This document shows positions 1-64,000 of a stretch of DNA of 64,000 nucleotides, piece after piece (position 1 is the stretch's first letter; the number at the start of each line of letters is the position of its first letter). A program made the translations under genes and the position numbers. Source of the stretch: Gammaproteobacteria bacterium. Lineage in GTDB: Bacteria; Pseudomonadota; Gammaproteobacteria; JBCCGL01. A model generated the notes under the pieces. That model was not told the origin of the DNA and made no database searches. It saw only the letters and a program-made list of their open reading frames with translations. The stretch is from NCBI GenBank assembly GCA_965277715.1, contig OZ255836.1, positions 1,568,001 to 1,632,000 on the forward strand. Direction: 5' to 3'.

Positions 1-369
1 GGTAGCGGCACCGGGTTGTTTTGAATTTATTTTGGCATTCTCAAATTTAATATTTGGCCCCAGAATATCAACAACCGCATCGAGCCCCCGGTTGTTTCGC
101 ATCACATCAAGATAGGTCGCAGAGATTTCAACCGGTGATGCAATGCGACGCAGTGCCGGCTTATCAGCCGAGTGCCCTGGCTCGATGTCAAACCGGGGGC
201 GATTATCGAACGTCATACCATAAGGCGCGTTATACTTTCTACTCTCTTCTTTCCATTGCTCGAATTCATTTTGTAGTTTTTCCAGTGCACCTTCAGGAAT
301 AGCATTTTCCAGAAACAGGAATCCATCCCGGTTAAATTGGTTGACTTGTGTGCTTGAGAGCGTTTTCAT
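1..369 (-). CDS. Phytanoyl-CoA dioxygenase (PhyH) family Fe(II)/2-oxoglutarate dioxygenase, 5' part; runs off the window edge
   Basis: Not in the ORF track. Manual translation from ATG at 369 (AGGAAGG upstream) is open to base 1: MKTLSSTQVNQFNRDGFLFLENAIP...ALRRIASPVEIS...VVDILGPNIKFENAKINSKQPG. The F.RDGFL..ENAI start and ILGPN...K.N.K.PG are typical of PhyH proteins. Confidence 0.8.
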   Translation of the reverse strand, partial: MKTLSSTQVNQFNRDGFLFLENAIPEGALEKLQNEFEQWKEESRKYNAPYGMTFDNRPRFDIEPGHSADKPALRRIASPVEISATYLDVMRNNRGLDAVVDILGPNIKFENAKINSKQPGAAT

Positions 370-393
370 TTTTATACCTTCCTGCCGATTTTA

Positions 394-927
394 TCAGTGG
401 CGTTTTTTATTGTGTGGATCGTAAAGTGGTTTAAGGCTGGCACGGGTACGAATTTTCTTACCGGCAACCAACACTGTGTAATGTTGGCTTTCCGGTTGTT
501 GATGGTTAACGCCCATGGGTAAAGTCACCCACCCCAACCCGATTGGCGCGCCTAAAGTATGCCCATAAGTACCCGTTGTGATTATACCAACCAATTCGTT
601 ATTCAGATAAATGAGCCATTGTGTGTAGACCACCCGGCCCGGTTCAACCGCGACGTCATTCGTACAGATTCTTTGCAATATTTTTTCAGTATCGCGGCCT
701 TCGACGAGGATCTTACAAAACGAACTAAGATCGACCAGCCCTACATCCTCACGGATAGCATTGTGCTCATTTTTCCAGTGCGTAAACCATGCGGTTTTAT
801 TGTAGCCATAATCGTACTCCGCTTTAACGTCATCGGGGGCAAACCACATCGGTCGCTCCCATCCGGCTGACTCACCAAAAAACGCACCTGCCTGTTTAAG
901 CTGCTCGTGAATCGGCGACCGCCGCAT
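394..927 (-). pseudogene. Remnant of a GcvT-family aminomethyltransferase domain (dimethylglycine/sarcosine dehydrogenase type) with a large in-frame internal deletion
   Basis: RRSPIH...GAFFGESAGWERPMWF and VGLVDLSSFCKI..GRD match the start of the DMGDH folate domain. VVYTQWL joins directly to the C-terminal IY..NELVGIITTGTYGHTLG..IGLG...YDP. The FAD domain is absent. Confidence 0.75.
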
Positions 928-1074
928 TATTGCCTTTTAACCGAATCAGATACCACTCAATTCTTTCGGGGTCATCGACTTGACACCCCCAGTAACCACA
1001 GCCGCGCTTACTCACAGTAGATTCAAACCATTTTTTCAGGATAATACCCCCTCCTCCCCACTCAGGAAAAAACA

Positions 1075-1455
1075 ATGACCAGCGAAACATTTGAAAAAGG
1101 CCGCGTAGCGCGCAGTGCCGTACTCGGCAGTGAATATGTCGATAAAGTGCTCAATGAAGCCAACGATTTCAACAAAGAATTCCAACACCTCGTCACTGAA
1201 TACTGCTGGGGCACCTGCTGGGGCGACGACATCCTCACGCACAAACAGCGCAGCATGTTAAACCTCGGTATGATCGCCGCACTCAACCGTATGCATGAAT
1301 GGGAGTTACACTTTCGCGGCGCGATTAAAAATGGTGTCAGCCGCGATGAACTCAAAGCCATTATGATGCAGATTGCGGTTTATGCAGGCATCCCTACTGG
1401 CGTTGAGTGTTTTCGTATCGCTAATAAGGTACTGGCGGAGCTTGATGCTGATTGA
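1075..1455 (+). CDS. Carboxymuconolactone decarboxylase family protein
   Basis: FEKG...R..VLG.EYVD, EYCWG..W, RSMLNLGMIAALNR..E.ELH.RGA..NG, YAGIP motifs; AGGA RBS upstream. Confidence 0.88.
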   Translation: MTSETFEKGRVARSAVLGSEYVDKVLNEANDFNKEFQHLVTEYCWGTCWGDDILTHKQRSMLNLGMIAALNRMHEWELHFRGAIKNGVSRDELKAIMMQIAVYAGIPTGVECFRIANKVLAELDAD

Positions 1456-1477
1456 TTATTGAAGTAAACAATCTCTG

Positions 1478-1502
1478 TCCCCCTCTTTTCCAAAGAGGGG
1501 GA
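1478..1502. terminator. Hairpin between convergent genes, probable bidirectional terminator
   Basis: TCCCCCTCTTT-TCC-AAAGAGGGGGA: perfect 11-bp stem between the stops at 1455 and 1518. Confidence 0.6.
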
Positions 1503-1517
1503 ATGGCTTCGATAGCG

Positions 1518-3215
1518 TTACGTGCTGGCACCAACTTCCCCTCTTTCATCGTCACTCTCAGCATGCTGCAACCGGCATAAGCAGGACGCTTTAATCGGCA
1601 CATCGGCACGCGCAACAGCAACTGCCAGCCGGGGGGCAATCATGCTGGCCTCGGTCTGTTTGGCCTGCCGACGCAAACATTCGTGTAGCCCGTGCAGGCT
1701 CCATACATTATCGCGGTGCTGACAGGCGCGCACCAACTCATCGTTTAACCCCAGGTCAGTGCGATAAACATGCTCTGCCTCATCCAGCCGCCCCTGTTCC
1801 AACAACAGAGCGCCCAGCGCGTGGCGCGCAGGCTGCATCCACCCCCAGGGTTCATCGTAAGGCAGTGAATCGGCCAGTGACACTGCGGCGCGCAGGTGCT
1901 CGAATGCCTGCTCAAAATTAGCCTTACGATACTCCACTTCCCCATGTGCCATTTCAGCCGCCACCGCGAGAGTATCCCGGCAGTGATTATTAAATATTTT
2001 GCGCGAATAGGGCACTTTCTCCACTGCCTGGGTAAACTGTTGCAACGCGGCCTGCGCCTCATCAATATTCGCCAACACCGCGTGGGCCAGGGTTTGGGCG
2101 TAGTGCAACATCGCCGTGGTGGTGCAGTACAGATCCCTGTCTTGCGGAAAGGGCGTATCGATAATCACCTGCCATTGGCCAAAGCGAATCGGTGCGTGCA
2201 CCTTCATCGCCACATAACCCTCCAACCAATCGGCCATCGGTGGGCTATCAACCCGTAACAGCGCCTCTGGAATCGTCTCGACCAGGTCGTTCGCCGCCGC
2301 CATTGCCGACTGGTACTGCCCCAGCAGCATGGCACCGTAAAGCTTAAAGTGGCAATTATGCGCCCGCGACAGTGCATTAAAGTTAAGCTTGCCTGCGTGT
2401 TTCAGGTATTTGTCATCGGCGCGAATTGCCGCTGAATTGGATGCCACCGTATTGTAATAGTCACCGCACTGCACATCGATATGGGTTGACATATGCAGCA
2501 GGTGAGCGGCATCCGGCACCAGGTGGCGCAGGCCATCCGCTGCCGGCAAAGCTTTCTCAGGGTACGGCGACATTTCCAACACATGAATATACAGGTGCAG
2601 CAGACCTGCGTGTTCTGCCCCTGTACTGGATTGGTATTTCTGTATGGAGGATTCCAATACCCGCATACATTCCAGCGTATCAGCTCCCTGCTCAGGTTTC
2701 CCGCTGTGAATATCCCATAACGCCCAGGGGGTGCGATTCATCATCGCATCGACAAACAAGGTACTGACATCAGGGTCATCGGCAAAGTCGCTGTAAACAT
2801 AGCGCATCGCATCCGCGTAATGGTCATTCCAGAGGGCCAGGTCACTCCCAACCTCAGCCGCTTGATAACGGTGTGCCAGCGCCCTGATTAATGCCTGTTC
2901 AACCGGGCTGGCGTTGGTTATTTTTTCCAGTGCATGGTGCGTTTGCGTATGGCATTCAAGCAGTGTGCTCGCCAGATCAACCGGGTCAAACTGGTGCCAC
3001 TGCTTGTTGTAGTACGGGCCGACTGCGTAGGCGATGCCCCAGTGGGCCATTGCGCAGTGCGCATCGAACGTAAGCATTTGCCTGAAACAACTGGCGGCTG
3101 CCTCGTAGTTGAATGAATAGCACCACATGAGCCCACGATCAAACCAACGTTGTGCCTGAACAGATGTCGTTGATATTTTGCGGCTGTAATCCCCCAGATC
3201 GAAATAGTCATCCAC
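1518..3215 (-). CDS. Tetratricopeptide-repeat (TPR) domain protein of unknown function
   Basis: 565-aa helical ORF: DYFDLG.YSR.I.T.S..AQ.WFDRGL, HLYIH.LEMS, HL.HM.TH, YDEPWGWMQP.RHALGALLLEQG. Confidence 0.8.
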   Translation of the reverse strand: MDDYFDLGDYSRKISTTSVQAQRWFDRGLMWCYSFNYEAAASCFRQMLTFDAHCAMAHWGIAYAVGPYYNKQWHQFDPVDLASTLLECHTQTHHALEKITNASPVEQALIRALAHRYQAAEVGSDLALWNDHYADAMRYVYSDFADDPDVSTLFVDAMMNRTPWALWDIHSGKPEQGADTLECMRVLESSIQKYQSSTGAEHAGLLHLYIHVLEMSPYPEKALPAADGLRHLVPDAAHLLHMSTHIDVQCGDYYNTVASNSAAIRADDKYLKHAGKLNFNALSRAHNCHFKLYGAMLLGQYQSAMAAANDLVETIPEALLRVDSPPMADWLEGYVAMKVHAPIRFGQWQVIIDTPFPQDRDLYCTTTAMLHYAQTLAHAVLANIDEAQAALQQFTQAVEKVPYSRKIFNNHCRDTLAVAAEMAHGEVEYRKANFEQAFEHLRAAVSLADSLPYDEPWGWMQPARHALGALLLEQGRLDEAEHVYRTDLGLNDELVRACQHRDNVWSLHGLHECLRRQAKQTEASMIAPRLAVAVARADVPIKASCLCRLQHAESDDERGEVGAST

Positions 3216-3375
3216 CCCAATTCACCCTGCCTGAACGCGTAAATGCTCAATAATAAACACCCATTTCACATTAATCCTGTCTATTTAATAAAAAATCCAT
3301 GAATATCGCCCAATCCACCGGTTTTTTTGCGATAATGCGCCCCCCGTAAATTCAAGTACCTGTGAGGGCCCCCTG

Positions 3376-4110
3376 TTGGATCAAGCGAATTTAGAGCTGA
3401 AAGTCTGGAAAGACCTCGCTATCAGCAAACAAATATTAATGAGAACGGCGTCTGATGCACTCGACCTTCCCGCCGACTGCAACGCCGATGAATTAAAAGC
3501 CGCACTCGATATTGCCATTAAACGCGGTAAAAATGCCGATACAGCGATAAGCAAAGCGCAAGCAGAAGCCTCTGACCAGGTTGCCGCAATAGAGAAAAAG
3601 CTGAAATCCACGCAAAAAGCCCTGGCTGAAGTCGAGAGCAAAGTCGACGCTGCCGAAGCCGGCAGACAGGAAGCTGAACACCGCACCTTAACCGCACGCG
3701 AGGCCAACCTCAAAGAATTAAAAAAGGCCACAGATCAACTCGCCGAAAAACAAAAGGTGATAAAGTCGATTAATACAGCATTGGCCGACACACCTGAGAA
3801 TGTAGTCAAGAAACTAAAAAAACTGAAGAAGGAAAAATTTGACGAAGCGGCGGCACGCAAGCGGGCCGAAGATGAGGTGCGCAACCTCAAAAAGCAGAAG
3901 AAAAAGTTGGAAGAAACGCTGGAAGAGAACAAGACAAGTATCGAAAACAGCGAAAAACTGGCCGAAAAATACCGGGAGCTATACGCGTTGTGTACACGTC
4001 AGCGCGAACAACTCGAACCCCTGGTAGAAGATAAAGACAGCCTGGCCGAGCTACCGACTATGGACGAGCACTTACTGGAAAGCGTTGAGAAAGTTGACAA
4101 GGCGGCCTAA
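3376..4110 (+). CDS. Coiled-coil hypothetical protein
   Basis: 244-aa K/E/A/L-rich heptad-like ORF; TTG start with GAGG upstream. Confidence 0.75.
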   Translation: MDQANLELKVWKDLAISKQILMRTASDALDLPADCNADELKAALDIAIKRGKNADTAISKAQAEASDQVAAIEKKLKSTQKALAEVESKVDAAEAGRQEAEHRTLTAREANLKELKKATDQLAEKQKVIKSINTALADTPENVVKKLKKLKKEKFDEAAARKRAEDEVRNLKKQKKKLEETLEENKTSIENSEKLAEKYRELYALCTRQREQLEPLVEDKDSLAELPTMDEHLLESVEKVDKAA

Positions 4111-4228
4111 GCGATTTTTCCGGGGTGTTTTACCCCCTCCAAAGCAGCCCCAGGCGCTGATTGACAGCATCGACACAAGCACCATTATCGCGATGCTTCC
4201 CCTATCGCCGCAAGCCGGATAAACAAAC

Positions 4229-5323
4229 ATGCACGGTACTCACCCCATAGCCCCAGCAGAAACACCGTGCACGACCATCAGCTCCCCCTCTCGGCGTGCA
4301 CGCGCATTCATTATTGCACTACTGCTTGGCGCAACCACGCTGGTTAATGCCGCGCCGGTCAATGTAAGAACCCAACCGCTGTCCAGTGTACTCATCGAAA
4401 AAAAATACACGGCCCCAGCCACGGCAGTGGCCATCAACAATAGCCAGATTAGCGCGGAAATTGCCGCCCGTATCAGCCGTATCAATGTGCAAACAGGCGA
4501 TATTATTAATGCAGGTGAAACACTGGCCACGCTCGACTGCCGTAGTTATCAGCACGTATTGGCCAATGCGAGAGCGCGGTACGACTCGCTTAAAGCACAG
4601 GTGCAACTCAGCGAACAACAGCTCAAGCGAGCCAAATCACTGCGTAAAGAAAATAACCTGTCGGCTGAAAATCTCGATCAGCGCAGCGCAGACCTGAGTA
4701 TCGCCAAAGCCAACCTGAAAGGGCAAAAAGCCTCAATCGATGATGCAAAGCTCTCACTGGAACGCTGTTCAATTACCGCGCCCTATCGTGCGGCTGTTGT
4801 CTCGCGACTGGTTGGCGAGGGCACGATGGCCACACCAGGCTTACCATTGCTGGAAATCGTCGGCCTGGACGCAGTGGAGCTCTCCGCACAGGTACCGGTG
4901 GATCTGGTCGATTCATTGAGCACCTCGAAATCACTGGTCTTCGTCACCCGCAACGCCGACCTGCCGGTGACAATCCGCACCCTATCGCCCGTCATTAACG
5001 CCGCCTCGGGAAACCGGGAGGTACGCCTGCTGACCGAACAAACACTGCCACCCGGCACCAGTGGCCGACTGGAGTGGGTTTCCCCCCCTCTACTGCCCGC
5101 CAATTTGCTCTCGCAGCGAGAGGAAACACTCGGTGTGCTGGTGGCGATTAGCAGTGGCGACAAACACACCACACAATTCATCCCCCTCGATGGCGCACTT
5201 GAAGGCCGCCCTGCCAACATTGACCTATCGGGCAATTTATCGGCTGACACACACATTATCGTCGAAGGCCGCCACAAACTGGCAGCGGGCGACGAAATCA
5301 ATATTGTCACCAATACAAATTAA
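4229..5323 (+). CDS. RND efflux periplasmic adaptor (membrane fusion protein)
   Basis: N-terminal hydrophobic segment, lipoyl-like halves (ISAEIAARI..INV.TGD.I..GE.LA.LD; ITAPY..VV) flanking a helical hairpin; adjacent to an RND permease. Confidence 0.88.
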   Translation: MHGTHPIAPAETPCTTISSPSRRARAFIIALLLGATTLVNAAPVNVRTQPLSSVLIEKKYTAPATAVAINNSQISAEIAARISRINVQTGDIINAGETLATLDCRSYQHVLANARARYDSLKAQVQLSEQQLKRAKSLRKENNLSAENLDQRSADLSIAKANLKGQKASIDDAKLSLERCSITAPYRAAVVSRLVGEGTMATPGLPLLEIVGLDAVELSAQVPVDLVDSLSTSKSLVFVTRNADLPVTIRTLSPVINAASGNREVRLLTEQTLPPGTSGRLEWVSPPLLPANLLSQREETLGVLVAISSGDKHTTQFIPLDGALEGRPANIDLSGNLSADTHIIVEGRHKLAAGDEINIVTNTN

Positions 5324-5341
5324 CAATAACGGCACTCAGCC

Positions 5342-8300
5342 ATGTACCAGCGCTTTATTGAAAACGGTGTGCTCGCCAACCTGACTTTTTTGCTGGTACT
5401 GGCAGTCGGCATCACCGCGTACTTATCACTGCCCCGCGAACAAGACCCGACAATTAATTTTAACTGGATAGAAATCACCACTGTTTTACCCAGCGCCTCA
5501 GCACAAGACATTGAAAAACGCGTGACCGACCCGCTCGAAGACGCCATCGAAAAGGTCTCTGATACCAAATTTGTCAGCAGTACCAGCCGCGAATCGATCT
5601 CGCGCATCCTGGTGCGTTTCGAGGAGATTGACCAACGCACGTTCGACAAGCGGCTGGCCGATTTGCGCCGTGAAGTACAGGCAGTCGAAGAAGAACTCCC
5701 CAGGGAAACCCTCTCGCCGATTATCACCGAAATAACCACCGCCAACGCATTTCCCACCGCTATTGTCGCCGTGGTTGGCCCCGCCGACGATGAGAATTTG
5801 CGCCGCCAGGCCGAGCGTATCAAAACGGGCCTGGAAAACATTAAGGATGTCGACAATGTGCTGGCCACCGCCCTGCGCGAACCGGAATTACAGGTCGCCT
5901 TTGAAGTCGACCAATTGCGTTCGCTGGGTATCACGCCAGCCGATATTGCCGATACCGTGGCCGCCTATTATCGCGATGTTTCGGTTGGTTCAGCCCAGGT
6001 TGGTGGGCAACGCTGGCTGGTGCGTGTCAGCGGTACCTCCGCCAACCCTGACTACTTGGCCTCACTGCCAGTCTTTGGTGCACGCGGTGAAGTATTGCTC
6101 GGTGATATTGCCGAAGTTACCCGCACCCGCGAAGACACTGGCGAACTGGTTAGCTACCAGGGTCGACCGGCGGTGATGCTGTCGATCACTAAAAAGGCGC
6201 GCACCAATACACTGGCGCTGGTGGCGCGCATCAACGCCTTTATCGACGAACACAATGCCAACACCGATATCAGCGGCGTCAACATCGTGCTGATAGACGA
6301 CCAAACCGAAGTCACCCGCAGCGCCCTCAATGTCATGGAAACCAATATGGTGCTGGGCCTGTTACTGGTGCTGATGGTCACCTGGCTGTTTCTCGGCACG
6401 CGCATGGCGCTGCTCACCAGTATCGGCATCCCCTTTATTCTCGCCGGGACTTTCTGGTTTTTACAGGCAGTGGGGCAAACCCTGAACGTATCGGTGTTAC
6501 TGGGTGTCGTTATTAGCCTGGGCATGTTGGTCGATGATACCGTGGTCGTCGCCGAGAGTATTGCGTTTCGTATGCAGCGCGGCACCGATGCGGTTGCGGC
6601 ATCCGTCGGCGCAATCAAGGAGCTATTTCAACCGGTAACGGCGGCGGTACTGACGACGATAGCGGCCTTCCTGCCGCTGATGTTATTACCTGGTATCCTC
6701 GGTAAATTCATGTTCGTCATCCCGTTAGTAGTCACCACCGCGCTGGCACTCAGCCTGGTTGAGGCCTACTGGATGCTGCCCTCGCACACCATGGACTGGG
6801 GCCGCCCGAAAACCGCGACACGCTGGCGTATCAACAGCATCGCCGATGTGCTCAAGCTACCGCCCCGCATCGCTATCTGGCTGCTCAAGCTACCGATTAG
6901 AACAGGGGATTATATCGATGCCCTGTGCAACCCATTCAGGCAGCGTGTATTGCGCTGGCTGCGCCGCCGCTACACGCGGCAACTGATCAAAATACTCCGC
7001 CACCCCTGTTTGACCCTGCTCAGCATTCTACTCATCGCCGTCTGCCTTATGGGGCTTGCCATCAAGGCAAAAACCATCGCTGGGTTTCTACCAGAACCAC
7101 TGAGCGAGAAAGTTGCCGCATTGGAAATCAAGGTGGATTTTTTCGCCAGTGATCCAATCCGTCTGTATTACGTCAATGTGCAGATGCCTGTGGGTACACC
7201 ACTGGCTGACACACTGAAGACCGTTACCGCAATTGAACAGAAAGTACGCCAATACATTCAACCCGGCGAAGTGCGCCAACTCATCAGTTACAGCGGCCTG
7301 TTGTTTACCGAAACCGCCCCGTTTTTTGGTGACCACTTTGGCCAGGTGGTCGTCGCCCTGAACCCAAAAACAAACGCCCTGCGCACAGTCGATGCAATGG
7401 TCGATTCAATGCGCGATGCCGTGGTGAATACACCTGGCCCGGAAAGTGTGTATTTTCTGACCTTGGCGGGCGGCCCGCCCACCACAAAACCGGTCAGCGT
7501 CAAGGTGCGCGGAGATAGCTTTGATACAATCCGGCCCGCCGTTAACGCCATCAAACACACCCTCTCGACAATCGAAGGGGTAAGCGATATCAGTGACGAT
7601 GACGCCAGTGGCCAGCGCACGCTGACCCTGCACATCGACTCAGACGCAGTACAGCGCGCCGGGGTCAACCCGGCGCTGCTGTCGCGCACCCTGCGTTTAC
7701 TGGTCGACGGTGAAGTGGTCACCAGCCTGCGCCACAACGGCGAGGAAATCGATGTGCGCGTTGTCGCCAACCAACCCAAACTCAACAGCATCGACGAACT
7801 GCTGAACGTCAACCTGCCCTCGGCAAACGGCGACCCGGTGGCATTATCCACCCTGGTCAACACAGCCTACCAAGTGGGGCAAAACAGCATCCGCCATTAC
7901 AACTTCCAGCGCACGGTCACCGTCGAGGCGGATATTGACCCGCAAATCATCAATACCGTCGACGTCAACAAACAACTCAAGCAACGCTGGCGGGACACCC
8001 TGCAACGCCAGTTTCCCGAGGTAAACCTGGATTTTTCAGGCTTGCTCGACGACATCCAGGAGAGCATCAACGCAATGATCACCCTGTTCGGTTTTGGGAT
8101 TGGGCTGATCTACATCATCCTCGGCACCCAGTTCAAAAGCTACTTCCAGCCGCTGATGATCCTGTTGACTATACCCATGGCATTTATTGGCGTAGTCACC
8201 GGCCTACTGCTCAACGGCAACCCGTTAAGCCTGTACACCCTTTACGGCGTTGTGGCACTGGCGGGCATTGCCGTCAACTCGGCGATTGTATTGATTTCGA

Positions 8301-8563
8301 CGGCGAACACCCATCTCAACAATGGCATGGGGGTAAAACACGCCACCTTATTCGCCGCACGCCGCCGCGTTATCCCTATTTTGATTACCTCCTTAAGCAC
8401 AATAGCCGGGCTGTTCTCGCTGGCGACCGGACTGGGGGGGCACTCACTACTGTGGGGGCCGGTGGCGACCTCCATCGTCTGGGGGTTGGGGTTTTCCACC
8501 CTGCTAACCCTCTTTCTTATCCCGCTACTCTACAGCCTGTTTATGCGCCAACCCGCGAGGTAA
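5342..8563 (+). CDS. RND (AcrB/AcrD/AcrF family) permease
   Basis: 1073 aa with two large periplasmic loops; LGMLVDD, LTTIAAFLP, R...IL.TSL.TI.GL motifs. Confidence 0.93.
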   Translation: MYQRFIENGVLANLTFLLVLAVGITAYLSLPREQDPTINFNWIEITTVLPSASAQDIEKRVTDPLEDAIEKVSDTKFVSSTSRESISRILVRFEEIDQRTFDKRLADLRREVQAVEEELPRETLSPIITEITTANAFPTAIVAVVGPADDENLRRQAERIKTGLENIKDVDNVLATALREPELQVAFEVDQLRSLGITPADIADTVAAYYRDVSVGSAQVGGQRWLVRVSGTSANPDYLASLPVFGARGEVLLGDIAEVTRTREDTGELVSYQGRPAVMLSITKKARTNTLALVARINAFIDEHNANTDISGVNIVLIDDQTEVTRSALNVMETNMVLGLLLVLMVTWLFLGTRMALLTSIGIPFILAGTFWFLQAVGQTLNVSVLLGVVISLGMLVDDTVVVAESIAFRMQRGTDAVAASVGAIKELFQPVTAAVLTTIAAFLPLMLLPGILGKFMFVIPLVVTTALALSLVEAYWMLPSHTMDWGRPKTATRWRINSIADVLKLPPRIAIWLLKLPIRTGDYIDALCNPFRQRVLRWLRRRYTRQLIKILRHPCLTLLSILLIAVCLMGLAIKAKTIAGFLPEPLSEKVAALEIKVDFFASDPIRLYYVNVQMPVGTPLADTLKTVTAIEQKVRQYIQPGEVRQLISYSGLLFTETAPFFGDHFGQVVVALNPKTNALRTVDAMVDSMRDAVVNTPGPESVYFLTLAGGPPTTKPVSVKVRGDSFDTIRPAVNAIKHTLSTIEGVSDISDDDASGQRTLTLHIDSDAVQRAGVNPALLSRTLRLLVDGEVVTSLRHNGEEIDVRVVANQPKLNSIDELLNVNLPSANGDPVALSTLVNTAYQVGQNSIRHYNFQRTVTVEADIDPQIINTVDVNKQLKQRWRDTLQRQFPEVNLDFSGLLDDIQESINAMITLFGFGIGLIYIILGTQFKSYFQPLMILLTIPMAFIGVVTGLLLNGNPLSLYTLYGVVALAGIAVNSAIVLISTANTHLNNGMGVKHATLFAARRRVIPILITSLSTIAGLFSLATGLGGHSLLWGPVATSIVWGLGFSTLLTLFLIPLLYSLFMRQPAR

Positions 8564-8773
8564 GGGAGTTCTCAATCACCGTGGACAGACCGCTTGTGGT
8601 CGTTTTCCGCGCTGACTGTGTTGCAATTTGTCACAATAGAACCACTATGGCGCGCCAGTACGCCTTGTTCAGTGCCAACAGCGCGACACTGAAACCGGCG
8701 AAATCATCACAATTTATTTTACAAAAGCCGGGTTATCTGATAAAAGACCCTGCTTTCAAATTTGCAGTGGAAT

Positions 8774-9220
8774 ATGGCAATGGCAGCAAAGAAAAAAGCC
8801 CCTAAAAGAGGCGATGTTGGCAACTTCACCCCCTACCAGGAAAAGAAGGGTGAAGAGTACATGTGCCCGGCGCAACAAAAACACTTTAGCGCTATCCTCA
8901 ATGAGTGGAAAAAGCAGCTTATGCAGGAAGTTGACCGCACCGTCGATCATATGAAAGACGACGCCTCAAACTTTCCAGACCCCAATGACCGCGCAACCCA
9001 GGAAGAGGAATTCAGCCTGGAACTACGCACCCGTGACCGCGAGCGCAAATTAATCAAAAAGATTAATCAATCATTGCTCGATATAGACAATGAAGAATAT
9101 GGCTACTGCCAAACCTGCGGTGTTGAAATTGGCATTCGGCGCCTGGAAGCAAGACCCACCGCAACACTGTGTATCGAGTGCAAAACCCTTGAGGAAATCC
9201 GCGAAAAGCAAAATGCCTGA
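8774..9220 (+). CDS. dksA: RNA polymerase-binding transcription factor DksA
   Basis: FPDPNDRATQEEEFSLELRTRDRERKLIKKI and C4 zinc finger YGYCQTCGVEIGIRRLEARPTATLCIECK. Start is ATG at 8774 or 8780. Confidence 0.97.
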   Translation: MAMAAKKKAPKRGDVGNFTPYQEKKGEEYMCPAQQKHFSAILNEWKKQLMQEVDRTVDHMKDDASNFPDPNDRATQEEEFSLELRTRDRERKLIKKINQSLLDIDNEEYGYCQTCGVEIGIRRLEARPTATLCIECKTLEEIREKQNA

Positions 9221-9276
9221 CGGCCAACGTTAGAGCACTACCTGGAGGCAGTTACGCCCAGCCTTGATACCGACGG

Positions 9277-10197
9277 ATGAATAGCCCCTACATTGGCCGC
9301 TTCGCCCCCTCACCCAGCGGCCCGTTGCACTTTGGTTCACTGGCGACGGCAATGGGCAGCTACCTGCAGGCGCGCAGTCAAAATGGTCAATGGCTGCTGC
9401 GTATCGAGGACATCGACCCACCACGTGAAGTCAGTGGTGCAGGCGACGCCATCATTCGCAGCCTGGAAAATTTGGGGTTTGAGTGGGATCAATCGATCAC
9501 CTGGCAACACAACAACCTCAAACGCTACGAAGAGGCGCTGCAACAACTACAGACACAAGGCTTATTATTCGCCTGCGCCTGTAGCCGCAAACAACTGGCC
9601 AATACTGCCGCTTCCGACTCACACCTCCGCCCATACCCTCGCCCATACCCTCCTGGCCCATACCCTGGCACCTGTCGGGCGCGATCACTGAGCTTTACTG
9701 AGCGCAGCATCCGCATTCGCGTACAGGGCGACATCCACTTCCACGATGCAATTCAAGGCCATGTAAGCGAATCACTGGCCGAGCAGATAGGTGATTTCAT
9801 CGTCAAACGGCGCGATGGCTTATTCGCCTACCAGCTCGCTGTCGTCATCGACGACGCCGACCAGGGCATCACCGAAGTCGTGCGCGGGGCAGACCTACTG
9901 GACAACACAGCGCGGCAAATATTTCTGCAACGCGCACTTAACGCCCCTACCCCAGACTACTGCCACCTCCCCATAGCCCTCGACAAAAACGGCAAAAAAC
10001 TCTGCAAACACACACACGCAGAACCGATAGACACCCTGCCCCCCCTAGACGCCCTGCTATCCGCCTGGCACTTTCTCGGCCAAACCAGCGACACCTCGAA
10101 CAGCCATCGGCAAACACCCGATTCAGTTAAAGATTTTTGGCCCTGGGCCATCGCCAACTGGTCACTCACTAACGTACCCCTTGTACACAAGCAATAA
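9277..10197 (+). CDS. gluQ: tRNA glutamyl-Q(34) synthetase
   Basis: YIGRFAPSPSGPLHFGSL, LRIEDIDPPRE, YQLAVVIDD..QGITEVVRGADLL; no anticodon-binding domain; directly follows dksA. Confidence 0.95.
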   Translation: MNSPYIGRFAPSPSGPLHFGSLATAMGSYLQARSQNGQWLLRIEDIDPPREVSGAGDAIIRSLENLGFEWDQSITWQHNNLKRYEEALQQLQTQGLLFACACSRKQLANTAASDSHLRPYPRPYPPGPYPGTCRARSLSFTERSIRIRVQGDIHFHDAIQGHVSESLAEQIGDFIVKRRDGLFAYQLAVVIDDADQGITEVVRGADLLDNTARQIFLQRALNAPTPDYCHLPIALDKNGKKLCKHTHAEPIDTLPPLDALLSAWHFLGQTSDTSNSHRQTPDSVKDFWPWAIANWSLTNVPLVHKQ

Positions 10198-10352
10198 CCA
10201 ACCTTCCACAGAAACAGTTGGCGTGCGACTGTATGGATACAGGAGATAGAGCAACCCAGGGTGATAGAAACCACCTCATTAAAACGAACACCCCCTAACA
10301 ACTACCAACTGTCACTTGCTAATCCCCCAATTTTAACTAACCTACAACAACC

Positions 10353-10925
10353 ATGAAAAACCTCACAAACCACCTCAAAGCGCTACAAAGCCCCCCCTAC
10401 CTACTTTACTGCATTCTGCTACTCAGCCCACCGGCCATCGCTGAAGAAACACCTGCCCCAGACAGTGCCTATGACTGCACAGTAGTACAGATTGACAACA
10501 TCGATGAATCGACACTCACCAAAACCGAGCGCATTGCACTAATGGAACAGGCATTACTCGACTCAATCGATCAATACGACAGTTGCATCGACACGGCTAT
10601 CAGCAAAAACGCCGCCACAGGTGGCGGTGGCAGAGGTGAAGACGGAGGTGAAAGTGGTGAAGGCAAAGGTGAGAATGAAAGCGAAGGTAAAAGTGAAGGC
10701 GAGAATAATCAAGAAACCGGCGATGAAGGTAATGAAGACAACCAGAGCGCAGAAAACAACCACACCGAATCGGGTACAAGCGGCGCTAAAAATGAAGAAA
10801 TCGACCCAAAGGACAACGATGCCGCCGTGTGCATCATGCTAAAAGACGAGTTGAAAATAGAAACAGACCCAGAAAAAAAACGCGAATTAAAAGAAATTTA
10901 TACCGACTATAATTGTCGTAACTGA
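10353..10925 (+). CDS. Exported hypothetical protein with G/E-rich low-complexity linker; first gene of the envelope cluster
   Basis: Signal-peptide-like N-terminus (..PPAIA-EE), four Cys in the mature part, acidic linker, helical C-terminus ETDPEKKRELKEIY. Confidence 0.7.
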   Translation: MKNLTNHLKALQSPPYLLYCILLLSPPAIAEETPAPDSAYDCTVVQIDNIDESTLTKTERIALMEQALLDSIDQYDSCIDTAISKNAATGGGGRGEDGGESGEGKGENESEGKSEGENNQETGDEGNEDNQSAENNHTESGTSGAKNEEIDPKDNDAAVCIMLKDELKIETDPEKKRELKEIYTDYNCRN

Positions 10926-11033
10926 ACCCAAATACCACATAACAAACACTGATACTGTACCCATTCTTGGTTTCACAGAAAAATACCTGTTTTTATCAAA
11001 AACAACACTTATCGTCAGCACAGGAACGACCCT

Positions 11034-12350
11034 ATGCATACGCAGTACAGCACAAAAACAAACGGCTGTTTAAAGACCAAAAGCGCATGGGATATTGTGC
11101 TCCTCTTCATCTGCCTGCTGAGCCTCTCAGGCTGTAAAGCTCTCAACATCATCGACTCCTCCCCCTCTGCCGAACCGGCAGTTGGCCCCATTGTCGGCCC
11201 AGGCTCGACCACAACCAACCCAGAGACAGGCAAAAAACCATACACCTACAACTCAGATATATACCTGGACGTAGTGATCCCCGTATTTGACCCCGGACTC
11301 CCCTTGAATGAACACGGCGATGTGGACTATCAGCAGGTCGGTGAGCAAGGCATCTGGCCCCAACTAAGGCGTGCGGAAGCCAACCGTTTCGCAGTCGAAA
11401 CCAAGCGGGCCATTGGCAATATCGGTGCTTTTGGTGCCGTTAGCGTGGTGCCTGACGCATCTGCCAGCGGCGATGTTTATGTACTGGGCCATATTGATCA
11501 TTCTGACAGCGAAACGATCAAACTCACCGTTAATGTCCTGGATAGCCAAAGCAAATCCTGGGGTAAAAAACAATTTGAACACCACGTCAGCCCCGGATTT
11601 TTCCGGGACAAAAACAACGCTGAAAAAGACCCGTACGAGCCTGTTTTCAACCACATAGCCGACTACCTTTACCAACTGTTAAAAACCAAATCTGAACAGG
11701 AAAAAGACACCATTAAAGCCGTTACCGAGCTACGCTACGCCCAGCTCTACGCACCCGAATTATTCGGCCAGCACCTCAGGCTCGATAAAACCTGGGATGG
11801 CAATTACTACTACACGCTGCTCAGCCTGCCGAGTGAAAACGATACCATGACCCGGCGAATAGCACCGCTTCGCCTGCAAGACCAACGCTTTATTGACCGC
11901 CTGCAAATTCATTACGAAGGCTTTAACGCCCGCTCCGATGAGAGCTATCGCGCCTGGCAAAAAGAAACCCTACCTAAAGTCGTCGCGTTTAAAGAAGTGC
12001 AAGCTGAGAAAAGTAAAAAAATAACCCTTGGCATACTCTCGGCAGTGGCTGCCGCTGTTCTGAGCAACAACTCAAATTCAACGGTGGGTAATATCGGCAC
12101 AACAATTGGGGCATTGGCCAGTGCTGTGCTAATCAGTGATGCGCTGGGTAAAAATGAAGAGCTCAAAGTACACAAAGTTTCTCTGGATGAAATGGGTGAG
12201 TCACTGGATATTGAATTAAGCCCTCAGGTCATCGCGCACAACGAACAGACCATCGAGCTGACCGGCACCGCCAACGAACAATACCAGCAATGGAGAAGCC
12301 ACTTACAAGCGATATACGCGCTTGAAAAAACACCCGACACACAACTCTAG
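11034..12350 (+). CDS. Putative lipoprotein of unknown function
   Basis: Hydrophobic stretch ending in lipobox LSGC; glycine-zipper-like hydrophobic hairpin near the C-terminus. Confidence 0.78.
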   Translation: MHTQYSTKTNGCLKTKSAWDIVLLFICLLSLSGCKALNIIDSSPSAEPAVGPIVGPGSTTTNPETGKKPYTYNSDIYLDVVIPVFDPGLPLNEHGDVDYQQVGEQGIWPQLRRAEANRFAVETKRAIGNIGAFGAVSVVPDASASGDVYVLGHIDHSDSETIKLTVNVLDSQSKSWGKKQFEHHVSPGFFRDKNNAEKDPYEPVFNHIADYLYQLLKTKSEQEKDTIKAVTELRYAQLYAPELFGQHLRLDKTWDGNYYYTLLSLPSENDTMTRRIAPLRLQDQRFIDRLQIHYEGFNARSDESYRAWQKETLPKVVAFKEVQAEKSKKITLGILSAVAAAVLSNNSNSTVGNIGTTIGALASAVLISDALGKNEELKVHKVSLDEMGESLDIELSPQVIAHNEQTIELTGTANEQYQQWRSHLQAIYALEKTPDTQL

Positions 12351-12359
12351 GACACCGGG

Positions 12360-13814
12360 TTGCTGGACCAACAAATAGAGCAGTCACGCGCCAGGCGTGC
12401 GGCCAGTTTACGCAAAGGATTGATCGCCTGCCTTGGGCTGCTGGGCGCAATTCTCCTCGCGTATAGCCTTGTCCATTTTATCGACACAAGGCCTGCCGCT
12501 GACCCTGCCGCCGACCCTGTCACCGACGTAGGGGTTACCCCGGCACCTCCCGCAGTAGAAAATGATACCGCAACAATCGATAATGAACCGCTCAATAGTG
12601 AGGCAGATAGAAAGCAATTTCAGCAGATGCTAAGTCAGTTTGAAGAGGCGCACGCGTCGCACTTGTCTGACCAGGATTTCTTAAACTGGCAGCCACATAC
12701 CGCCGCTGATCCGCTCGACATAAAAACACAGGCACTGGCTTTATTTGCAGCGGGCAGTTACACCCACGCCATCACAACACTCGAACAGGCCGACGATACG
12801 GCGATACGCCTGCACAACGAATGGCAGGCAGCCTATGAGGATAAACTCAACAGGGCGCAACACGCCTACGACAACGGCGAAATCAAACCCGCGCAATTGC
12901 ACCTGAACCAGGCGTTCAAAATAAAATCTTCAGAAGAACGTGGCCTGGCACTACAAAAAAAACTGACCAGCCACCCGCGTGTTGCAAAACTATTGCAACA
13001 ATTAAACGTGGCCAACGTTGAAAACAACCTGCATAAACAGGCCGGTATACTCGGCGAAATAGTCACCGTTGACCCCACCCGAACTGAGATGAAAAAAACC
13101 CTGCAAGGCGTAAGAAAAAAAATAAACGACGCCGCATTTAGCCGCTACCTTGCCCAGGGGTTATCAGCCATTGACAGCGGCCAGATAAACGATGCCCGTA
13201 CCGCGTATCGACACGCCAAAAATATCTACGCCAAGCGCCCCGAATTAAATACCTTGCAACAGAAAATCACAGACAAAAAAACAGCAAACGAATTCAACCA
13301 CCTTATTCGACAACTGGCCGAGGCAGCCCAATCGGATAACTGGGCATCGGTTGCCGGTATTGCACAATCACCTTACCAGACTGACCCACAGGTACAGGCG
13401 TATTTAAACGATGCCGCCCATATACTCCGTTTGCAGAAACAGGCAAACCACTACCTCGATAGACCAGAGAGGCTACTGGATAAAAACATCCGTACACAGG
13501 CCAAAAAATTCATAAAAGAACACTTTCGCTCGACACTAAAAAGCCCACAGTTTGCCAAACAAATAAACGCACTGAGTGAAACCATCAGAAATGCCGAAAT
13601 TGAACAACCCCTACGCATTACCTCAAACGGGGAGACCGACATATGGGTACTGGGTGTTGGGCACGTGGGGGAAACCACGCAAAAAGACATCGTACTACCA
13701 CCGGGCCGTTATACCCTGGAAGGACGTTGTGACGGCTATCGACATAAACAGCTAACCGTTGCCCTGCCGGGGCAACACAGCATCCACTTGGTATGTGATG
13801 AACGAATTAGATAA
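12360..13814 (+). CDS. Membrane-anchored helical (TPR-like) protein with a C-terminal PEGA-like beta domain
   Basis: Single N-terminal TM, Pro/Ala linker, long helical repeats, C-terminal LRITSNGETDIWV.GVG.VG...LPPGRYTLEG.C.GY. Confidence 0.72.
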   Translation: MLDQQIEQSRARRAASLRKGLIACLGLLGAILLAYSLVHFIDTRPAADPAADPVTDVGVTPAPPAVENDTATIDNEPLNSEADRKQFQQMLSQFEEAHASHLSDQDFLNWQPHTAADPLDIKTQALALFAAGSYTHAITTLEQADDTAIRLHNEWQAAYEDKLNRAQHAYDNGEIKPAQLHLNQAFKIKSSEERGLALQKKLTSHPRVAKLLQQLNVANVENNLHKQAGILGEIVTVDPTRTEMKKTLQGVRKKINDAAFSRYLAQGLSAIDSGQINDARTAYRHAKNIYAKRPELNTLQQKITDKKTANEFNHLIRQLAEAAQSDNWASVAGIAQSPYQTDPQVQAYLNDAAHILRLQKQANHYLDRPERLLDKNIRTQAKKFIKEHFRSTLKSPQFAKQINALSETIRNAEIEQPLRITSNGETDIWVLGVGHVGETTQKDIVLPPGRYTLEGRCDGYRHKQLTVALPGQHSIHLVCDERIR

Positions 13815-15816
13815 AACCATACAACAGGCCAGAAAAAAACACTTTTTACAGACCCTCATCATCGGTGGCTTATTGCTTATTGGTTTGCTGGGGTATGCAT
13901 TCTGGTTGTTTGTAGCCAAGGGCTATGTACTGACGATAATGCCTGAAGAGGCAAAAGCCAGCCATTTTGTCACCCTGCAGAAAGGCCAGGGGCTCTACCT
14001 TGGCGGTGTACTGTACACCCTCTCAGGCCAAACCCGTTTTGAAGTTGGCGCAGCGGGCTTTGAATCTGAAACTGTCGATATCAATGCAAGCACCGATAGC
14101 ACCCTTGCTATCACCTTACAGCCAAGCCCCGGAGTTTTATTTGGCCGCACCATCCCCAGCGCCACCGATACCGAATGGACGATAAACGGCACCTTAGTGC
14201 ATATAGGTGAAACCCTGGAACACCCCATGGAGCCCGGCGAACACACGATTGCGATTAATCATAAATACCACCAACCGTTAAACAATACCGTTTCCATAAA
14301 ACGCGGCGAAAAAATACAAAAAGAATGGCCATTACAGACGATCGATGGCCAGTTACTCATACAGGCATCCCCCGTCACTGCTGAGGTTTATATTGACGAA
14401 ACACCCGTTGGCGCCACGCCGCTAAGCCTTGAACGACCAGCGGGTCGCTACGCCATCAAAGTCGCCGCCAAAGGTTACGAGACAATCGATGAAAACATCG
14501 AAATAAACAATGAAAATACCCGTATTACGCGCCAATACCAATTGGCACCCCGCAAAGGCACTGTATCGTTTACGCTCTCCCCGGCGGGGGGTGTATTGAT
14601 TGTCGATGGCGTGGCAATCAAACCCTCCGCAACCAACACCAGCGGGCAGACCCCAGTAACCGTTCAGGCGCCTATTATCGCCAACAAAAAACACACCGTT
14701 CGCTACAGCAAACCAGGCTACTCAAACCACACCAGCACAGTCAGCGTTTCACCGGGTGAGAATAAAGCCGTTTCAATTGCCCTTAAAAAGCAATGGGGGA
14801 CACTCAAAATCACCACATCACCGGCAGCCACCGTTTTAATTGACGGCAAACCGGCAGGCCAGTCACCCCTGACAACAAAACTGTCCACAGTGAAACACAA
14901 ACTGGAATTTGTTTTACCCGGCTATCGCACCCACACCCAATACATCACGCCACGCAATAATACCGTCGAAAAAATCGACGTGGCCCTGCTGACCGAATTT
15001 GCCGCTCGACAAAAAGCGGGCAAGCCCCTGTATGTATCGACCCTTGGCATCGACCTGTTGCAACTCAGGCCCCATGCCTTCCAGATGGGTTCCCCGCCCA
15101 ATGAAAAAGGCCGGAGCCGTAATGAGTTTCAAATTGATGTCGATTTCTCCCGCAAAATCTGGGTGAGTCGACACGAAATCACCGAGGCCCAATACGCCGC
15201 CTTCGATGCATCCAAAGCCACCTCCACACTACCCGTCACCGATATTTCATGGTCTGAGGCCGCTCAATACTGCAATTGGTTAAGCCAGCGGGAAGGCCTA
15301 CCCGTGTTTTACACAATCAATGCGAGGCGCATACTGGGCTTTAACCCACAGGCCAAAGGTTATCGCTTATTGACTGAGGCGGAATGGGAATGGCTTGCCA
15401 AAAAAGCCAAACGGTCGACACCCACCACATACGTATGGGGCAATAGCGGGCGTATTCCCAAAAATGCGGGCAATTTTGCCGACAGGACACTGGGCAAAAA
15501 AACAACCTTTTACTTTAAAAAATACACCGACGGCTTTGCTGGCAAAGCACCTGTTGGCAGCTTTAAAGCCGATAGAGTAGGCTTATACGATTTGGCGGGG
15601 AATGTGAGTGAGTGGGTGCATGATAAACACACCAACACACCCCCCGAAATACCGGGCGTCGCTATCGACTACACAGGGGCGGTAAGAGGCAGTGGCCATA
15701 TAGTGAAAGGGGGAAACTACCTCAGTGGCAGGCCGGCCGAACTGCGTGGCGCCTATCGGGCGACCAACAAAAGCCGCGACCCGACCATTGGTTTTAGAAT
15801 TGCCCGGTATCATTGA
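13798..15816 (+). CDS. Membrane-anchored PEGA-repeat protein with a C-terminal SUMF1/FGE-sulfatase-like domain
   Basis: TM, several PEGA repeats (AEVYIDETPVGATPL; ATVLIDGKPAGQSPL), then FQMGS, HEITEAQY, PVTDISWSEAAQYCNWLS, YRLLTEAEWE, GLYDLAGNVSEW, IGFRIAR. Start placed at ATG 13798 (MNELDK), overlapping the upstream stop. Confidence 0.88.
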   Translation: MNELDKTIQQARKKHFLQTLIIGGLLLIGLLGYAFWLFVAKGYVLTIMPEEAKASHFVTLQKGQGLYLGGVLYTLSGQTRFEVGAAGFESETVDINASTDSTLAITLQPSPGVLFGRTIPSATDTEWTINGTLVHIGETLEHPMEPGEHTIAINHKYHQPLNNTVSIKRGEKIQKEWPLQTIDGQLLIQASPVTAEVYIDETPVGATPLSLERPAGRYAIKVAAKGYETIDENIEINNENTRITRQYQLAPRKGTVSFTLSPAGGVLIVDGVAIKPSATNTSGQTPVTVQAPIIANKKHTVRYSKPGYSNHTSTVSVSPGENKAVSIALKKQWGTLKITTSPAATVLIDGKPAGQSPLTTKLSTVKHKLEFVLPGYRTHTQYITPRNNTVEKIDVALLTEFAARQKAGKPLYVSTLGIDLLQLRPHAFQMGSPPNEKGRSRNEFQIDVDFSRKIWVSRHEITEAQYAAFDASKATSTLPVTDISWSEAAQYCNWLSQREGLPVFYTINARRILGFNPQAKGYRLLTEAEWEWLAKKAKRSTPTTYVWGNSGRIPKNAGNFADRTLGKKTTFYFKKYTDGFAGKAPVGSFKADRVGLYDLAGNVSEWVHDKHTNTPPEIPGVAIDYTGAVRGSGHIVKGGNYLSGRPAELRGAYRATNKSRDPTIGFRIARYH

Positions 15817-15903
15817 GAGTGAACACCCCCTGGCCCCTCTTTCATAAAGAGAAGATTAGGGGGTATCTAAATTTATTTACGGCAAATCACAACAGGAACA
15901 ACC

Positions 15904-16029
15904 ATGAAAAAACCGCACACGATGAAAATTATCTTAATTACCCTGCTACTGATTGCCGGTGGTTCGGCAGCACTGGCCGCAGTAAAAATCAGCCTGGACA
16001 CCCCCGCCCGGCTCCCTATTGATATTTGA
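15904..16029 (+). CDS. 41-aa exported micro-protein
   Basis: MKKPHTMKIILITLLLIAGGSAALAAVKISLDTPARLPIDI*. AGGA RBS upstream; the stop lies 1 nt before the next ATG; signal peptide with an ALA-A site. Below the ORF-track length cutoff. Confidence 0.7.
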   Translation: MKKPHTMKIILITLLLIAGGSAALAAVKISLDTPARLPIDI

Positions 16030-16030
16030 T

Positions 16031-16852
16031 ATGAAAAACAATAGCCATGACGGAATGAACCCACACTGGATTGTCTCCGGCATTGTTCTGATCGTTTGCT
16101 TCACCCTTGTGCACCTGCTCTTTGAAGGCATTGTACGACCAAGCGCAGAAACCGTGCTCAACGGTAGCGGCACCACCGCCATGCTGAATGTGTTTGTCAT
16201 TTTAAAAGACACCGAACAGCAACTTTGCCTCTCAGCCATGTTGTATTGTCTGTTTTTAATCGCCTATAAATTGTTTGCCCTGGTCGGTGAAGAAGATTTT
16301 TACACGCGTGACTTTTTACACGGTGTTTTTACCGATGACAGCCCCAGTGACGGAGCACCCGACGAGGCAGCCGACGAAAATAACAATAAAAAATTTAATA
16401 TCGATATTGCCCTAAACACCCTGCAAAACAGCAAATATAAAGACAACTCGGCCATTGCCACCTGGATCAACTGCCTCCAGCGGTATAAAAATACCCACAA
16501 CGTTCAGCACGCCTCAGACGCCATCGTCTCCAGTGTTGAGGCGCTGGCTATGCAACTGGAGTCGGGCAACAATATGATTCGCTACATTATCTGGGCAATT
16601 CCCTCTATTGGTTTTGTCGGCACCGTTAGAGGCATCGGTCAGGCGCTGGCAAAGGCCGACGAAGCACTGGCTGGCAATATCGCCGGGATGACCTCAAGCC
16701 TGGGGGTCGCCTTTAATTCAACTTTTGTGGCGCTATTGATTAGCTTATTGTTGATGTTTTTACTGCATATACTGCAAAGCCGCCAGGATCAAATGGTAAT
16801 CAACACACAGCGCAGTTGTGAAAAAAACTTACTTTCACATTTACACCAGTAA
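16031..16852 (+). CDS. MotA/TolQ/ExbB proton-channel family protein
   Basis: WAIPSIGFVGTVRGI and LGVAFNSTFVAL helices carrying the conserved Pro/Gly/Thr residues of the family. Confidence 0.9.
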   Translation: MKNNSHDGMNPHWIVSGIVLIVCFTLVHLLFEGIVRPSAETVLNGSGTTAMLNVFVILKDTEQQLCLSAMLYCLFLIAYKLFALVGEEDFYTRDFLHGVFTDDSPSDGAPDEAADENNNKKFNIDIALNTLQNSKYKDNSAIATWINCLQRYKNTHNVQHASDAIVSSVEALAMQLESGNNMIRYIIWAIPSIGFVGTVRGIGQALAKADEALAGNIAGMTSSLGVAFNSTFVALLISLLLMFLLHILQSRQDQMVINTQRSCEKNLLSHLHQ

Positions 16853-16857
16853 CTTGC

Positions 16858-17928
16858 ATGTTCAAACGGCGCGCTCCCGACGGTTTTAATCTGGCGTTTC
16901 TGGATGTCATGGCCTGTGGTCTTGGGGCAATAATTCTCATTTTAATGTTGGTCAAATTCAACGCGCCCACAACAACCCCTAGCGACGCACTGGAAACGTT
17001 ACAACAAGAACTCAACGCCTTGCAGGATCAACAAACAGCGCAGCAGGCAGATATCGATGCGGTCAATAAAAAAATTGCCACAGCAACCACTGCCAGTAAA
17101 CAGATACAACAGAATCTCCAGCAATTAAAAATTCAACAGGACGCCACTCAACGCGCTGTCAACGATAAAAAAGCCATATTGGCAAAAGTCGAAAAATCCG
17201 TTGCGGCCGCCGCGCCCAGACAGGCGGAAGACCCGATCAAACTACAAGGCGCAGGGGAGGAAAACTACTTATTAGGCCTCAAGGTGGAAGGTCGGCACAT
17301 CGGTATACTTATCGATGCCAGTGCCTCGATGACCAATGAAAAACTGATCGATATTATTAAAAGCAAAATTTCCAGTGACGCAAAAAAAAAATCATCACCA
17401 AAATGGCAGCGCACCAAAAGAGTGGCTAAATGGTTATTGGCCAGAGTGCCACAACAGTCAAACGTTACTATGGTTAGTTTTAACAAAACCGCCAATCAGA
17501 TCGGGCCTCGCCGCGTTGTCCCCGCAACCAGTCGTCTGGGTATGAAACAACTGGCCGCAAGTATTGACCAACTGATACCGCACAATGGCACCAACCTGCA
17601 AGGTGCACTGACAGAAATAAAAAAACTCAGCCCGGATATGACACACCTTTACATCGTCACCGATGGTCTGCCAACACTCGGCGAAAATGCAAAAACCATC
17701 AGTTCGCTGGCACGCTGCGCATTGTTTTTCAGCAAATCTAAAACCATTACCGGGGAGTGCCGCCTGAGCCTGTTTGTGTATACCGTAAAACAGGCCAACA
17801 TGAGCGGTGTTCAGGTAAATGTTATCCTGTTGCCTCTGGAAGGTGACCCGCAGGCACCCCAGGCCTATTGGGAGTGGACGGCATCAACAGGCGGGTTGAT
17901 GATCAGCCCGGCGGATTCCTGGCCATGA
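16858..17928 (+). CDS. ExbD-like TM + coiled coil + vWA domain protein
   Basis: N-terminal TM NLAFLDVMACGLGA with Asp, coiled coil, MIDAS DASAS...GTN...VTDG. Confidence 0.85.
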   Translation: MFKRRAPDGFNLAFLDVMACGLGAIILILMLVKFNAPTTTPSDALETLQQELNALQDQQTAQQADIDAVNKKIATATTASKQIQQNLQQLKIQQDATQRAVNDKKAILAKVEKSVAAAAPRQAEDPIKLQGAGEENYLLGLKVEGRHIGILIDASASMTNEKLIDIIKSKISSDAKKKSSPKWQRTKRVAKWLLARVPQQSNVTMVSFNKTANQIGPRRVVPATSRLGMKQLAASIDQLIPHNGTNLQGALTEIKKLSPDMTHLYIVTDGLPTLGENAKTISSLARCALFFSKSKTITGECRLSLFVYTVKQANMSGVQVNVILLPLEGDPQAPQAYWEWTASTGGLMISPADSWP

Positions 17929-18866
17929 AAAGGCAGCGCGCTCCCCTGGAAGTCTTTAATATCGCTTTTTTGGATATTATTAGCTGCGCCTTTGGGGCTA
18001 TTGTCCTCTTAGTGCTACTGGCAAAAAATGACACGGAGGGGACATTTTTTGATGTGGCGCAGATAAGCGAGCTGATTCAGGCCGTCACCGCCGCCGAAAG
18101 CGAGCTGGATCAACAGCGCGCATCCCTGGCAAACAAGCGACAACAGCTCCGGCAAATACACCGGGCCTCAGCCAGCAATGCAACACAAAAAGACGCGTTG
18201 GAGAGTGACATTGCCGCCGCCAAAAACCGTGTGCAGCAACTGACCTCAACTGCCGACGGTTTAAGCCGAATCGTCACCTCGCGGCAACGCGCCGCCACCC
18301 GACAAGGCACGGCAACCGAGCGCGACGAAGAGGTCGGTGGTATTCCCGTCGACAGCGAATACGTGATTTTTATCATCGATACATCGGGCAGTATGAAGCG
18401 CATCTGGGGCGAGGTACTGGACACCATGAGTGATATTCTCGATAACCACCCCAAGGTCAAAGGTTTTCAGGTAATGAGTGATATGGGGGAATACCTATTA
18501 TCCACCTCGGCAGGTAAATGGCGCAAAGACACCCGCAAAAGCCGAAAAGCCATCTTATCCGCCATGCAGCGATGGCACACCCACAGCAATAGCAGCCCGG
18601 TTGAAGGCCTCGAGGTGGCATTAAAAACCTACGCAAAAAAGACCACCAGTTTATCTATCTATATCCTGGGTGATGAATACTCCGGTGGCTCTTACGACCC
18701 TGTTATCAATACCCTGAATACACTCAACACCCACCCTAAAACAGGAGAACGCCTCGCCCGCGTACACGCCATTGGTTTTGTCTCTGGCGCCCGGACCCTT
18801 AAATACTCAACCTTGATGCGTGAAGTCACCCGGCAAAACCGGGGGACTTTTTTGGCGTTGCCTTAA
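17925..18866 (+). CDS. Second ExbD-like TM + coiled coil + vWA domain protein
   Basis: ATGA overlap with the previous gene; TM NIAFLDIISCAFGA, coiled coil, IIDTSGSM...ILGDE. Confidence 0.85.
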   Translation: MKRQRAPLEVFNIAFLDIISCAFGAIVLLVLLAKNDTEGTFFDVAQISELIQAVTAAESELDQQRASLANKRQQLRQIHRASASNATQKDALESDIAAAKNRVQQLTSTADGLSRIVTSRQRAATRQGTATERDEEVGGIPVDSEYVIFIIDTSGSMKRIWGEVLDTMSDILDNHPKVKGFQVMSDMGEYLLSTSAGKWRKDTRKSRKAILSAMQRWHTHSNSSPVEGLEVALKTYAKKTTSLSIYILGDEYSGGSYDPVINTLNTLNTHPKTGERLARVHAIGFVSGARTLKYSTLMREVTRQNRGTFLALP

Positions 18867-18967
18867 AAATAAAGTGCGACGGACACGACGCGATGCGATG
18901 TGGTAATAGGGAGTGTCTGAAAGATGGTGTATTGTTAAATAACTGTAGCAACCCAAGACATCAACTT

Positions 18968-19057
18968 CTCTAACAAACGGCTCAACTGGGGGGCGAGTGT
19001 AGCCACTGCTCTGTTTCTGATACATTGTGCCCCGTACCCGTTAGCCGAACGTCAGGT
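18968..19057 (+). other. attC-like integron cassette recombination site (degenerate)
   Basis: CTCTAAC-AAACG-GCTCAAC...GTTAGC-CGAAC-GTCAGGT: R and L boxes, 5-nt spacers, extra C in the left L box, inner stem GGGGC..GTGTA / TACAT..GCCCC; 90 bp. Confidence 0.65.
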
Positions 19058-19224
19058 AATTAACTAAAATACAGGTAGAGAGTAATAAAATGAAATCCGA
19101 ATCTACCGCTATTATCGAATCTGCTCCACAAGGGGGGTATTGGGCAATCTGCCCCCCTGTGTGTCAACCTCACCTCAAGCCACTATGATTTAAGTTAACA
19201 TCTAAATCAGGGCAGCTATCGAGA

Positions 19225-19647
19225 GTGAGAACAATGCCAAAACCAATGTTAGATAAACCACAACCTGAGTCATGTGAGATCAAGCCTGATCGGACACTTG
19301 AGAAAAAGACTCGCCGCACTTTTACAGCAGCCTATAAGCTAAAGATGATCAATCAAGCTGATGCTTGCCAGCATGGACAGCTTGGCGCTTTGCTACGCCG
19401 TGAGAAGCTTTACTCCAATCAATTGTCTCAGTGGCGAAGAGAACTGGCCGAAGGCGGTTTGTCAGGGCTATCAAAAAGCGCGCCCGGCCCTGCACCGCAA
19501 ATGACGTCTGAGCAGCGCCGGATAGCGCAGCTTGAAAAACAAGTAAACCGTCTGGAAAAACAAATCGCCCTTAAGGATGACTGTCTGGAACTCCAAAAAA
19601 AAGCCTTGGCGATGCTCGACCGATTGAACAGCGGGATCGAGCAGTGA
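19225..19647 (+). CDS. IS transposase OrfA (HTH)
   Basis: RRTFTAAYKLK...GALLRREKLYSNQLSQWRR followed by a coiled coil. Confidence 0.88.
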   Translation: MRTMPKPMLDKPQPESCEIKPDRTLEKKTRRTFTAAYKLKMINQADACQHGQLGALLRREKLYSNQLSQWRRELAEGGLSGLSKSAPGPAPQMTSEQRRIAQLEKQVNRLEKQIALKDDCLELQKKALAMLDRLNSGIEQ

Positions 19648-20723
19648 ATACCGCGTTGACTGACCGCCCACCCTCAGTGTCCCAACGTCTGGCTTGTAAG
19701 GTATTGGCATTGTCACGGTCACACGTCCGGGCCAAGCAAAGCCGCCGCCATTTCTGTGGCCCTCCCAAACCAGCAGGAACCGTGCGAATCACTTGCCATC
19801 AGCCACGCCAACTGAGTGAAGAAGAATGCTCTGTGGTATTGAATACGCTCAATAGTGAAGCGTTCTATGATCAACCACCGGCGCAGGTTTACCATACCTT
19901 GCTGAGTCGCCGTATTTACCTCTGCTCCATCAGCACCATGCACCGCCTGCTGCGTCAGTCCGATCAGTCGGGGGAACGCCGAAAACAGCGTCCTGGGCAA
20001 ACCAACGCAGTGCCAAGGCTTTCGGCCAGTCAGCCTAATGAGGTCTGGACATGGGATATTACAAAATTGGCCACCGTTAAGCGCGGCGTTTATTTATCGC
20101 TCTATGTGGTGATGGATTTATTCAGTCGCTACATCGTGGCCTGGATGCTTTCCCATAAAGAAAACAGTGCACTGGCACAGCAGCTCATTCAGGAGGCCAG
20201 TACACGTTACGCGATTAGACCCGACCAGCTGACGCTGCATCAGGATCGAGGGGCACCGATGACCGCACATTGCTACCTTGACTTACTGGGCGAGTTGGCG
20301 GTCACCGCTAGCCACAGCAGACCCCGCGTGAGTAATGACAATCCTCATAGTGAAAGCCAATTTCGAACACTGAAGTATCAGCCTGACTACCCGCGTCGCT
20401 TTGATAGCTATAGCCATGCCAATGGATGGTGCACTGAGTATATTGATTGGTATAACCATCAGCACTGTCACAGTGCGTTGGAGGGCTTCACACCTTGTCA
20501 GGTGTTTACTGGGCAGTACATACCACTCAGTGAGGTTCGTCAGCAGGCACTCAATGAAAAGTATGTCCAACATGCAGAGCGATTTGTCAATCAGCGGCCT
20601 GTTGTCAGGATGCCGCCTGCGAAGGTCTACATTAATCCCGTGCGCGATGAACTGGGTAATATAGATCACGATGCACCCGTCAACTTCCCAACACTAAATC
20701 GGGCTAAATATATGGTAACTTGA
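19644..20723 (+). CDS. IS transposase OrfB (DDE/rve integrase core)
   Basis: PNEVWTWDIT, YVVMDLFSRYIVAW, LHQDRG, SNDNPHSESQFRTLKY, WYNHQH.HS; GTGA overlap with orfA. Confidence 0.92.
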   Translation: MNTALTDRPPSVSQRLACKVLALSRSHVRAKQSRRHFCGPPKPAGTVRITCHQPRQLSEEECSVVLNTLNSEAFYDQPPAQVYHTLLSRRIYLCSISTMHRLLRQSDQSGERRKQRPGQTNAVPRLSASQPNEVWTWDITKLATVKRGVYLSLYVVMDLFSRYIVAWMLSHKENSALAQQLIQEASTRYAIRPDQLTLHQDRGAPMTAHCYLDLLGELAVTASHSRPRVSNDNPHSESQFRTLKYQPDYPRRFDSYSHANGWCTEYIDWYNHQHCHSALEGFTPCQVFTGQYIPLSEVRQQALNEKYVQHAERFVNQRPVVRMPPAKVYINPVRDELGNIDHDAPVNFPTLNRAKYMVT

Positions 20724-20910
20724 GTAACTGTGGCTTGAAACAGGTTGACACCTTCCGCCCCGAGATACCTGGCGCAAATGGTCAGGGGGAAGGAATAGAG
20801 GAAGCGAAGCAAAGCTTAAGAAAGGCTATTGAGCTAATCCTGGAAGATCGAAGGGAAGACTTCTTTCGAGGGTTACCCGAAGACGCTATACAGGACAAGG
20901 TCATCACGGC

Positions 20911-23703
20911 ATGAAACGTTGGGATCATAACAAAAAATTCGGCACCGCCATGACACACAATCAAACCACTGATCACAATACCGGCCACAGCATTAGCCAA
21001 AACGCCTACCAAAACACCGAAGAGTTTCAACTCGATCAACAGGAGTGGCTGGAATCCATCGACTATATCTACGCCAGCTACGGCCAGGAAGGCGTACGCG
21101 CCATTCTGCAAACCCTGCAAAACCATGCGCTCGGGCGCAATATCGCCATCAACCAGGCCACCCTGAACACCCCTTATCGCAACACCATCCACCCCGCAAA
21201 AGAACCCACCTACCCCGGCAATATCGCCCTGGAACAACAAATCGAAAACATCAACCGCTGGAACGCGATGGCGATGGTGGTGCGCGCCGCAGACCGTGGC
21301 GACGGCGTAGGTGGACACATCGCCACCTACACATCGGCGGCGACGATGATGGAAGTGGGTTTACATCATTTCTTCCGCGCTCGCAGCGATAATTACGGTG
21401 GTGATCTGGTGGTGTTTCAGCCCCATGCCGTGCCGGGTATTTATGCGCGGGCCTTGCTCGAAGGCCGGTTAACCCGGCAGCAATTGGATAATTTTCGACG
21501 TGAACTGCACGCCGGTGGTGGCCTGAGTGCGTACCCGCACCCGCGTTCGATGCCGGACTTTTGGCAGGTGCCATGCGCATCGATGGGCCTGTCGACACCC
21601 ACCGCGATCTACCAGGCGCGCTTTGCCCGCTATCTGGAAAAACGCGGGCTGAAAGCCGCCCAGGGCGGTAAAGTGTGGTGCTTTATCGGCGATGGTGAAT
21701 CGGACGAACCCGAGGTGCGGGGCACCATAAACATCGCGGCGCGTGAACAACTCGACAACCTGGTGCTGGTTGTCAACTGCAATCTACAGCGACTGGATGG
21801 GCCAGTGCGTGGTAACGGTAAAATCATTCAGGAATTGGAGCGCAGCTTTCGCGGTGCAGACTGGAACGTGATCAAAGTCATATGGGGCAGCGGCTGGGAT
21901 GCACTGCTGGCCCGCGATAGTGACGGGGTATTGCAGCAGCGCATGGAAACCGCCACCGATGGCGATTACCAGTATTTATCGATTTCCCCCGGTGACGTAC
22001 AACGCGAATTATGGGTAGAAAACAACCCGGAGCTGGCGTCACTGATGAACACCCTGACCGATGCCGAGGTAAAAAATATCAAACGCGGCGGCCAGGATCA
22101 CAAAAAAATCTTCGCCGCCTATGCCCAGGCGATGCAAAGCCAGGGGCGCCCAACGGTTATTTTGATTAAGTCGGTAAAGGGTGACGGCATGGGAAAAGCC
22201 GGCCAGGGGCGCAACACCGCCCACCAGAAAAAACAACTCAACGCCGAGGAGCGCGCCACCTTTGCAAAGCATCACAATATCCCTCTATCTGATGCCGCCA
22301 TTGAACGCGCTGATTATTATCTACCGGATGAAGACAGTGAGGAAATCCGCTACCTGAAAAACCGGCGGCAACAATTGGGCGGCTACCTGCCGACACGCCA
22401 GGTCAACTGCCGGTCGCTCAATACCCCACCACTTACTGCTTTCAGTGAATTTCTAAATGGCACAGGTGGGCGCAGTGTTTCCACTACGATGGCGATGGTG
22501 CGCATCCTCGGTATGCTGTTAAAAGACACAGATATTGGCCGTTATATCGTGCCCATCGTCCCCGATGAAGCACGTACCTTTGGCATGGATGCGCTATTTA
22601 AAGACGCCGGTATTTACGCCCCGGAGGGGCAGCATTACACCCCCGTTGACGGCGACAGCCTGCTCCCCTACCGCGAAGCCGAGGATGGCCAGATCCTACA
22701 GGAGGGTATTTGTGAAGCGGGGGCGATGGCATCATTTATGGCCGCAGGCAGCGCGTATGCGGTACACAATATACCGACGATTCCCTTTTATATTTTCTAC
22801 TCGATGTTTGGCTTTCAGCGCGTCGGCGATCTGATTTGGGCCTGCGGTGATATGTTATGTCGCGGCTTTCTACTCGGTGGCACCGCCGGGCGTACCACCC
22901 TCAACGGTGAAGGCGTACAACACCAGGATGGGCACTCGTTACTCATTGCCAGTACCGTGCCCAACCTCAAAGCGTACGACCCCGCCTTCGCCTACGAACT
23001 GGCGATCATTATCCGCGATGGCATTGAGCGCATGTACCAACAACAGCAGGATTGCTTCTACTACATCACCGTATACAACGAGAACTACCCGATGCCTGCG
23101 ATTGGAAACGCGGGCGAAACTGACACTGGCGCGACTGACAACAATATCGCAATTGAAAAAGGCATACTGCGCGGTATTTACTGCTACCAAAAACCGTGCT
23201 CACCGGCACACACTTTATCTGCCAATATACTGGCCAGCGGCTCAATAATGACACAGGCACTGGCAGCAGCTACCCTGCTGGAAAAATACCATGTTGCCAC
23301 CACCCTGTGGAGCGTCACCAGTTACAACGAGCTGTACCGCGATGCCATCGACTGCGAACACCACAACCGCTTTAACCCTGAGGCAACAAAAACACCGTTT
23401 ATCACCCAATCCCTCGCCCAGACCAGTGGTGTGTTTATCGCCGTTAGCGATTACCTGAAAGCCCTGCCCAATAGCATAGCGCCGTGGCTGCCCGGCCCTT
23501 ACACCGTGCTCGGCACAGACGGCTATGGCCGCAGCGAAACCCGCGAGGCACTGCGTGATTATTTTGCCATCGACGCCCGGCATATCGCCCTCGCCGCCCT
23601 GCAAACACTGCAACAATCCGGCGGGCTCGGCACAGAAACCGTTGACAAAGCGCGTAACGATTTAGGCATAACACCGATGCAACATCCAGGAGCCATCGCA
23701 TGA
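20911..23703 (+). CDS. Homodimeric 2-oxoacid dehydrogenase E1 (AceE/MdeB family); native start possibly ATG 20950
   Basis: EWLES, TPYRNTI, RWNAMAMV, GGHIATY, GDGESDEPE, NCNLQRLDGPVRGNGKIIQELE, PIVPDEARTFGM, YSMFGFQRVGD, GRTTLNGEG.QHQDG, LGTDGYGRS. Confidence 0.93.
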   Translation: MKRWDHNKKFGTAMTHNQTTDHNTGHSISQNAYQNTEEFQLDQQEWLESIDYIYASYGQEGVRAILQTLQNHALGRNIAINQATLNTPYRNTIHPAKEPTYPGNIALEQQIENINRWNAMAMVVRAADRGDGVGGHIATYTSAATMMEVGLHHFFRARSDNYGGDLVVFQPHAVPGIYARALLEGRLTRQQLDNFRRELHAGGGLSAYPHPRSMPDFWQVPCASMGLSTPTAIYQARFARYLEKRGLKAAQGGKVWCFIGDGESDEPEVRGTINIAAREQLDNLVLVVNCNLQRLDGPVRGNGKIIQELERSFRGADWNVIKVIWGSGWDALLARDSDGVLQQRMETATDGDYQYLSISPGDVQRELWVENNPELASLMNTLTDAEVKNIKRGGQDHKKIFAAYAQAMQSQGRPTVILIKSVKGDGMGKAGQGRNTAHQKKQLNAEERATFAKHHNIPLSDAAIERADYYLPDEDSEEIRYLKNRRQQLGGYLPTRQVNCRSLNTPPLTAFSEFLNGTGGRSVSTTMAMVRILGMLLKDTDIGRYIVPIVPDEARTFGMDALFKDAGIYAPEGQHYTPVDGDSLLPYREAEDGQILQEGICEAGAMASFMAAGSAYAVHNIPTIPFYIFYSMFGFQRVGDLIWACGDMLCRGFLLGGTAGRTTLNGEGVQHQDGHSLLIASTVPNLKAYDPAFAYELAIIIRDGIERMYQQQQDCFYYITVYNENYPMPAIGNAGETDTGATDNNIAIEKGILRGIYCYQKPCSPAHTLSANILASGSIMTQALAAATLLEKYHVATTLWSVTSYNELYRDAIDCEHHNRFNPEATKTPFITQSLAQTSGVFIAVSDYLKALPNSIAPWLPGPYTVLGTDGYGRSETREALRDYFAIDARHIALAALQTLQQSGGLGTETVDKARNDLGITPMQHPGAIA

Positions 23704-24959
23704 GTGATATTATGCGGCTACCCACGCTGGGGGAAGACATCAACACGGGTGTATTGGTAGCGATTACCGCACAAGTGGGGGACACCCTTAACGAAGGGCA
23801 GATTTTATTTGAAATAGAAACCGACAAAGTGGTGGTTGAAGTACCGGCAAGATGTAACGGCACCCTGAAAAAAATACTGGTGCAAACCAACACCACCGTA
23901 TCGACAGGGGATGCACTGGCAGAGATTGAATGTGATAGTTCAACCGCATCGATAGCAGCACCGAACACCAAACTCAGCCAAAAAACTGGGCCTAAACAAA
24001 GTACACAAGTGTCTGCCCCCTTGAAACCCACCTTGAACCCCCTCCCTTTGAGGTCTCAAGTGCCTGTCCCTTTAACGGCGAAAACGACAGCCAGCGTAGC
24101 GCCCGCAGGGCCAGCCTCACGTAACCTGGCGCGTAAACTCGGCATCGATATTAGGCAAGTACACGGTAATGGTAAAAATGGGCGCATCAGCAAACACGAT
24201 GTTATCGCCCACGCAAAACAACTCATCACCACGGCAAATAATACTCAGAATAACCGGGGACAGGCACTGCCAGACGACAGCCGCTTTGGCCCCATCCAGC
24301 GCGCCCAGGCGAACAGCATCCAGCTCGCTACCGCCAGCAATATGCACACCGCCTGGCGGCAAATTCCACACGCCTGGCTACAGGCAGAAATCGACATTAC
24401 AGCACTGCAAACACAGCGCAAAAACAACCGGGAAAAGCCTGCATCGCTGAACGCTTTTATCGTCAAGGCAATCGCCATTGCCATGCAACAACTGCCGCTA
24501 TTCAACGCCGTCTGGGATGCGGTCACAGAAGAAATCGCCTACCGGCATTACATCGATATCAACATCGCAGTCGACACTCCCAAAGGGTTATTGGTGCCGG
24601 TGATACGCAAGGTCAACCAAAAAGACGTGGCTACCATTGGTGAAGAAATTGACAAGCTGGCGCAGGCGGCGCGTAACAACCGCATAAGCCGCGATGAAAT
24701 GAGCGGTGGAGGCATCACATTAAGTAATCTGGGGGGATTTGGTTTAAGCAGTATCCAGCCGATTGTCAACTGGCCACAAGCGGCGATTGTTGGCATTGCC
24801 AGTGCGCAATGGCAGCAGCACCGGGATGGCGGTGGCCAATGGCGGGAAGCATTGTTTTTGCCGCTGACACTGGGGTTTGATCACCGGATAATCAACGGTG
24901 CCGATGGTGCACGGTTTATTGGGGTTATGCGTGATTATCTGGAAAACGCGGCTTTTTGA
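23700..24959 (+). CDS. Dihydrolipoamide acyltransferase E2 with a single lipoyl domain
   Basis: Lipoyl motif IETDKV, E3-binding motif A.P..R.LARKLGIDI..V.G.G..GRI...DV, catalytic FDHRIINGADGARF. Confidence 0.92.
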   Translation: MSDIMRLPTLGEDINTGVLVAITAQVGDTLNEGQILFEIETDKVVVEVPARCNGTLKKILVQTNTTVSTGDALAEIECDSSTASIAAPNTKLSQKTGPKQSTQVSAPLKPTLNPLPLRSQVPVPLTAKTTASVAPAGPASRNLARKLGIDIRQVHGNGKNGRISKHDVIAHAKQLITTANNTQNNRGQALPDDSRFGPIQRAQANSIQLATASNMHTAWRQIPHAWLQAEIDITALQTQRKNNREKPASLNAFIVKAIAIAMQQLPLFNAVWDAVTEEIAYRHYIDINIAVDTPKGLLVPVIRKVNQKDVATIGEEIDKLAQAARNNRISRDEMSGGGITLSNLGGFGLSSIQPIVNWPQAAIVGIASAQWQQHRDGGGQWREALFLPLTLGFDHRIINGADGARFIGVMRDYLENAAF

Positions 24960-25091
24960 TAACGCGTAGAAAACCCTGCACGCAGTATCAGTACAAATAA
25001 AGCCTACATCAACCAATTCACGGTATTCGCCCCGTTCCAGTGATAGCGGCCACCTGTTACATTAACCATTCGCCCGAGATCCTACGCCCCC

Positions 25092-26519
25092 ATGTCTGAT
25101 TTAAACGTGCTCTTTCTCTTCAGCGATGAACACCAGCGGGATGCGCTCGGTTGCTACGGTCACCCACTTGTCCAGACACCCCACCTGGATGCACTCGCCA
25201 GGCGTGGCACCCGCTTCAGTAACGCCTACACACCCTCCCCCGTTTGCGTACCGGCACGCGCCTCGCTGGCAAGCGGTGAATACGTGCACACCACCCGCTG
25301 TTGGGGTAATGCACAAGCCTACCAGGGCGAGCCTCAAAGCTGGGGGCACAAGCTACAGGCCCAGGGTCACCGCGTCGATGCCATAGGCAAACTCCATTAC
25401 CGGGGCAAGGAATACAACAATGGTTTTGATGAGGAAATACTGCCGTTGTATATCCGCAACGGGCAAGGCTGGATAAAAGGCCTGCTACGCGATCACGAAG
25501 CAGTTATCGACTGCTCCCATTACGCCACGCAAATCGGCCCTGGCGATGACAGCTACACCGACTACGACCTCGGCGTTACCCGTGCCGCCTGCGACTGGCT
25601 GAAGAATAAAAATAACACGGGTAGCGGCAAACCCTGGGCCTTGTTTGTATCCTGGCTACGCCCCCACTACCCGCTGACTTGCCCCCCGGCGTTTTACAAT
25701 TTATACCCCCAGGAGACGATGGACAGCGCACGCTTTACCGATATACAACAACACGCACAACACCCGGTACTCCAGGCCATTCGCAAAAATTTTAACTACG
25801 ACAACTACTTTACCGAAAGCACCCGCCAAATCGCCCGCGCCTCATACTACGGACTGTGCAGCTTCCTCGATGCACAGATAGGTCAGGTCATTGCCGCGCT
25901 CAAGGCCAGCGGCCAACTGGACAATACATTAATCATTTATACCAGTGACCACGGTGATCACAATGGCGACCGCAGCCTGTGGACAAAGATGACCCTATAC
26001 GATGAATCAGCGGCGATACCTCTGATTATTGCCGGGCAGGGCATCCCCCAGGGAAAAGTCACCGCGACACTGGCTTCACTGATCGACATTTACCCCAGTA
26101 TTTTATCCGCCACCGGCGCTGAAGATGATGGCAAAGACCGCCCCGGCATTGCCTTGCAAACCCTCGCTGGGCAGCCGGATTTTGACCGCGCCATCCTCAG
26201 CGAATACCACGACGGCGGCTCCCCCACCGGGATGTTTATGCTGCGCAATGCGCGCTGGAAATACAACTACTACCCCGGTTATGCACCGGCTTTATACGAC
26301 ATGCACTATGACCCGGACGAATTGACCGACCTCGGTGAATCTGACATCCACACCGACATTCGCACACAGTGTCACGCACAAATGTTGACGCTGGTCGATC
26401 CAGAGGCTGCTAACAAACGGGCATTTGCCGACCAGGCCGCCCGCATTGAATCACTTGGTGGTATTCAAGCGGTGTTAAATTCCGGTGAATTTGATTTCAC
26501 GCCAGTTGAGACTGATTAA
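25092..26519 (+). CDS. Formylglycine-dependent sulfatase (choline-sulfatase-like)
   Basis: NVLFLFSDEH, catalytic CVPAR, GKLH, PHYP, YTSDHGD. Confidence 0.9.
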   Translation: MSDLNVLFLFSDEHQRDALGCYGHPLVQTPHLDALARRGTRFSNAYTPSPVCVPARASLASGEYVHTTRCWGNAQAYQGEPQSWGHKLQAQGHRVDAIGKLHYRGKEYNNGFDEEILPLYIRNGQGWIKGLLRDHEAVIDCSHYATQIGPGDDSYTDYDLGVTRAACDWLKNKNNTGSGKPWALFVSWLRPHYPLTCPPAFYNLYPQETMDSARFTDIQQHAQHPVLQAIRKNFNYDNYFTESTRQIARASYYGLCSFLDAQIGQVIAALKASGQLDNTLIIYTSDHGDHNGDRSLWTKMTLYDESAAIPLIIAGQGIPQGKVTATLASLIDIYPSILSATGAEDDGKDRPGIALQTLAGQPDFDRAILSEYHDGGSPTGMFMLRNARWKYNYYPGYAPALYDMHYDPDELTDLGESDIHTDIRTQCHAQMLTLVDPEAANKRAFADQAARIESLGGIQAVLNSGEFDFTPVETD

Positions 26520-26820
26520 CTCCAACACAGAAAACGGTAGGCAAACTATCCTGCCTGAATAGCGCGGCGAAATGCACAATTAAGTTTACCTATGACATCG
26601 TGTTCCGCTTCTGCGGCGCGGAGCCTTATGAGGATTTTCCGGCGTATTTGATTGGCAATTGCGTGAGTATAATCTGTGCGCATAGGGGTAACCTAAAGCC
26701 CATACGTAGGGAGTACAACAATACAGCGCTTCCGGCCCTCCCTTATCCTATCCCTAGAAGAAGGAAGGGTTTTTAGGCTCCACTCAACCTGACAGCCAGT
26801 TATTGAAAACCGGATAACTG

Positions 26821-29800
26821 TCAGACTGTATCGGTGATAACAATACTATTACTGATTAAATAGTCCAGCATACGTGCATGATCTCCATCGGTTCCAACAA
26901 CAAAATCAGACCTTGATTTTAACGTAATTAACAAATCAGCATTAGCTTGCGCCGCCGTTAATTGGGCTGCAGCCGTTGTATCCGCCGCGCCCGCCAGAAT
27001 GCCCGCATTTGTCCCGCCGGTGCCATCGTGATCAATATAAAGATTAACACCTGAAACATTGGTTTCAATATAAAGATAATCAGCAAGATTACCAATATTC
27101 AGGCTCGCACCATTTACATTGATGGTATTTTGATTTTCTCCTTCCAGTAAGTCACGTAAATTCAATACATCCTTACCATCGCGGTCATCCTCCGCAAAAC
27201 GACCAGAAAAACTATTCATCAATATACCGGGTATCACCACCTCATCAAAACGACGGAAATCCATAACAATATCGGTATCCCGGTTCGCTGCGCCTGCCGT
27301 GCCGTGGTCACCGACACCCCACACCAAAATGTCATCGCCTCCATTACTGTAAATGGTATCGCTGCCGGAACCGCCACGAATAATATCGTCTGAGTCCTGT
27401 GCGCCATCTACAGAATTACTACCAACAGCCCCTTCTACATCGTTGGTTTCCAGTATGTTGTACTGCACCTGCTGATCACCCTTGATCACATCATCGCCAT
27501 CCTGGCCATAGAGTATGTCAGCGCCTGCACCACCGTAAATTTCGTCGTTTCCAGTACCTGTATTAGTATCACTACCACTGTTTATCCCAGCCACATTACC
27601 CGCAGCAATCGCATTAGTATTAGAACCACCGTAAATAGTATCAACGCCCTCCCAGCCATGAAGATAATCGTTGCCAGCAAGGCCTGAAATCGTATCATTA
27701 CCTCCCTCACCGGCAATACTGTCTGCCGCCGCAGTACCCATAATGGCATCTCCACCCGCAGTGGCTCCAGAAGTCGCTCCGCCTTGATTATCAACCAGGA
27801 GTATGCCGTTTTCGATTAGGTTTTCAATTCTCTGCGCATTGGTTGTCGCCCCTCCGTAAAGGTTGCTAATATCGGCAGAGTTTGAATTCACATCAATCTG
27901 CAGGTTAAACTCAGAAGCCGGTAGCCCTCCTGTCCCGGCAACATTCACCCTCAAGAATGCCTCGCCTACTGAACCTACATCAATATAGCTCGCCAGGTTA
28001 CCTATACCCGTGACATTGCTTGCATCCCCTTCATAATACTCCCCAATCAGTAAATCCCGCAGGTCAATCACATCAAGTTCACTGGCCAAAAGGCCAGCGC
28101 CATCGTTAGTATTAAAACCGATAAGCTCAACACCCGCAAAATTAGCATTGGCTACCGTACTTAAAACACCAGCCGTATTTCTACCCCAGACAAAAGAATC
28201 ATTACCATTGATAGTTTGATTATTAGCATTCCCACCAAACGCATAGAGACCTGGTGCTGCATAAAATACGTCGTTAGTTGTCGTATTTTGTGCGCGTACG
28301 TGGTGAGTTGAGCCAGTAGAGCCTGTAGCCTCGCCTCTAGCTGCATTTCCAGCCGCAATAAAAATATTGTTGAAGTTATTGCCCAGGAAGCTGTCCGTAA
28401 AAGCCGTACCAGTTGTATACGCTTGCCTGGAAATGACTGTATCTAGAGCCGTAGCACCAACACCATTGTTAGCGCCAGAACTAAAATCAATTAAAGTATC
28501 AAGAGTAAAGGCAGTTGGGCTGGTAATTTCTATTGTTACATCAGAAAACCCGTTGTAGTCTAAAGTCTCAACAGTTATACCCTGGCTCGTATTGGCATAT
28601 AAAATTGTACCGTGTTCAGTAATTCTCAAGGTATCATTGCCGCCTCCCCCTGAATAACCATGAAGTTGAGTAAGAGCGGTGTTAACAAAATTAAGCGTAG
28701 TGTCAGAATAATCATTATCAGTATTACGCTGACGACGAACAAAAAATACATCGTCTCCCTCACCTCCAGTAAAAAGAGTCAAGGAGGTGTCATAGAGCAT
28801 ATCGTTTCCATCGCCACCTGTGAGCGTGTCGAATCCAAGATTACCATAAATAATATCATCACCTGCTCCACCATTGATTGTATCGCTACCAGCAGTCTCC
28901 AGCTCCGTATTCGGAGTGAAAAGGTAAAAAATCCGACTAGTATTCAGGTTGATTAACTGGGTGCCACCACCATCTGAATCGTTTTCTGTGGTAATAACAT
29001 CTAAACGTAGATCAAAATCTATAGACGTTGATATCAAGTCAGCATGTTCCTGATCTATCGCTATCACGTGAATGGACGCCAAGTCCCAGTTTTGCCCAGA
29101 ACTACCAACAGTATCCGGTCCGAGGTTAACCGAGTGGGTGCCATCGGTCGTCTCATTACCGTTATTATCCCGTACGACAACGCCATTGGGGATATTCCTT
29201 AATACAATACTGGTGATCGTCTCACTGCCATCCGTATCAAGCGGCCTTATCGGGGATCGATTCGGCATCGTACCAATGGTGAAAGAAATCGGGAACACCT
29301 CACCATTATGATCGCCGTAAATAGTATCATTCCCACTACCGCCTGTTACAGTGTCATTACCCACACCTGCAAAAATAACGGTTGGTGTAGAACCGGAAAC
29401 CACAATGGTATCCGCATTAGTAGTCCCTATTCTCACATCGACACCTGGACCAAAAATAGTGGTTGGCAGATCAAGTATGCCTGAAAACTGAGCCTCGGGT
29501 ACACGAGCAAGATCTACCCCGTCAATGGCAGGGTTGACGTTAATAGTCCCGGTAGCGGGGTTCAGATTAAAGTCTTCACCGGTATTCTGTACGCTAAAGG
29601 TAAAGCTGCTGCCGTCTACATCCGAGTTCAGATTGGAAAGGTAGCTGAGTTGTCCTGCATCCAACTGCGCACGCGTAATGACATCGGCTGCGCTTACCGC
29701 CTCGCCTGCATCAACAACGCTATCGTTATCCTCATCTAAAAATAACGTACCGTTGTTTATCCCCAATGTATCAATACGGATATTGGCAAGAGCAGCATTG

Positions 29801-32800
29801 CCGCCAAAGTTAGCAAGGGTCAAGTCCAGCGCAACATCCTCAGTGGCGACCGCAGTAAAATTTGCAGGATCATTTGTGACAGGGATCGTTTGAATTGTCG
29901 CCACCGCAGCGGCGGCAGTGCTCAACGTAAGCGCATCAATTCCTGCGATGGCAAAGGTACGAACCACGCCATCAAATGCGCTATTACGAAAATGTGTTGC
30001 GTTCAGGAAAGCTCTGGCCTCTACTGTCGAGAGGTTCCCTGTATCACGGGCTACCGTTAAAACATCGCCGGTGCCATTGTAAGCCAGGTTATACGTCACG
30101 CCATTGATCACAACGGTTTGTGAATCAGTGCCTGCATTTAAATCGATACTGACATCACCACCATCAACACCGGTAGCACCGCCGTCAATGCGCAATTGAT
30201 CCCCTGTACCCACATTGTTGGCTGTGACGGTCAGGCTGCTGAAGCCATTGCTGGTTGCATCATCGCTGACCGTTAGATCCGTGTCAGTAAGGCGCACACC
30301 TGTGGCACTCTGGACCGTAAGCAAACTTGGAGAATTGGTGTAGTCAATACCCGTAACACTACCGTCTAAATCTATCACCGGCGCCGTATTAACCCGAATT
30401 GTGGCCACGGCACTATTACCGACTGTTGCCGCCCCATCCGTCAGTTGCACCGCCAGTGTTCTGTCACCCGAGGTGGGGCTAGTGGCGGTATTTTGGTAGG
30501 TTATCGAATTGAGAATATCATCTACCAGGGCTTCGTTAATCACGGCATCACTTGGCCCGGTTATGGTAATGCTCGCCGTTGATGCTGTTACATTAGTCAC
30601 AGTAACCTCAACGTTATTCGCACTAACCGTAATGGTCTGATCTGCCACCGCTGTACCCAGAGCAAAATTTACACCACCAATGTTGAGTATCTCGCTATCA
30701 CCATCCTGCAAACCACCAACGGTAAAGGTGATTACACTGATCGTGTCAACATCAATGGCATCCGCCCCACTGCTGTTGGTGAGACTGACGGCAGTATTGG
30801 CTGCATTATCATTGAAAACAACGCTGGTCGTGGTTGCCCCTGCTCCCGTTGTAACAAAATTATCAGTGTTGATATCCCAATCAACACGCGGTGTATCCGC
30901 TATACCGTTTATGGTGATGGTTAAGGTCGTCGTCGAGCTGTCGCCATCACCATCGGTGATCTGATAAGTAAACGTATCCGTAAGGCTATCGCCTGCCCCT
31001 AGCCCGTTGACGGTGGCATTACTGTCATCCAGGTCATAGCTGTAACTGCCGTCTGCGTTGATGCTCAGTGCCCCGTACATGCCTGCCACAGGGTTTAATA
31101 GCGCGCCCGGCGTGCCGCTGCCCGCCACTATACCGCTCACCGCGCCACCATCGGCACCCAGGGTATCGGCACTATCCGTCAGCACGTTGCCGGTTATATT
31201 CGCTGCCTGCGCGGTCGCTGTACCTTCGGTTACGCTGTTGGTATCCGCCACCGCTGTCGGTGTGTCATCAACAATGCCTATCAGCAGATTAGACGTGCTG
31301 GTTTGACCATCGGTTTCGGTCAGGGTCAGCGCAAAGTTGTCTGTCTCAGGCGTTGTTGCATTGCCTACATCCGTAGTTGCACCCGCCAGGGTATAGCTAT
31401 AATTCACTACGCCTGTGCCACTGTTAAAACCCGTAATGGACAACGTGCCGTTACTACCGGTTATCGTCACTGGAGAACTGGATGTAGCCGCCAATTGCGC
31501 TGCCATGATGGTCGTACCGCCCACCTGCAAGCTGATCAAACCATCCGGGGTGCTTAGCGTAAACATGCCCGTTGTCGTTTCACCCGTTCCTCCCGCATTG
31601 GAACCGTTGCTTAAATCACTTTCCAGTACCTGTGCATCAGTGCCGGCAATAACGCCGGTATTATCGATCAGGTTATTTATCGTTGGCGCACCGTCATCGG
31701 CACCGTTTATGGTAATGGTTAAGGTCGTCGTCGAGCTGTCGCCATCACCATCGGTGATCTGATAAGTAAACGTATCCGTAAGGCTACCGCCTGCCCCTAG
31801 CCCGTTGACGGTCGCATTACTGTCATCCAGGTCATAGCTGTAGCTGCCGTCTGCGTTGATGCTCAGTGCCCCATACATGCCCGTCACCGGGTTTGATAGC
31901 ACGCCCGGCGTGCCGCTGCCCGCCACTATACCGCTCACCGCGCCACCACTGGCTGCACCATCGGCACCCAGGGTATCGTCGGCACTGTCCGTCAGCACGT
32001 TGCCGGTTATATTCGCTGCCGCTGCGCTTGTGCCCTCGGTTACGCTGTTGGTATCCGCCACCGCTGTCGGTGTGTCATCAACAATGCCTATCAGCAGATT
32101 AGACGTAGTGGTTTGGCCATCCGCTTCGGTCAGGGTCAGTGCAAAGCTGTCGCTCTCAATGGCATTGTCTACATCCGTAGTTGCACCCGCCAGGGTATAG
32201 CTATAATTCACTACGCCTGTGCCACTGTTAAAACCCGTAATGGACAACGTGCCGTTACTGCCGGTTATCGTCATCGCTGAACTGGATGTAGCCGCCAATT
32301 GCGCTGCCGTCAGGGTCGTACCACCCACCTGCAGGCTGGTCAAACCATCCGGGGTGCTTAGCGTAAACATGCCCGTTGTCGTTTCACCCGTTCCCATCGC
32401 ATTGGAACCGCTGCTTAAATCACTTTCCAGTACCTGTGCATCAGTACCCGGAATATTAGCGTTATTATCGATCAGGTTATTTATCGTTGGCGCACCGTCA
32501 TCGGCACCGTTTATGGTAATGGTTAAGGTCGTCGTCGAGCTGTCGCCATCACCATCGGTGATCTGATAAGTAAACGTATCCGTAAGGCTACCGCCTGCCC
32601 CTAGCCCGTTGACGGTCGCATTACTGTCATCCAGGTCATAGCTGTAGCTGCCGTCTGCGTTGATGCTCAGTGCCCCATACATGCCCGTCACCGGGTTTGA
32701 TAGCGCGACCGGCGTGCCGCTGCCCGCCACTATACCGCTCACCGCGCCACCACTGGCTGCACCATCGGCACCCAGGGTATCGTCGGCACTATCCGTCAAC

Positions 32801-35800
32801 ACGTTGCCGGTTATATTCGCTGCCGCTGCGCTTGTGCCCTCGGTTACGCTGTTGGTATCCGCCACCGCTGTCGGTATGTCATCAACAATGCCTATCAGCA
32901 GATTAGACGTAGTGGTTTGGCCATCCGCTTCGGTCAGGGTCAGTGCAAAGCTGTCGCTCTCAATGGCATTGTCTACATCCGTAGTTGCACCCGCCAGGGT
33001 ATAGCTATAACTCACTGCGCCTGTACCACTGTTAAAACCCGTGATAGACAACGTGCCGTTAATGCCGGTTATCGTCATCGCTGAACTGGATGTAGCCGCC
33101 AATTGCGCTGCCGTCAGGGTCGTACCACCCACCTGCAGGCTGGTCAAACCATCCGGGGTGCTTAGCGTAAATGTGCCCGCTGTCGTTTCACCCGTTCCCG
33201 CTGCATTGGAACCGTTGCTTAAATCACTTTCCAAGACCTGTACATCCGTACCCGGAATATTAGCGTTATTATCGATCAGGTCATTTATCGTTGGCGCACC
33301 GTCATCGGCACCGTTTATGGTAATGGTTAAGGTCGTCGTCGAGCTGTCGCCATCACCATCGGTGATCTGATAAGTAAACGTATCCGTAAGGCTACCGCCT
33401 GCCCCTAGCCCGTTGACGGTCGCATTACTGTCATCCAGGTCATAGCTGTAGCTGCCGTCTGCGTTGATGGTCAGTGCCCCATACATACCTGTCACAGGGT
33501 TTGATAGCGCGCCCGGCGTGCCACTGCCCGCCACTATACCGCTCACCGCACCCCCACTGGCTGCACCATCGGCACCCAGGGTATCGGCACTGTCCGTCAG
33601 CACGTTACCGGTTATATTCGCTGCCGCTGCGCTTGTGCCCTCGGTTACGCTGTTGGTATCCGCCACCGCTGTCGGTGTGTCATCAACAATGCCTATCAAC
33701 AGATTAGACGTGCTGGTTTGGCCATCGGTTTCGGTCAGGGTCAGCGCAAAACTGTCTGTCTCAGGCGTTGTTGCATTGCCTACATCCGTAGTTGCACCCG
33801 CCAGGGTATAGCTATAATTCACTACGCCTGTGCCACTGTTAAAACCCGTAATGGACAACGTGCCGTTACTGCCGGTTATCGTCATCGCTGAACTGGATGT
33901 AGCCGCCAATTGCGCTGCCGTCAGGGTCGTACCACCCACCTGCAGGCTGGTCAAACCATCCGGGGTGCTTAGCGTAAACATGCCCGTTGTCGTTTCACCC
34001 GTTCCTCCCGCATTGGAACCGTTGCTTAAATCACTTTCCAGTACCTGCGCATCAGTGCCAGCAATAACGCCGGTATTATCGGTCAGGTCATTTATCGTTG
34101 GCGCACCGTCATCGGCACCGTTTATGGTAATGGTTAAGGTCGTCGTCGAGCTGTCGCCATCACCATCGGTGATCTGATAAGTAAACGTATCCGTAAGGCT
34201 ACCGCCTGCCCCTAGCCCGTTGACGGTCGCATTACTGTCATCCAGGTCATAGCTGTAGCTGCCGTCTGCGTTGATGCTCAGTGCCCCATACATGCCCGTC
34301 ACCGGGTTTGATAGCGCGACCGGCGTGCCGCTGCCCGCCACTATACCGCTCACCGCGCCACCACTGGCTGCACCATCGGCACCCAGGGTATCGTCGGCAC
34401 TATCCGTCAACACGTTGCCGGTTATATTCGCTGCCGCTGCGCTTGTGCCCTCGGTTACGCTGTTGGTATCCGCCACCGCTGTCGGTATGTCATCAACAAT
34501 GCCTATCAGCAGATTAGACGTAGTGGTTTGGCCATCCGCTTCGGTCAGGGTCAGTGCAAAGCTGTCGCTCTCAATGGCATTGTCTACATCCGTAGTTGCA
34601 CCCGCCAGGGTATAGCTATAATTCACTACGCCTGTGCCACTGTTAAAACCCGTGATAGACAACGTGCCGTTACTGCCGGTTATCGTCATCGCTGAACTGG
34701 ATGTAGCCGCCAATTGCGCTGCCGTCAGGGTCGTACCACCCACCTGCAGGCTGGTCAAACCATCCGGGGTGCTTAGCGTAAATGTGCCCGCTGTCGTTTC
34801 ACCCGTTCCCGTTGCATTGGAACCGTTGCTTAAATCACTTTCCAAGACCTGTACATCCGTACCCGGAATATTAGCGTTATTATCGATCAGGCCATTTATC
34901 GTTGGCGCACCGTCATCGGCACCGTTTATGGTAATGGTTAAGGTTGTCGTCGAGCTGTCGCCATCACCATCGGTGATCTGATAAGTAAACGTATCCGTAA
35001 GGCTACCGCCTGCCCCCAACCCGTTGACGGTCGCATTACTGTCATCCAGGTCATAGCTGTAACTGCCGTCTGCGTTGATGCTCAGTGCCCCATACATGCC
35101 TGTCACAGGGTTTGATAGCGCGACCGGCGTGCCGCTGCCCGCCACTATACCGCTCACCGCGCCACCACTGGCTGCACCATCGGCACCCAGGGTATCGGCA
35201 CTATCCGTCAGCACGTTGCCGGTTATATTCGCTGCCGCTGCTGTGCTTGTGCCCTCGGTTACGCTGTTGGTATCCGCCACCGCTGTCGGTGTGTCATCAA
35301 CAATGCCTATCAGCAGATTAGACGCGATGGTTTGGCCATCCGCTTCGGTCAGGGTCAGTGCAAAGCTGTCGCTCTCAATGGCATTGTCTACATCCGTAGT
35401 TGCACCCGCCAGGGTATAGCTATAACTCACTGCGCCTGTACCAGTGTTAAAACCCGTGATAGACAACGTACCGTTACTACCGGTTATCGTCACTGGAGAA
35501 CTGGATGTAGCCGCCAATTGCGCTGCCATGATGGTCGTACCACCCACTTGCAGGCTGGTCAAACCATCCGGGGTGCTTAGCGTAAACGTGCCCGTTGTCG
35601 TTTCACCCGCTCCCGCTGCATTGGAACCGTTGCTTAAATCACTTTCCAGCACCTGTGCATCAGTGCCAGCAATAACGCCGGTATTATCGGTCAGGTCATT
35701 TATCGTTGGCGCACCGTCATCGGCACCGTTTATGGTAATGGTTAAGGTCGTCGTCGAGCTGTCGCCATCACCATCAGTGATCTGATAAGTAAACGTATCC

Positions 35801-38800
35801 GTAAGGCTACCGCCTGCCCTCAACCCGTTGACGCTGGCATTACTGTCATCCAGGTCATAGCTGTAACTGCCGTCTGCGTTGATGCTCAGTGCCCCATACA
35901 TGCCTGTCACAGGGTTTGATAGCGCGCCCGGCGTGCCGCTACCCGCCACTATACCGCTCACCGCACCACCATCGGCACCCAGGGTATCGGCACTGTCCGT
36001 CAGCACGTTGCCGGTTATATTCGCTGCCGCTGCGCTTGTGCCCTCGGTTACGCTGTTGGTATCCGCCACCGCTGTCGGTGTGTCATCAACAATGCCTATC
36101 AGCAGATTAGACGTGCTGGTTTGGCCATCCGCTTCGGTCAGGGTCAGTGCAAAGCTGTCGCTCTCGATGGCATTGCTTACATCCGTAGCCGCACTCGTCA
36201 GGGTATAGCTATAACTCACTACGCCTGTGCCACTGTTAAAACCCGTGATAGACAACGTGCCGTTGCTGCCGGTTATCGTCACTGGAGAACTGGATGTAGC
36301 CGCCAACTGCGCTGCCATGATGGTCGTACCACCCACTTGCAGGCTGGTCAAACCATCCGGGGTGCTTAGCGTAAACATGCCCGTTGTCGTTTCACCCGCT
36401 CCCATCGCATTGGAACCGTTGCTTAAATCACTTTCCAGGACTTGTGCATCCGTACCCGGAATATTAGCGTTATTATCGATCAGGTCATTTATCGTTGGCG
36501 CACCGTCATCGGCACCGTTTATGGTAATGGTTAAGGTCGTCGTCGAGCTGTCGCCATCACCATCGGTGATCTGATAAGTAAACGTATCCGTAAGGCTATC
36601 GCCTGCCCCCAACCCGTTGACGCTGGCATTACTGTCATCCAGGTCATAGCTGTAGCTGCCGTCTGCGTTGATGTTCAGCGCCCCGTACATGCCCGTCACC
36701 GGGTTTGATAGCGCGACCGGCGTGCCGCTGCCCGCCACTATACCGCTCACCGCACCCCCACTGGCTACACCATCGGCACCCAGGGTATCGGCACTGTCTG
36801 TCAGCACGTTGCCGGTTATATTCGCTGCCGCTGCGCTTGTGCCCTCGGTTACGCTGTTGGTATCCGCCACCGCTGTCGGTGTGTCATCAACAATGCCTAT
36901 CAGCAGATTAGACGTAGTGGTTTGGTCATCGGTTTCGGTCAGGGTCAGTGCAAAGCTGTCGCTCTCAATAGCATTGTCTACATCCGTAGCCGCACTCGTC
37001 AAGGTATAGCTATAACTCACTGCGCCTGTGCCACTGTCAAAACCCGTGATAGACAACGTGCCGTTACTGCCGGTTATCGTCACTGGAGAACTGGATGTAG
37101 CCGCCAATTGCGCTGCCGTCAGGGTCGTACCGCCCACCTCCAGGCTGGTCAAACCATCCGGGGTGCTTAGCGTAAATGTGCCCGTTGTCGTTTCACCCGT
37201 TCCCGCTGCATTGGAACCACTGCTTAAATCACTTTCCAGGACTTGTGCATCAGTGCCAGCAATAACGCCGGTATTATCGATCAAGCCATTTATCGTTGGC
37301 GCACCGTCATCGGCACCGTTTATGGTAATGGTTAAGGTTGTCGTCGAGCTGTCGCCATCACCATCGGTGATCTGATAAGTAAACGTATCCGTGAGGCTAC
37401 CGCCTGCTCCCAACCCGTTGACGGTGGCATTACTGTCATCCAGGTCATAGCTGTAACTGCCGTCTGCGTTGATGCTCAGTGCCCCATACATACCCGTCAC
37501 AGGGTTTGATAGTGCAACCGGCGTGCCGCTGCCCGCCACTATACCGCTCACCGCACCCCCACTGGCTGCACCATCGGCACCCAGGGTATCGGCATTATCC
37601 GTCAACACATTGCCGGTTATATTCGCCGCCTGCGTGATCGCTGTACCTTCGGTTACGCTGTTGGTATCCGCCACCGCTGTCGGTGTGTCATCAACAATGC
37701 CTATCAGCAGATTAGACGTGATGGTTTGGCCATCGGTTTCGGTCAGGGTCAGCGCAAAACTGTCGCTCTCAATGGCGTTGTCTACATCCGTAGTTGCACC
37801 CGCCAGGGTATAGCTATAATTCACTACGCCTGTGCCACTGTTAAAACCCGTGATAGACAACGTGCCGTTGCTACCGGTTATCGTCACCGCTGAGCTGGAT
37901 GTAGCCACCAGGTCCTGTGCCGTCAGTGTCGTACTGCCCACCTGCAGGCTGGTCAAACCATCCGGGGTGCTTAGCGTAAACGTGCCCGTTGTCGTTTCAC
38001 CCGTTCCCGCCGCATTGGAACCGCTGCTTAAATCACTTTCCAGTACCTGTGCATCAGTACCCGGAATATTAGCGTTATTATCGATCAGGCCATTTATCGT
38101 TGGCGCACCGTCATCGGCACCGTTTATGGTAATCGTTAAGGTTGTCGTCGAGCTATCACCATCACCATCGGTGATCTGATAAGTAAACGTATCCGTAAGG
38201 CTACCGCCTGCCCCTAGCCCGTTGACGGTCGCATTACTGTCATCCAGGTCATAGCTGTAACTGCCGTCTGCGTTGATGGTCAGAGCCCCGTACATGCCCG
38301 TCACCGGGTTTGATAGCACGCCCGGCGTGCCGCTGCCCGCCACTATACCGCTCACCGCACCCCCACTGGCTGCACCATCGGCACCCAGGGTATCGGCACT
38401 GTCTGTCAGCACGTTGCCGGTTATATTCGCTGCCGCTGCGCTTGTGCCCTCGGTTACGCTGTTGGTATCCGCCACCGCTGTCGGTGTGTCATCAACAATG
38501 CCTATACTTAACGTACCTGCGGCGGTGGCATTAGTGTCGTCGGTTACTGTCAGTGCAAAACTGTCGGTCTCGGCTGCATTGCCTGCATCCGTAGTCGCAC
38601 CCGTCAGGGTATAGCTATAACTCACTACGCCTGTGCCACTGTTAAAACCTGTGATAGACAACGTGCCGTTACTGCCGGTTATCGTCACCGCTGAGCTGGT
38701 GGATGTAGCCGCCAATTGCGCTGCCATGATGATCGTACTGCCCACTTGCAGGCTGGTCAAACCATCCGGGGTGCTTAGCGTAAACGTGCCCGTTGTCGTT

Positions 38801-41800
38801 TCACCCGTTCCTGCGGCATTGGAACCGCTGCTTAAATCACTTTCCAGTACCTGTGCATCAGTACCCGGAATACTAGCGTTATTATCGGTCAAACCACTTA
38901 GATTAGGACCACCATCGTTGCTGCCATTGATAGTAATCGTCAGGGTGGTCGTGGCCGTATCACCATCGCCATCGGTAATCTGATAGGTGAAAGTGTCCAT
39001 CAGGCTTTCACCCGATATCAGAGCATTCACTGCCGTATTGTTGTCGTCCAGATCATAACTGTAACTGCCGTCTGCGTTGATGGTCAACGCACCATACGCG
39101 CCTGCCACAGGTGTTGTTGATATTGTTGCCAACGTGCCGCTTCCTGCCGCTATACCGCTCACCGCACCCCCACTGGCTGCACCATCGGCACCCAGGATAT
39201 CGGCATTATCCGTCAACACATTGCCGGTTATATTCGCTGCCTGCGCGGTCGCTGCACCTTCGGTTACGCTGTTGGTATCTGCTACCGCTGTTGGTGTGTC
39301 ATCAACAATGCCTATCAGCAGATTAGACGTGATGGTTTGGCCATCGGTTTCGGTCAAGGTCAGCGCAAAACTGTCTGTCTCAGGCGTTGTTGCATTGCCT
39401 ACATCCGTAGTTGCACTCGTCAGGGTATAGCTATAACTCACTGCGCCTGTGCCACTGTTAAAACCCGTGATAGACAACGTGCCGTTACTGCCGGTTATCG
39501 TCACTGGAGAACTGGATGTAGCCGCCAGATCCTGTACCGTCAGGGTCGTACTGCCCACCTGCAGGCTGGTCAAACCATCCGGGGTGCTTAGCGTAAACGT
39601 GCCCGTTGTCGTTTCACCCGTTCCTGCGGCATTGGAACCACTGCTTAAATCACTTTCCAGCACCTGTGCATCAGTACCGGCAATAACGCCGGTATTATCG
39701 GTCAAACCATTTATCGTTGGCGCACCGTCATCGGCACCGTTTATGGTAATGGTTAAGGTCGTCGTCGAGCTATCACCATCACCATCGGTGATCTGATAGG
39801 TGAAGGTATCCATAAGGCTATCGCCTGCCCCTAGCCCGTTGACGCTGGCATTACTGTCATCCAGGTCATAGCTGTAGCTGCCGTCTGCGTTGATAGTCAG
39901 TGCCCCATACATGCCTGTCACAGGGTTTGATAGCGCGCCCGGCGTGCCGCTGCCCGCCACTATACCGCTCACCGCACCCCCACTGGCTGCACCATCGGCA
40001 CCCAGGGTATCGGCACTATCCGTCAACACGTTGCCGGTTATATTCGCTGCCGCTGCGCTTGTGCCCTCGGTTACGCTGTTGGTATCCGCCACCGCTGTCG
40101 GTGTGTCATCAACAATGCCTATCAGCAGATTAGACATGCTGGTTTGTCCATCGGTTTCGGTCAGGGTCAGCGCAAAACTGTCGCTCTCAATGGCATTGTC
40201 TACATCCGTAGTTGCACCCGCCAGGGTATAGCTATAACTCACTGCGCCTGTGCCACTGTTAAAACCTGTGATAGACAACGTGCCGTTGCTGCCGGTTATC
40301 GTCACTGGAGAACTGGATGTAGCCGCCAACTGCGCTGCCGTCAGGGTCATACCGCCCACCTCCAGGCTGGTCAAACCATCCGGGGTGCTTAGCGTAAATG
40401 TGCCCGTTGTCGTTTCACCCGTTCCTGCGGCATTGGAACCACTGCTTAAATCACTTTCCAAGACCTGTGCATCAGTACCCGGAATATTAGCGTTATTATC
40501 GATCAGGCCATTTATCGTTGGCGCACCGTCATCGGCACCGTTTATGGTAATGGTTAAGGTCGTCGTCGAGCTATCACCATCACCATCGGTGATCTGATAG
40601 GTGAAGGTATCCATAAGGCTATCGCCTGCCCCTAGCCCGTTGACGGTCGCATTACTGTCATCCAGGTCATAGCTGTAACTGCCGTCTGCGTTGATGCTCA
40701 GTGCCCCATACATGCCCGTCACAGGGTTTGATAACGCGACCGGCGTGCCGCTGCCCGCCACTATACCGCTCACCGCACCCCCACTGGCTGCACCATCGGC
40801 ACCCAGGGTATCGGCACTGTCCGTCAGCACATTGCCGGTTATATTCGCTGCCGCTGCGCTTGTGCCCTCGGTTACGCTGTTGGTATCCGCCACCGCTGTC
40901 GGTGTGTCATCAACAATGCCTATCAGCAGATTAGACGTGCTGGTTTGGCCATCGGTTTCAGTCAGGGTCAGTGCAAAGCTGTCGCTCTCGATGGCATTGT
41001 CTACATCCGTAGTTGCACTCATCAGGGTATAGCTATAACTCACTGCACCTGTGCCACTGTCAAAACCCGTGATAGACAACGTGCCGTTACTGCCGGTTAT
41101 CGTCATTGGAGAACTGGATGTAGCCGCCAATTGCGCTGCCGTCAGGGTCATACCGCCCACCTCCAGGCTGGTCAAACCATCCGGGGTGCTTAGCGTAAAT
41201 GTGCCCGTTGTCGTTTCACCCGTTCCTGCGGCATTGGAACCACTGCTTAAATCACTTTCCAGGACTTGTGCATCAGTACCAGCAATAACGCCGGTATTAT
41301 CGGTCAAACCATTTATCGTTGGCGCACCGTCATCGGCACCGTTTATGGTAATGGTTAAGGTCGTCGTCGAGCTATCACCATCACCATCGGTGATCTGATA
41401 AGTAAACGTATCCGTAAGGCTACCGCCTGCCCCCAACCCGTTGACGCTGGCATTACTGTCATCCAGGTCATAGCTGTAGCTGCCGTCTGCGTTGATGCTC
41501 AGCGCACCATACATGCCCGTCACAGGGTTTGATAGCGCGACCGGCGTGCCGCTGCCCGCCACTATACCGCTCACCGCGCCACCACTGGCTGCACCATCGG
41601 CACCCAGGGTATCAGCACTATCCGTCAGCACGTTGCCGGTTATATTCGCCGCCTGCGTGATCGCTGTACCTTCGGTTACGCTGTTGGTATCCGCCACCGC
41701 TGTCGGTGTGTCATCAACAATGCCTATCAGCAGATTAGACGTAGTGGTTTGGCCATCGGTTTCGGTCAGGGTTAGCGCAAAGCTGTCTGTCTCAGGCGTT

Positions 41801-44800
41801 GTTGCATTGCCTACATCCGTAGCCGCGCTCGTCAAAGTATAGCTATAACTCACTACGCCTGTGCCACTGTTAAAACCCGTGATAGACAACGTGCCGTTGC
41901 TACCGATTATCATCACCGCTGAGCTGGATGTAGCTACCAGGTCCTGTGCCGTCAGGGTCGTACTGCCCACTTGCAGGCTGGTCAAACCATCCGGGGTGCT
42001 TAGCGTAAACGTGCCCGTTGTCGTTTCACCCGTTCCCGCCGCATTGGAACCGTTGCTTAAATCACTTTCCAGCACCTGTGCATCAGTACCGGCAATAACG
42101 CCGGTATTATCGGTCAAACCATTTATCGTTGGCGCACCGTCATCGGCACCGTTTATGGTAATGGTTAAGGTCGTCGTCGAGCTATCACCATCACCATCGG
42201 TGATCTGATAGGTGAAGGTATCCGTAAGGCTACCGCCTGCCCCTAGCCCGTTGACGGTGGCATTACTGTCATCCAGGTCATAGCTGTAGCTGCCGTCTGC
42301 GTTGATAGTCAGTGCCCCATACATGCCTGTCACAGGGTTTGATAGCGCGCCCGGCGTGCCGCTGCCCGCCACTATACCGCTCACCGCGCCCCCACTGGCT
42401 GCACCATCGGCACCCAGGGTATCGGCACTGTCTGTCAGCACGTTGCCGGTTATATTCGCTGCCGCTGCGCTTGTGCCCTCGGTTACGCTGTTGGTATCCG
42501 CTACAGCTGTCGGTGTGTCATCAACAATGCCTATGCTTAATGTACCAGCGGCGATTGCATTAGTGTCGTCGGTTACTGTCAGCGCAAAACTGTCGGTCTC
42601 GGCTGCATTGCCTGCATCCGTAGTCGCACTCGTCAGGGTATAGCTATAACTCACTACGCCTGTACCACTGTTAAAACCCGTGATAGACAACGTGCCATTA
42701 CTGCCGACTATCGTCACCGCTGAGCTGGATGTAGCCGCCAATTGCGCTGCCGTCAGGGTCGTGCTGCCCACTTGCAAGCTGGTCAAACCATCCGGGGTGC
42801 TTAGCGTAAATGTGCCCGTTGTCGTTTCACCCGTTCCTGCCGCATTGGAACCGCTGCTTAAATCGCTTTCCAGCACCTGTGCATCAGTACCCGGAATATT
42901 AACGTTATTATCGATCAAACCACTTAGATTAGGACCACCATCGTTGCTGCCATTGATAGTAATCGTCAGGGTGGTCGTGGCCGTATCACCATCGCCATCG
43001 GTAATCTGATAGGTGAAAGTGTCCATCAGGCTTTCACCCGATATCAGGGCATTCACTGCCGTATTATTGTCGTCCAGATCATAACTGTAACTGCCGTCTG
43101 CGTTGATGGTCAACGCACCATACGCGCCTGCCACAGGTGTTGTTGATATTGTTGCCAACGTGCCGCTTCCTGCCGCTATACCGCTCACCGCGCCACCACT
43201 GGTTGCACCATCGGCACCCAGGATATCGGCATTATCCGTCAATACATTGCCGGTTATATTCGCTGCCTGCGCAGGGTCTATACCCTCAATTACAATATTG
43301 GTATCCGCCACCGCTGTCGGTGTGTCATCAACAATGCCTATCAGCAGATTAGACGTGCTGGTTTGGCCATCCGCTTCGGTCAGGGTCAGCGCAAAACTGT
43401 CTGTCTCAGGCGTTGTTGCATTGCCTACATCCGTAGTTGCACTCGTCAGGGTATAGCTGTAACTCACTGCGCCTGTACCACTGTTAAAACCCGTGATAGA
43501 CAACGTGCCGTTACTACCGGTTATCGTCACTGGAGAACTGGATGTAGCCGCCAACTGCGCTGCCGTCAAGGTCATACTGCCCACCTCCAGGCTGGTCAAA
43601 CCATCCGGGGTGCTTAGCGTGAACGTACCCGTTGTCGTTTCACCCGCTCCCGCCGCATTGGAACCGCTGCTTAAATCACTTTCCAGCACCTGTGCATCAG
43701 TACCGGCAATAACGCCGGTATTATCGGTCAAACCATTTATCGTTGGCGCACCGTCATCGGCACCGTTTATGGTAATGGTTAAGGTTGTCGTCGAGCTATC
43801 ACCATCACCATCGGTGATCTGATAGGTGAAGGTATCCATAAGGCTATCGCCTGCCCCCAACCCGTTGACGCTGGCATTACTGTCATCCAGGTCATAGCTG
43901 TAGCTGCCGTCTGCGTTGATGCTCAGTGCCCCATACATGCCCGTCACAGGGTTTGATAGCACGCCCGGCGTGCCGCTGCCCGCCACTATACCGCTCACCG
44001 CGCCACCACTGGCTGCACCATCAGCACCCAGGGTATCGGCACTGTCCGTCAGCACGTTGCCGGTTATATTCGCTGCCGCTGCGCTTGTGCCCTCGGTTAC
44101 GCTGTTGGTATCCGCCACCGCTGTCGGTGTGTCATCAACAATGCCTATACTTAACGTACCTGCGGCGGTGGCATTAGTGCCGTCGGTTACTGTCAGCGCA
44201 AAACTGTCAGTCTCGGCTGCGTTACCTGCATCCGTAGTCGCACTCGTCAGGGTATAGCTATAACTCACTGCGCCTGTGCCACTGTTAAAACCCGTGATAG
44301 ACAACGTGCCGTTGCTACCGGCTATCGTCACTGCTGAACTGGATGTAGCCGCCAATTGCGCTGCCGTCAGGGTCATACTGCCCACCTGCAGGCTGGTCAA
44401 ACCATCCGGGGTGCTTAGCGTAAACGTGCCCGTTGTCGTTTCACCCGTTCCTGCCGCATTGGAACCGCTGCTTAAATCACTTTCCAGTACCTGTGCATCA
44501 GTGCCCGGAATACTAGCGTTATTATCAGTCAAACCACTTAGGTTAAGACCACCATCGTTGCTGCCATTGATAGTAATCGTCAGGGTGGTCGTGGCCGTAT
44601 CACCATCGCCATCGGTAATCTGATAGGTGAAAGTGTCCATCAGGCTTTCACCCGATATCAGGGCATTCACTGCCGTATTATTGTCGTCCAGATCATAACT
44701 ATAACTGCCGTCTGCGTTGATGCTCAGTGCCCCGTACATGCCTGCCACAGGGTTTGATAGCGCGCCCGGCGTGCCGCTGCCCGCCACTATACCGCTCACC

Positions 44801-47800
44801 GCGCCACCACTGGCTGCACCATCGGCACCCAGGATATCGGCACTATCCGTCAGCACGTTGCCGGTTATATTCGCTGCCTGCGCGGTCGCTGTACCTTCGG
44901 TTACGCTGTTGGTATCCGCCACCGCTGTCGGTATGTCATCAACAATGCCTATCAGCAGATTAGACGTGGTGGTTTGGCCATCGGTTTCGGTCAGGGTCAG
45001 CGCAAAACTGTCTGTCTCAGGCGTTGTTGCATTGCCTACATCCGTAGTCGCACCCGTCAGGGTATAGCTATAACTCACTGCGCCTGTGCCACTGTTAAAA
45101 CCCGTAATGGACAACGTGCCATTACTGCCGGTTATCGTCACCGCTGAACTGGATGTAGCCACCAATTGCGCTGCCGTCAGGGTCATACCGCCCACCTCCA
45201 GGCTGGTCAAACCATCCGGGGTGCTTAGCGTAAATGTGCCCGTTGTCGTTTCACCCGTTCCTGCGGCATTGGAACCACTGCTTAAATCACTTTCCAGGAC
45301 TTGTGCATCAGTACCAGCAATAACGCCGGTATTATCGGTCAAACCATTTATCGTTGGCGCACCGTCATCGGCACCGTTTATGGTAATGGTTAAGGTCGTC
45401 GTCGAGCTATCACCATCACCATCGGTGATCTGATAAGTAAACGTATCCGTAAGGCTACCGCCTGCCCCCAACCCGTTGACGCTGGCATTACTGTCATCCA
45501 GGTCATAGCTGTAGCTGCCGTCTGCGTTGATGCTCAGCGCACCATACATGCCCGTCACAGGGTTTGATAGCGCGACCGGCGTGCCACTGCCCGCTCCCGC
45601 CGCTATACCGCTCACCGCGCCACCACTGGCTGCACCATCGGCACCCAGGGTATCGGCATTATCCGTCAACACATTGCCGGTTATATTCGCTGCCGCTGCG
45701 CTTGTGCCCTCGGTTACGCTGTTGGTATCCGCCACCGCTGTCGGTGCGTCATCAACAATGCCTATCAGCAGATTAGACGTAGTGGTTTGGCCATCCGCTT
45801 CGGTCAGGGTCAGTGCAAAGCTGTCGCTCTCAATGGCATTGCTTACATCCGTAGTCGCACTCGTCAGGGTATAGCTATAACTCACTGCGCCTGTGCCACT
45901 GTTAAAACCCGTGATAGACAACGTGCCGTTGCTACCGGTTATCGTCACCGCTGAGCTGGATGTAGCCACCAGGTCCTGTGCCGTCAGTGTCGTACTGCCC
46001 ACCTGCAGGCTGGTCAAACCATCCGGGGTGCTTAGCGTAAACGTGCCCGTTGTCGTTTCACCCGTTCCCGCCGCATTGGAACCGCTGCTTAAATCACTTT
46101 CCAGTACCTGTGCATCAGTACCCGGAATATTAGCGTTATTATCGATCAGGCCATTTATCGTTGGCGCACCGTCATCGGCACCGTTTATGGTAATCGTTAA
46201 GGTTGTCGTCGAGCTATCACCATCACCATCGGTGATCTGATAAGTAAACGTATCCGTGAGGCTACCGCCTGCTCCCAACCCGTTGACGGTCGCATTACTG
46301 TCATCCAGGTCATAGCTGTAGCTGCCGTCTGCGTTGATAGTCAACGCACCATACATGCCTGTCACAGGGTTTGATAGCGCGACCGGCGTGCCGCTGCCCG
46401 CCACTATACCGCTCACCGCACCCCCACTGGCTGCACCATCGGCACCCAGGGTATCGGCACTGTCCGTCAGCACGTTACCGGTTATATTCGCTGCCGCTGT
46501 GCTTGTGCCCTCGGTTACGCTGTTGGTATCCGCCACCGCTGTCGGTGTGTCATCAACAATGCCTATACTTAACGTACCTGCGGCGGTGGAATTAGTGTCG
46601 TCGGTTACTGTCAGCGCAAAACTGTCGGTCTCGGCTGCGTTGCCTGCATCCGTAGTCGCACCCGTCAGGGTATAGCTATAACTCACTACGCCTGTGCCAC
46701 TGTTAAAACCCGTGATAGACAACGTGCCGTTGCTACCGGCTATCGTCACTGCTGAACTGGATGTAGCCGCCAATTGCGCTGCCGTCAGGGTCATACTGCC
46801 CACCTGCAGGCTGGTCAAACCATCCGGGGTGCTTAGCGTAAACGTGCCCGTTGTCGTTTCACCCGTTCCTGCCGCATTGGAACCGCTGCTTAAATCACTT
46901 TCCAGTACCTGTGCATCAGTGCCCGGAATACTAGCGTTATTATCAGTCAAACCACTTAGGTTAAGACCACCATCGTTGCTGCCATTGATAGTAATCGTCA
47001 GGGTGGTCGTGGCCGTATCACCATCGCCATCGGTAATCTGATAGGTGAAAGTGTCCATCAGGCTTTCACCCGATATCAGGGCATTCACTGCCGTATTGTT
47101 GTCGTCCAGATCATAACTGTAACTGCCGTCTGCGTTGATGGTCAACGCACCATACGCGCCTGTCACAGGTGTTGTTGATATTGTTGCCAACGTGCCGCTT
47201 CCTGCCGCTATACCGCTCACCGCACCCCCACTGGCTGCACCATCGGCACCCAGGGTATCGGCATTATCCGTCAGCACATTGCCGGTTATATTCGCTGCCT
47301 GCGCAGGGTCTATACCCTCAATTACAATATTGGTATCCGCCACCGCTGTCGGTGTGTCATCAACAATGCCTATCAGCAGATTAGACGTGATGGTTTGGCC
47401 ATCCGCTTCGGTCAGGGTCAGCGCAAAGCTGTCGCTCTCGATGGCGTTGTCTACATCCGTAGTTGCACCCGTCAGGGTATAGCTATAATTCACCACGCCT
47501 GTGCCACTGTCAAAACCCGTAATGGACAACGTGCCGTTACTGCCGGTTATCGTCACCGCTGAGCTGGATGTAGCCGCCAATTGCGCTGCCGTCAGGGTCG
47601 TACTGCCCACTTGCAGGCTGGTCAAACCATCCGGGGTGCTTAGCGTAAACGTGCCCGTTGTCGTTTCACCCGTTCCTGCGGCATTGGAACCACTGCTTAA
47701 ATCACTTTCCAAGACTTGTGCATCAGTACCCGGAATATTAGCGTTATTATCGATCAGGCCATTTATCGTTGGCGCACCGTCATCGGCACCGTTTATGGTA

Positions 47801-50800
47801 ATGGTTAAGGTCGTCGTCGAGCTGTCGCCATCACCATCGGTGATCTGATAAGTAAACGTATCCGTAAGGCTACCGCCTGCCTCCAACCCGTTGACGGTGG
47901 CATTACTGTCATCCAGGTCATAGCTGTAGCTACCGTCTGCGTTGATGGTCAGTGCCCCGTACATGCCTGTCACAGGGTTTGATAGCGCGACCGGCGTGCC
48001 GCTGCCCGCCACTATACCGCTCACCGCACCCCCACTGGCTGCACCATCGGCACCCAGGGTATCGGCACTATCCGTCAACACATTGCCGGTTATATTCGCT
48101 GCCGCTGCGCTTGTGCCCTCGGTTACGCTGTTGGTATCCGCCACCGCTGTCGGTGTGTCATCAACAATGCCTATCAGCAGATTAGACGTGGTGGTTTGGC
48201 CATCGGTTTCGGTCAGGGTCAGCGCAAAACTGTCGCTCTCGATGGCGTTGTCTACATCCGTAGTTGCACCCGTCAGGGTATAGCTATAATTCACCACGCC
48301 TGTGCCACTGTCAAAACCCGTAATGGACAACGTGCCGTTGCTACCGGTTATCGTCACTGGAGAACTGGATGTAGCCGCCAATTGCGCTGCCATGATGGTC
48401 GTACTGCCCACTTGCAGGCTGGTCAAACCGTCCGGGGTGCTTAGCGTAAACGTGCCCGTTGTCGTTTCACCCGTTCCTGCGGCATTGGAACCACTGCTTA
48501 AATCACTTTCCAAGACTTGTGCATCAGTACCCGGAATATTAGCGTTATTATCGATCAGGCCATTTATCGTTGGCGCACCGTCATCGGCACCGTTTATGGT
48601 AATGGTTAAGGTCGTCGTCGAGCTGTCGCCATCACCATCAGTGATCTGATAAGTAAACGTATCCGTGAGGCTACCGCCTGCCTCCAACCCGTTGACGGTG
48701 GCATTACTGTCATCCAGGTCATAGCTGTAGCTACCGTCTGCGTTGATGGTCAGTGCGCCATACATGCCTGTCACAGGGTTTGATAGCGCGACCGGCGTGC
48801 CGCTGCCCGCCACTATACCGCTCACCGCACCCCCACTGGCTGCACCATCGGCACCCAGGGTATCGGCACTATCCGTCAACACGTTGCCGGTTATATTCGC
48901 TGCCGCTGCGCTTGTGCCCTCGGTTACGCTGTTGGTATCTGCTACCGCTGTCGGTGTGTCATCAACAATGCCTATCAGCAGATTAGACGTGCTGGTTTGG
49001 CCATCCGCTTCGGTCAGGGTCAGTGCAAAGCTGTCGCTCTCAATGGCGTTGTCTACATCCGTAGTTGCACCCGCCAGGGTATAGCTATAACTCACTGCGC
49101 CTGTGCCACTGTTAAAACCCGTGATAGACAACGTGCCGTTGCTGCCGGTTATCGTCACCGCTGAGCTGGATGTAGCCACCAATTGCGCTGCCGTCAGGGT
49201 CGTACCGCCCACCTGCAGGCTGGTCAAACCATCCGGGGTGCTTAGCGTAAACGTGCCCGTTGTCGTTTCACCCGTTCCTGCGGCATTGGAACCACTGCTT
49301 AAATCACTTTCCAAGACTTGTGCATCAGTACCCGGAATATTAGCGTTATTATCGATCAGGCCATTTATCGTTGGCGCACCGTCATCGGCACCGTTTATGG
49401 TAATGGTTAAGGTCGTCGTCGAGCTGTCGCCATCACCATCAGTGATCTGATAAGTAAACGTATCCGTGAGGCTACCGCCTGCCTCCAACCCGTTGACGCT
49501 GGCATTACTGTCATCCAGGTCATAGCTGTAGCTGCCGTCTGCGTTGATGGTCAGTGCTCCATACATGCCTGTCACCGGGTTTGATAGCGCGACCGGCGTG
49601 CCGCTGCCCGCCACTATACCGCTCACCGCACCCCCACTGGCTGCACCATCGGCACCCAGGGTATCGGCACTATCCGTCAGCACGTTGCCGGTTATATTCG
49701 CTGCCGCTGCGCTTGTGCCCTCGGTTACGCTGTTGGTATCTGCTACCGCTGTCGGTGTGTCATCAACAATGCCTATACTTAACGTGCCTGCGACGGTGGC
49801 ATTAGTGCCGTCGGTTACTGTCAGCGCAAAACTGTCGGTCTCGGCTGCGTTGTCTACATCCGTAGCCGCACCCGTCAGGGTATAGCTATAAATCACTACG
49901 CCTGTGCTACTATCAAAACCCGTGATAGACAACGTGCCGTTACTGCCGGTTATCGTCACCGCTGAGCTGGATGTAGCCGCCAATTGCGCTGCCGTCAGGG
50001 TCGTACTGCCCACTTGCAGGCTGGTCAAACCACCCGGGGCGCTTAGCGTAAACGTGCCCGTTGTCGTTTCACCCGCTCCTGCCGCATTGGAACCGTTGCT
50101 TAAATCACTTTCCAGCACCTGTGCATCAGTGCCAGCAATAACACCGGTATTATCGGTCAGGTCATTTATCGTTGGCGCACCGTCATCGGCACCGTTTATG
50201 GTAATCGTTAAGGTCGTCGTCGAGCTATCACCATCACCATCGGTGATCTGATAAGTGAAGGTATCCGTAAGGCTACCGCCTGCCCCCAACCCGTTGACGG
50301 TCGCATTACTGTCATCCAGGTCATAGCTGTAGCTGCCGTTTGCGTTGATGGTCAGTGCGCCATACATGCCCGTCACCGGGTTTGATAGCACGCCCGGCGT
50401 GCCGCTGCCCGCCACTATACCGCTCACCGCACCCCCACTGGCTGCACCATCGGCACCCAGGGTATCGGCATTATCCGTCAGCACGTTGCCGGTTATATTC
50501 GCTGCCTGCGTGGTCGCTGTACCTTCGGTTACGCTGTTGGTATCCGCCACCGCTGTCGGTGTGTCATCAACAATGCCTATCAGCAGATTAGACGTGATGG
50601 TTTGGCCATCGGTTTCGGTCAGGGTCAGTGCAAAACTGTCGCTCTCGGCTGCGTTACCTGCATCCGTAGCCGCACTCGTCAGGGTATAGCTATAGCTCAC
50701 TACGCCTGTACCACTGTTAAAACCCGTGATAGACAACGTGCCGTTGCTACCGGCTATCGTCACTGCTGAACTGGATGTAGCCGCCAATTGCGCTGCCGTC

Positions 50801-52008
50801 AGGGTCGTACTGCCCACCTGCAGGCTGGTCAAACCATCCGGGGTGCTTAGCGTAAACGTGCCCGTTGTCGTTTCACCCGTTCCTCCCTCATTGGAACCAC
50901 TGCTTAAATCGCTTTCCAGTACCTGTGCATCAGTGCCCGTAATACTGGTGGTGTTGTCAGTGAAATCAGATATTGCAGGTGAGCCATCATCTATTGATAC
51001 TACCGTTATTGCAACGGTATCCGTTGATTGTATACCACCGCTTTCAGCGGATAATACTGTTAGCGTGTCAATACCATGGAAATCAGCATTACCGATATAG
51101 CTGACCGTCGCCAACGCCGCATTGATTTGGGTTTCGGTGCCACTCAACGTTAAGGTCGGGCTACTATTGGCACCCGATAAGATTCTTGCCCCTCCAGACA
51201 AATCCACCGTCAAACTACCGCTTCCTACCGATAGTTGTGTATATGCTAAATTACCGCCCGGGTCGGAGACCCTGATACCACTAATCGCCAGCACCATATC
51301 TTCATCGACTGACTGCGTTCCCGGAACACTATTAACCGGAACAACCGGACCCGGCACAGGATCCCTCATTGGTGGTAAAACGATATCTCCCTCTTCTGCA
51401 GAGGGAGGTTCTACAAAAGATGTCGGCAACCCAGATTCACTAACCATCCTGGATGAACCTGTATTTATCATACCTTCAAAAACCCTGGTAGTCTGTTCCG
51501 GGACAGGCGATTGGAAAACCGATAGTGTAGTCGGTAGTACACCTGACCCTGTCACAACCGGCCCATCACCATTGTCTATATCGTAAGTGTCTACATCATC
51601 AATTGGACTGACCCAAACATTGAAAACTGTTTCTACAACGCTGCCATTATTATCTTCAACTGGATTGACCCAAATATTGAAAACTCTCTCTACAACGTTA
51701 CCGCTACCATCATCAACTGTAATAACAAAACTATCTACCCCTATAAAACCCTCATCAGGTTCGTAGATTACGCTACCATCCGCATTGACTGTTACGATAC
51801 CGCGCTCACCACCAGTAGCCAAACCGTAGATAACATCTTTAGTTTCACCAGGATTAACACTGTCTTCCAGGAAATTGTCATCTGTGATAGAGAACGCAAA
51901 TACGCTTGAAGGCAAGTCATTGCCGCCTGCTTCCTGTATGGTTTGGTTATTACTTTCATCAAGGCCATTGTCTTTTGGCGTTTGATTAGTAGGCACTTTT
52001 TCGCTCAT
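26821..52008 (-). CDS. Giant (8395 aa) RTX-type, type I-secreted repetitive adhesin (VCBS/Ig-like repeats)
   Basis: Single open frame of 25.2 kb. Contains an N-terminal cadherin/Big_9-like domain, 25 two-domain repeats with GALTINADGSYSY and DTFTYQITDGDGD, GGxGxD nonapeptides, and a C-terminal D.V.DF...DVLNLRDLL.GE T1SS target-like domain. No Sec signal. Confidence 0.93.
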   Translation of the reverse strand: MSEKVPTNQTPKDNGLDESNNQTIQEAGGNDLPSSVFAFSITDDNFLEDSVNPGETKDVIYGLATGGERGIVTVNADGSVIYEPDEGFIGVDSFVITVDDGSGNVVERVFNIWVNPVEDNNGSVVETVFNVWVSPIDDVDTYDIDNGDGPVVTGSGVLPTTLSVFQSPVPEQTTRVFEGMINTGSSRMVSESGLPTSFVEPPSAEEGDIVLPPMRDPVPGPVVPVNSVPGTQSVDEDMVLAISGIRVSDPGGNLAYTQLSVGSGSLTVDLSGGARILSGANSSPTLTLSGTETQINAALATVSYIGNADFHGIDTLTVLSAESGGIQSTDTVAITVVSIDDGSPAISDFTDNTTSITGTDAQVLESDLSSGSNEGGTGETTTGTFTLSTPDGLTSLQVGSTTLTAAQLAATSSSAVTIAGSNGTLSITGFNSGTGVVSYSYTLTSAATDAGNAAESDSFALTLTETDGQTITSNLLIGIVDDTPTAVADTNSVTEGTATTQAANITGNVLTDNADTLGADGAASGGAVSGIVAGSGTPGVLSNPVTGMYGALTINANGSYSYDLDDSNATVNGLGAGGSLTDTFTYQITDGDGDSSTTTLTITINGADDGAPTINDLTDNTGVIAGTDAQVLESDLSNGSNAAGAGETTTGTFTLSAPGGLTSLQVGSTTLTAAQLAATSSSAVTITGSNGTLSITGFDSSTGVVIYSYTLTGAATDVDNAAETDSFALTVTDGTNATVAGTLSIGIVDDTPTAVADTNSVTEGTSAAAANITGNVLTDSADTLGADGAASGGAVSGIVAGSGTPVALSNPVTGMYGALTINADGSYSYDLDDSNASVNGLEAGGSLTDTFTYQITDGDGDSSTTTLTITINGADDGAPTINGLIDNNANIPGTDAQVLESDLSSGSNAAGTGETTTGTFTLSTPDGLTSLQVGGTTLTAAQLVATSSSAVTITGSNGTLSITGFNSGTGAVSYSYTLAGATTDVDNAIESDSFALTLTEADGQTSTSNLLIGIVDDTPTAVADTNSVTEGTSAAAANITGNVLTDSADTLGADGAASGGAVSGIVAGSGTPVALSNPVTGMYGALTINADGSYSYDLDDSNATVNGLEAGGSLTDTFTYQITDGDGDSSTTTLTITINGADDGAPTINGLIDNNANIPGTDAQVLESDLSSGSNAAGTGETTTGTFTLSTPDGLTSLQVGSTTIMAAQLAATSSSPVTITGSNGTLSITGFDSGTGVVNYSYTLTGATTDVDNAIESDSFALTLTETDGQTTTSNLLIGIVDDTPTAVADTNSVTEGTSAAAANITGNVLTDSADTLGADGAASGGAVSGIVAGSGTPVALSNPVTGMYGALTINADGSYSYDLDDSNATVNGLEAGGSLTDTFTYQITDGDGDSSTTTLTITINGADDGAPTINGLIDNNANIPGTDAQVLESDLSSGSNAAGTGETTTGTFTLSTPDGLTSLQVGSTTLTAAQLAATSSSAVTITGSNGTLSITGFDSGTGVVNYSYTLTGATTDVDNAIESDSFALTLTEADGQTITSNLLIGIVDDTPTAVADTNIVIEGIDPAQAANITGNVLTDNADTLGADGAASGGAVSGIAAGSGTLATISTTPVTGAYGALTINADGSYSYDLDDNNTAVNALISGESLMDTFTYQITDGDGDTATTTLTITINGSNDGGLNLSGLTDNNASIPGTDAQVLESDLSSGSNAAGTGETTTGTFTLSTPDGLTSLQVGSMTLTAAQLAATSSSAVTIAGSNGTLSITGFNSGTGVVSYSYTLTGATTDAGNAAETDSFALTVTDDTNSTAAGTLSIGIVDDTPTAVADTNSVTEGTSTAAANITGNVLTDSADTLGADGAASGGAVSGIVAGSGTPVALSNPVTGMYGALTINADGSYSYDLDDSNATVNGLGAGGSLTDTFTYQITDGDGDSSTTTLTITINGADDGAPTINGLIDNNANIPGTDAQVLESDLSSGSNAAGTGETTTGTFTLSTPDGLTSLQVGSTTLTAQDLVATSSSAVTITGSNGTLSITGFNSGTGAVSYSYTLTSATTDVSNAIESDSFALTLTEADGQTTTSNLLIGIVDDAPTAVADTNSVTEGTSAAAANITGNVLTDNADTLGADGAASGGAVSGIAAGAGSGTPVALSNPVTGMYGALSINADGSYSYDLDDSNASVNGLGAGGSLTDTFTYQITDGDGDSSTTTLTITINGADDGAPTINGLTDNTGVIAGTDAQVLESDLSSGSNAAGTGETTTGTFTLSTPDGLTSLEVGGMTLTAAQLVATSSSAVTITGSNGTLSITGFNSGTGAVSYSYTLTGATTDVGNATTPETDSFALTLTETDGQTTTSNLLIGIVDDIPTAVADTNSVTEGTATAQAANITGNVLTDSADILGADGAASGGAVSGIVAGSGTPGALSNPVAGMYGALSINADGSYSYDLDDNNTAVNALISGESLMDTFTYQITDGDGDTATTTLTITINGSNDGGLNLSGLTDNNASIPGTDAQVLESDLSSGSNAAGTGETTTGTFTLSTPDGLTSLQVGSMTLTAAQLAATSSSAVTIAGSNGTLSITGFNSGTGAVSYSYTLTSATTDAGNAAETDSFALTVTDGTNATAAGTLSIGIVDDTPTAVADTNSVTEGTSAAAANITGNVLTDSADTLGADGAASGGAVSGIVAGSGTPGVLSNPVTGMYGALSINADGSYSYDLDDSNASVNGLGAGDSLMDTFTYQITDGDGDSSTTTLTITINGADDGAPTINGLTDNTGVIAGTDAQVLESDLSSGSNAAGAGETTTGTFTLSTPDGLTSLEVGSMTLTAAQLAATSSSPVTITGSNGTLSITGFNSGTGAVSYSYTLTSATTDVGNATTPETDSFALTLTEADGQTSTSNLLIGIVDDTPTAVADTNIVIEGIDPAQAANITGNVLTDNADILGADGATSGGAVSGIAAGSGTLATISTTPVAGAYGALTINADGSYSYDLDDNNTAVNALISGESLMDTFTYQITDGDGDTATTTLTITINGSNDGGPNLSGLIDNNVNIPGTDAQVLESDLSSGSNAAGTGETTTGTFTLSTPDGLTSLQVGSTTLTAAQLAATSSSAVTIVGSNGTLSITGFNSGTGVVSYSYTLTSATTDAGNAAETDSFALTVTDDTNAIAAGTLSIGIVDDTPTAVADTNSVTEGTSAAAANITGNVLTDSADTLGADGAASGGAVSGIVAGSGTPGALSNPVTGMYGALTINADGSYSYDLDDSNATVNGLGAGGSLTDTFTYQITDGDGDSSTTTLTITINGADDGAPTINGLTDNTGVIAGTDAQVLESDLSNGSNAAGTGETTTGTFTLSTPDGLTSLQVGSTTLTAQDLVATSSSAVMIIGSNGTLSITGFNSGTGVVSYSYTLTSAATDVGNATTPETDSFALTLTETDGQTTTSNLLIGIVDDTPTAVADTNSVTEGTAITQAANITGNVLTDSADTLGADGAASGGAVSGIVAGSGTPVALSNPVTGMYGALSINADGSYSYDLDDSNASVNGLGAGGSLTDTFTYQITDGDGDSSTTTLTITINGADDGAPTINGLTDNTGVIAGTDAQVLESDLSSGSNAAGTGETTTGTFTLSTPDGLTSLEVGGMTLTAAQLAATSSSPMTITGSNGTLSITGFDSGTGAVSYSYTLMSATTDVDNAIESDSFALTLTETDGQTSTSNLLIGIVDDTPTAVADTNSVTEGTSAAAANITGNVLTDSADTLGADGAASGGAVSGIVAGSGTPVALSNPVTGMYGALSINADGSYSYDLDDSNATVNGLGAGDSLMDTFTYQITDGDGDSSTTTLTITINGADDGAPTINGLIDNNANIPGTDAQVLESDLSSGSNAAGTGETTTGTFTLSTPDGLTSLEVGGMTLTAAQLAATSSSPVTITGSNGTLSITGFNSGTGAVSYSYTLAGATTDVDNAIESDSFALTLTETDGQTSMSNLLIGIVDDTPTAVADTNSVTEGTSAAAANITGNVLTDSADTLGADGAASGGAVSGIVAGSGTPGALSNPVTGMYGALTINADGSYSYDLDDSNASVNGLGAGDSLMDTFTYQITDGDGDSSTTTLTITINGADDGAPTINGLTDNTGVIAGTDAQVLESDLSSGSNAAGTGETTTGTFTLSTPDGLTSLQVGSTTLTVQDLAATSSSPVTITGSNGTLSITGFNSGTGAVSYSYTLTSATTDVGNATTPETDSFALTLTETDGQTITSNLLIGIVDDTPTAVADTNSVTEGAATAQAANITGNVLTDNADILGADGAASGGAVSGIAAGSGTLATISTTPVAGAYGALTINADGSYSYDLDDNNTAVNALISGESLMDTFTYQITDGDGDTATTTLTITINGSNDGGPNLSGLTDNNASIPGTDAQVLESDLSSGSNAAGTGETTTGTFTLSTPDGLTSLQVGSTIIMAAQLAATSTSSAVTITGSNGTLSITGFNSGTGVVSYSYTLTGATTDAGNAAETDSFALTVTDDTNATAAGTLSIGIVDDTPTAVADTNSVTEGTSAAAANITGNVLTDSADTLGADGAASGGAVSGIVAGSGTPGVLSNPVTGMYGALTINADGSYSYDLDDSNATVNGLGAGGSLTDTFTYQITDGDGDSSTTTLTITINGADDGAPTINGLIDNNANIPGTDAQVLESDLSSGSNAAGTGETTTGTFTLSTPDGLTSLQVGSTTLTAQDLVATSSSAVTITGSNGTLSITGFNSGTGVVNYSYTLAGATTDVDNAIESDSFALTLTETDGQTITSNLLIGIVDDTPTAVADTNSVTEGTAITQAANITGNVLTDNADTLGADGAASGGAVSGIVAGSGTPVALSNPVTGMYGALSINADGSYSYDLDDSNATVNGLGAGGSLTDTFTYQITDGDGDSSTTTLTITINGADDGAPTINGLIDNTGVIAGTDAQVLESDLSSGSNAAGTGETTTGTFTLSTPDGLTSLEVGGTTLTAAQLAATSSSPVTITGSNGTLSITGFDSGTGAVSYSYTLTSAATDVDNAIESDSFALTLTETDDQTTTSNLLIGIVDDTPTAVADTNSVTEGTSAAAANITGNVLTDSADTLGADGVASGGAVSGIVAGSGTPVALSNPVTGMYGALNINADGSYSYDLDDSNASVNGLGAGDSLTDTFTYQITDGDGDSSTTTLTITINGADDGAPTINDLIDNNANIPGTDAQVLESDLSNGSNAMGAGETTTGMFTLSTPDGLTSLQVGGTTIMAAQLAATSSSPVTITGSNGTLSITGFNSGTGVVSYSYTLTSAATDVSNAIESDSFALTLTEADGQTSTSNLLIGIVDDTPTAVADTNSVTEGTSAAAANITGNVLTDSADTLGADGGAVSGIVAGSGTPGALSNPVTGMYGALSINADGSYSYDLDDSNASVNGLRAGGSLTDTFTYQITDGDGDSSTTTLTITINGADDGAPTINDLTDNTGVIAGTDAQVLESDLSNGSNAAGAGETTTGTFTLSTPDGLTSLQVGGTTIMAAQLAATSSSPVTITGSNGTLSITGFNTGTGAVSYSYTLAGATTDVDNAIESDSFALTLTEADGQTIASNLLIGIVDDTPTAVADTNSVTEGTSTAAAANITGNVLTDSADTLGADGAASGGAVSGIVAGSGTPVALSNPVTGMYGALSINADGSYSYDLDDSNATVNGLGAGGSLTDTFTYQITDGDGDSSTTTLTITINGADDGAPTINGLIDNNANIPGTDVQVLESDLSNGSNATGTGETTAGTFTLSTPDGLTSLQVGGTTLTAAQLAATSSSAMTITGSNGTLSITGFNSGTGVVNYSYTLAGATTDVDNAIESDSFALTLTEADGQTTTSNLLIGIVDDIPTAVADTNSVTEGTSAAAANITGNVLTDSADDTLGADGAASGGAVSGIVAGSGTPVALSNPVTGMYGALSINADGSYSYDLDDSNATVNGLGAGGSLTDTFTYQITDGDGDSSTTTLTITINGADDGAPTINDLTDNTGVIAGTDAQVLESDLSNGSNAGGTGETTTGMFTLSTPDGLTSLQVGGTTLTAAQLAATSSSAMTITGSNGTLSITGFNSGTGVVNYSYTLAGATTDVGNATTPETDSFALTLTETDGQTSTSNLLIGIVDDTPTAVADTNSVTEGTSAAAANITGNVLTDSADTLGADGAASGGAVSGIVAGSGTPGALSNPVTGMYGALTINADGSYSYDLDDSNATVNGLGAGGSLTDTFTYQITDGDGDSSTTTLTITINGADDGAPTINDLIDNNANIPGTDVQVLESDLSNGSNAAGTGETTAGTFTLSTPDGLTSLQVGGTTLTAAQLAATSSSAMTITGINGTLSITGFNSGTGAVSYSYTLAGATTDVDNAIESDSFALTLTEADGQTTTSNLLIGIVDDIPTAVADTNSVTEGTSAAAANITGNVLTDSADDTLGADGAASGGAVSGIVAGSGTPVALSNPVTGMYGALSINADGSYSYDLDDSNATVNGLGAGGSLTDTFTYQITDGDGDSSTTTLTITINGADDGAPTINNLIDNNANIPGTDAQVLESDLSSGSNAMGTGETTTGMFTLSTPDGLTSLQVGGTTLTAAQLAATSSSAMTITGSNGTLSITGFNSGTGVVNYSYTLAGATTDVDNAIESDSFALTLTEADGQTTTSNLLIGIVDDTPTAVADTNSVTEGTSAAAANITGNVLTDSADDTLGADGAASGGAVSGIVAGSGTPGVLSNPVTGMYGALSINADGSYSYDLDDSNATVNGLGAGGSLTDTFTYQITDGDGDSSTTTLTITINGADDGAPTINNLIDNTGVIAGTDAQVLESDLSNGSNAGGTGETTTGMFTLSTPDGLISLQVGGTTIMAAQLAATSSSPVTITGSNGTLSITGFNSGTGVVNYSYTLAGATTDVGNATTPETDNFALTLTETDGQTSTSNLLIGIVDDTPTAVADTNSVTEGTATAQAANITGNVLTDSADTLGADGGAVSGIVAGSGTPGALLNPVAGMYGALSINADGSYSYDLDDSNATVNGLGAGDSLTDTFTYQITDGDGDSSTTTLTITINGIADTPRVDWDINTDNFVTTGAGATTTSVVFNDNAANTAVSLTNSSGADAIDVDTISVITFTVGGLQDGDSEILNIGGVNFALGTAVADQTITVSANNVEVTVTNVTASTASITITGPSDAVINEALVDDILNSITYQNTATSPTSGDRTLAVQLTDGAATVGNSAVATIRVNTAPVIDLDGSVTGIDYTNSPSLLTVQSATGVRLTDTDLTVSDDATSNGFSSLTVTANNVGTGDQLRIDGGATGVDGGDVSIDLNAGTDSQTVVINGVTYNLAYNGTGDVLTVARDTGNLSTVEARAFLNATHFRNSAFDGVVRTFAIAGIDALTLSTAAAAVATIQTIPVTNDPANFTAVATEDVALDLTLANFGGNAALANIRIDTLGINNGTLFLDEDNDSVVDAGEAVSAADVITRAQLDAGQLSYLSNLNSDVDGSSFTFSVQNTGEDFNLNPATGTINVNPAIDGVDLARVPEAQFSGILDLPTTIFGPGVDVRIGTTNADTIVVSGSTPTVIFAGVGNDTVTGGSGNDTIYGDHNGEVFPISFTIGTMPNRSPIRPLDTDGSETITSIVLRNIPNGVVVRDNNGNETTDGTHSVNLGPDTVGSSGQNWDLASIHVIAIDQEHADLISTSIDFDLRLDVITTENDSDGGGTQLINLNTSRIFYLFTPNTELETAGSDTINGGAGDDIIYGNLGFDTLTGGDGNDMLYDTSLTLFTGGEGDDVFFVRRQRNTDNDYSDTTLNFVNTALTQLHGYSGGGGNDTLRITEHGTILYANTSQGITVETLDYNGFSDVTIEITSPTAFTLDTLIDFSSGANNGVGATALDTVISRQAYTTGTAFTDSFLGNNFNNIFIAAGNAARGEATGSTGSTHHVRAQNTTTNDVFYAAPGLYAFGGNANNQTINGNDSFVWGRNTAGVLSTVANANFAGVELIGFNTNDGAGLLASELDVIDLRDLLIGEYYEGDASNVTGIGNLASYIDVGSVGEAFLRVNVAGTGGLPASEFNLQIDVNSNSADISNLYGGATTNAQRIENLIENGILLVDNQGGATSGATAGGDAIMGTAAADSIAGEGGNDTISGLAGNDYLHGWEGVDTIYGGSNTNAIAAGNVAGINSGSDTNTGTGNDEIYGGAGADILYGQDGDDVIKGDQQVQYNILETNDVEGAVGSNSVDGAQDSDDIIRGGSGSDTIYSNGGDDILVWGVGDHGTAGAANRDTDIVMDFRRFDEVVIPGILMNSFSGRFAEDDRDGKDVLNLRDLLEGENQNTINVNGASLNIGNLADYLYIETNVSGVNLYIDHDGTGGTNAGILAGAADTTAAAQLTAAQANADLLITLKSRSDFVVGTDGDHARMLDYLISNSIVITDTV
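30902..50940 (-). repeat. Intragenic tandem array of 25 near-identical units of 789-813 bp
   Basis: The ITDGDGD anchor recurs 25 times (antisense ORF ends 30964, 31762 ... 50251); all spacings are multiples of 3. Confidence 0.95.
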
Positions 52009-52084
52009 GATCTTGATTCTCTAGTGGTTAACGGCCAACCTTTCAGGCTTCCTTTAGAATAGGTTTTAGGCCCACAAGGATTAC

Positions 52085-52112
52085 AATTAGTTCAAATTAG
52101 TTCAATTAGTTC
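52085..52112. repeat. Three direct copies of AATTAGTTC upstream of the giant adhesin; possible regulator site
   Basis: AATTAGTTC at 52085, 52095 and 52104, about 77-104 bp upstream of the start codon. Confidence 0.55.
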
Positions 52113-52275
52113 AACTGTTTCAGTACAAAGGGTACTATAAATTTTATCGCATGATGCATATGGACAACACAAAGCTAGACCTTCGTCTCACTATTATCCA
52201 CTAAATTCAAACGTTAATCAGCAAGTGGTTATTGTCGATACTGGAATGTTTTTGGGCAATTGCTTCCACTCTCTG

Positions 52276-53544
52276 TCAAACTGTATCGGTGACGACAATA
52301 CTATTACCGATTAAGCTGTCTAACATACTTGATTGATGTTCACTGGTGCCAACCACAATATCAGGCCTTGTTTTTAACGTAATTAACAGATCAGCATTGG
52401 TTTGTGCCGCCGTTAATTGGGCTGTAGCCGTTGTATCCGCCGCACCCGCCGAAATGCCCGCATTTGTCCCGCCGGTGCCATTGTGATCAATGTAAAGGTT
52501 AACGCCTGCATCATTGATGTCAATATAAATATAATCAGCAAGGTTACCAATATCCAGGTTCACACCACTTACGTCGATGGTGTTTTGATTTTCTCCCTCC
52601 AACAGATCTACCAGGTTCAATACATCCTGCCTATCCCGATTATCTTCAGTGGCGTCAAAACGGCGAAAATCCATGACAATGTCTGTATCTCTACTATCTG
52701 CATCTGCTGTGCCGTGGTTATCAATACCCCATACCTCTGTAAAAGGTAGTAACAATCCAGGTTCTTCAATCGTTCCAGATGAACCTGAACTTATTATTTT
52801 TTCAAAATGCGAAATAGTCTGTTCCAAAACAGGTGACGGTGAAATCATTATTGCCGGTGTCACTGGTAATGCCCCTGCCCCTGTTAAAGTCGTCGTATAA
52901 ATCAGGCCAATAGGTGTTCCCACACCCTCACCGATATAAACAGTGACCTCTTGCGGTTTACTGCCTAAACCATCCGTTGGTGCCACCAGAAAGGTATCCA
53001 CCCCCGTAAAAGACGGGTTCGGTTGATAGGTAAACGTACCGTTGGGGTTGAGTTCAACCGTACCGTGACTTGCATCACCGACCAAATCATAGGCAATGGG
53101 ATCGCCCTCTGGATCGATTGCAAATAAACCCGATTCTATCAGTACCCCCTGTTCTGTAGCATACTCATAGCTTGCCAAAACCGGCACATCATTAGTGCCT
53201 GCATCATCAACTGGATTGACCCATATATTGACAACTTTTTTTATAACGTTACCACTACCATCATCAGCCGTAATAACAAAACTATCTGACCCTGCAAAAT
53301 CCTTACCGGGTTCATAGCTGAAGGTACCGTCTGCATTGATTGTCACTCTACCTTGTCCGCTACCAACAGCCAAACCGTAGACAACACCCTCAATCTCACC
53401 AGAATTAACACTGCTTTCCAGCAGGCTGTCTTCTGTAGTAGAAAACGCCAATACGGCTGGAGACGCGGCATTGCCGCCTATTTCCTGTATGGTTTGATTA
53501 TCACTTTCAACGCCATTATCTTTTAGCACTTGATTAGTAAACAC
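52276..53544 (-). CDS. 422-aa short paralog of the giant adhesin: two Ig/cadherin-like domains plus a T1SS C-terminal-like domain
   Basis: N-terminal ~115 aa and C-terminal ~150 aa align by eye with the two ends of the 8395-aa protein; GTG start 7 nt after AGGAG. Confidence 0.85.
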   Translation of the reverse strand: MFTNQVLKDNGVESDNQTIQEIGGNAASPAVLAFSTTEDSLLESSVNSGEIEGVVYGLAVGSGQGRVTINADGTFSYEPGKDFAGSDSFVITADDGSGNVIKKVVNIWVNPVDDAGTNDVPVLASYEYATEQGVLIESGLFAIDPEGDPIAYDLVGDASHGTVELNPNGTFTYQPNPSFTGVDTFLVAPTDGLGSKPQEVTVYIGEGVGTPIGLIYTTTLTGAGALPVTPAIMISPSPVLEQTISHFEKIISSGSSGTIEEPGLLLPFTEVWGIDNHGTADADSRDTDIVMDFRRFDATEDNRDRQDVLNLVDLLEGENQNTIDVSGVNLDIGNLADYIYIDINDAGVNLYIDHNGTGGTNAGISAGAADTTATAQLTAAQTNADLLITLKTRPDIVVGTSEHQSSMLDSLIGNSIVVTDTV

Positions 53545-53738
53545 TTTTTCACTCCTGGTATCGGCACTCTGGTAGTCAACGCAGTTAGCGGCCAGGCTTC
53601 AGATATCTTTAGAAGAAAATTTGAACTCACAGGAATTGCGCGTTAGTCCAACGGTCTTAGCGCGAAGGTAGCCGTTCCCGCTGATCAGAGAACGCCTGTA
53701 AAAATGTAGGTTATGGGAGGTGTGGGTTGTGGGGAAGG

Positions 53739-55133
53739 TTAACAGGCAATTAACTTGCCCGGGTTCATCAAATCATCCGGATCCAGCGCGGCTTTTATGG
53801 TCTGCATCATTTCAATAGCATTATCACCGTGTTCGGGGCGCATATCATCCAGCTTACCCAAACCAATGCCGTGCTCGCCTGTACAAGTCCCGCCCATCGC
53901 CAAGGTGCGTTCAACCAGCCGGGCATTGAGTTGTTTGGCTGCCTCCAACTCATGTGGGTCATCTGGATCGATAAAGATGGTTAAATGAAAATTGCCATCA
54001 CCAACATGCCCCAACAAGGGGGAATACAGCTTGGTTTGCACCAGGTCCCGCTGGGTGTCAGCAATGCATTCAGCTAATCGGGATATTGGCACGCACACAT
54101 CGGTGACGTAGCCTTTACCACCCGGTGACATCGCCAGGCCAGCGTAGTAGGCGCTGTGACGGGCATTCCACAGTTTGTTACGCTCTTCCTCGCGCTCGGC
54201 CCACTGAAAATCACCACCACCGTGTTCAGCCGCGATTTCACCAAATAAGGCCGCCTGCTGCTGCGCCCATTCGGTGGTACCGTGAAATTCCAGGAATAGT
54301 GTATCCAGCTCAGCATAGTCGGTTTTGCTGTAGCGATTGATCGCGTGCATGTAGGCGGCATCAAGCAATTCGATACGCGCCACCGGAATGCCGCTTTGAA
54401 TGGTTTGAATGGTCGCGTTGGTCGCGGCGTCGATCGTTGGAAAGTTGACCATCGCCGCCGACATGGCTTCAGGCATACCGTATAAGCGCAAACCCAGCTC
54501 GGTGATAATGCCCAGTGTGCCCTCGGCACCGACAAATAACCGGGTAAGGTCATAGCCCGCCGCTGATTTACGCGCCCGTGTACCGGTTTTAATGACATTG
54601 CCCTGCGCGGTGACGACTGTCAGCGACAATACGTTCTCACGCATGGTGCCATAGCGCACCGCGTTGGTGCCAGAGGCACGCGTTGAGGCCATGCCACCCA
54701 GCGATGCATCAGCACCGGGATCGATAGGGAAAAACAACCCGGTATCACGGATATAGGCATTGAGTTGTTTGCGGGTAACGCCTGCCTGAACGCGGCAATC
54801 CAGATCGTCATCACTCACTTCAAGGATGGCGTTCATGCGCGACATATCCACACAGATACCGCCGTATACAGCTTGAACATGCCCCTCTAAGGATGTGCCC
54901 GTACCAAATGGCACAATGGGCACCTTGTGCGCCGCACATAGCTGGACGATGCTGGCGACTTCTTCGGTGGTCTCTGGGAAACACACGGCATCCGGCATTT
55001 GCACCGGGTGCCAGGACTCTCCATGCCCATGTTGTTCACGCACCGACAGCGAAGTGGAAACCCGCTTGTCGAGTAACCGGATCAGGGCGGTAACAACTGA
55101 TTCAATAACAGCCGCTTCAGCAGTAGCACGCAT
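53739..55133 (-). CDS. FAD-linked oxidase, D-lactate dehydrogenase (cytochrome)/GlcD-like family
   Basis: PFGTGTSLEGH, FFPIDPGADASLGGM.STRASGTNAVRYG, GHVGDGNFH, GTCTGEHGIG, LDP...MNPGK. Confidence 0.92.
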   Translation of the reverse strand: MRATAEAAVIESVVTALIRLLDKRVSTSLSVREQHGHGESWHPVQMPDAVCFPETTEEVASIVQLCAAHKVPIVPFGTGTSLEGHVQAVYGGICVDMSRMNAILEVSDDDLDCRVQAGVTRKQLNAYIRDTGLFFPIDPGADASLGGMASTRASGTNAVRYGTMRENVLSLTVVTAQGNVIKTGTRARKSAAGYDLTRLFVGAEGTLGIITELGLRLYGMPEAMSAAMVNFPTIDAATNATIQTIQSGIPVARIELLDAAYMHAINRYSKTDYAELDTLFLEFHGTTEWAQQQAALFGEIAAEHGGGDFQWAEREEERNKLWNARHSAYYAGLAMSPGGKGYVTDVCVPISRLAECIADTQRDLVQTKLYSPLLGHVGDGNFHLTIFIDPDDPHELEAAKQLNARLVERTLAMGGTCTGEHGIGLGKLDDMRPEHGDNAIEMMQTIKAALDPDDLMNPGKLIAC

Positions 55134-55202
55134 AGGAACCTCTGTGAAAAATCCCCGGTTTTGGGTTCAGCCTGAAAGCATCAGCACCAGGGAAGAAAAA
55201 CG

Positions 55203-55385
55203 TTAACTAAACACTTTCCAGAGAATGGCACACGTAAAGACAAAGTTAAAGCCAATCATCCAACGCACAAAGCGTTTCTCCGATTTCGCTTCGAGGGCAT
55301 TTGTTCTCACTTCCTGAATACTGGTTTTGGTTGCCACCTGCGTATCCAGTGCTTCAACAAATGCCTCTTTGTATGGCTGTGGTTT
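55203..55385 (-). pseudogene. Probable remnant of a small DUF1640/CCDC90-like coiled-coil membrane protein gene
   Basis: Startless frame EAFVEALDTQVATKTSIQEV...VRWMIGFNFVFTCAILWKVFS*, preceded by an in-frame TAG. Confidence 0.45.
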
Positions 55386-55473
55386 CTATGTGACTACCTC
55401 CAGGGGTGTAGTGCGCCCCATCAACATTAATAGTGTCTGGAAACCCTTTTCCGGCAATAGGTTTGTCACCTCT

Positions 55474-58065
55474 TTATCGCTCCTCTGGGCGTTGCGCGCT
55501 AAAGCTTATCTGTTCGTCAGAAAATTCCGCAAAAATCGTATCCCCTTGCACAAACTGGCCCGCTAATAGTGCTTGTGCAAGTGGGTTTTCCAGTAGTTGC
55601 TGGATAGACCGCTTGATAGGGCGTGCGCCATAAGTGGGGTCAAAACCCACTTCCGCCAGGTGGTCAAGCGCTGCTTCACTGACGTGTAAATCCATATCAC
55701 GCGCTTGTAAACGTTGGCTCAAGGCCTGCAATTGAAGGCGTAAAATAGCGTGAATATGCTCACGCTCCAGGCTGTGAAATACCACAACATCATCGATTCT
55801 GTTAATAAATTCGGGACGGAAGTGGTTGCTCACCGCCGATAGTACGGCCACCTTCATGGCGGCATAATCGGCGCCATCTGGCTGTTGGCGGATAATTTCA
55901 CTGCCCAGATTGGAGGTCATTATGATAACCGTGTTACGAAAATCGACTGTGCGCCCCTGGCCATCGGTCAGGCGGCCATCGTCCAGCACTTGCAGGAGTA
56001 TATTAAAAACATCCGGGTGGGCCTTTTCGACTTCATCGAGCAGGATCACTGAATAGGGCTTGCGGCGCACCGCCTCTGTCAGGTATCCCCCTTCTTCGTA
56101 GCCAACATACCCCGGTGGAGCACCAATCAAGCGCGCCACCGAGTGGCGCTCCATAAACTCTGACATATCGATGCGTACCATCGCATCGTTGCTGTCAAAC
56201 AAAAAATTAGCCAGGGTTTTGGTTAGCTCTGTTTTGCCTACCCCCGTCGGCCCCAGAAACAAGAATGAACCATTGGGTTTATCAGGATCAGCCAAGCCCG
56301 CCCGCGCACGGCGGATGGCATTGGACACGCTGTTCACTGCCTCGTCCTGGCCGATAACACAAGCGGATAGCTCTTCGTTCATGCGCAGCAGTTTCTGCTT
56401 TTCACCCTCTAGCATTTTACTAATGGGGATGCCTGTCCACTTAGATACCACTTCGGCAATTTCCGCCTCACCCACTTTGTTGCGCAGCAGTGTCATATCC
56501 TGCATTTCCGCTTGTGCAGCCATATCCAGCTTGCGCTCCAGGGCAGGGATAACACCGTATTGCAATTCAGACATACGCTGTAGATTGGTTGCCCGGCGGG
56601 CGCTGTCCAGCTCCACCCGGGTGCGCTCCAGTTCTTCTTTAATGTGTTTGGTACCCTGTAACGCAGCCTTTTCACTGACCCACACTTCATCCAGGTCAGC
56701 GTATTCGCGCTCCAGCCGGTGAATATCTGTCTCCAGTGTTTGCAGGCGTTTTAATGAGGCTTCATCACTCTCTTTGCCGAGTGCTTCACGTTCTATTTTT
56801 AGCTGGATAAGCTTACGCTCCAGCTTGTCCAGTGTCTCTGGCTTGGAATCAATTTCCATGCGAATACGGCTCGCCGCCTCATCGACCAGGTCGATGGCTT
56901 TGTCCGGTAATTGCCTGTCGGTGATATAGCGGTGCGAGAGTGTTGCAGCGGCGACAATGGCGGGGTCGGTAATATCGACGCCATGATGCACTTCGTAGCG
57001 CTCCTTCAAACCGCGCAGTATCGCCACGGTATCCTCGACGGTGGGCTCATCGATTACGACTTTTTGGAAGCGCCGTTCGAGCGCGGCATCTTTTTCAATG
57101 GTCTGGCGGTATTCATCCAGTGTGGTGGCGCCAATACAATGCAGTTCACCACGTGCCAATGCAGGTTTAAGCATATTACCGGCGTCCATTGACCCCTCTC
57201 CCTTGCCCGCGCCGACCATGGTGTGTAACTCGTCGATAAACAGAATCACCTGGCCATCCTGTTTGGCGAGATCGTTGAGTACCGCTTTGATGCGCTCCTC
57301 AAACTCGCCTCTGAATTTTGCCCCTGCCACCAATGCCCCCATGTCCAGCGACAACAGGCGTTTGTGTTTGAGCCCCTCAGGTACTTCTGCGTTAATAATA
57401 CGCAGTGCCAAACCCTCGGCAATGGCTGTTTTACCCACACCTGGTTCGCCGATGAGCACAGGGTTGTTTTTTGTGCGGCGTTGCAAGACCTGGATTGCGC
57501 GGCGGATTTCATCGTCCCGGCCAATCACGGGGTCGAGCTTGCCCTGCTCGGCACGCGCCGTCAGGTCGACGCTGTATTTTTCCAGTGCCTGCCGCTGTTG
57601 CTCGGCGTTGGGATCATCAACTGGCGCGCCACCGCGCACTTTATCGATAGCGGCCAACAACGCCTGCTCGGTCAGGCCGGATTCAAGCAGTAAACGCCCC
57701 ACTTCGCTGTTGTCTTTTAATAAGGCAAGTACGAATAGTTCGCTGGCGATAAATTTGTCATTGCGCTTTTGCGACAGTTTATCGGCGACATTTAACAGGC
57801 GACCCACTTCATTGGATATATGCACATCACCATTGCTACCCTGCACTTGCGGCAGCGCAGCCAGTTTTTCACCCAGGCGGGAACGCAATGTAGCGACATC
57901 AGCCCCCGCCTGTACCAGTAGATGGCGCACGCCCCCATCGCGCTGATCGAGAATCACGACCAGGATATGTAGGGCTTCGATAAACTGATGATCCCGCCCA
58001 ACAGCCAAAGATTGCGCGTCCGACAAGGCGAGTTGAAATTTGCTGGTAAGCCGATCCATTCTCAT
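55474..58065 (-). CDS. clpB: ATP-dependent chaperone ClpB
   Basis: MRMDRLT start, two AAA+ modules (GEPGVGKT; GPTGVGKT), middle coiled coil; 863 aa. Confidence 0.98.
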
Positions 58066-58101
58066 TACAAATACCTCTGTAGAATAGTATCAATGCACTC
58101 T

Positions 58102-58129
58102 ACATAGGGGTATCAATACCAAAATCAAG
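58102..58129 (-). promoter_or_regulatory. Sigma32 (RpoH)-type heat-shock promoter of clpB
   Basis: Minus strand CTTGAT-N13-CCCCTAT, close to the consensus CTTGAA-N13/14-CCCCAT, about 40 nt upstream of clpB. Confidence 0.7.
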
Positions 58130-58142
58130 CAGTTGATGATGA

Positions 58143-59765
58143 CTAAGGAGTGTAATTGTCGCGACTGAAGAGTGCCGATAGCGATTGTGTTGAGGCATCC
58201 AACCCTTCAATACCGCCCTGCCCGTTTAATACGGGTTCAAGTATTTTTGCCCGTTGCTTACCCAGCTCGACACCCCATTGATCAAACGAGTTGATCCGCC
58301 AGATAACGCCTTGAACAAATACCTTGTGTTCGTACAGAGCAATTAATGCACCGAGTGTATATGCATCGAGTGATTGCAATACAATGGCGTTACTGGGCCG
58401 GTTACCAGGCAGTGCTCTGTGGGTGTACAACGCCGAATGCCCGTTATCCCCAACTTCTGCGGCAACTTCCCGCTCGGTTTTACCGTGCATTAATGCCTGG
58501 GTTTGCCCTATATAGTTGGCAGCCAGGGCGATACCATGGTCGTTATCGAGGCTATCCAGCGAAACAATAAAATCGGTCGGTAGCCAGTGGGTTCCCTGGT
58601 GCAATAGCTGGGAAAATGCGTGCTGTGCATTGCTGCCAAGCCCCCCCCACACCACCGGCCCGGTGGCGTAATCAACGACCTGGCCATCGATATCACAATG
58701 CTTGCCGTTGCTCTCCATATCGAGCTGCTGAATATAGGCGGGAAATTCCTTGAGTGGATAGCTGTAGGGCAGGATGAGATACTGTTCTGCAGCATAGAAA
58801 TTATTATACCAAATACCGATCAATGCCAATAATACCGGCATATTTTGTCGCCAGGGCGCTGTGTAAAAATGTTGATCCATAGCATGTCCACCCGCTAACA
58901 ACTGGCGAAACGTATCCATACCCAGTGCCAGGGCAATCGATAGGCCAACCGCCGACCACAGCGAGTAGCGCCCTCCGACCCAATCCCAAAACGCAAACGT
59001 TTTATCGCTGTCAATACCAAATGCCTGAACCCGTTGAACGGCGGTCGATACAGCGACAAAGTGTTTTGATATATCACCTTGCCCACCGCTGCATTCGAGA
59101 AACCAGTGGCGTGCAGCCTGTGCATTGAGCATCGTTTCCCGGGTTGTAAAGGTTTTCGAGGTGATAACAAACAGCGTAGTCTCATGGTCCAGCGATGTGC
59201 TAGCGCGCCGAAAGTGCGCTTTATCAACGTTGGAGATAAATTCCACCCGTATTGACTGTTCATCATCGGGTGAACAAAGTGCTGTAGTGACCATTTTTGG
59301 CCCAAGGTCAGAGCCGCCAATGCCGATATTCACAACCGTGTGTATTTTTTTGCCGCTATAGCCGGTGTGTTGGCCACTGCGCACTGATTCGACAAAGCGT
59401 GTCATTTTATCCTGCACGGTATGGATGGCCGACATGATATTTTCACCATCGACCCATAATTCACGCCGTGGTGAACGCAATGCCGTATGCAACGCGGCAC
59501 GCGCTTCGCTCCGGTTGATTTTTCCCCCGTTAAACATAGCCACCGTTTTTTCACTCAGCGACTGCTGTTCGGCCAGTTGCATCAATAAATCCAGGGTTTT
59601 ATCATCAATCAGGTTTTTACTGTAATCGAGCGTCAACCCACAGGCCGACAGGCAATAGCGACGCGCACGCGCTGGATCGCGGGCAAACAGTGCGCGCAGG
59701 TGCTGCGCTTTAAGTGTGGCATGGTGAGCTTGCAGTGCCTGCCATGCGGGTGACTGTGTTAGCAT
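58143..59765 (-). CDS. pgi: Glucose-6-phosphate isomerase
   Basis: NIGIGGSDLGP, SKTFTT.ET, FWDWVGGRYSLWSAVG, QQLDMESNGK, INSFDQWGVELGK. Confidence 0.98.
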   Translation of the reverse strand: MLTQSPAWQALQAHHATLKAQHLRALFARDPARARRYCLSACGLTLDYSKNLIDDKTLDLLMQLAEQQSLSEKTVAMFNGGKINRSEARAALHTALRSPRRELWVDGENIMSAIHTVQDKMTRFVESVRSGQHTGYSGKKIHTVVNIGIGGSDLGPKMVTTALCSPDDEQSIRVEFISNVDKAHFRRASTSLDHETTLFVITSKTFTTRETMLNAQAARHWFLECSGGQGDISKHFVAVSTAVQRVQAFGIDSDKTFAFWDWVGGRYSLWSAVGLSIALALGMDTFRQLLAGGHAMDQHFYTAPWRQNMPVLLALIGIWYNNFYAAEQYLILPYSYPLKEFPAYIQQLDMESNGKHCDIDGQVVDYATGPVVWGGLGSNAQHAFSQLLHQGTHWLPTDFIVSLDSLDNDHGIALAANYIGQTQALMHGKTEREVAAEVGDNGHSALYTHRALPGNRPSNAIVLQSLDAYTLGALIALYEHKVFVQGVIWRINSFDQWGVELGKQRAKILEPVLNGQGGIEGLDASTQSLSALFSRDNYTP

Positions 59766-59865
59766 CGTTTATCCAAGAGGCCGTGTAGTTGTACGCTTTA
59801 TAGCATCTGGATAGCACGTGGAAAATGAAGCGCAGGATGCCATATCAAACCTATTCCCCTGACGA

Positions 59866-60768
59866 TCAGGTTTCCTGTTCGGTTGCCTTACAGGCACTAT
59901 TACCCGTACGTATATATTCAGCAATTTGCATATTGTCGATCAGGCGTGCCGCCCCTAAAAATGCCGCCACCAGAATGACCAGAGCAGCGGGCGAATCCCC
60001 TGTCTCAGGTGCAGACAAATCAGCACAGCGGCGAACCGAGACAAAGTCTGTGTTAAAACCGCAGGCGTTCAGCCGTTCCACCGACTGCCGTTCCAGTTCC
60101 TCATAATCACGCATTCCACCGACAATCTGTGACGCACAATCGCACAATACCTGATATAGCGCGGCGGCCTGCCTGCGTTCAACACCAGAGAGGTAACTGT
60201 TGCGTGAACTCATGGCTAAACCATTGTCCTCGCGCCAGGTGGGTGCGGCAATAATTTCAACCGGTAAATTCAAATCCGCTGTCATCTGCCGCACTATCAT
60301 GAGCTGTTGAAAGTCTTTTTCACCAAAAACGGCCACATCTGGTTGCACCATATTGAACAGCTTACAGACAATCGTGGCAACTCCCACAAAGTGCCCTGGC
60401 CGGTGTGCGCCACACAAAATATTTGTCATGCCCGGCACGTCAATACGGGTTTTGCCAGCGTGGCCACCGGGGTAAATCACCGTATCGTCAGGGGTAAACA
60501 AGACATCGACACCGGCCTCCTGCAATTGGCGGATATCGTCTTGTAAAGTGCGCGGATAGGCATCGAGATCCGCCCCTCGATCAAACTGCATGGGGTTGAC
60601 GTAAATACTGGCCACGACGCGATCACCACGCGCCTGCGCCCGTTCGATCAACGACAGGTGCCCACGGTGTAAATGCCCCATTGTCGGCACCAGGGCAATC
60701 ACTTCATCGGCGAGTCGCCAGGGTTTGAGGCAGACACGCAAGTCGGCAATTGTACTGACAACCTGCAT
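59866..60768 (-). CDS. panC: Pantoate-beta-alanine ligase
   Basis: VPTMG.LH.GHLSL, SIYVNPMQF, RPGHF.GV, FGEKDFQQ, GLAMSSRN, RLIDN. Confidence 0.97.
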   Translation of the reverse strand: MQVVSTIADLRVCLKPWRLADEVIALVPTMGHLHRGHLSLIERAQARGDRVVASIYVNPMQFDRGADLDAYPRTLQDDIRQLQEAGVDVLFTPDDTVIYPGGHAGKTRIDVPGMTNILCGAHRPGHFVGVATIVCKLFNMVQPDVAVFGEKDFQQLMIVRQMTADLNLPVEIIAAPTWREDNGLAMSSRNSYLSGVERRQAAALYQVLCDCASQIVGGMRDYEELERQSVERLNACGFNTDFVSVRRCADLSAPETGDSPAALVILVAAFLGAARLIDNMQIAEYIRTGNSACKATEQET

Positions 60769-60769
60769 A

Positions 60770-61588
60770 TCAGCTAAAGGCGTGTTCGGCTGTGGGAAAC
60801 CGCGACATCAATACATCACTGACATAGTTTTCAATAGCACTGTGAATACTGCCCGCCTGTTGCATATAGTCTTTGGAAAAACGTGTCCGCTTACCCGGTG
60901 CAATACCCAGAATATCGTACAGCACCAAAATCTGGCCATCGACATCGGCCCCGGCGCCAATACCGATAACCGGTACGGAGACACTTTCAGTGATCTGTTT
61001 CGCCAACGCTGCGGGCACGCATTCAAGCAGTAAGATATCGGCACCCGCCTGTTCCAGCGCCTGGGCATCGTCGAGCATTTTTTTGGCGGTGGCATCATCG
61101 CGCCCCTGCACCCGATAACCGCCCATTTTATAAACCGATTGTGGTGTTAAGCCCAGGTGCGCACAAACCGGGATACCGCACTCAGTAAAACGCGCCACCA
61201 TCGACAGTTGCAACGCCCCCCACTCCAGCTTGAGAATATGCGCAGCCCCTTCTTTCATAAGACGCGAAGCATTGCTCAACGCCACATCAGGTGAGTGGTA
61301 ACTCATAAACGGCATATCCACCATCAGCATCGCCCGCGATAGGCCCCGTGAAACCAATTGGCTGTGGTAGACGATTTCATCCATCGTCACTGGGATTGTA
61401 CTGTCGCGACCCTGTACCACCATACCGAGCGAATCACCGACCAACACAATATCGACAGCGGCCTCATCCAACACCTTGGCAAACGCTGCATCATAAGCAG
61501 TTAAACACGGAATTTTCTGCCCGGATTGTTTAGCTTTACGCAACGTTTCAATGGTAACAGCGCCCGAGTTATCAGCCTGAGTGCTCAT
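60770..61588 (-). CDS. panB: 3-methyl-2-oxobutanoate hydroxymethyltransferase
   Basis: LTAYDA, LVGDSLGM, DMPFMSY, HLGLTPQSV, IGIGAG..VDGQILV. Confidence 0.97.
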   Translation of the reverse strand: MSTQADNSGAVTIETLRKAKQSGQKIPCLTAYDAAFAKVLDEAAVDIVLVGDSLGMVVQGRDSTIPVTMDEIVYHSQLVSRGLSRAMLMVDMPFMSYHSPDVALSNASRLMKEGAAHILKLEWGALQLSMVARFTECGIPVCAHLGLTPQSVYKMGGYRVQGRDDATAKKMLDDAQALEQAGADILLLECVPAALAKQITESVSVPVIGIGAGADVDGQILVLYDILGIAPGKRTRFSKDYMQQAGSIHSAIENYVSDVLMSRFPTAEHAFS

Positions 61589-61690
61589 GGTTATACTCCA
61601 GATGTAGGAAAGCGTAAAACGTCAGCGTTCTGCCAGAAGCAACGCAATAGAGAGGGTATTAGCTAATTTGAGTGTGGTTCAAAGGGCGGT

Positions 61691-62134
61691 CTATCGATCA
61701 AATGAAGGGATTGTGCTGGTGGAGTCTGAGGTTGATGAGTCATAAGCAGCGCCTACCCGCATACTGTGAGTACCCATTAGTTGTCCATATTCATCATCGT
61801 TCGGGTCAAAAAACTGCGGGGACTCATCTTCGTTAATGAATTTAAAGACATTCCAGCCTATTTTAATCACATCGCCATTCGAGAGTTTTTTTCTCCGCAC
61901 TTTTTCGCCACTCACCCGTGTGCCGTTAGTACTGTTCAGATCCTGTATAAAAAAACTCTGTTCTCCATCTCCGCCCTCAGCCGTGATACATTCCAAAACA
62001 GCGTGTTTACCACTCACGGTGGTATCGTCGACATGAATCTGCGCATCGCTGGAACGACCAATCAATAAGCGCTCGGCACCTATCGGGTACTTTCTGATTT
62101 CAACCTCATCGACCAGCAATACAACTAACGCCAT
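61691..62134 (-). CDS. FHA domain protein
   Basis: LIGR, VSGKHA, IQDLNSTNGT.V, L..GD.IKIG; ATG at 62134 has GAGGA upstream. Confidence 0.9.
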   Translation of the reverse strand: MALVVLLVDEVEIRKYPIGAERLLIGRSSDAQIHVDDTTVSGKHAVLECITAEGGDGEQSFFIQDLNSTNGTRVSGEKVRRKKLSNGDVIKIGWNVFKFINEDESPQFFDPNDDEYGQLMGTHSMRVGAAYDSSTSDSTSTIPSFDR

Positions 62135-62172
62135 ACCACATTCCTCACAAACCAATTGATAGTTAATACTCC

Positions 62173-62225
62173 AGGAGCCTGTCGGATTCAGGACTGCTCT
62201 ACTGCGAAAAAGCCGACAAGTTCCT
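62173..62225. repeat. Short inverted-repeat element, possible collapsed IS/MITE ends
   Basis: AGGAGCCTGTCGG (62173-62185) versus CCGACAAGTTCCT (62213-62225), 11 of 13 complementary. Confidence 0.4.
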
Positions 62226-62582
62226 AGTTAAGGCTTAAACGAAAACCATAGCCCGCTTGCTTATATCTATGATTATCCACCTAATTTTGTATATCTAGAT
62301 ATTATAACGCGAATAGCCCCGTCTATGCAGCGCGGGCATATTGTAGTGCTCAAACCGGCTGGATGCAGCATTTTTTTTCACTCAGCGTAATACATAAGAC
62401 CTACCTGATGGTGCCCCCAATACGCTATAGATTCGTCGGCAGGGCTGGCAACGGCTGGGTTTATGCCAAAGATTAACGTATATTGCCCCACTATCGCTGG
62501 ATGGAGGCGAAAAATAAAGCAGCGGTTTGAGTTAAACGCAAACACCATACACCCCATCAATACTTTTAAAGTTAGCACCTAC

Positions 62583-63767
62583 ATGCGCCACTCGCGAAAG
62601 AATTTACTCTTGCTGTCATCCTGCCAGGCATTGATGATGAGCTGCAACTCGCTGATGATTACCGCCAGTGCGTTGATTGGCTTTGCACTGGCAGAAGAGA
62701 AGGCACTGGCAACACTGCCCATTGCTATCCAGCACTTTGCCACCATGTTAACCAGCCTGCCAGCCTCATTGCTAATGGGGCGGGTGGGCCGTAAAACGGG
62801 CTTTTTGCTGGCCAGTGGTATCGGCATAGTAGGCGGTGTCGCCGCAACCTGGGCAATAGTCAATAGCCATTTTTTGGTTTTCTGCGCGGCCAGCCTGGCG
62901 TTTGGGGTGTTCTCCAGTTTCGGTCACTACTATCGGTTTACTGCCGCCGAGGTGGTCGAGCCACACTACAAGAGCCGGGCCATTTCCTATGTACTTGCCG
63001 GTGGCGTTATCGCCGCCTTTATCGGCCCTAATCTCGCCAATTTTTCTCAGGACTGGATAAGTGGCTACCGCTTTGCCGGTAGCTACGCCGCTGTTATCCT
63101 GCTGTATGGGTTGTCAGCACTGGCTATTTCTTTCACCGTATTGCCCAGACAAATACTTCCCCCAGCGCAGCACAACACCCGCCCGCTGAGCGAAATGATA
63201 CTGCAGGGCCGCTTTATTGTAGCCGTTATCTGCGCCACTTTTGGCTACGCCATTATGTCATTGGTGATGACTGCCACGCCGTTAGCAATGAATGAATATT
63301 CACATTCTTTTGGCGATACTGCGTTTGTTATCCAGTGCCACGTTCTGGGTATGTTTGTGCCCTCATTCTTTACGGGCAGTTTGATACAACGCTACGGCTG
63401 TACCAATATCATGCTGATCGGCGCCATGGCCGCAGCAGCTTGCCTGGCCATCAATCTATCCGGACAAAGCTACTTACACTTCTGGTTTGCTTTGGTGTTA
63501 TTGGGTATCGCCTGGAATTTTCTGTATATCGGCGGAACCACTTTGCTGACAGAAACCTACCAGCCAGAAGAGAAAGCCAGGGCGCAGGGAATCAACGATT
63601 TAATTGTATTCAGCACCGTTACCCTGGCTTCGTTGTCAGCGGGGGCGATACAGTACAACATCGGCTGGTCAGCCGTTAATATGGGCGTCACGCCCGCTGT
63701 GCTGCTGGTGATCGGCAGTTTAATCTGGTTAAAAATAGCGAACAGATCCATTGTGTTACCCACATAG
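62583..63767 (+). CDS. MFS transporter
   Basis: About 12 hydrophobic segments, M.RVGRK.GF motif A, YRF.AAE, HVLGMF.PSFFTGSLI.RYG; probable start ATG 62583. Confidence 0.9.
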   Translation: MRHSRKNLLLLSSCQALMMSCNSLMITASALIGFALAEEKALATLPIAIQHFATMLTSLPASLLMGRVGRKTGFLLASGIGIVGGVAATWAIVNSHFLVFCAASLAFGVFSSFGHYYRFTAAEVVEPHYKSRAISYVLAGGVIAAFIGPNLANFSQDWISGYRFAGSYAAVILLYGLSALAISFTVLPRQILPPAQHNTRPLSEMILQGRFIVAVICATFGYAIMSLVMTATPLAMNEYSHSFGDTAFVIQCHVLGMFVPSFFTGSLIQRYGCTNIMLIGAMAAAACLAINLSGQSYLHFWFALVLLGIAWNFLYIGGTTLLTETYQPEEKARAQGINDLIVFSTVTLASLSAGAIQYNIGWSAVNMGVTPAVLLVIGSLIWLKIANRSIVLPT

Positions 63768-63790
63768 AGGCGCGATTGCTCACGCCTCTA
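63765..63790. terminator. Hairpin between convergent MFS and creatinase genes
   Basis: TAGAGGCG...CGCCTCTA stem. Confidence 0.5.
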
Positions 63791-63805
63791 CCTAAAGAAA
63801 TATGT

Positions 63806-64000
63806 TTAGCAATCGACAATATTGTGCGTCGGCCCATAGGGGTATTTGGTGATGTTCTCAGCACCCTGCTCCGTCACGACCAAAATATCGTGCTCCCGGT
63901 AACCACCCGCACCGGGCACACCTTCAGGCAGCATAATCATCGGCTCCATCGACACGACCATATTGGGTTGCAATACTGTTTCAATGTCTTCACGCAATTC
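63806..64000 (-). CDS. Creatinase (M24 family), C-terminal end; gene begins beyond the window
   Basis: ELREDIETVLQPNMVVSMEPMIMLPEGVPGAGGYREHDILVV..GAENITKYPYGP matches the creatinase C-terminus. Confidence 0.85.
   Translation of the reverse strand, partial: ELREDIETVLQPNMVVSMEPMIMLPEGVPGAGGYREHDILVVTEQGAENITKYPYGPTHNIVDC

Follow-up and report, generated by a model that had tools for sequence, protein, structure and literature searches.

A conserved eight-gene cassette of marine gammaproteobacteria predicted to encode an ion-driven envelope motor with vWA heads

Eight adjacent genes in a 64,000-nucleotide stretch of gammaproteobacterial DNA (the window) raise the question of whether their products build one machine of the cell envelope, and of what kind. 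An earlier note on this DNA had read them as an ion-driven envelope machine of undescribed function; we took up that reading by examining the gene calls, the conservation of the cassette, its individual products and the known systems that they resemble.

The cassette and its conservation

The eight co-oriented, abutting genes that had been claimed all exist and fill positions 10353-18866 of the forward strand (Table 1), and eight of eight products are predicted to be exported or membrane-anchored. Junctions from g1 to g8 measure, in order, +108, +9, -17, +87, +1, +5 and -4 nt, the last being the overlap of the g8 start with the g7 stop. The longest ORFs of g4, g6 and g8 begin at 13759, 16019 and 17868, respectively, and the gene starts were taken at 13798, 16031 and 17925. 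The flanks hold genes of other kinds (an RND pump, dksA, a GluQ-type tRNA synthetase, an IS3 element and aceEF), and, as the earlier note had remarked, the neighbourhood is free of TonB, TolA/B, receptor and flagellar genes; within the cassette, Pfam and NCBIfam searches found no tolR, exbD or motB.

Table 1. Genes of the cassette, with positions in the window
Gene	Positions	Strand	Product
g1	10353..10925	+	secreted acidic protein; signal peptide, conserved N- and C-terminal modules
g2	11034..12350	+	lipoprotein; lipobox
g3	12360..13814	+	TM anchor, linker, TPR region, C-terminal PEGA-like beta domain
g4	13798..15816	+	TM anchor, PEGA repeats, C-terminal FGE-sulfatase fold without catalytic cysteines
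g5	15904..16029	+	41-codon exported micro-peptide
g6	16031..16852	+	four-helix MotA/TolQ/ExbB-family channel subunit
g7 (vWA1)	16858..17928	+	TM helix with Asp16, 76-residue helix, linker, vWA domain
g8 (vWA2)	17925..18866	+	g7 paralogue; TM-Asp / helix / vWA plan

The eight-gene operon is real and widely conserved. A gene-neighbourhood comparison, of the kind proposed in the earlier note, found an identical order in all 71 of the related loci whose length allows it to be seen, and because every such locus keeps the same order, the clustering greatly exceeds what chance would give. Searched by tblastn, all 80 related loci contain the vWA pair, 77 the channel, 72 the PEGA/FGE gene, and 71 each the lipoprotein and TPR genes, while clustering placed the acidic protein g1 as the first cassette gene in 67; where cassette genes were missed among these loci, the contigs were short. 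Twenty more divergent loci (29-39% identity) retain the vWA pair (20/20), the channel, PEGA/FGE and TPR genes (18/20 each), the lipoprotein (17/20) and g1 (16/20, again first in order). Divergent cassettes also carry, between channel and vWA1, an inserted gene for a cytoplasmic protein of 307-464 aa, with a Pfam FHA domain (5.2e-12) in one of the four copies scanned. The surroundings are not shared to this degree, the most frequent flanking gene family occurring in at most 13 of 80 loci. The recurrence of this neighbourhood in marine gammaproteobacteria, stated in the earlier note, was borne out in the related loci, and beta- and alphaproteobacterial records carry the cassette too. Of 399 genomes sampled from the class, 35 contain a vWA1 relative, and at E <= 0.001 the relatives of this protein fall into 855 clusters made at 50% identity.

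The channel and its vWA partners

Assignment of g6 to the MotA/TolQ/ExbB family is upheld by the Pfam MotA_ExbB model (PF01618; 3.2e-13, 50 bits against a cut-off of 22.9) and by hhalign comparison with E. coli TolQ (probability 70%, E 4.2e-5 over TolQ 136-213). Its family profile matched no solved MotA, ExbB or TolQ chain significantly (best, MotA at E 0.78), and g6 is therefore a distant member of the family. In its last two helices the motifs G-T-V-R-G and N-S-T are invariant, including the Thr of each.

Both partner proteins do have the vWA tips attributed to them, Pfam VWA_2 being found in g7 and in g8 (7e-4 in the latter). Each begins with a basic stretch followed by F-N-x-A-F-L-D and a hydrophobic helix. 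When 80 orthologues of each paralogue are compared, at least 90% retain the Asp of this transmembrane segment, and it does not vary among 83 diverse relatives. It can be aligned by eye with the Asp of L-L-D-V in E. coli TolR. On the other hand, Pfam models of ExbD, TolR and MotB do not match these helices, and hhalign against TolR aligned a different region at an insignificant score. Judged by sequence, the ExbD/TolR likeness proposed earlier is limited to the N-terminal helix and a short motif: the helix with its conserved Asp stands, whereas no ExbD model matches.

The metal-site pattern D-x-S-x-S...T...D is complete in g7, where D16 of the membrane helix, S155 and D269 are invariant, and D153, S157 and T245 near-invariant, in 83 diverse relatives. 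The structural model of g7 (pLDDT 87.6) has helices at 14-33 and 43-118 and a vWA domain at 147-356; Foldseek returned 369 matches at E <= 0.001, and the matches listed are all vWA-domain proteins or complexes holding one. In g8, the F-L-D Asp and D-x-S-x-S are conserved in 80 orthologues, and the gene lies directly 3' of vWA1 in 20 of 20 divergent loci and in 79 of the 80 related ones, the exception being a contig that stops within g8. The model shows the long helix and the vWA fold of the head, and the conserved residues support an intact metal-ion-dependent adhesion site; the use of the head is inferred.

This three-gene motor core was already predicted in 2025, in 'Origin and Evolution of Bacterial Periplasmic Force Transducers' (Mol Biol Evol 2025;42:msaf138; PMC12204202), whose text describes computationally predicted 'TPH-vWA' ('transpore-helix') proteins encoded with tolQ-like genes. 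From an Idiomarina seed protein, that paper predicts a class in which a tolQ-like gene accompanies two heterologous membrane-tethered vWA proteins bearing an ExbD/TolR-type Asp, with no tolR or exbD gene. The cassette agrees with it in the core gene set, the Asp and the channel Thr residues, and also in taxa, Idiomarina relatives being among those found here. It differs in five further conserved genes, including the micro-peptide, which are absent from the paper's main text; this speaks of 'tolQ-like motor genes only', and the words PEGA, FGE and sulfatase do not occur in it. The supposed novelty holds in part: the text of that paper reports no function or experiment, and we found no experiments on the cassette in the literature searched, whereas the motor core had been predicted.

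Accessory proteins and the micro-peptide

The five remaining genes correspond to the accessory products first described. The secreted protein g1 is acidic, as stated (42 D+E against 17 K+R), and belongs to no Pfam or NCBIfam family; its conserved N-terminal module bears Cys, two Cys are near-invariant, and its modules are joined by a variable linker rich in Gly, Ser, Glu and Asp. The lipoprotein assignment of g2 is supported by a lipobox whose Cys34 is invariant. By sequence g2 has no relative in Pfam, NCBIfam or the PDB; its AlphaFold2 model (pLDDT 81.9, pTM 0.78) shows an alpha/beta fold common to lipoproteins under or in the outer membrane, together with a 70-residue helix and a hydrophobic segment rich in Gly, Ala and Ser. 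VIA-align likened this model to an LPHT ring chain of the flagellar outer-ring assembly (Z 9.0), XCC0632 (Z 8.4), PelC (Z 7.9, rmsd 2.2 over 107 residues) and the TolB N-domain (Z 7.2), although values of Z 7-9 can reflect only a common arrangement; Foldseek gave nothing at E <= 0.001. The alpha/beta domain may accordingly be of the LptE/PelC/TolB-N/FlgT-like type, and g2 is probably located at the outer membrane.

The TPR-like character of g3, a protein with a hydrophobic helix at residues 20-38, is confirmed by matches of its family profile to solved TPR proteins (e.g. 1.7e-22), and hhalign places its C-terminus against the final PEGA domain in g4 (probability 68%, E 4.8e-5). The latter gene has the predicted PEGA-SUMF1 architecture (Pfam PEGA, 3.8e-37 in three stretches; FGE-sulfatase, 1.5e-33) and matches solved FGEs, PvdO and PorK at 5e-10 to 2e-7. 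It has one Cys in total, and a Ser is aligned with the Cys in the active-site stretch of an active FGE. The best NCBIfam match is the T9SS ring lipoprotein PorK/GldK (2.9e-17); assignment to that family was rejected, TIGR03525 scoring 63 bits against a cut-off of 350 and the GldJ cut-offs also failing. The suggested analogy to GldK/GldJ therefore survives as a resemblance of fold, in a protein anchored by a TM helix rather than by a lipobox and lipid.

The micro-peptide is also real, although the longest ORF in the g4-g6 gap (15813-16022) was rejected as its gene, having relatives in 0 of 80 loci. The frame at 15904-16029, which stops 1 nt upstream of the g6 ATG, encodes a signal-type N-terminus and a conserved motif at the very C-terminus, I-S-x-[DN]-x-P-x-x-[FL]-P-x-D-I (..KISLDTPARLPIDI in the window copy), in which P38 and I41 are invariant and L31 and P34 near-invariant. 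It lies between the PEGA/FGE and channel genes in 69 of 71 loci, and a motif scan found it in 15 of 20 divergent loci, an HMM adding one more. Its relatives fall into 490 database clusters (E <= 0.01), none of which bears a name beyond 'hypothetical', and it has no Pfam family.

A predicted motor and its alternatives

The cassette most likely encodes a membrane motor that is driven by protons and has two central subunits tipped with metal-binding vWA heads; that all eight products form one envelope machine around such an ion-driven MotA/TolQ/ExbB '5:2' motor seems to us somewhat better than an even chance. The ion-driven character claimed at the outset draws on the MotA_ExbB match, the invariant Thr and the membrane Asp of both partners; a trans-envelope, energy-transducing action and any part in transport, secretion or motility, also suggested there, are inferred. 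From family features and a published AF3 model of homologues, g6 would form a pentameric channel, with the N-terminal helices of g7 and g8 lying in its pore as a heterodimer. Protons, or another ion, would bind to and leave the conserved Asp of this pair opposite the conserved Thr of g6, and ion flow would turn or pull the pair relative to the ring. Each partner extends by a helix of ~76 residues (~11 nm) to a vWA head in place of the ExbD/TolR/MotB periplasmic domain, and since the axle ends in these heads, force or movement would reach whatever they bind. By analogy, we would guess their targets among the cassette's own periplasmic proteins, a leading candidate being the cysteine-less FGE-fold head of g4, held off the inner membrane on PEGA domains; g3 may provide a second inner-membrane-anchored scaffold (TPR and PEGA-like domain), g2 the outer-membrane anchor, and g1 and the g5 peptide ligands or adaptors.

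In a different and rather unlikely reading, the g4 head, g2 and the vWA heads detect disturbance of the outer membrane or periplasm while the channel gates or reports state, with phosphorylation-dependent signalling where an FHA protein is present. In the accounts of PMC13713981 and PMC3224232, the same three building blocks occur in the sensor by which the P. aeruginosa H1-T6SS detects membrane damage, where the FGE fold of TagR binds the periplasmic vWA domain of PpkA, aided by the outer-membrane lipoprotein TagQ; the likeness lies in the domain types. The TagR-PpkA binding is also a precedent for the targets guessed in the motor reading. The cytoplasmic gene of divergent cassettes, with FHA in one of its copies as in Fha1, and an R-[FY]-x-x-T motif in the cytoplasmic domain of the channel (17/18 rows) fit this sensor role as well. 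However, Pfam and NCBIfam detect neither a kinase nor an FHA gene, nor any further gene for cytoplasmic output, in the window's cassette; its vWA proteins carry a channel-plug helix instead of a kinase, and it would be unusual for a pure sensor to include a MotA/TolQ-type proton channel whose Asp/Thr site is conserved. It is also doubtful, and more so, that the genes are mere neighbours, the vWA pair and channel cooperating while g1-g5 serve an unrelated envelope function. The published description covers the trio only, in the text of PMC12204202; in one divergent genome (L093) the 13 kb examined holds that trio and none of g1-g5, so that accessory genes are sometimes not adjacent, and another divergent locus (L082) has its channel gene after vWA2. 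Against this stand the fixed order and the overlapping or abutting genes across orders of Gammaproteobacteria and in betaproteobacterial records, with no other conserved neighbour.

A motor driving an FGE-fold ring beneath the outer membrane for protein secretion or gliding, as a proteobacterial counterpart of PorKLMN/GldKLMN, would account for the PorK/GldK match of g4 (solved PorK chains at 1.7e-7), the pairing of a MotA-superfamily channel with long dimeric periplasmic partners, an FGE-fold protein without FGE chemistry and the flagellar outer-ring chain as best fold match of g2. We nevertheless hold it improbable, given the failed cut-offs and TM anchor of g4: active FGEs and PvdO score g4 equally well, NCBIfam matches to GldL, GldM, GldN or the translocon are absent in all eight proteins, no conserved cargo or adhesin gene accompanies the cassette, and its axle is an Asp-bearing helix with vWA heads. 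Least probable is an anti-phage or conflict system of the Zorya type, in which a MotAB-like complex senses envelope attack. Like ZorAB, the cassette is predicted to form a 5:2 complex outside flagella, Ton and Tol; its G+C (0.48-0.51) is below that of the flanks (0.54-0.57), the IS3 element is 309 nt away and the position of the cassette varies between relatives. The PADLOC matches (ZorA 0.002, ZorB 0.0044) amount, however, to 15 bits and are limited to shared channel helices or coiled coil, and the cassette has neither a long ZorA tail nor a ZorC/D-type effector, nuclease, ATPase or other cytoplasmic effector. No plasmid match to it was found, and whole genera keep it, rows of a quick vWA1 tree grouping largely by taxon, unlike strain-variable defence islands.

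For the motor reading, a parallel is offered by E. coli Tol-Pal (TolQRA, TolB, Pal, CpoB), which likewise has a channel of the TolQ family whose partner helix bears an Asp and, in one operon, an arm spanning the periplasm, a lipoprotein of the outer membrane and a TPR protein, and whose TolB N-domain has a fold that the g2 alpha/beta domain resembles. The cassette lacks the TolR periplasmic domain, TolA, the TolB beta-propeller and the Pal OmpA-like domain, and its arm belongs to the axle itself, with a vWA domain at the end. As the least certain step of the proposal, its output would be mechanical coupling of inner to outer membrane, comparable to Tol-Pal, rather than nutrient import. To the motor core already predicted, the present analysis adds the conservation and motif of the g5 micro-peptide, a possible LptE/PelC/FlgT-like domain in g2 and the parallel with TagR, PpkA and TagQ.

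Layout, surroundings and spread of the cassette

The eight genes of the cassette, g1 to g8, occupy 10353-18866 of the window, all on the plus strand and with successive junctions of +108, +9, -17, +87, +1, +5 and -4 nt, and every product is exported or membrane-anchored. This confirms the co-oriented gene set that the earlier note had described from the sequence, together with its statement that no TonB, Tol, receptor or flagellar gene is adjacent: none lies near the cassette, which is flanked upstream by an RND efflux pair, dksA and a GluQ-type synthetase, and downstream by an IS3 element followed by aceE/aceF. A scan of 10100-19300 found 10 promoter and 13 terminator sites where shuffled sequence would give 9.0 and 13.9, and no excess can be claimed.

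Features of the cassette and its downstream flank (window coordinates)
Feature	Start	End	Strand	Description
g1	10353	10925	+	exported acidic protein; 42 D+E versus 17 K+R
g2	11034	12350	+	lipoprotein; lipobox, invariant Cys34
g3	12360	13814	+	single N-terminal hydrophobic helix; TPR region; PEGA-like C-terminal domain
g4	13798 (likeliest start)	15816	+	N-terminal helix, PEGA repeats, FGE-sulfatase domain
g5	15904	16029	+	41-codon ORF, exported micro-peptide
g6	ATG 16031 (likeliest start, one base past g5 stop)		+	channel; MotA_ExbB match
g6 cytoplasmic stretch	about 16460	about 16520		R-[FY]-x-x-T-x-[NS]-[VI]
g7 (vWA1)	16858	17928	+	basic N-terminus, F-N-x-A-F-L-D helix, helical region, VWA_2
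g8 (vWA2)	17925 (likeliest start)	18866	+	g7 paralogue, same plan including VWA_2
IS3-family element	19175	20738		two overlapping transposase frames (HTH_Tnp_1; rve)
IS3 inverted repeat	19175	19204		30 nt
IS3 inverted repeat	20709	20738		30 nt
Sulfatase-family gene	25092	26519	+	Pfam 5.8e-45
Giant ORF	26821	52008	-	8395 aa; probable giant adhesin
Next protein after giant ORF	52276	53544	-	422 aa; Big_9/cadherin-like domains

The IS3-family element begins 309 nt past the cassette, and its inverted repeats are 77% complementary. Farther downstream, the giant ORF carries many Big_9 and cadherin-like repeats in the first 4900 residues scanned and is probably an adhesin; clustering of ORFs across 80 homologous loci gave it no conserved place beside the cassette. 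The same clustering showed that the proximity of the sulfatase-family gene, 6 kb downstream in the window, is not conserved in other loci.

A scan of species, one genome each, yielded 80 loci with a relative of vWA1 (g7), in which the other window proteins were sought by tblastn; a divergent set of 20 of the more distant places, at 29-39% identity, was scanned with custom HMMs. The co-occurrence on which the earlier note had staked its case is borne out in both sets, and the cassette parts are strictly co-inherited. Gene order is identical throughout the 80-locus set, the loci without upstream genes being short contigs, and several of the misses in the divergent set fall at the ends of loci or contigs. 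Two divergent loci depart from the common plan: one (L093) has the channel and vWA pair alone within 13 kb, and in another (L082) the channel gene is placed after vWA2 while the peptide gene remains behind the PEGA/FGE gene.

Retention of cassette proteins in homologous loci
Protein	80 loci (tblastn)	20 divergent loci (HMM)
vWA1 and vWA2	80/80	20/20
Channel (g6)	77/80	18/20
PEGA/FGE (g4)	72/80	18/20
Lipoprotein (g2)	71/80	17/20
TPR (g3)	71/80	18/20
Acidic protein (g1)	53/80 (67/80 by clustering)	16/20

No such retention extends to the flanks. The dksA, gluQ and aceE genes of the window were found by tblastn in none of the 80 loci, and clustering of their ORFs of at least 80 aa revealed no other conserved neighbour, the top flank family reaching 13/80 when two families of antisense shadow ORFs are excluded; the cassette is therefore self-contained. 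Its carriers are widespread, with a vWA1 relative (E <= 1e-20) in 35 of 399 scored genomes, or about one in eleven sampled species genomes. These 399 were an even draw from the class to which the genome of the homologous locus L003 belongs, with one further genome unscored, and one of the 35 is flagged as unpublished. Carriers include the culturable marine genera Alteromonas, Idiomarina, Pseudoalteromonas, Glaciecola and Methylophaga. At 50% identity the vWA1 family comprises 855 clusters at E <= 0.001 and 199 at E <= 1e-30, and the best 150 clusters listed are mostly full-length proteins of about 350 residues.

The cassette region has a G+C content of 0.48-0.52, against 0.54-0.57 on either side (window 10001-20000 compared with its flanks), and this low value, taken with the nearby IS element and with a genomic location that varies among relatives, hints at acquisition by transfer. 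A quick, unfinished vWA1 tree puts the window in a group of seven Endobugula/Cellvibrionaceae rows (support 98), itself nested among rows of Alteromonadaceae; given this nesting, the low G+C and the IS3 neighbour, transfer of the cassette into the lineage of the window is possible. The plasmid collection held no match to the cassette.

The predicted motor core

The channel protein g6 belongs to the MotA_ExbB family, matching PF01618 over residues 155-262 with 50.0 bits (cut-off 22.9; E 3.2e-13). Comparison with E. coli TolQ by hhalign (probability 70%, E 4.2e-5, TolQ 136-213) aligns its G-T-V-R-G to G-T-V-W-G of TolQ, first Thr included. Across 40 sequences the last two helices hardly vary, and T190 (in G-T-V-R-G) and T223 (in N-S-T) are invariant; from what holds in the family, these Thr residues would line the pore. 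Neither phmmer with the single sequence nor the family profile found a solved relative, so the g6 family is a distant branch. Elsewhere in the protein, the cytoplasmic stretch R-[FY]-x-x-T-x-[NS]-[VI] is strongly conserved, with an almost invariant Thr, and is possibly a phosphorylation or partner site.

The two vWA proteins each carry a transmembrane Asp, retained in at least 90% of 80 orthologues for g7 and likewise for g8. In g7 this is D16, on a single N-terminal transmembrane helix, and it is invariant in 83 diverse vWA1 relatives. The earlier reading of these subunits as ExbD-like stands for the single helix and its conserved Asp, which matches the TolR Asp of E. coli by eye, but not for the remainder. 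ExbD (PF02472) gave no match to whole g7 or g8, nor, up to an E of 10, to their first 51 residues, and hhalign against E. coli TolR was insignificant, with the alignment outside the helix; so far as model and profile comparison go, the likeness to ExbD/TolR ends at the transmembrane Asp. The AlphaFold2 model of g7 (pLDDT 87.6) places the transmembrane helix at 14-33 and, beyond a second helix (43-118) and a linker, the vWA domain at 147-356, so that its modelled periplasmic part is a long helix and a vWA domain, not an ExbD-TolR fold. By the standard rise per residue the 76-residue helix would span about 11 nm. Foldseek returned 369 matches to the model at E <= 0.001 and, among the matches listed, all are vWA-domain proteins or complexes holding one. 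The metal-site residues of the metal-ion-dependent adhesion site (MIDAS), D-x-S-x-S...T...D, are invariant or near-invariant in g7, and their counterparts in g8, whose vWA and MIDAS assignment comes from alignment only, are conserved in the 80 orthologues; metal binding by both heads is predicted.

A motor of this kind has been proposed before. As set out in the main text of PMC12204202, genes of the TPH-vWA class are tightly linked to tolQ homologues without a tolR/exbD gene, occur mostly as heterologous pairs, and encode membrane-tethered, Asp-bearing proteins that were modelled by AF3 inside a TolQ-like pentamer; the class is found in Proteobacteria and Verrucomicrobia, and its seed comes from Idiomarina. 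The window has an adjacent tolQ-like gene, no tolR/exbD, and a vWA pair with the Asp, and by that description g6-g8 are a member of this predicted class. The ion-driven envelope machine envisaged at the outset was right in outline, but its core had already been predicted. The words PEGA, FGE and sulfatase are not in the main text of PMC12204202, vWA is not mentioned in an mBio 2025 paper on MotAB evolution, and the literature searched contained no experimental work on the cassette gene set. The cassette as a whole is a variant of a known motor type, untouched by experiment, and its parts list is now complete.

The accessory proteins

Neither the acidic protein g1 nor the lipoprotein g2 has a family match in Pfam or NCBIfam. 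For g2, moreover, a PDB profile search gave no solved relative, a structure-atlas search with a homologue returned its own family only, and Foldseek returned nothing at E <= 0.001. The model of g2 (pLDDT 81.9, pTM 0.78) shows an alpha/beta domain at about 70-265 and a helix of 70 residues, together with a hydrophobic, Gly-rich stretch that is poorly modelled. Its top match in VIA-align, a tool which warns that Z below 8 may reflect only a common arrangement, is a chain of a Vibrio-type LPHT flagellar ring entry (Z 9.0), followed by XCC0632 (Z 8.4), PelC (Z 7.9; rmsd 2.2, 107 residues), a curli-complex chain (Z 7.5), the TolB N-domain (Z 7.2), and PqiC and LptE (Z 5-6). As modelled, the alpha/beta fold is one common among outer-membrane lipoproteins.

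The TPR region of g3 is visible only through its family profile, and hhalign matches the C-terminal domain of g3 to the final PEGA domain in g4 (probability 68%, E 4.8e-5). In g4, Pfam identifies PEGA (3.8e-37) and FGE-sulfatase (1.5e-33), the latter domain matching active FGEs, PvdO and PorK about equally. An active formylglycine-generating enzyme (SUMF1/FGE) was considered and rejected for g4, because Ser stands in g4 where a solved FGE has its active-site Cys, and the whole protein has one Cys, inside the FGE domain; the catalytic pair is missing, and two Cys are required by active FGEs (PMC5324649). For lack of the active-site cysteine in this domain, g4 could not mature the product of the downstream sulfatase-family gene. 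The GldK/GldJ analogy raised for g4 extends to the fold only: against the T9SS ring lipoprotein PorK/GldK (TIGR03525) it scores 63.1 bits, with a cut-off of 350, its N-terminus carries a transmembrane helix (residues 21-39) but lacks a lipobox Cys, and none of the eight cassette proteins matched GldL/M/N in NCBIfam.

The micro-peptide g5 noticed earlier is real, and it is conserved, but not in the longest frame of the g4-g6 gap; that ORF (15813-16022) has relatives in 0/80 loci and is replaced by the frame in the table. In 69 of 71 loci the space between the PEGA/FGE and channel genes holds an ORF of the g5 type, which starts with a signal-type N-terminus and shares the C-terminal ending. In the divergent set, g5 was recovered in 15/20 loci by motif scan and in one more (L081) by HMM; divergent copies are longer, at 70-90 residues with an acidic linker, and keep the C-terminal ending. 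The consensus at the extreme C-terminus is I-S-x-[DN]-x-P-x-x-[FL]-P-x-D-I, in which invariant or near-invariant positions are limited to two Pro, one Leu and the last Ile. The family numbers 490 clusters at E <= 0.01, and no cluster carries a real name or a Pfam family. The core of the window peptide, L-D-T-P-A-R, is like C-x-P-x-R, the motif recognised by true FGEs, with Asp replacing Cys; its Arg is kept in the Endobugula-like clade only.

A candidate envelope motor and its alternatives

In the likeliest arrangement g6 and a heterodimer of g7 and g8 would form a 5:2 complex powered by proton flow, and the vWA heads would grip partners encoded by the cassette. Anchored in the inner membrane, g4 and g3 would serve as scaffolds extending outwards, g2 would form the outer-membrane end, and g1 and g5 may be ligands or adaptors. 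For the vWA heads, g4 is proposed as partner on the precedent of the H1-T6SS sensor of P. aeruginosa, in which TagR belongs to the FGE-sulfatase superfamily (PMC13713981) and the periplasmic domain of PpkA is a vWA domain (PMC3224232); the likeness of the TagQ/TagR/PpkA sensor to the cassette is known at the level of shared domain types only.

That same TagR/PpkA parallel argues for the main alternative, in which the machine would monitor the condition of the envelope instead of acting on it. Consistent with sensing, an extra cytoplasmic gene (307-464 aa, no hydrophobic helix) occurs in the divergent loci L083, L086, L087, L091, L095, L097 and L099, in the gap between channel and vWA1 or, in L095, between PEGA/FGE and vWA1. 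Four copies were scanned, and one contains an FHA domain (5.2e-12), the others having no Pfam match. The R-[FY]-x-x-T motif of the channel also favours a sensor; 17 of 18 rows keep it, whether or not the cassette includes the FHA gene. The window cassette is without the extra gene. Kinship with the other two systems considered, each with its own ion-driven motor, is contradicted by the features tested. A secretion or gliding module of the PorKLMN type lacks its expected partners here, and g4 falls below the PorK/GldK cut-off. The partners expected of a Zorya-like defence system are likewise missing, and PADLOC found no defence model among the cassette proteins beyond matches of about 15 bits over short stretches, to ZorA (E 0.002, 15.1 bits) and ZorB (E 0.0044, 14.6 bits).

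The proton-driven motor could be extended to a bolder proposal, which we regard as rather improbable: a third proton-powered trans-envelope coupling device beside Ton and Tol, in which the two integrin-like heads of the axle grip the dead FGE domain, the g5 peptide acts as a latch, and proton flow pulls or probes the outer membrane through the lipoprotein g2. The latch would be an exported peptide of about 14 residues, with a core, L-[DN]-[ST]-P, resembling C-x-P-x-R with its Cys replaced. It may occupy the old substrate groove of the FGE domain as a pseudo-substrate, while its invariant C-terminal end is presented to the TPR protein or to the metal site of a vWA head.

Flagella, gliding, TonB-dependent uptake, envelope maintenance by Tol-Pal, type IX secretion and Zorya defence all run on ion-driven 5:2 motors, and new partner sets have each revealed another use of one engine. 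The cassette has a complete and compact parts list, comprising a predicted motor, two different vWA heads, a catalytically dead FGE head raised on PEGA domains, a scaffold with TPRs, a lipoprotein of outer-membrane type, a secreted protein rich in acidic residues, and a conserved micro-peptide unnamed by gene callers and family databases. It is present in about one in eleven sampled species genomes, culturable marine carriers among them, and with the full list genetic and structural studies in tractable hosts can address the question directly.
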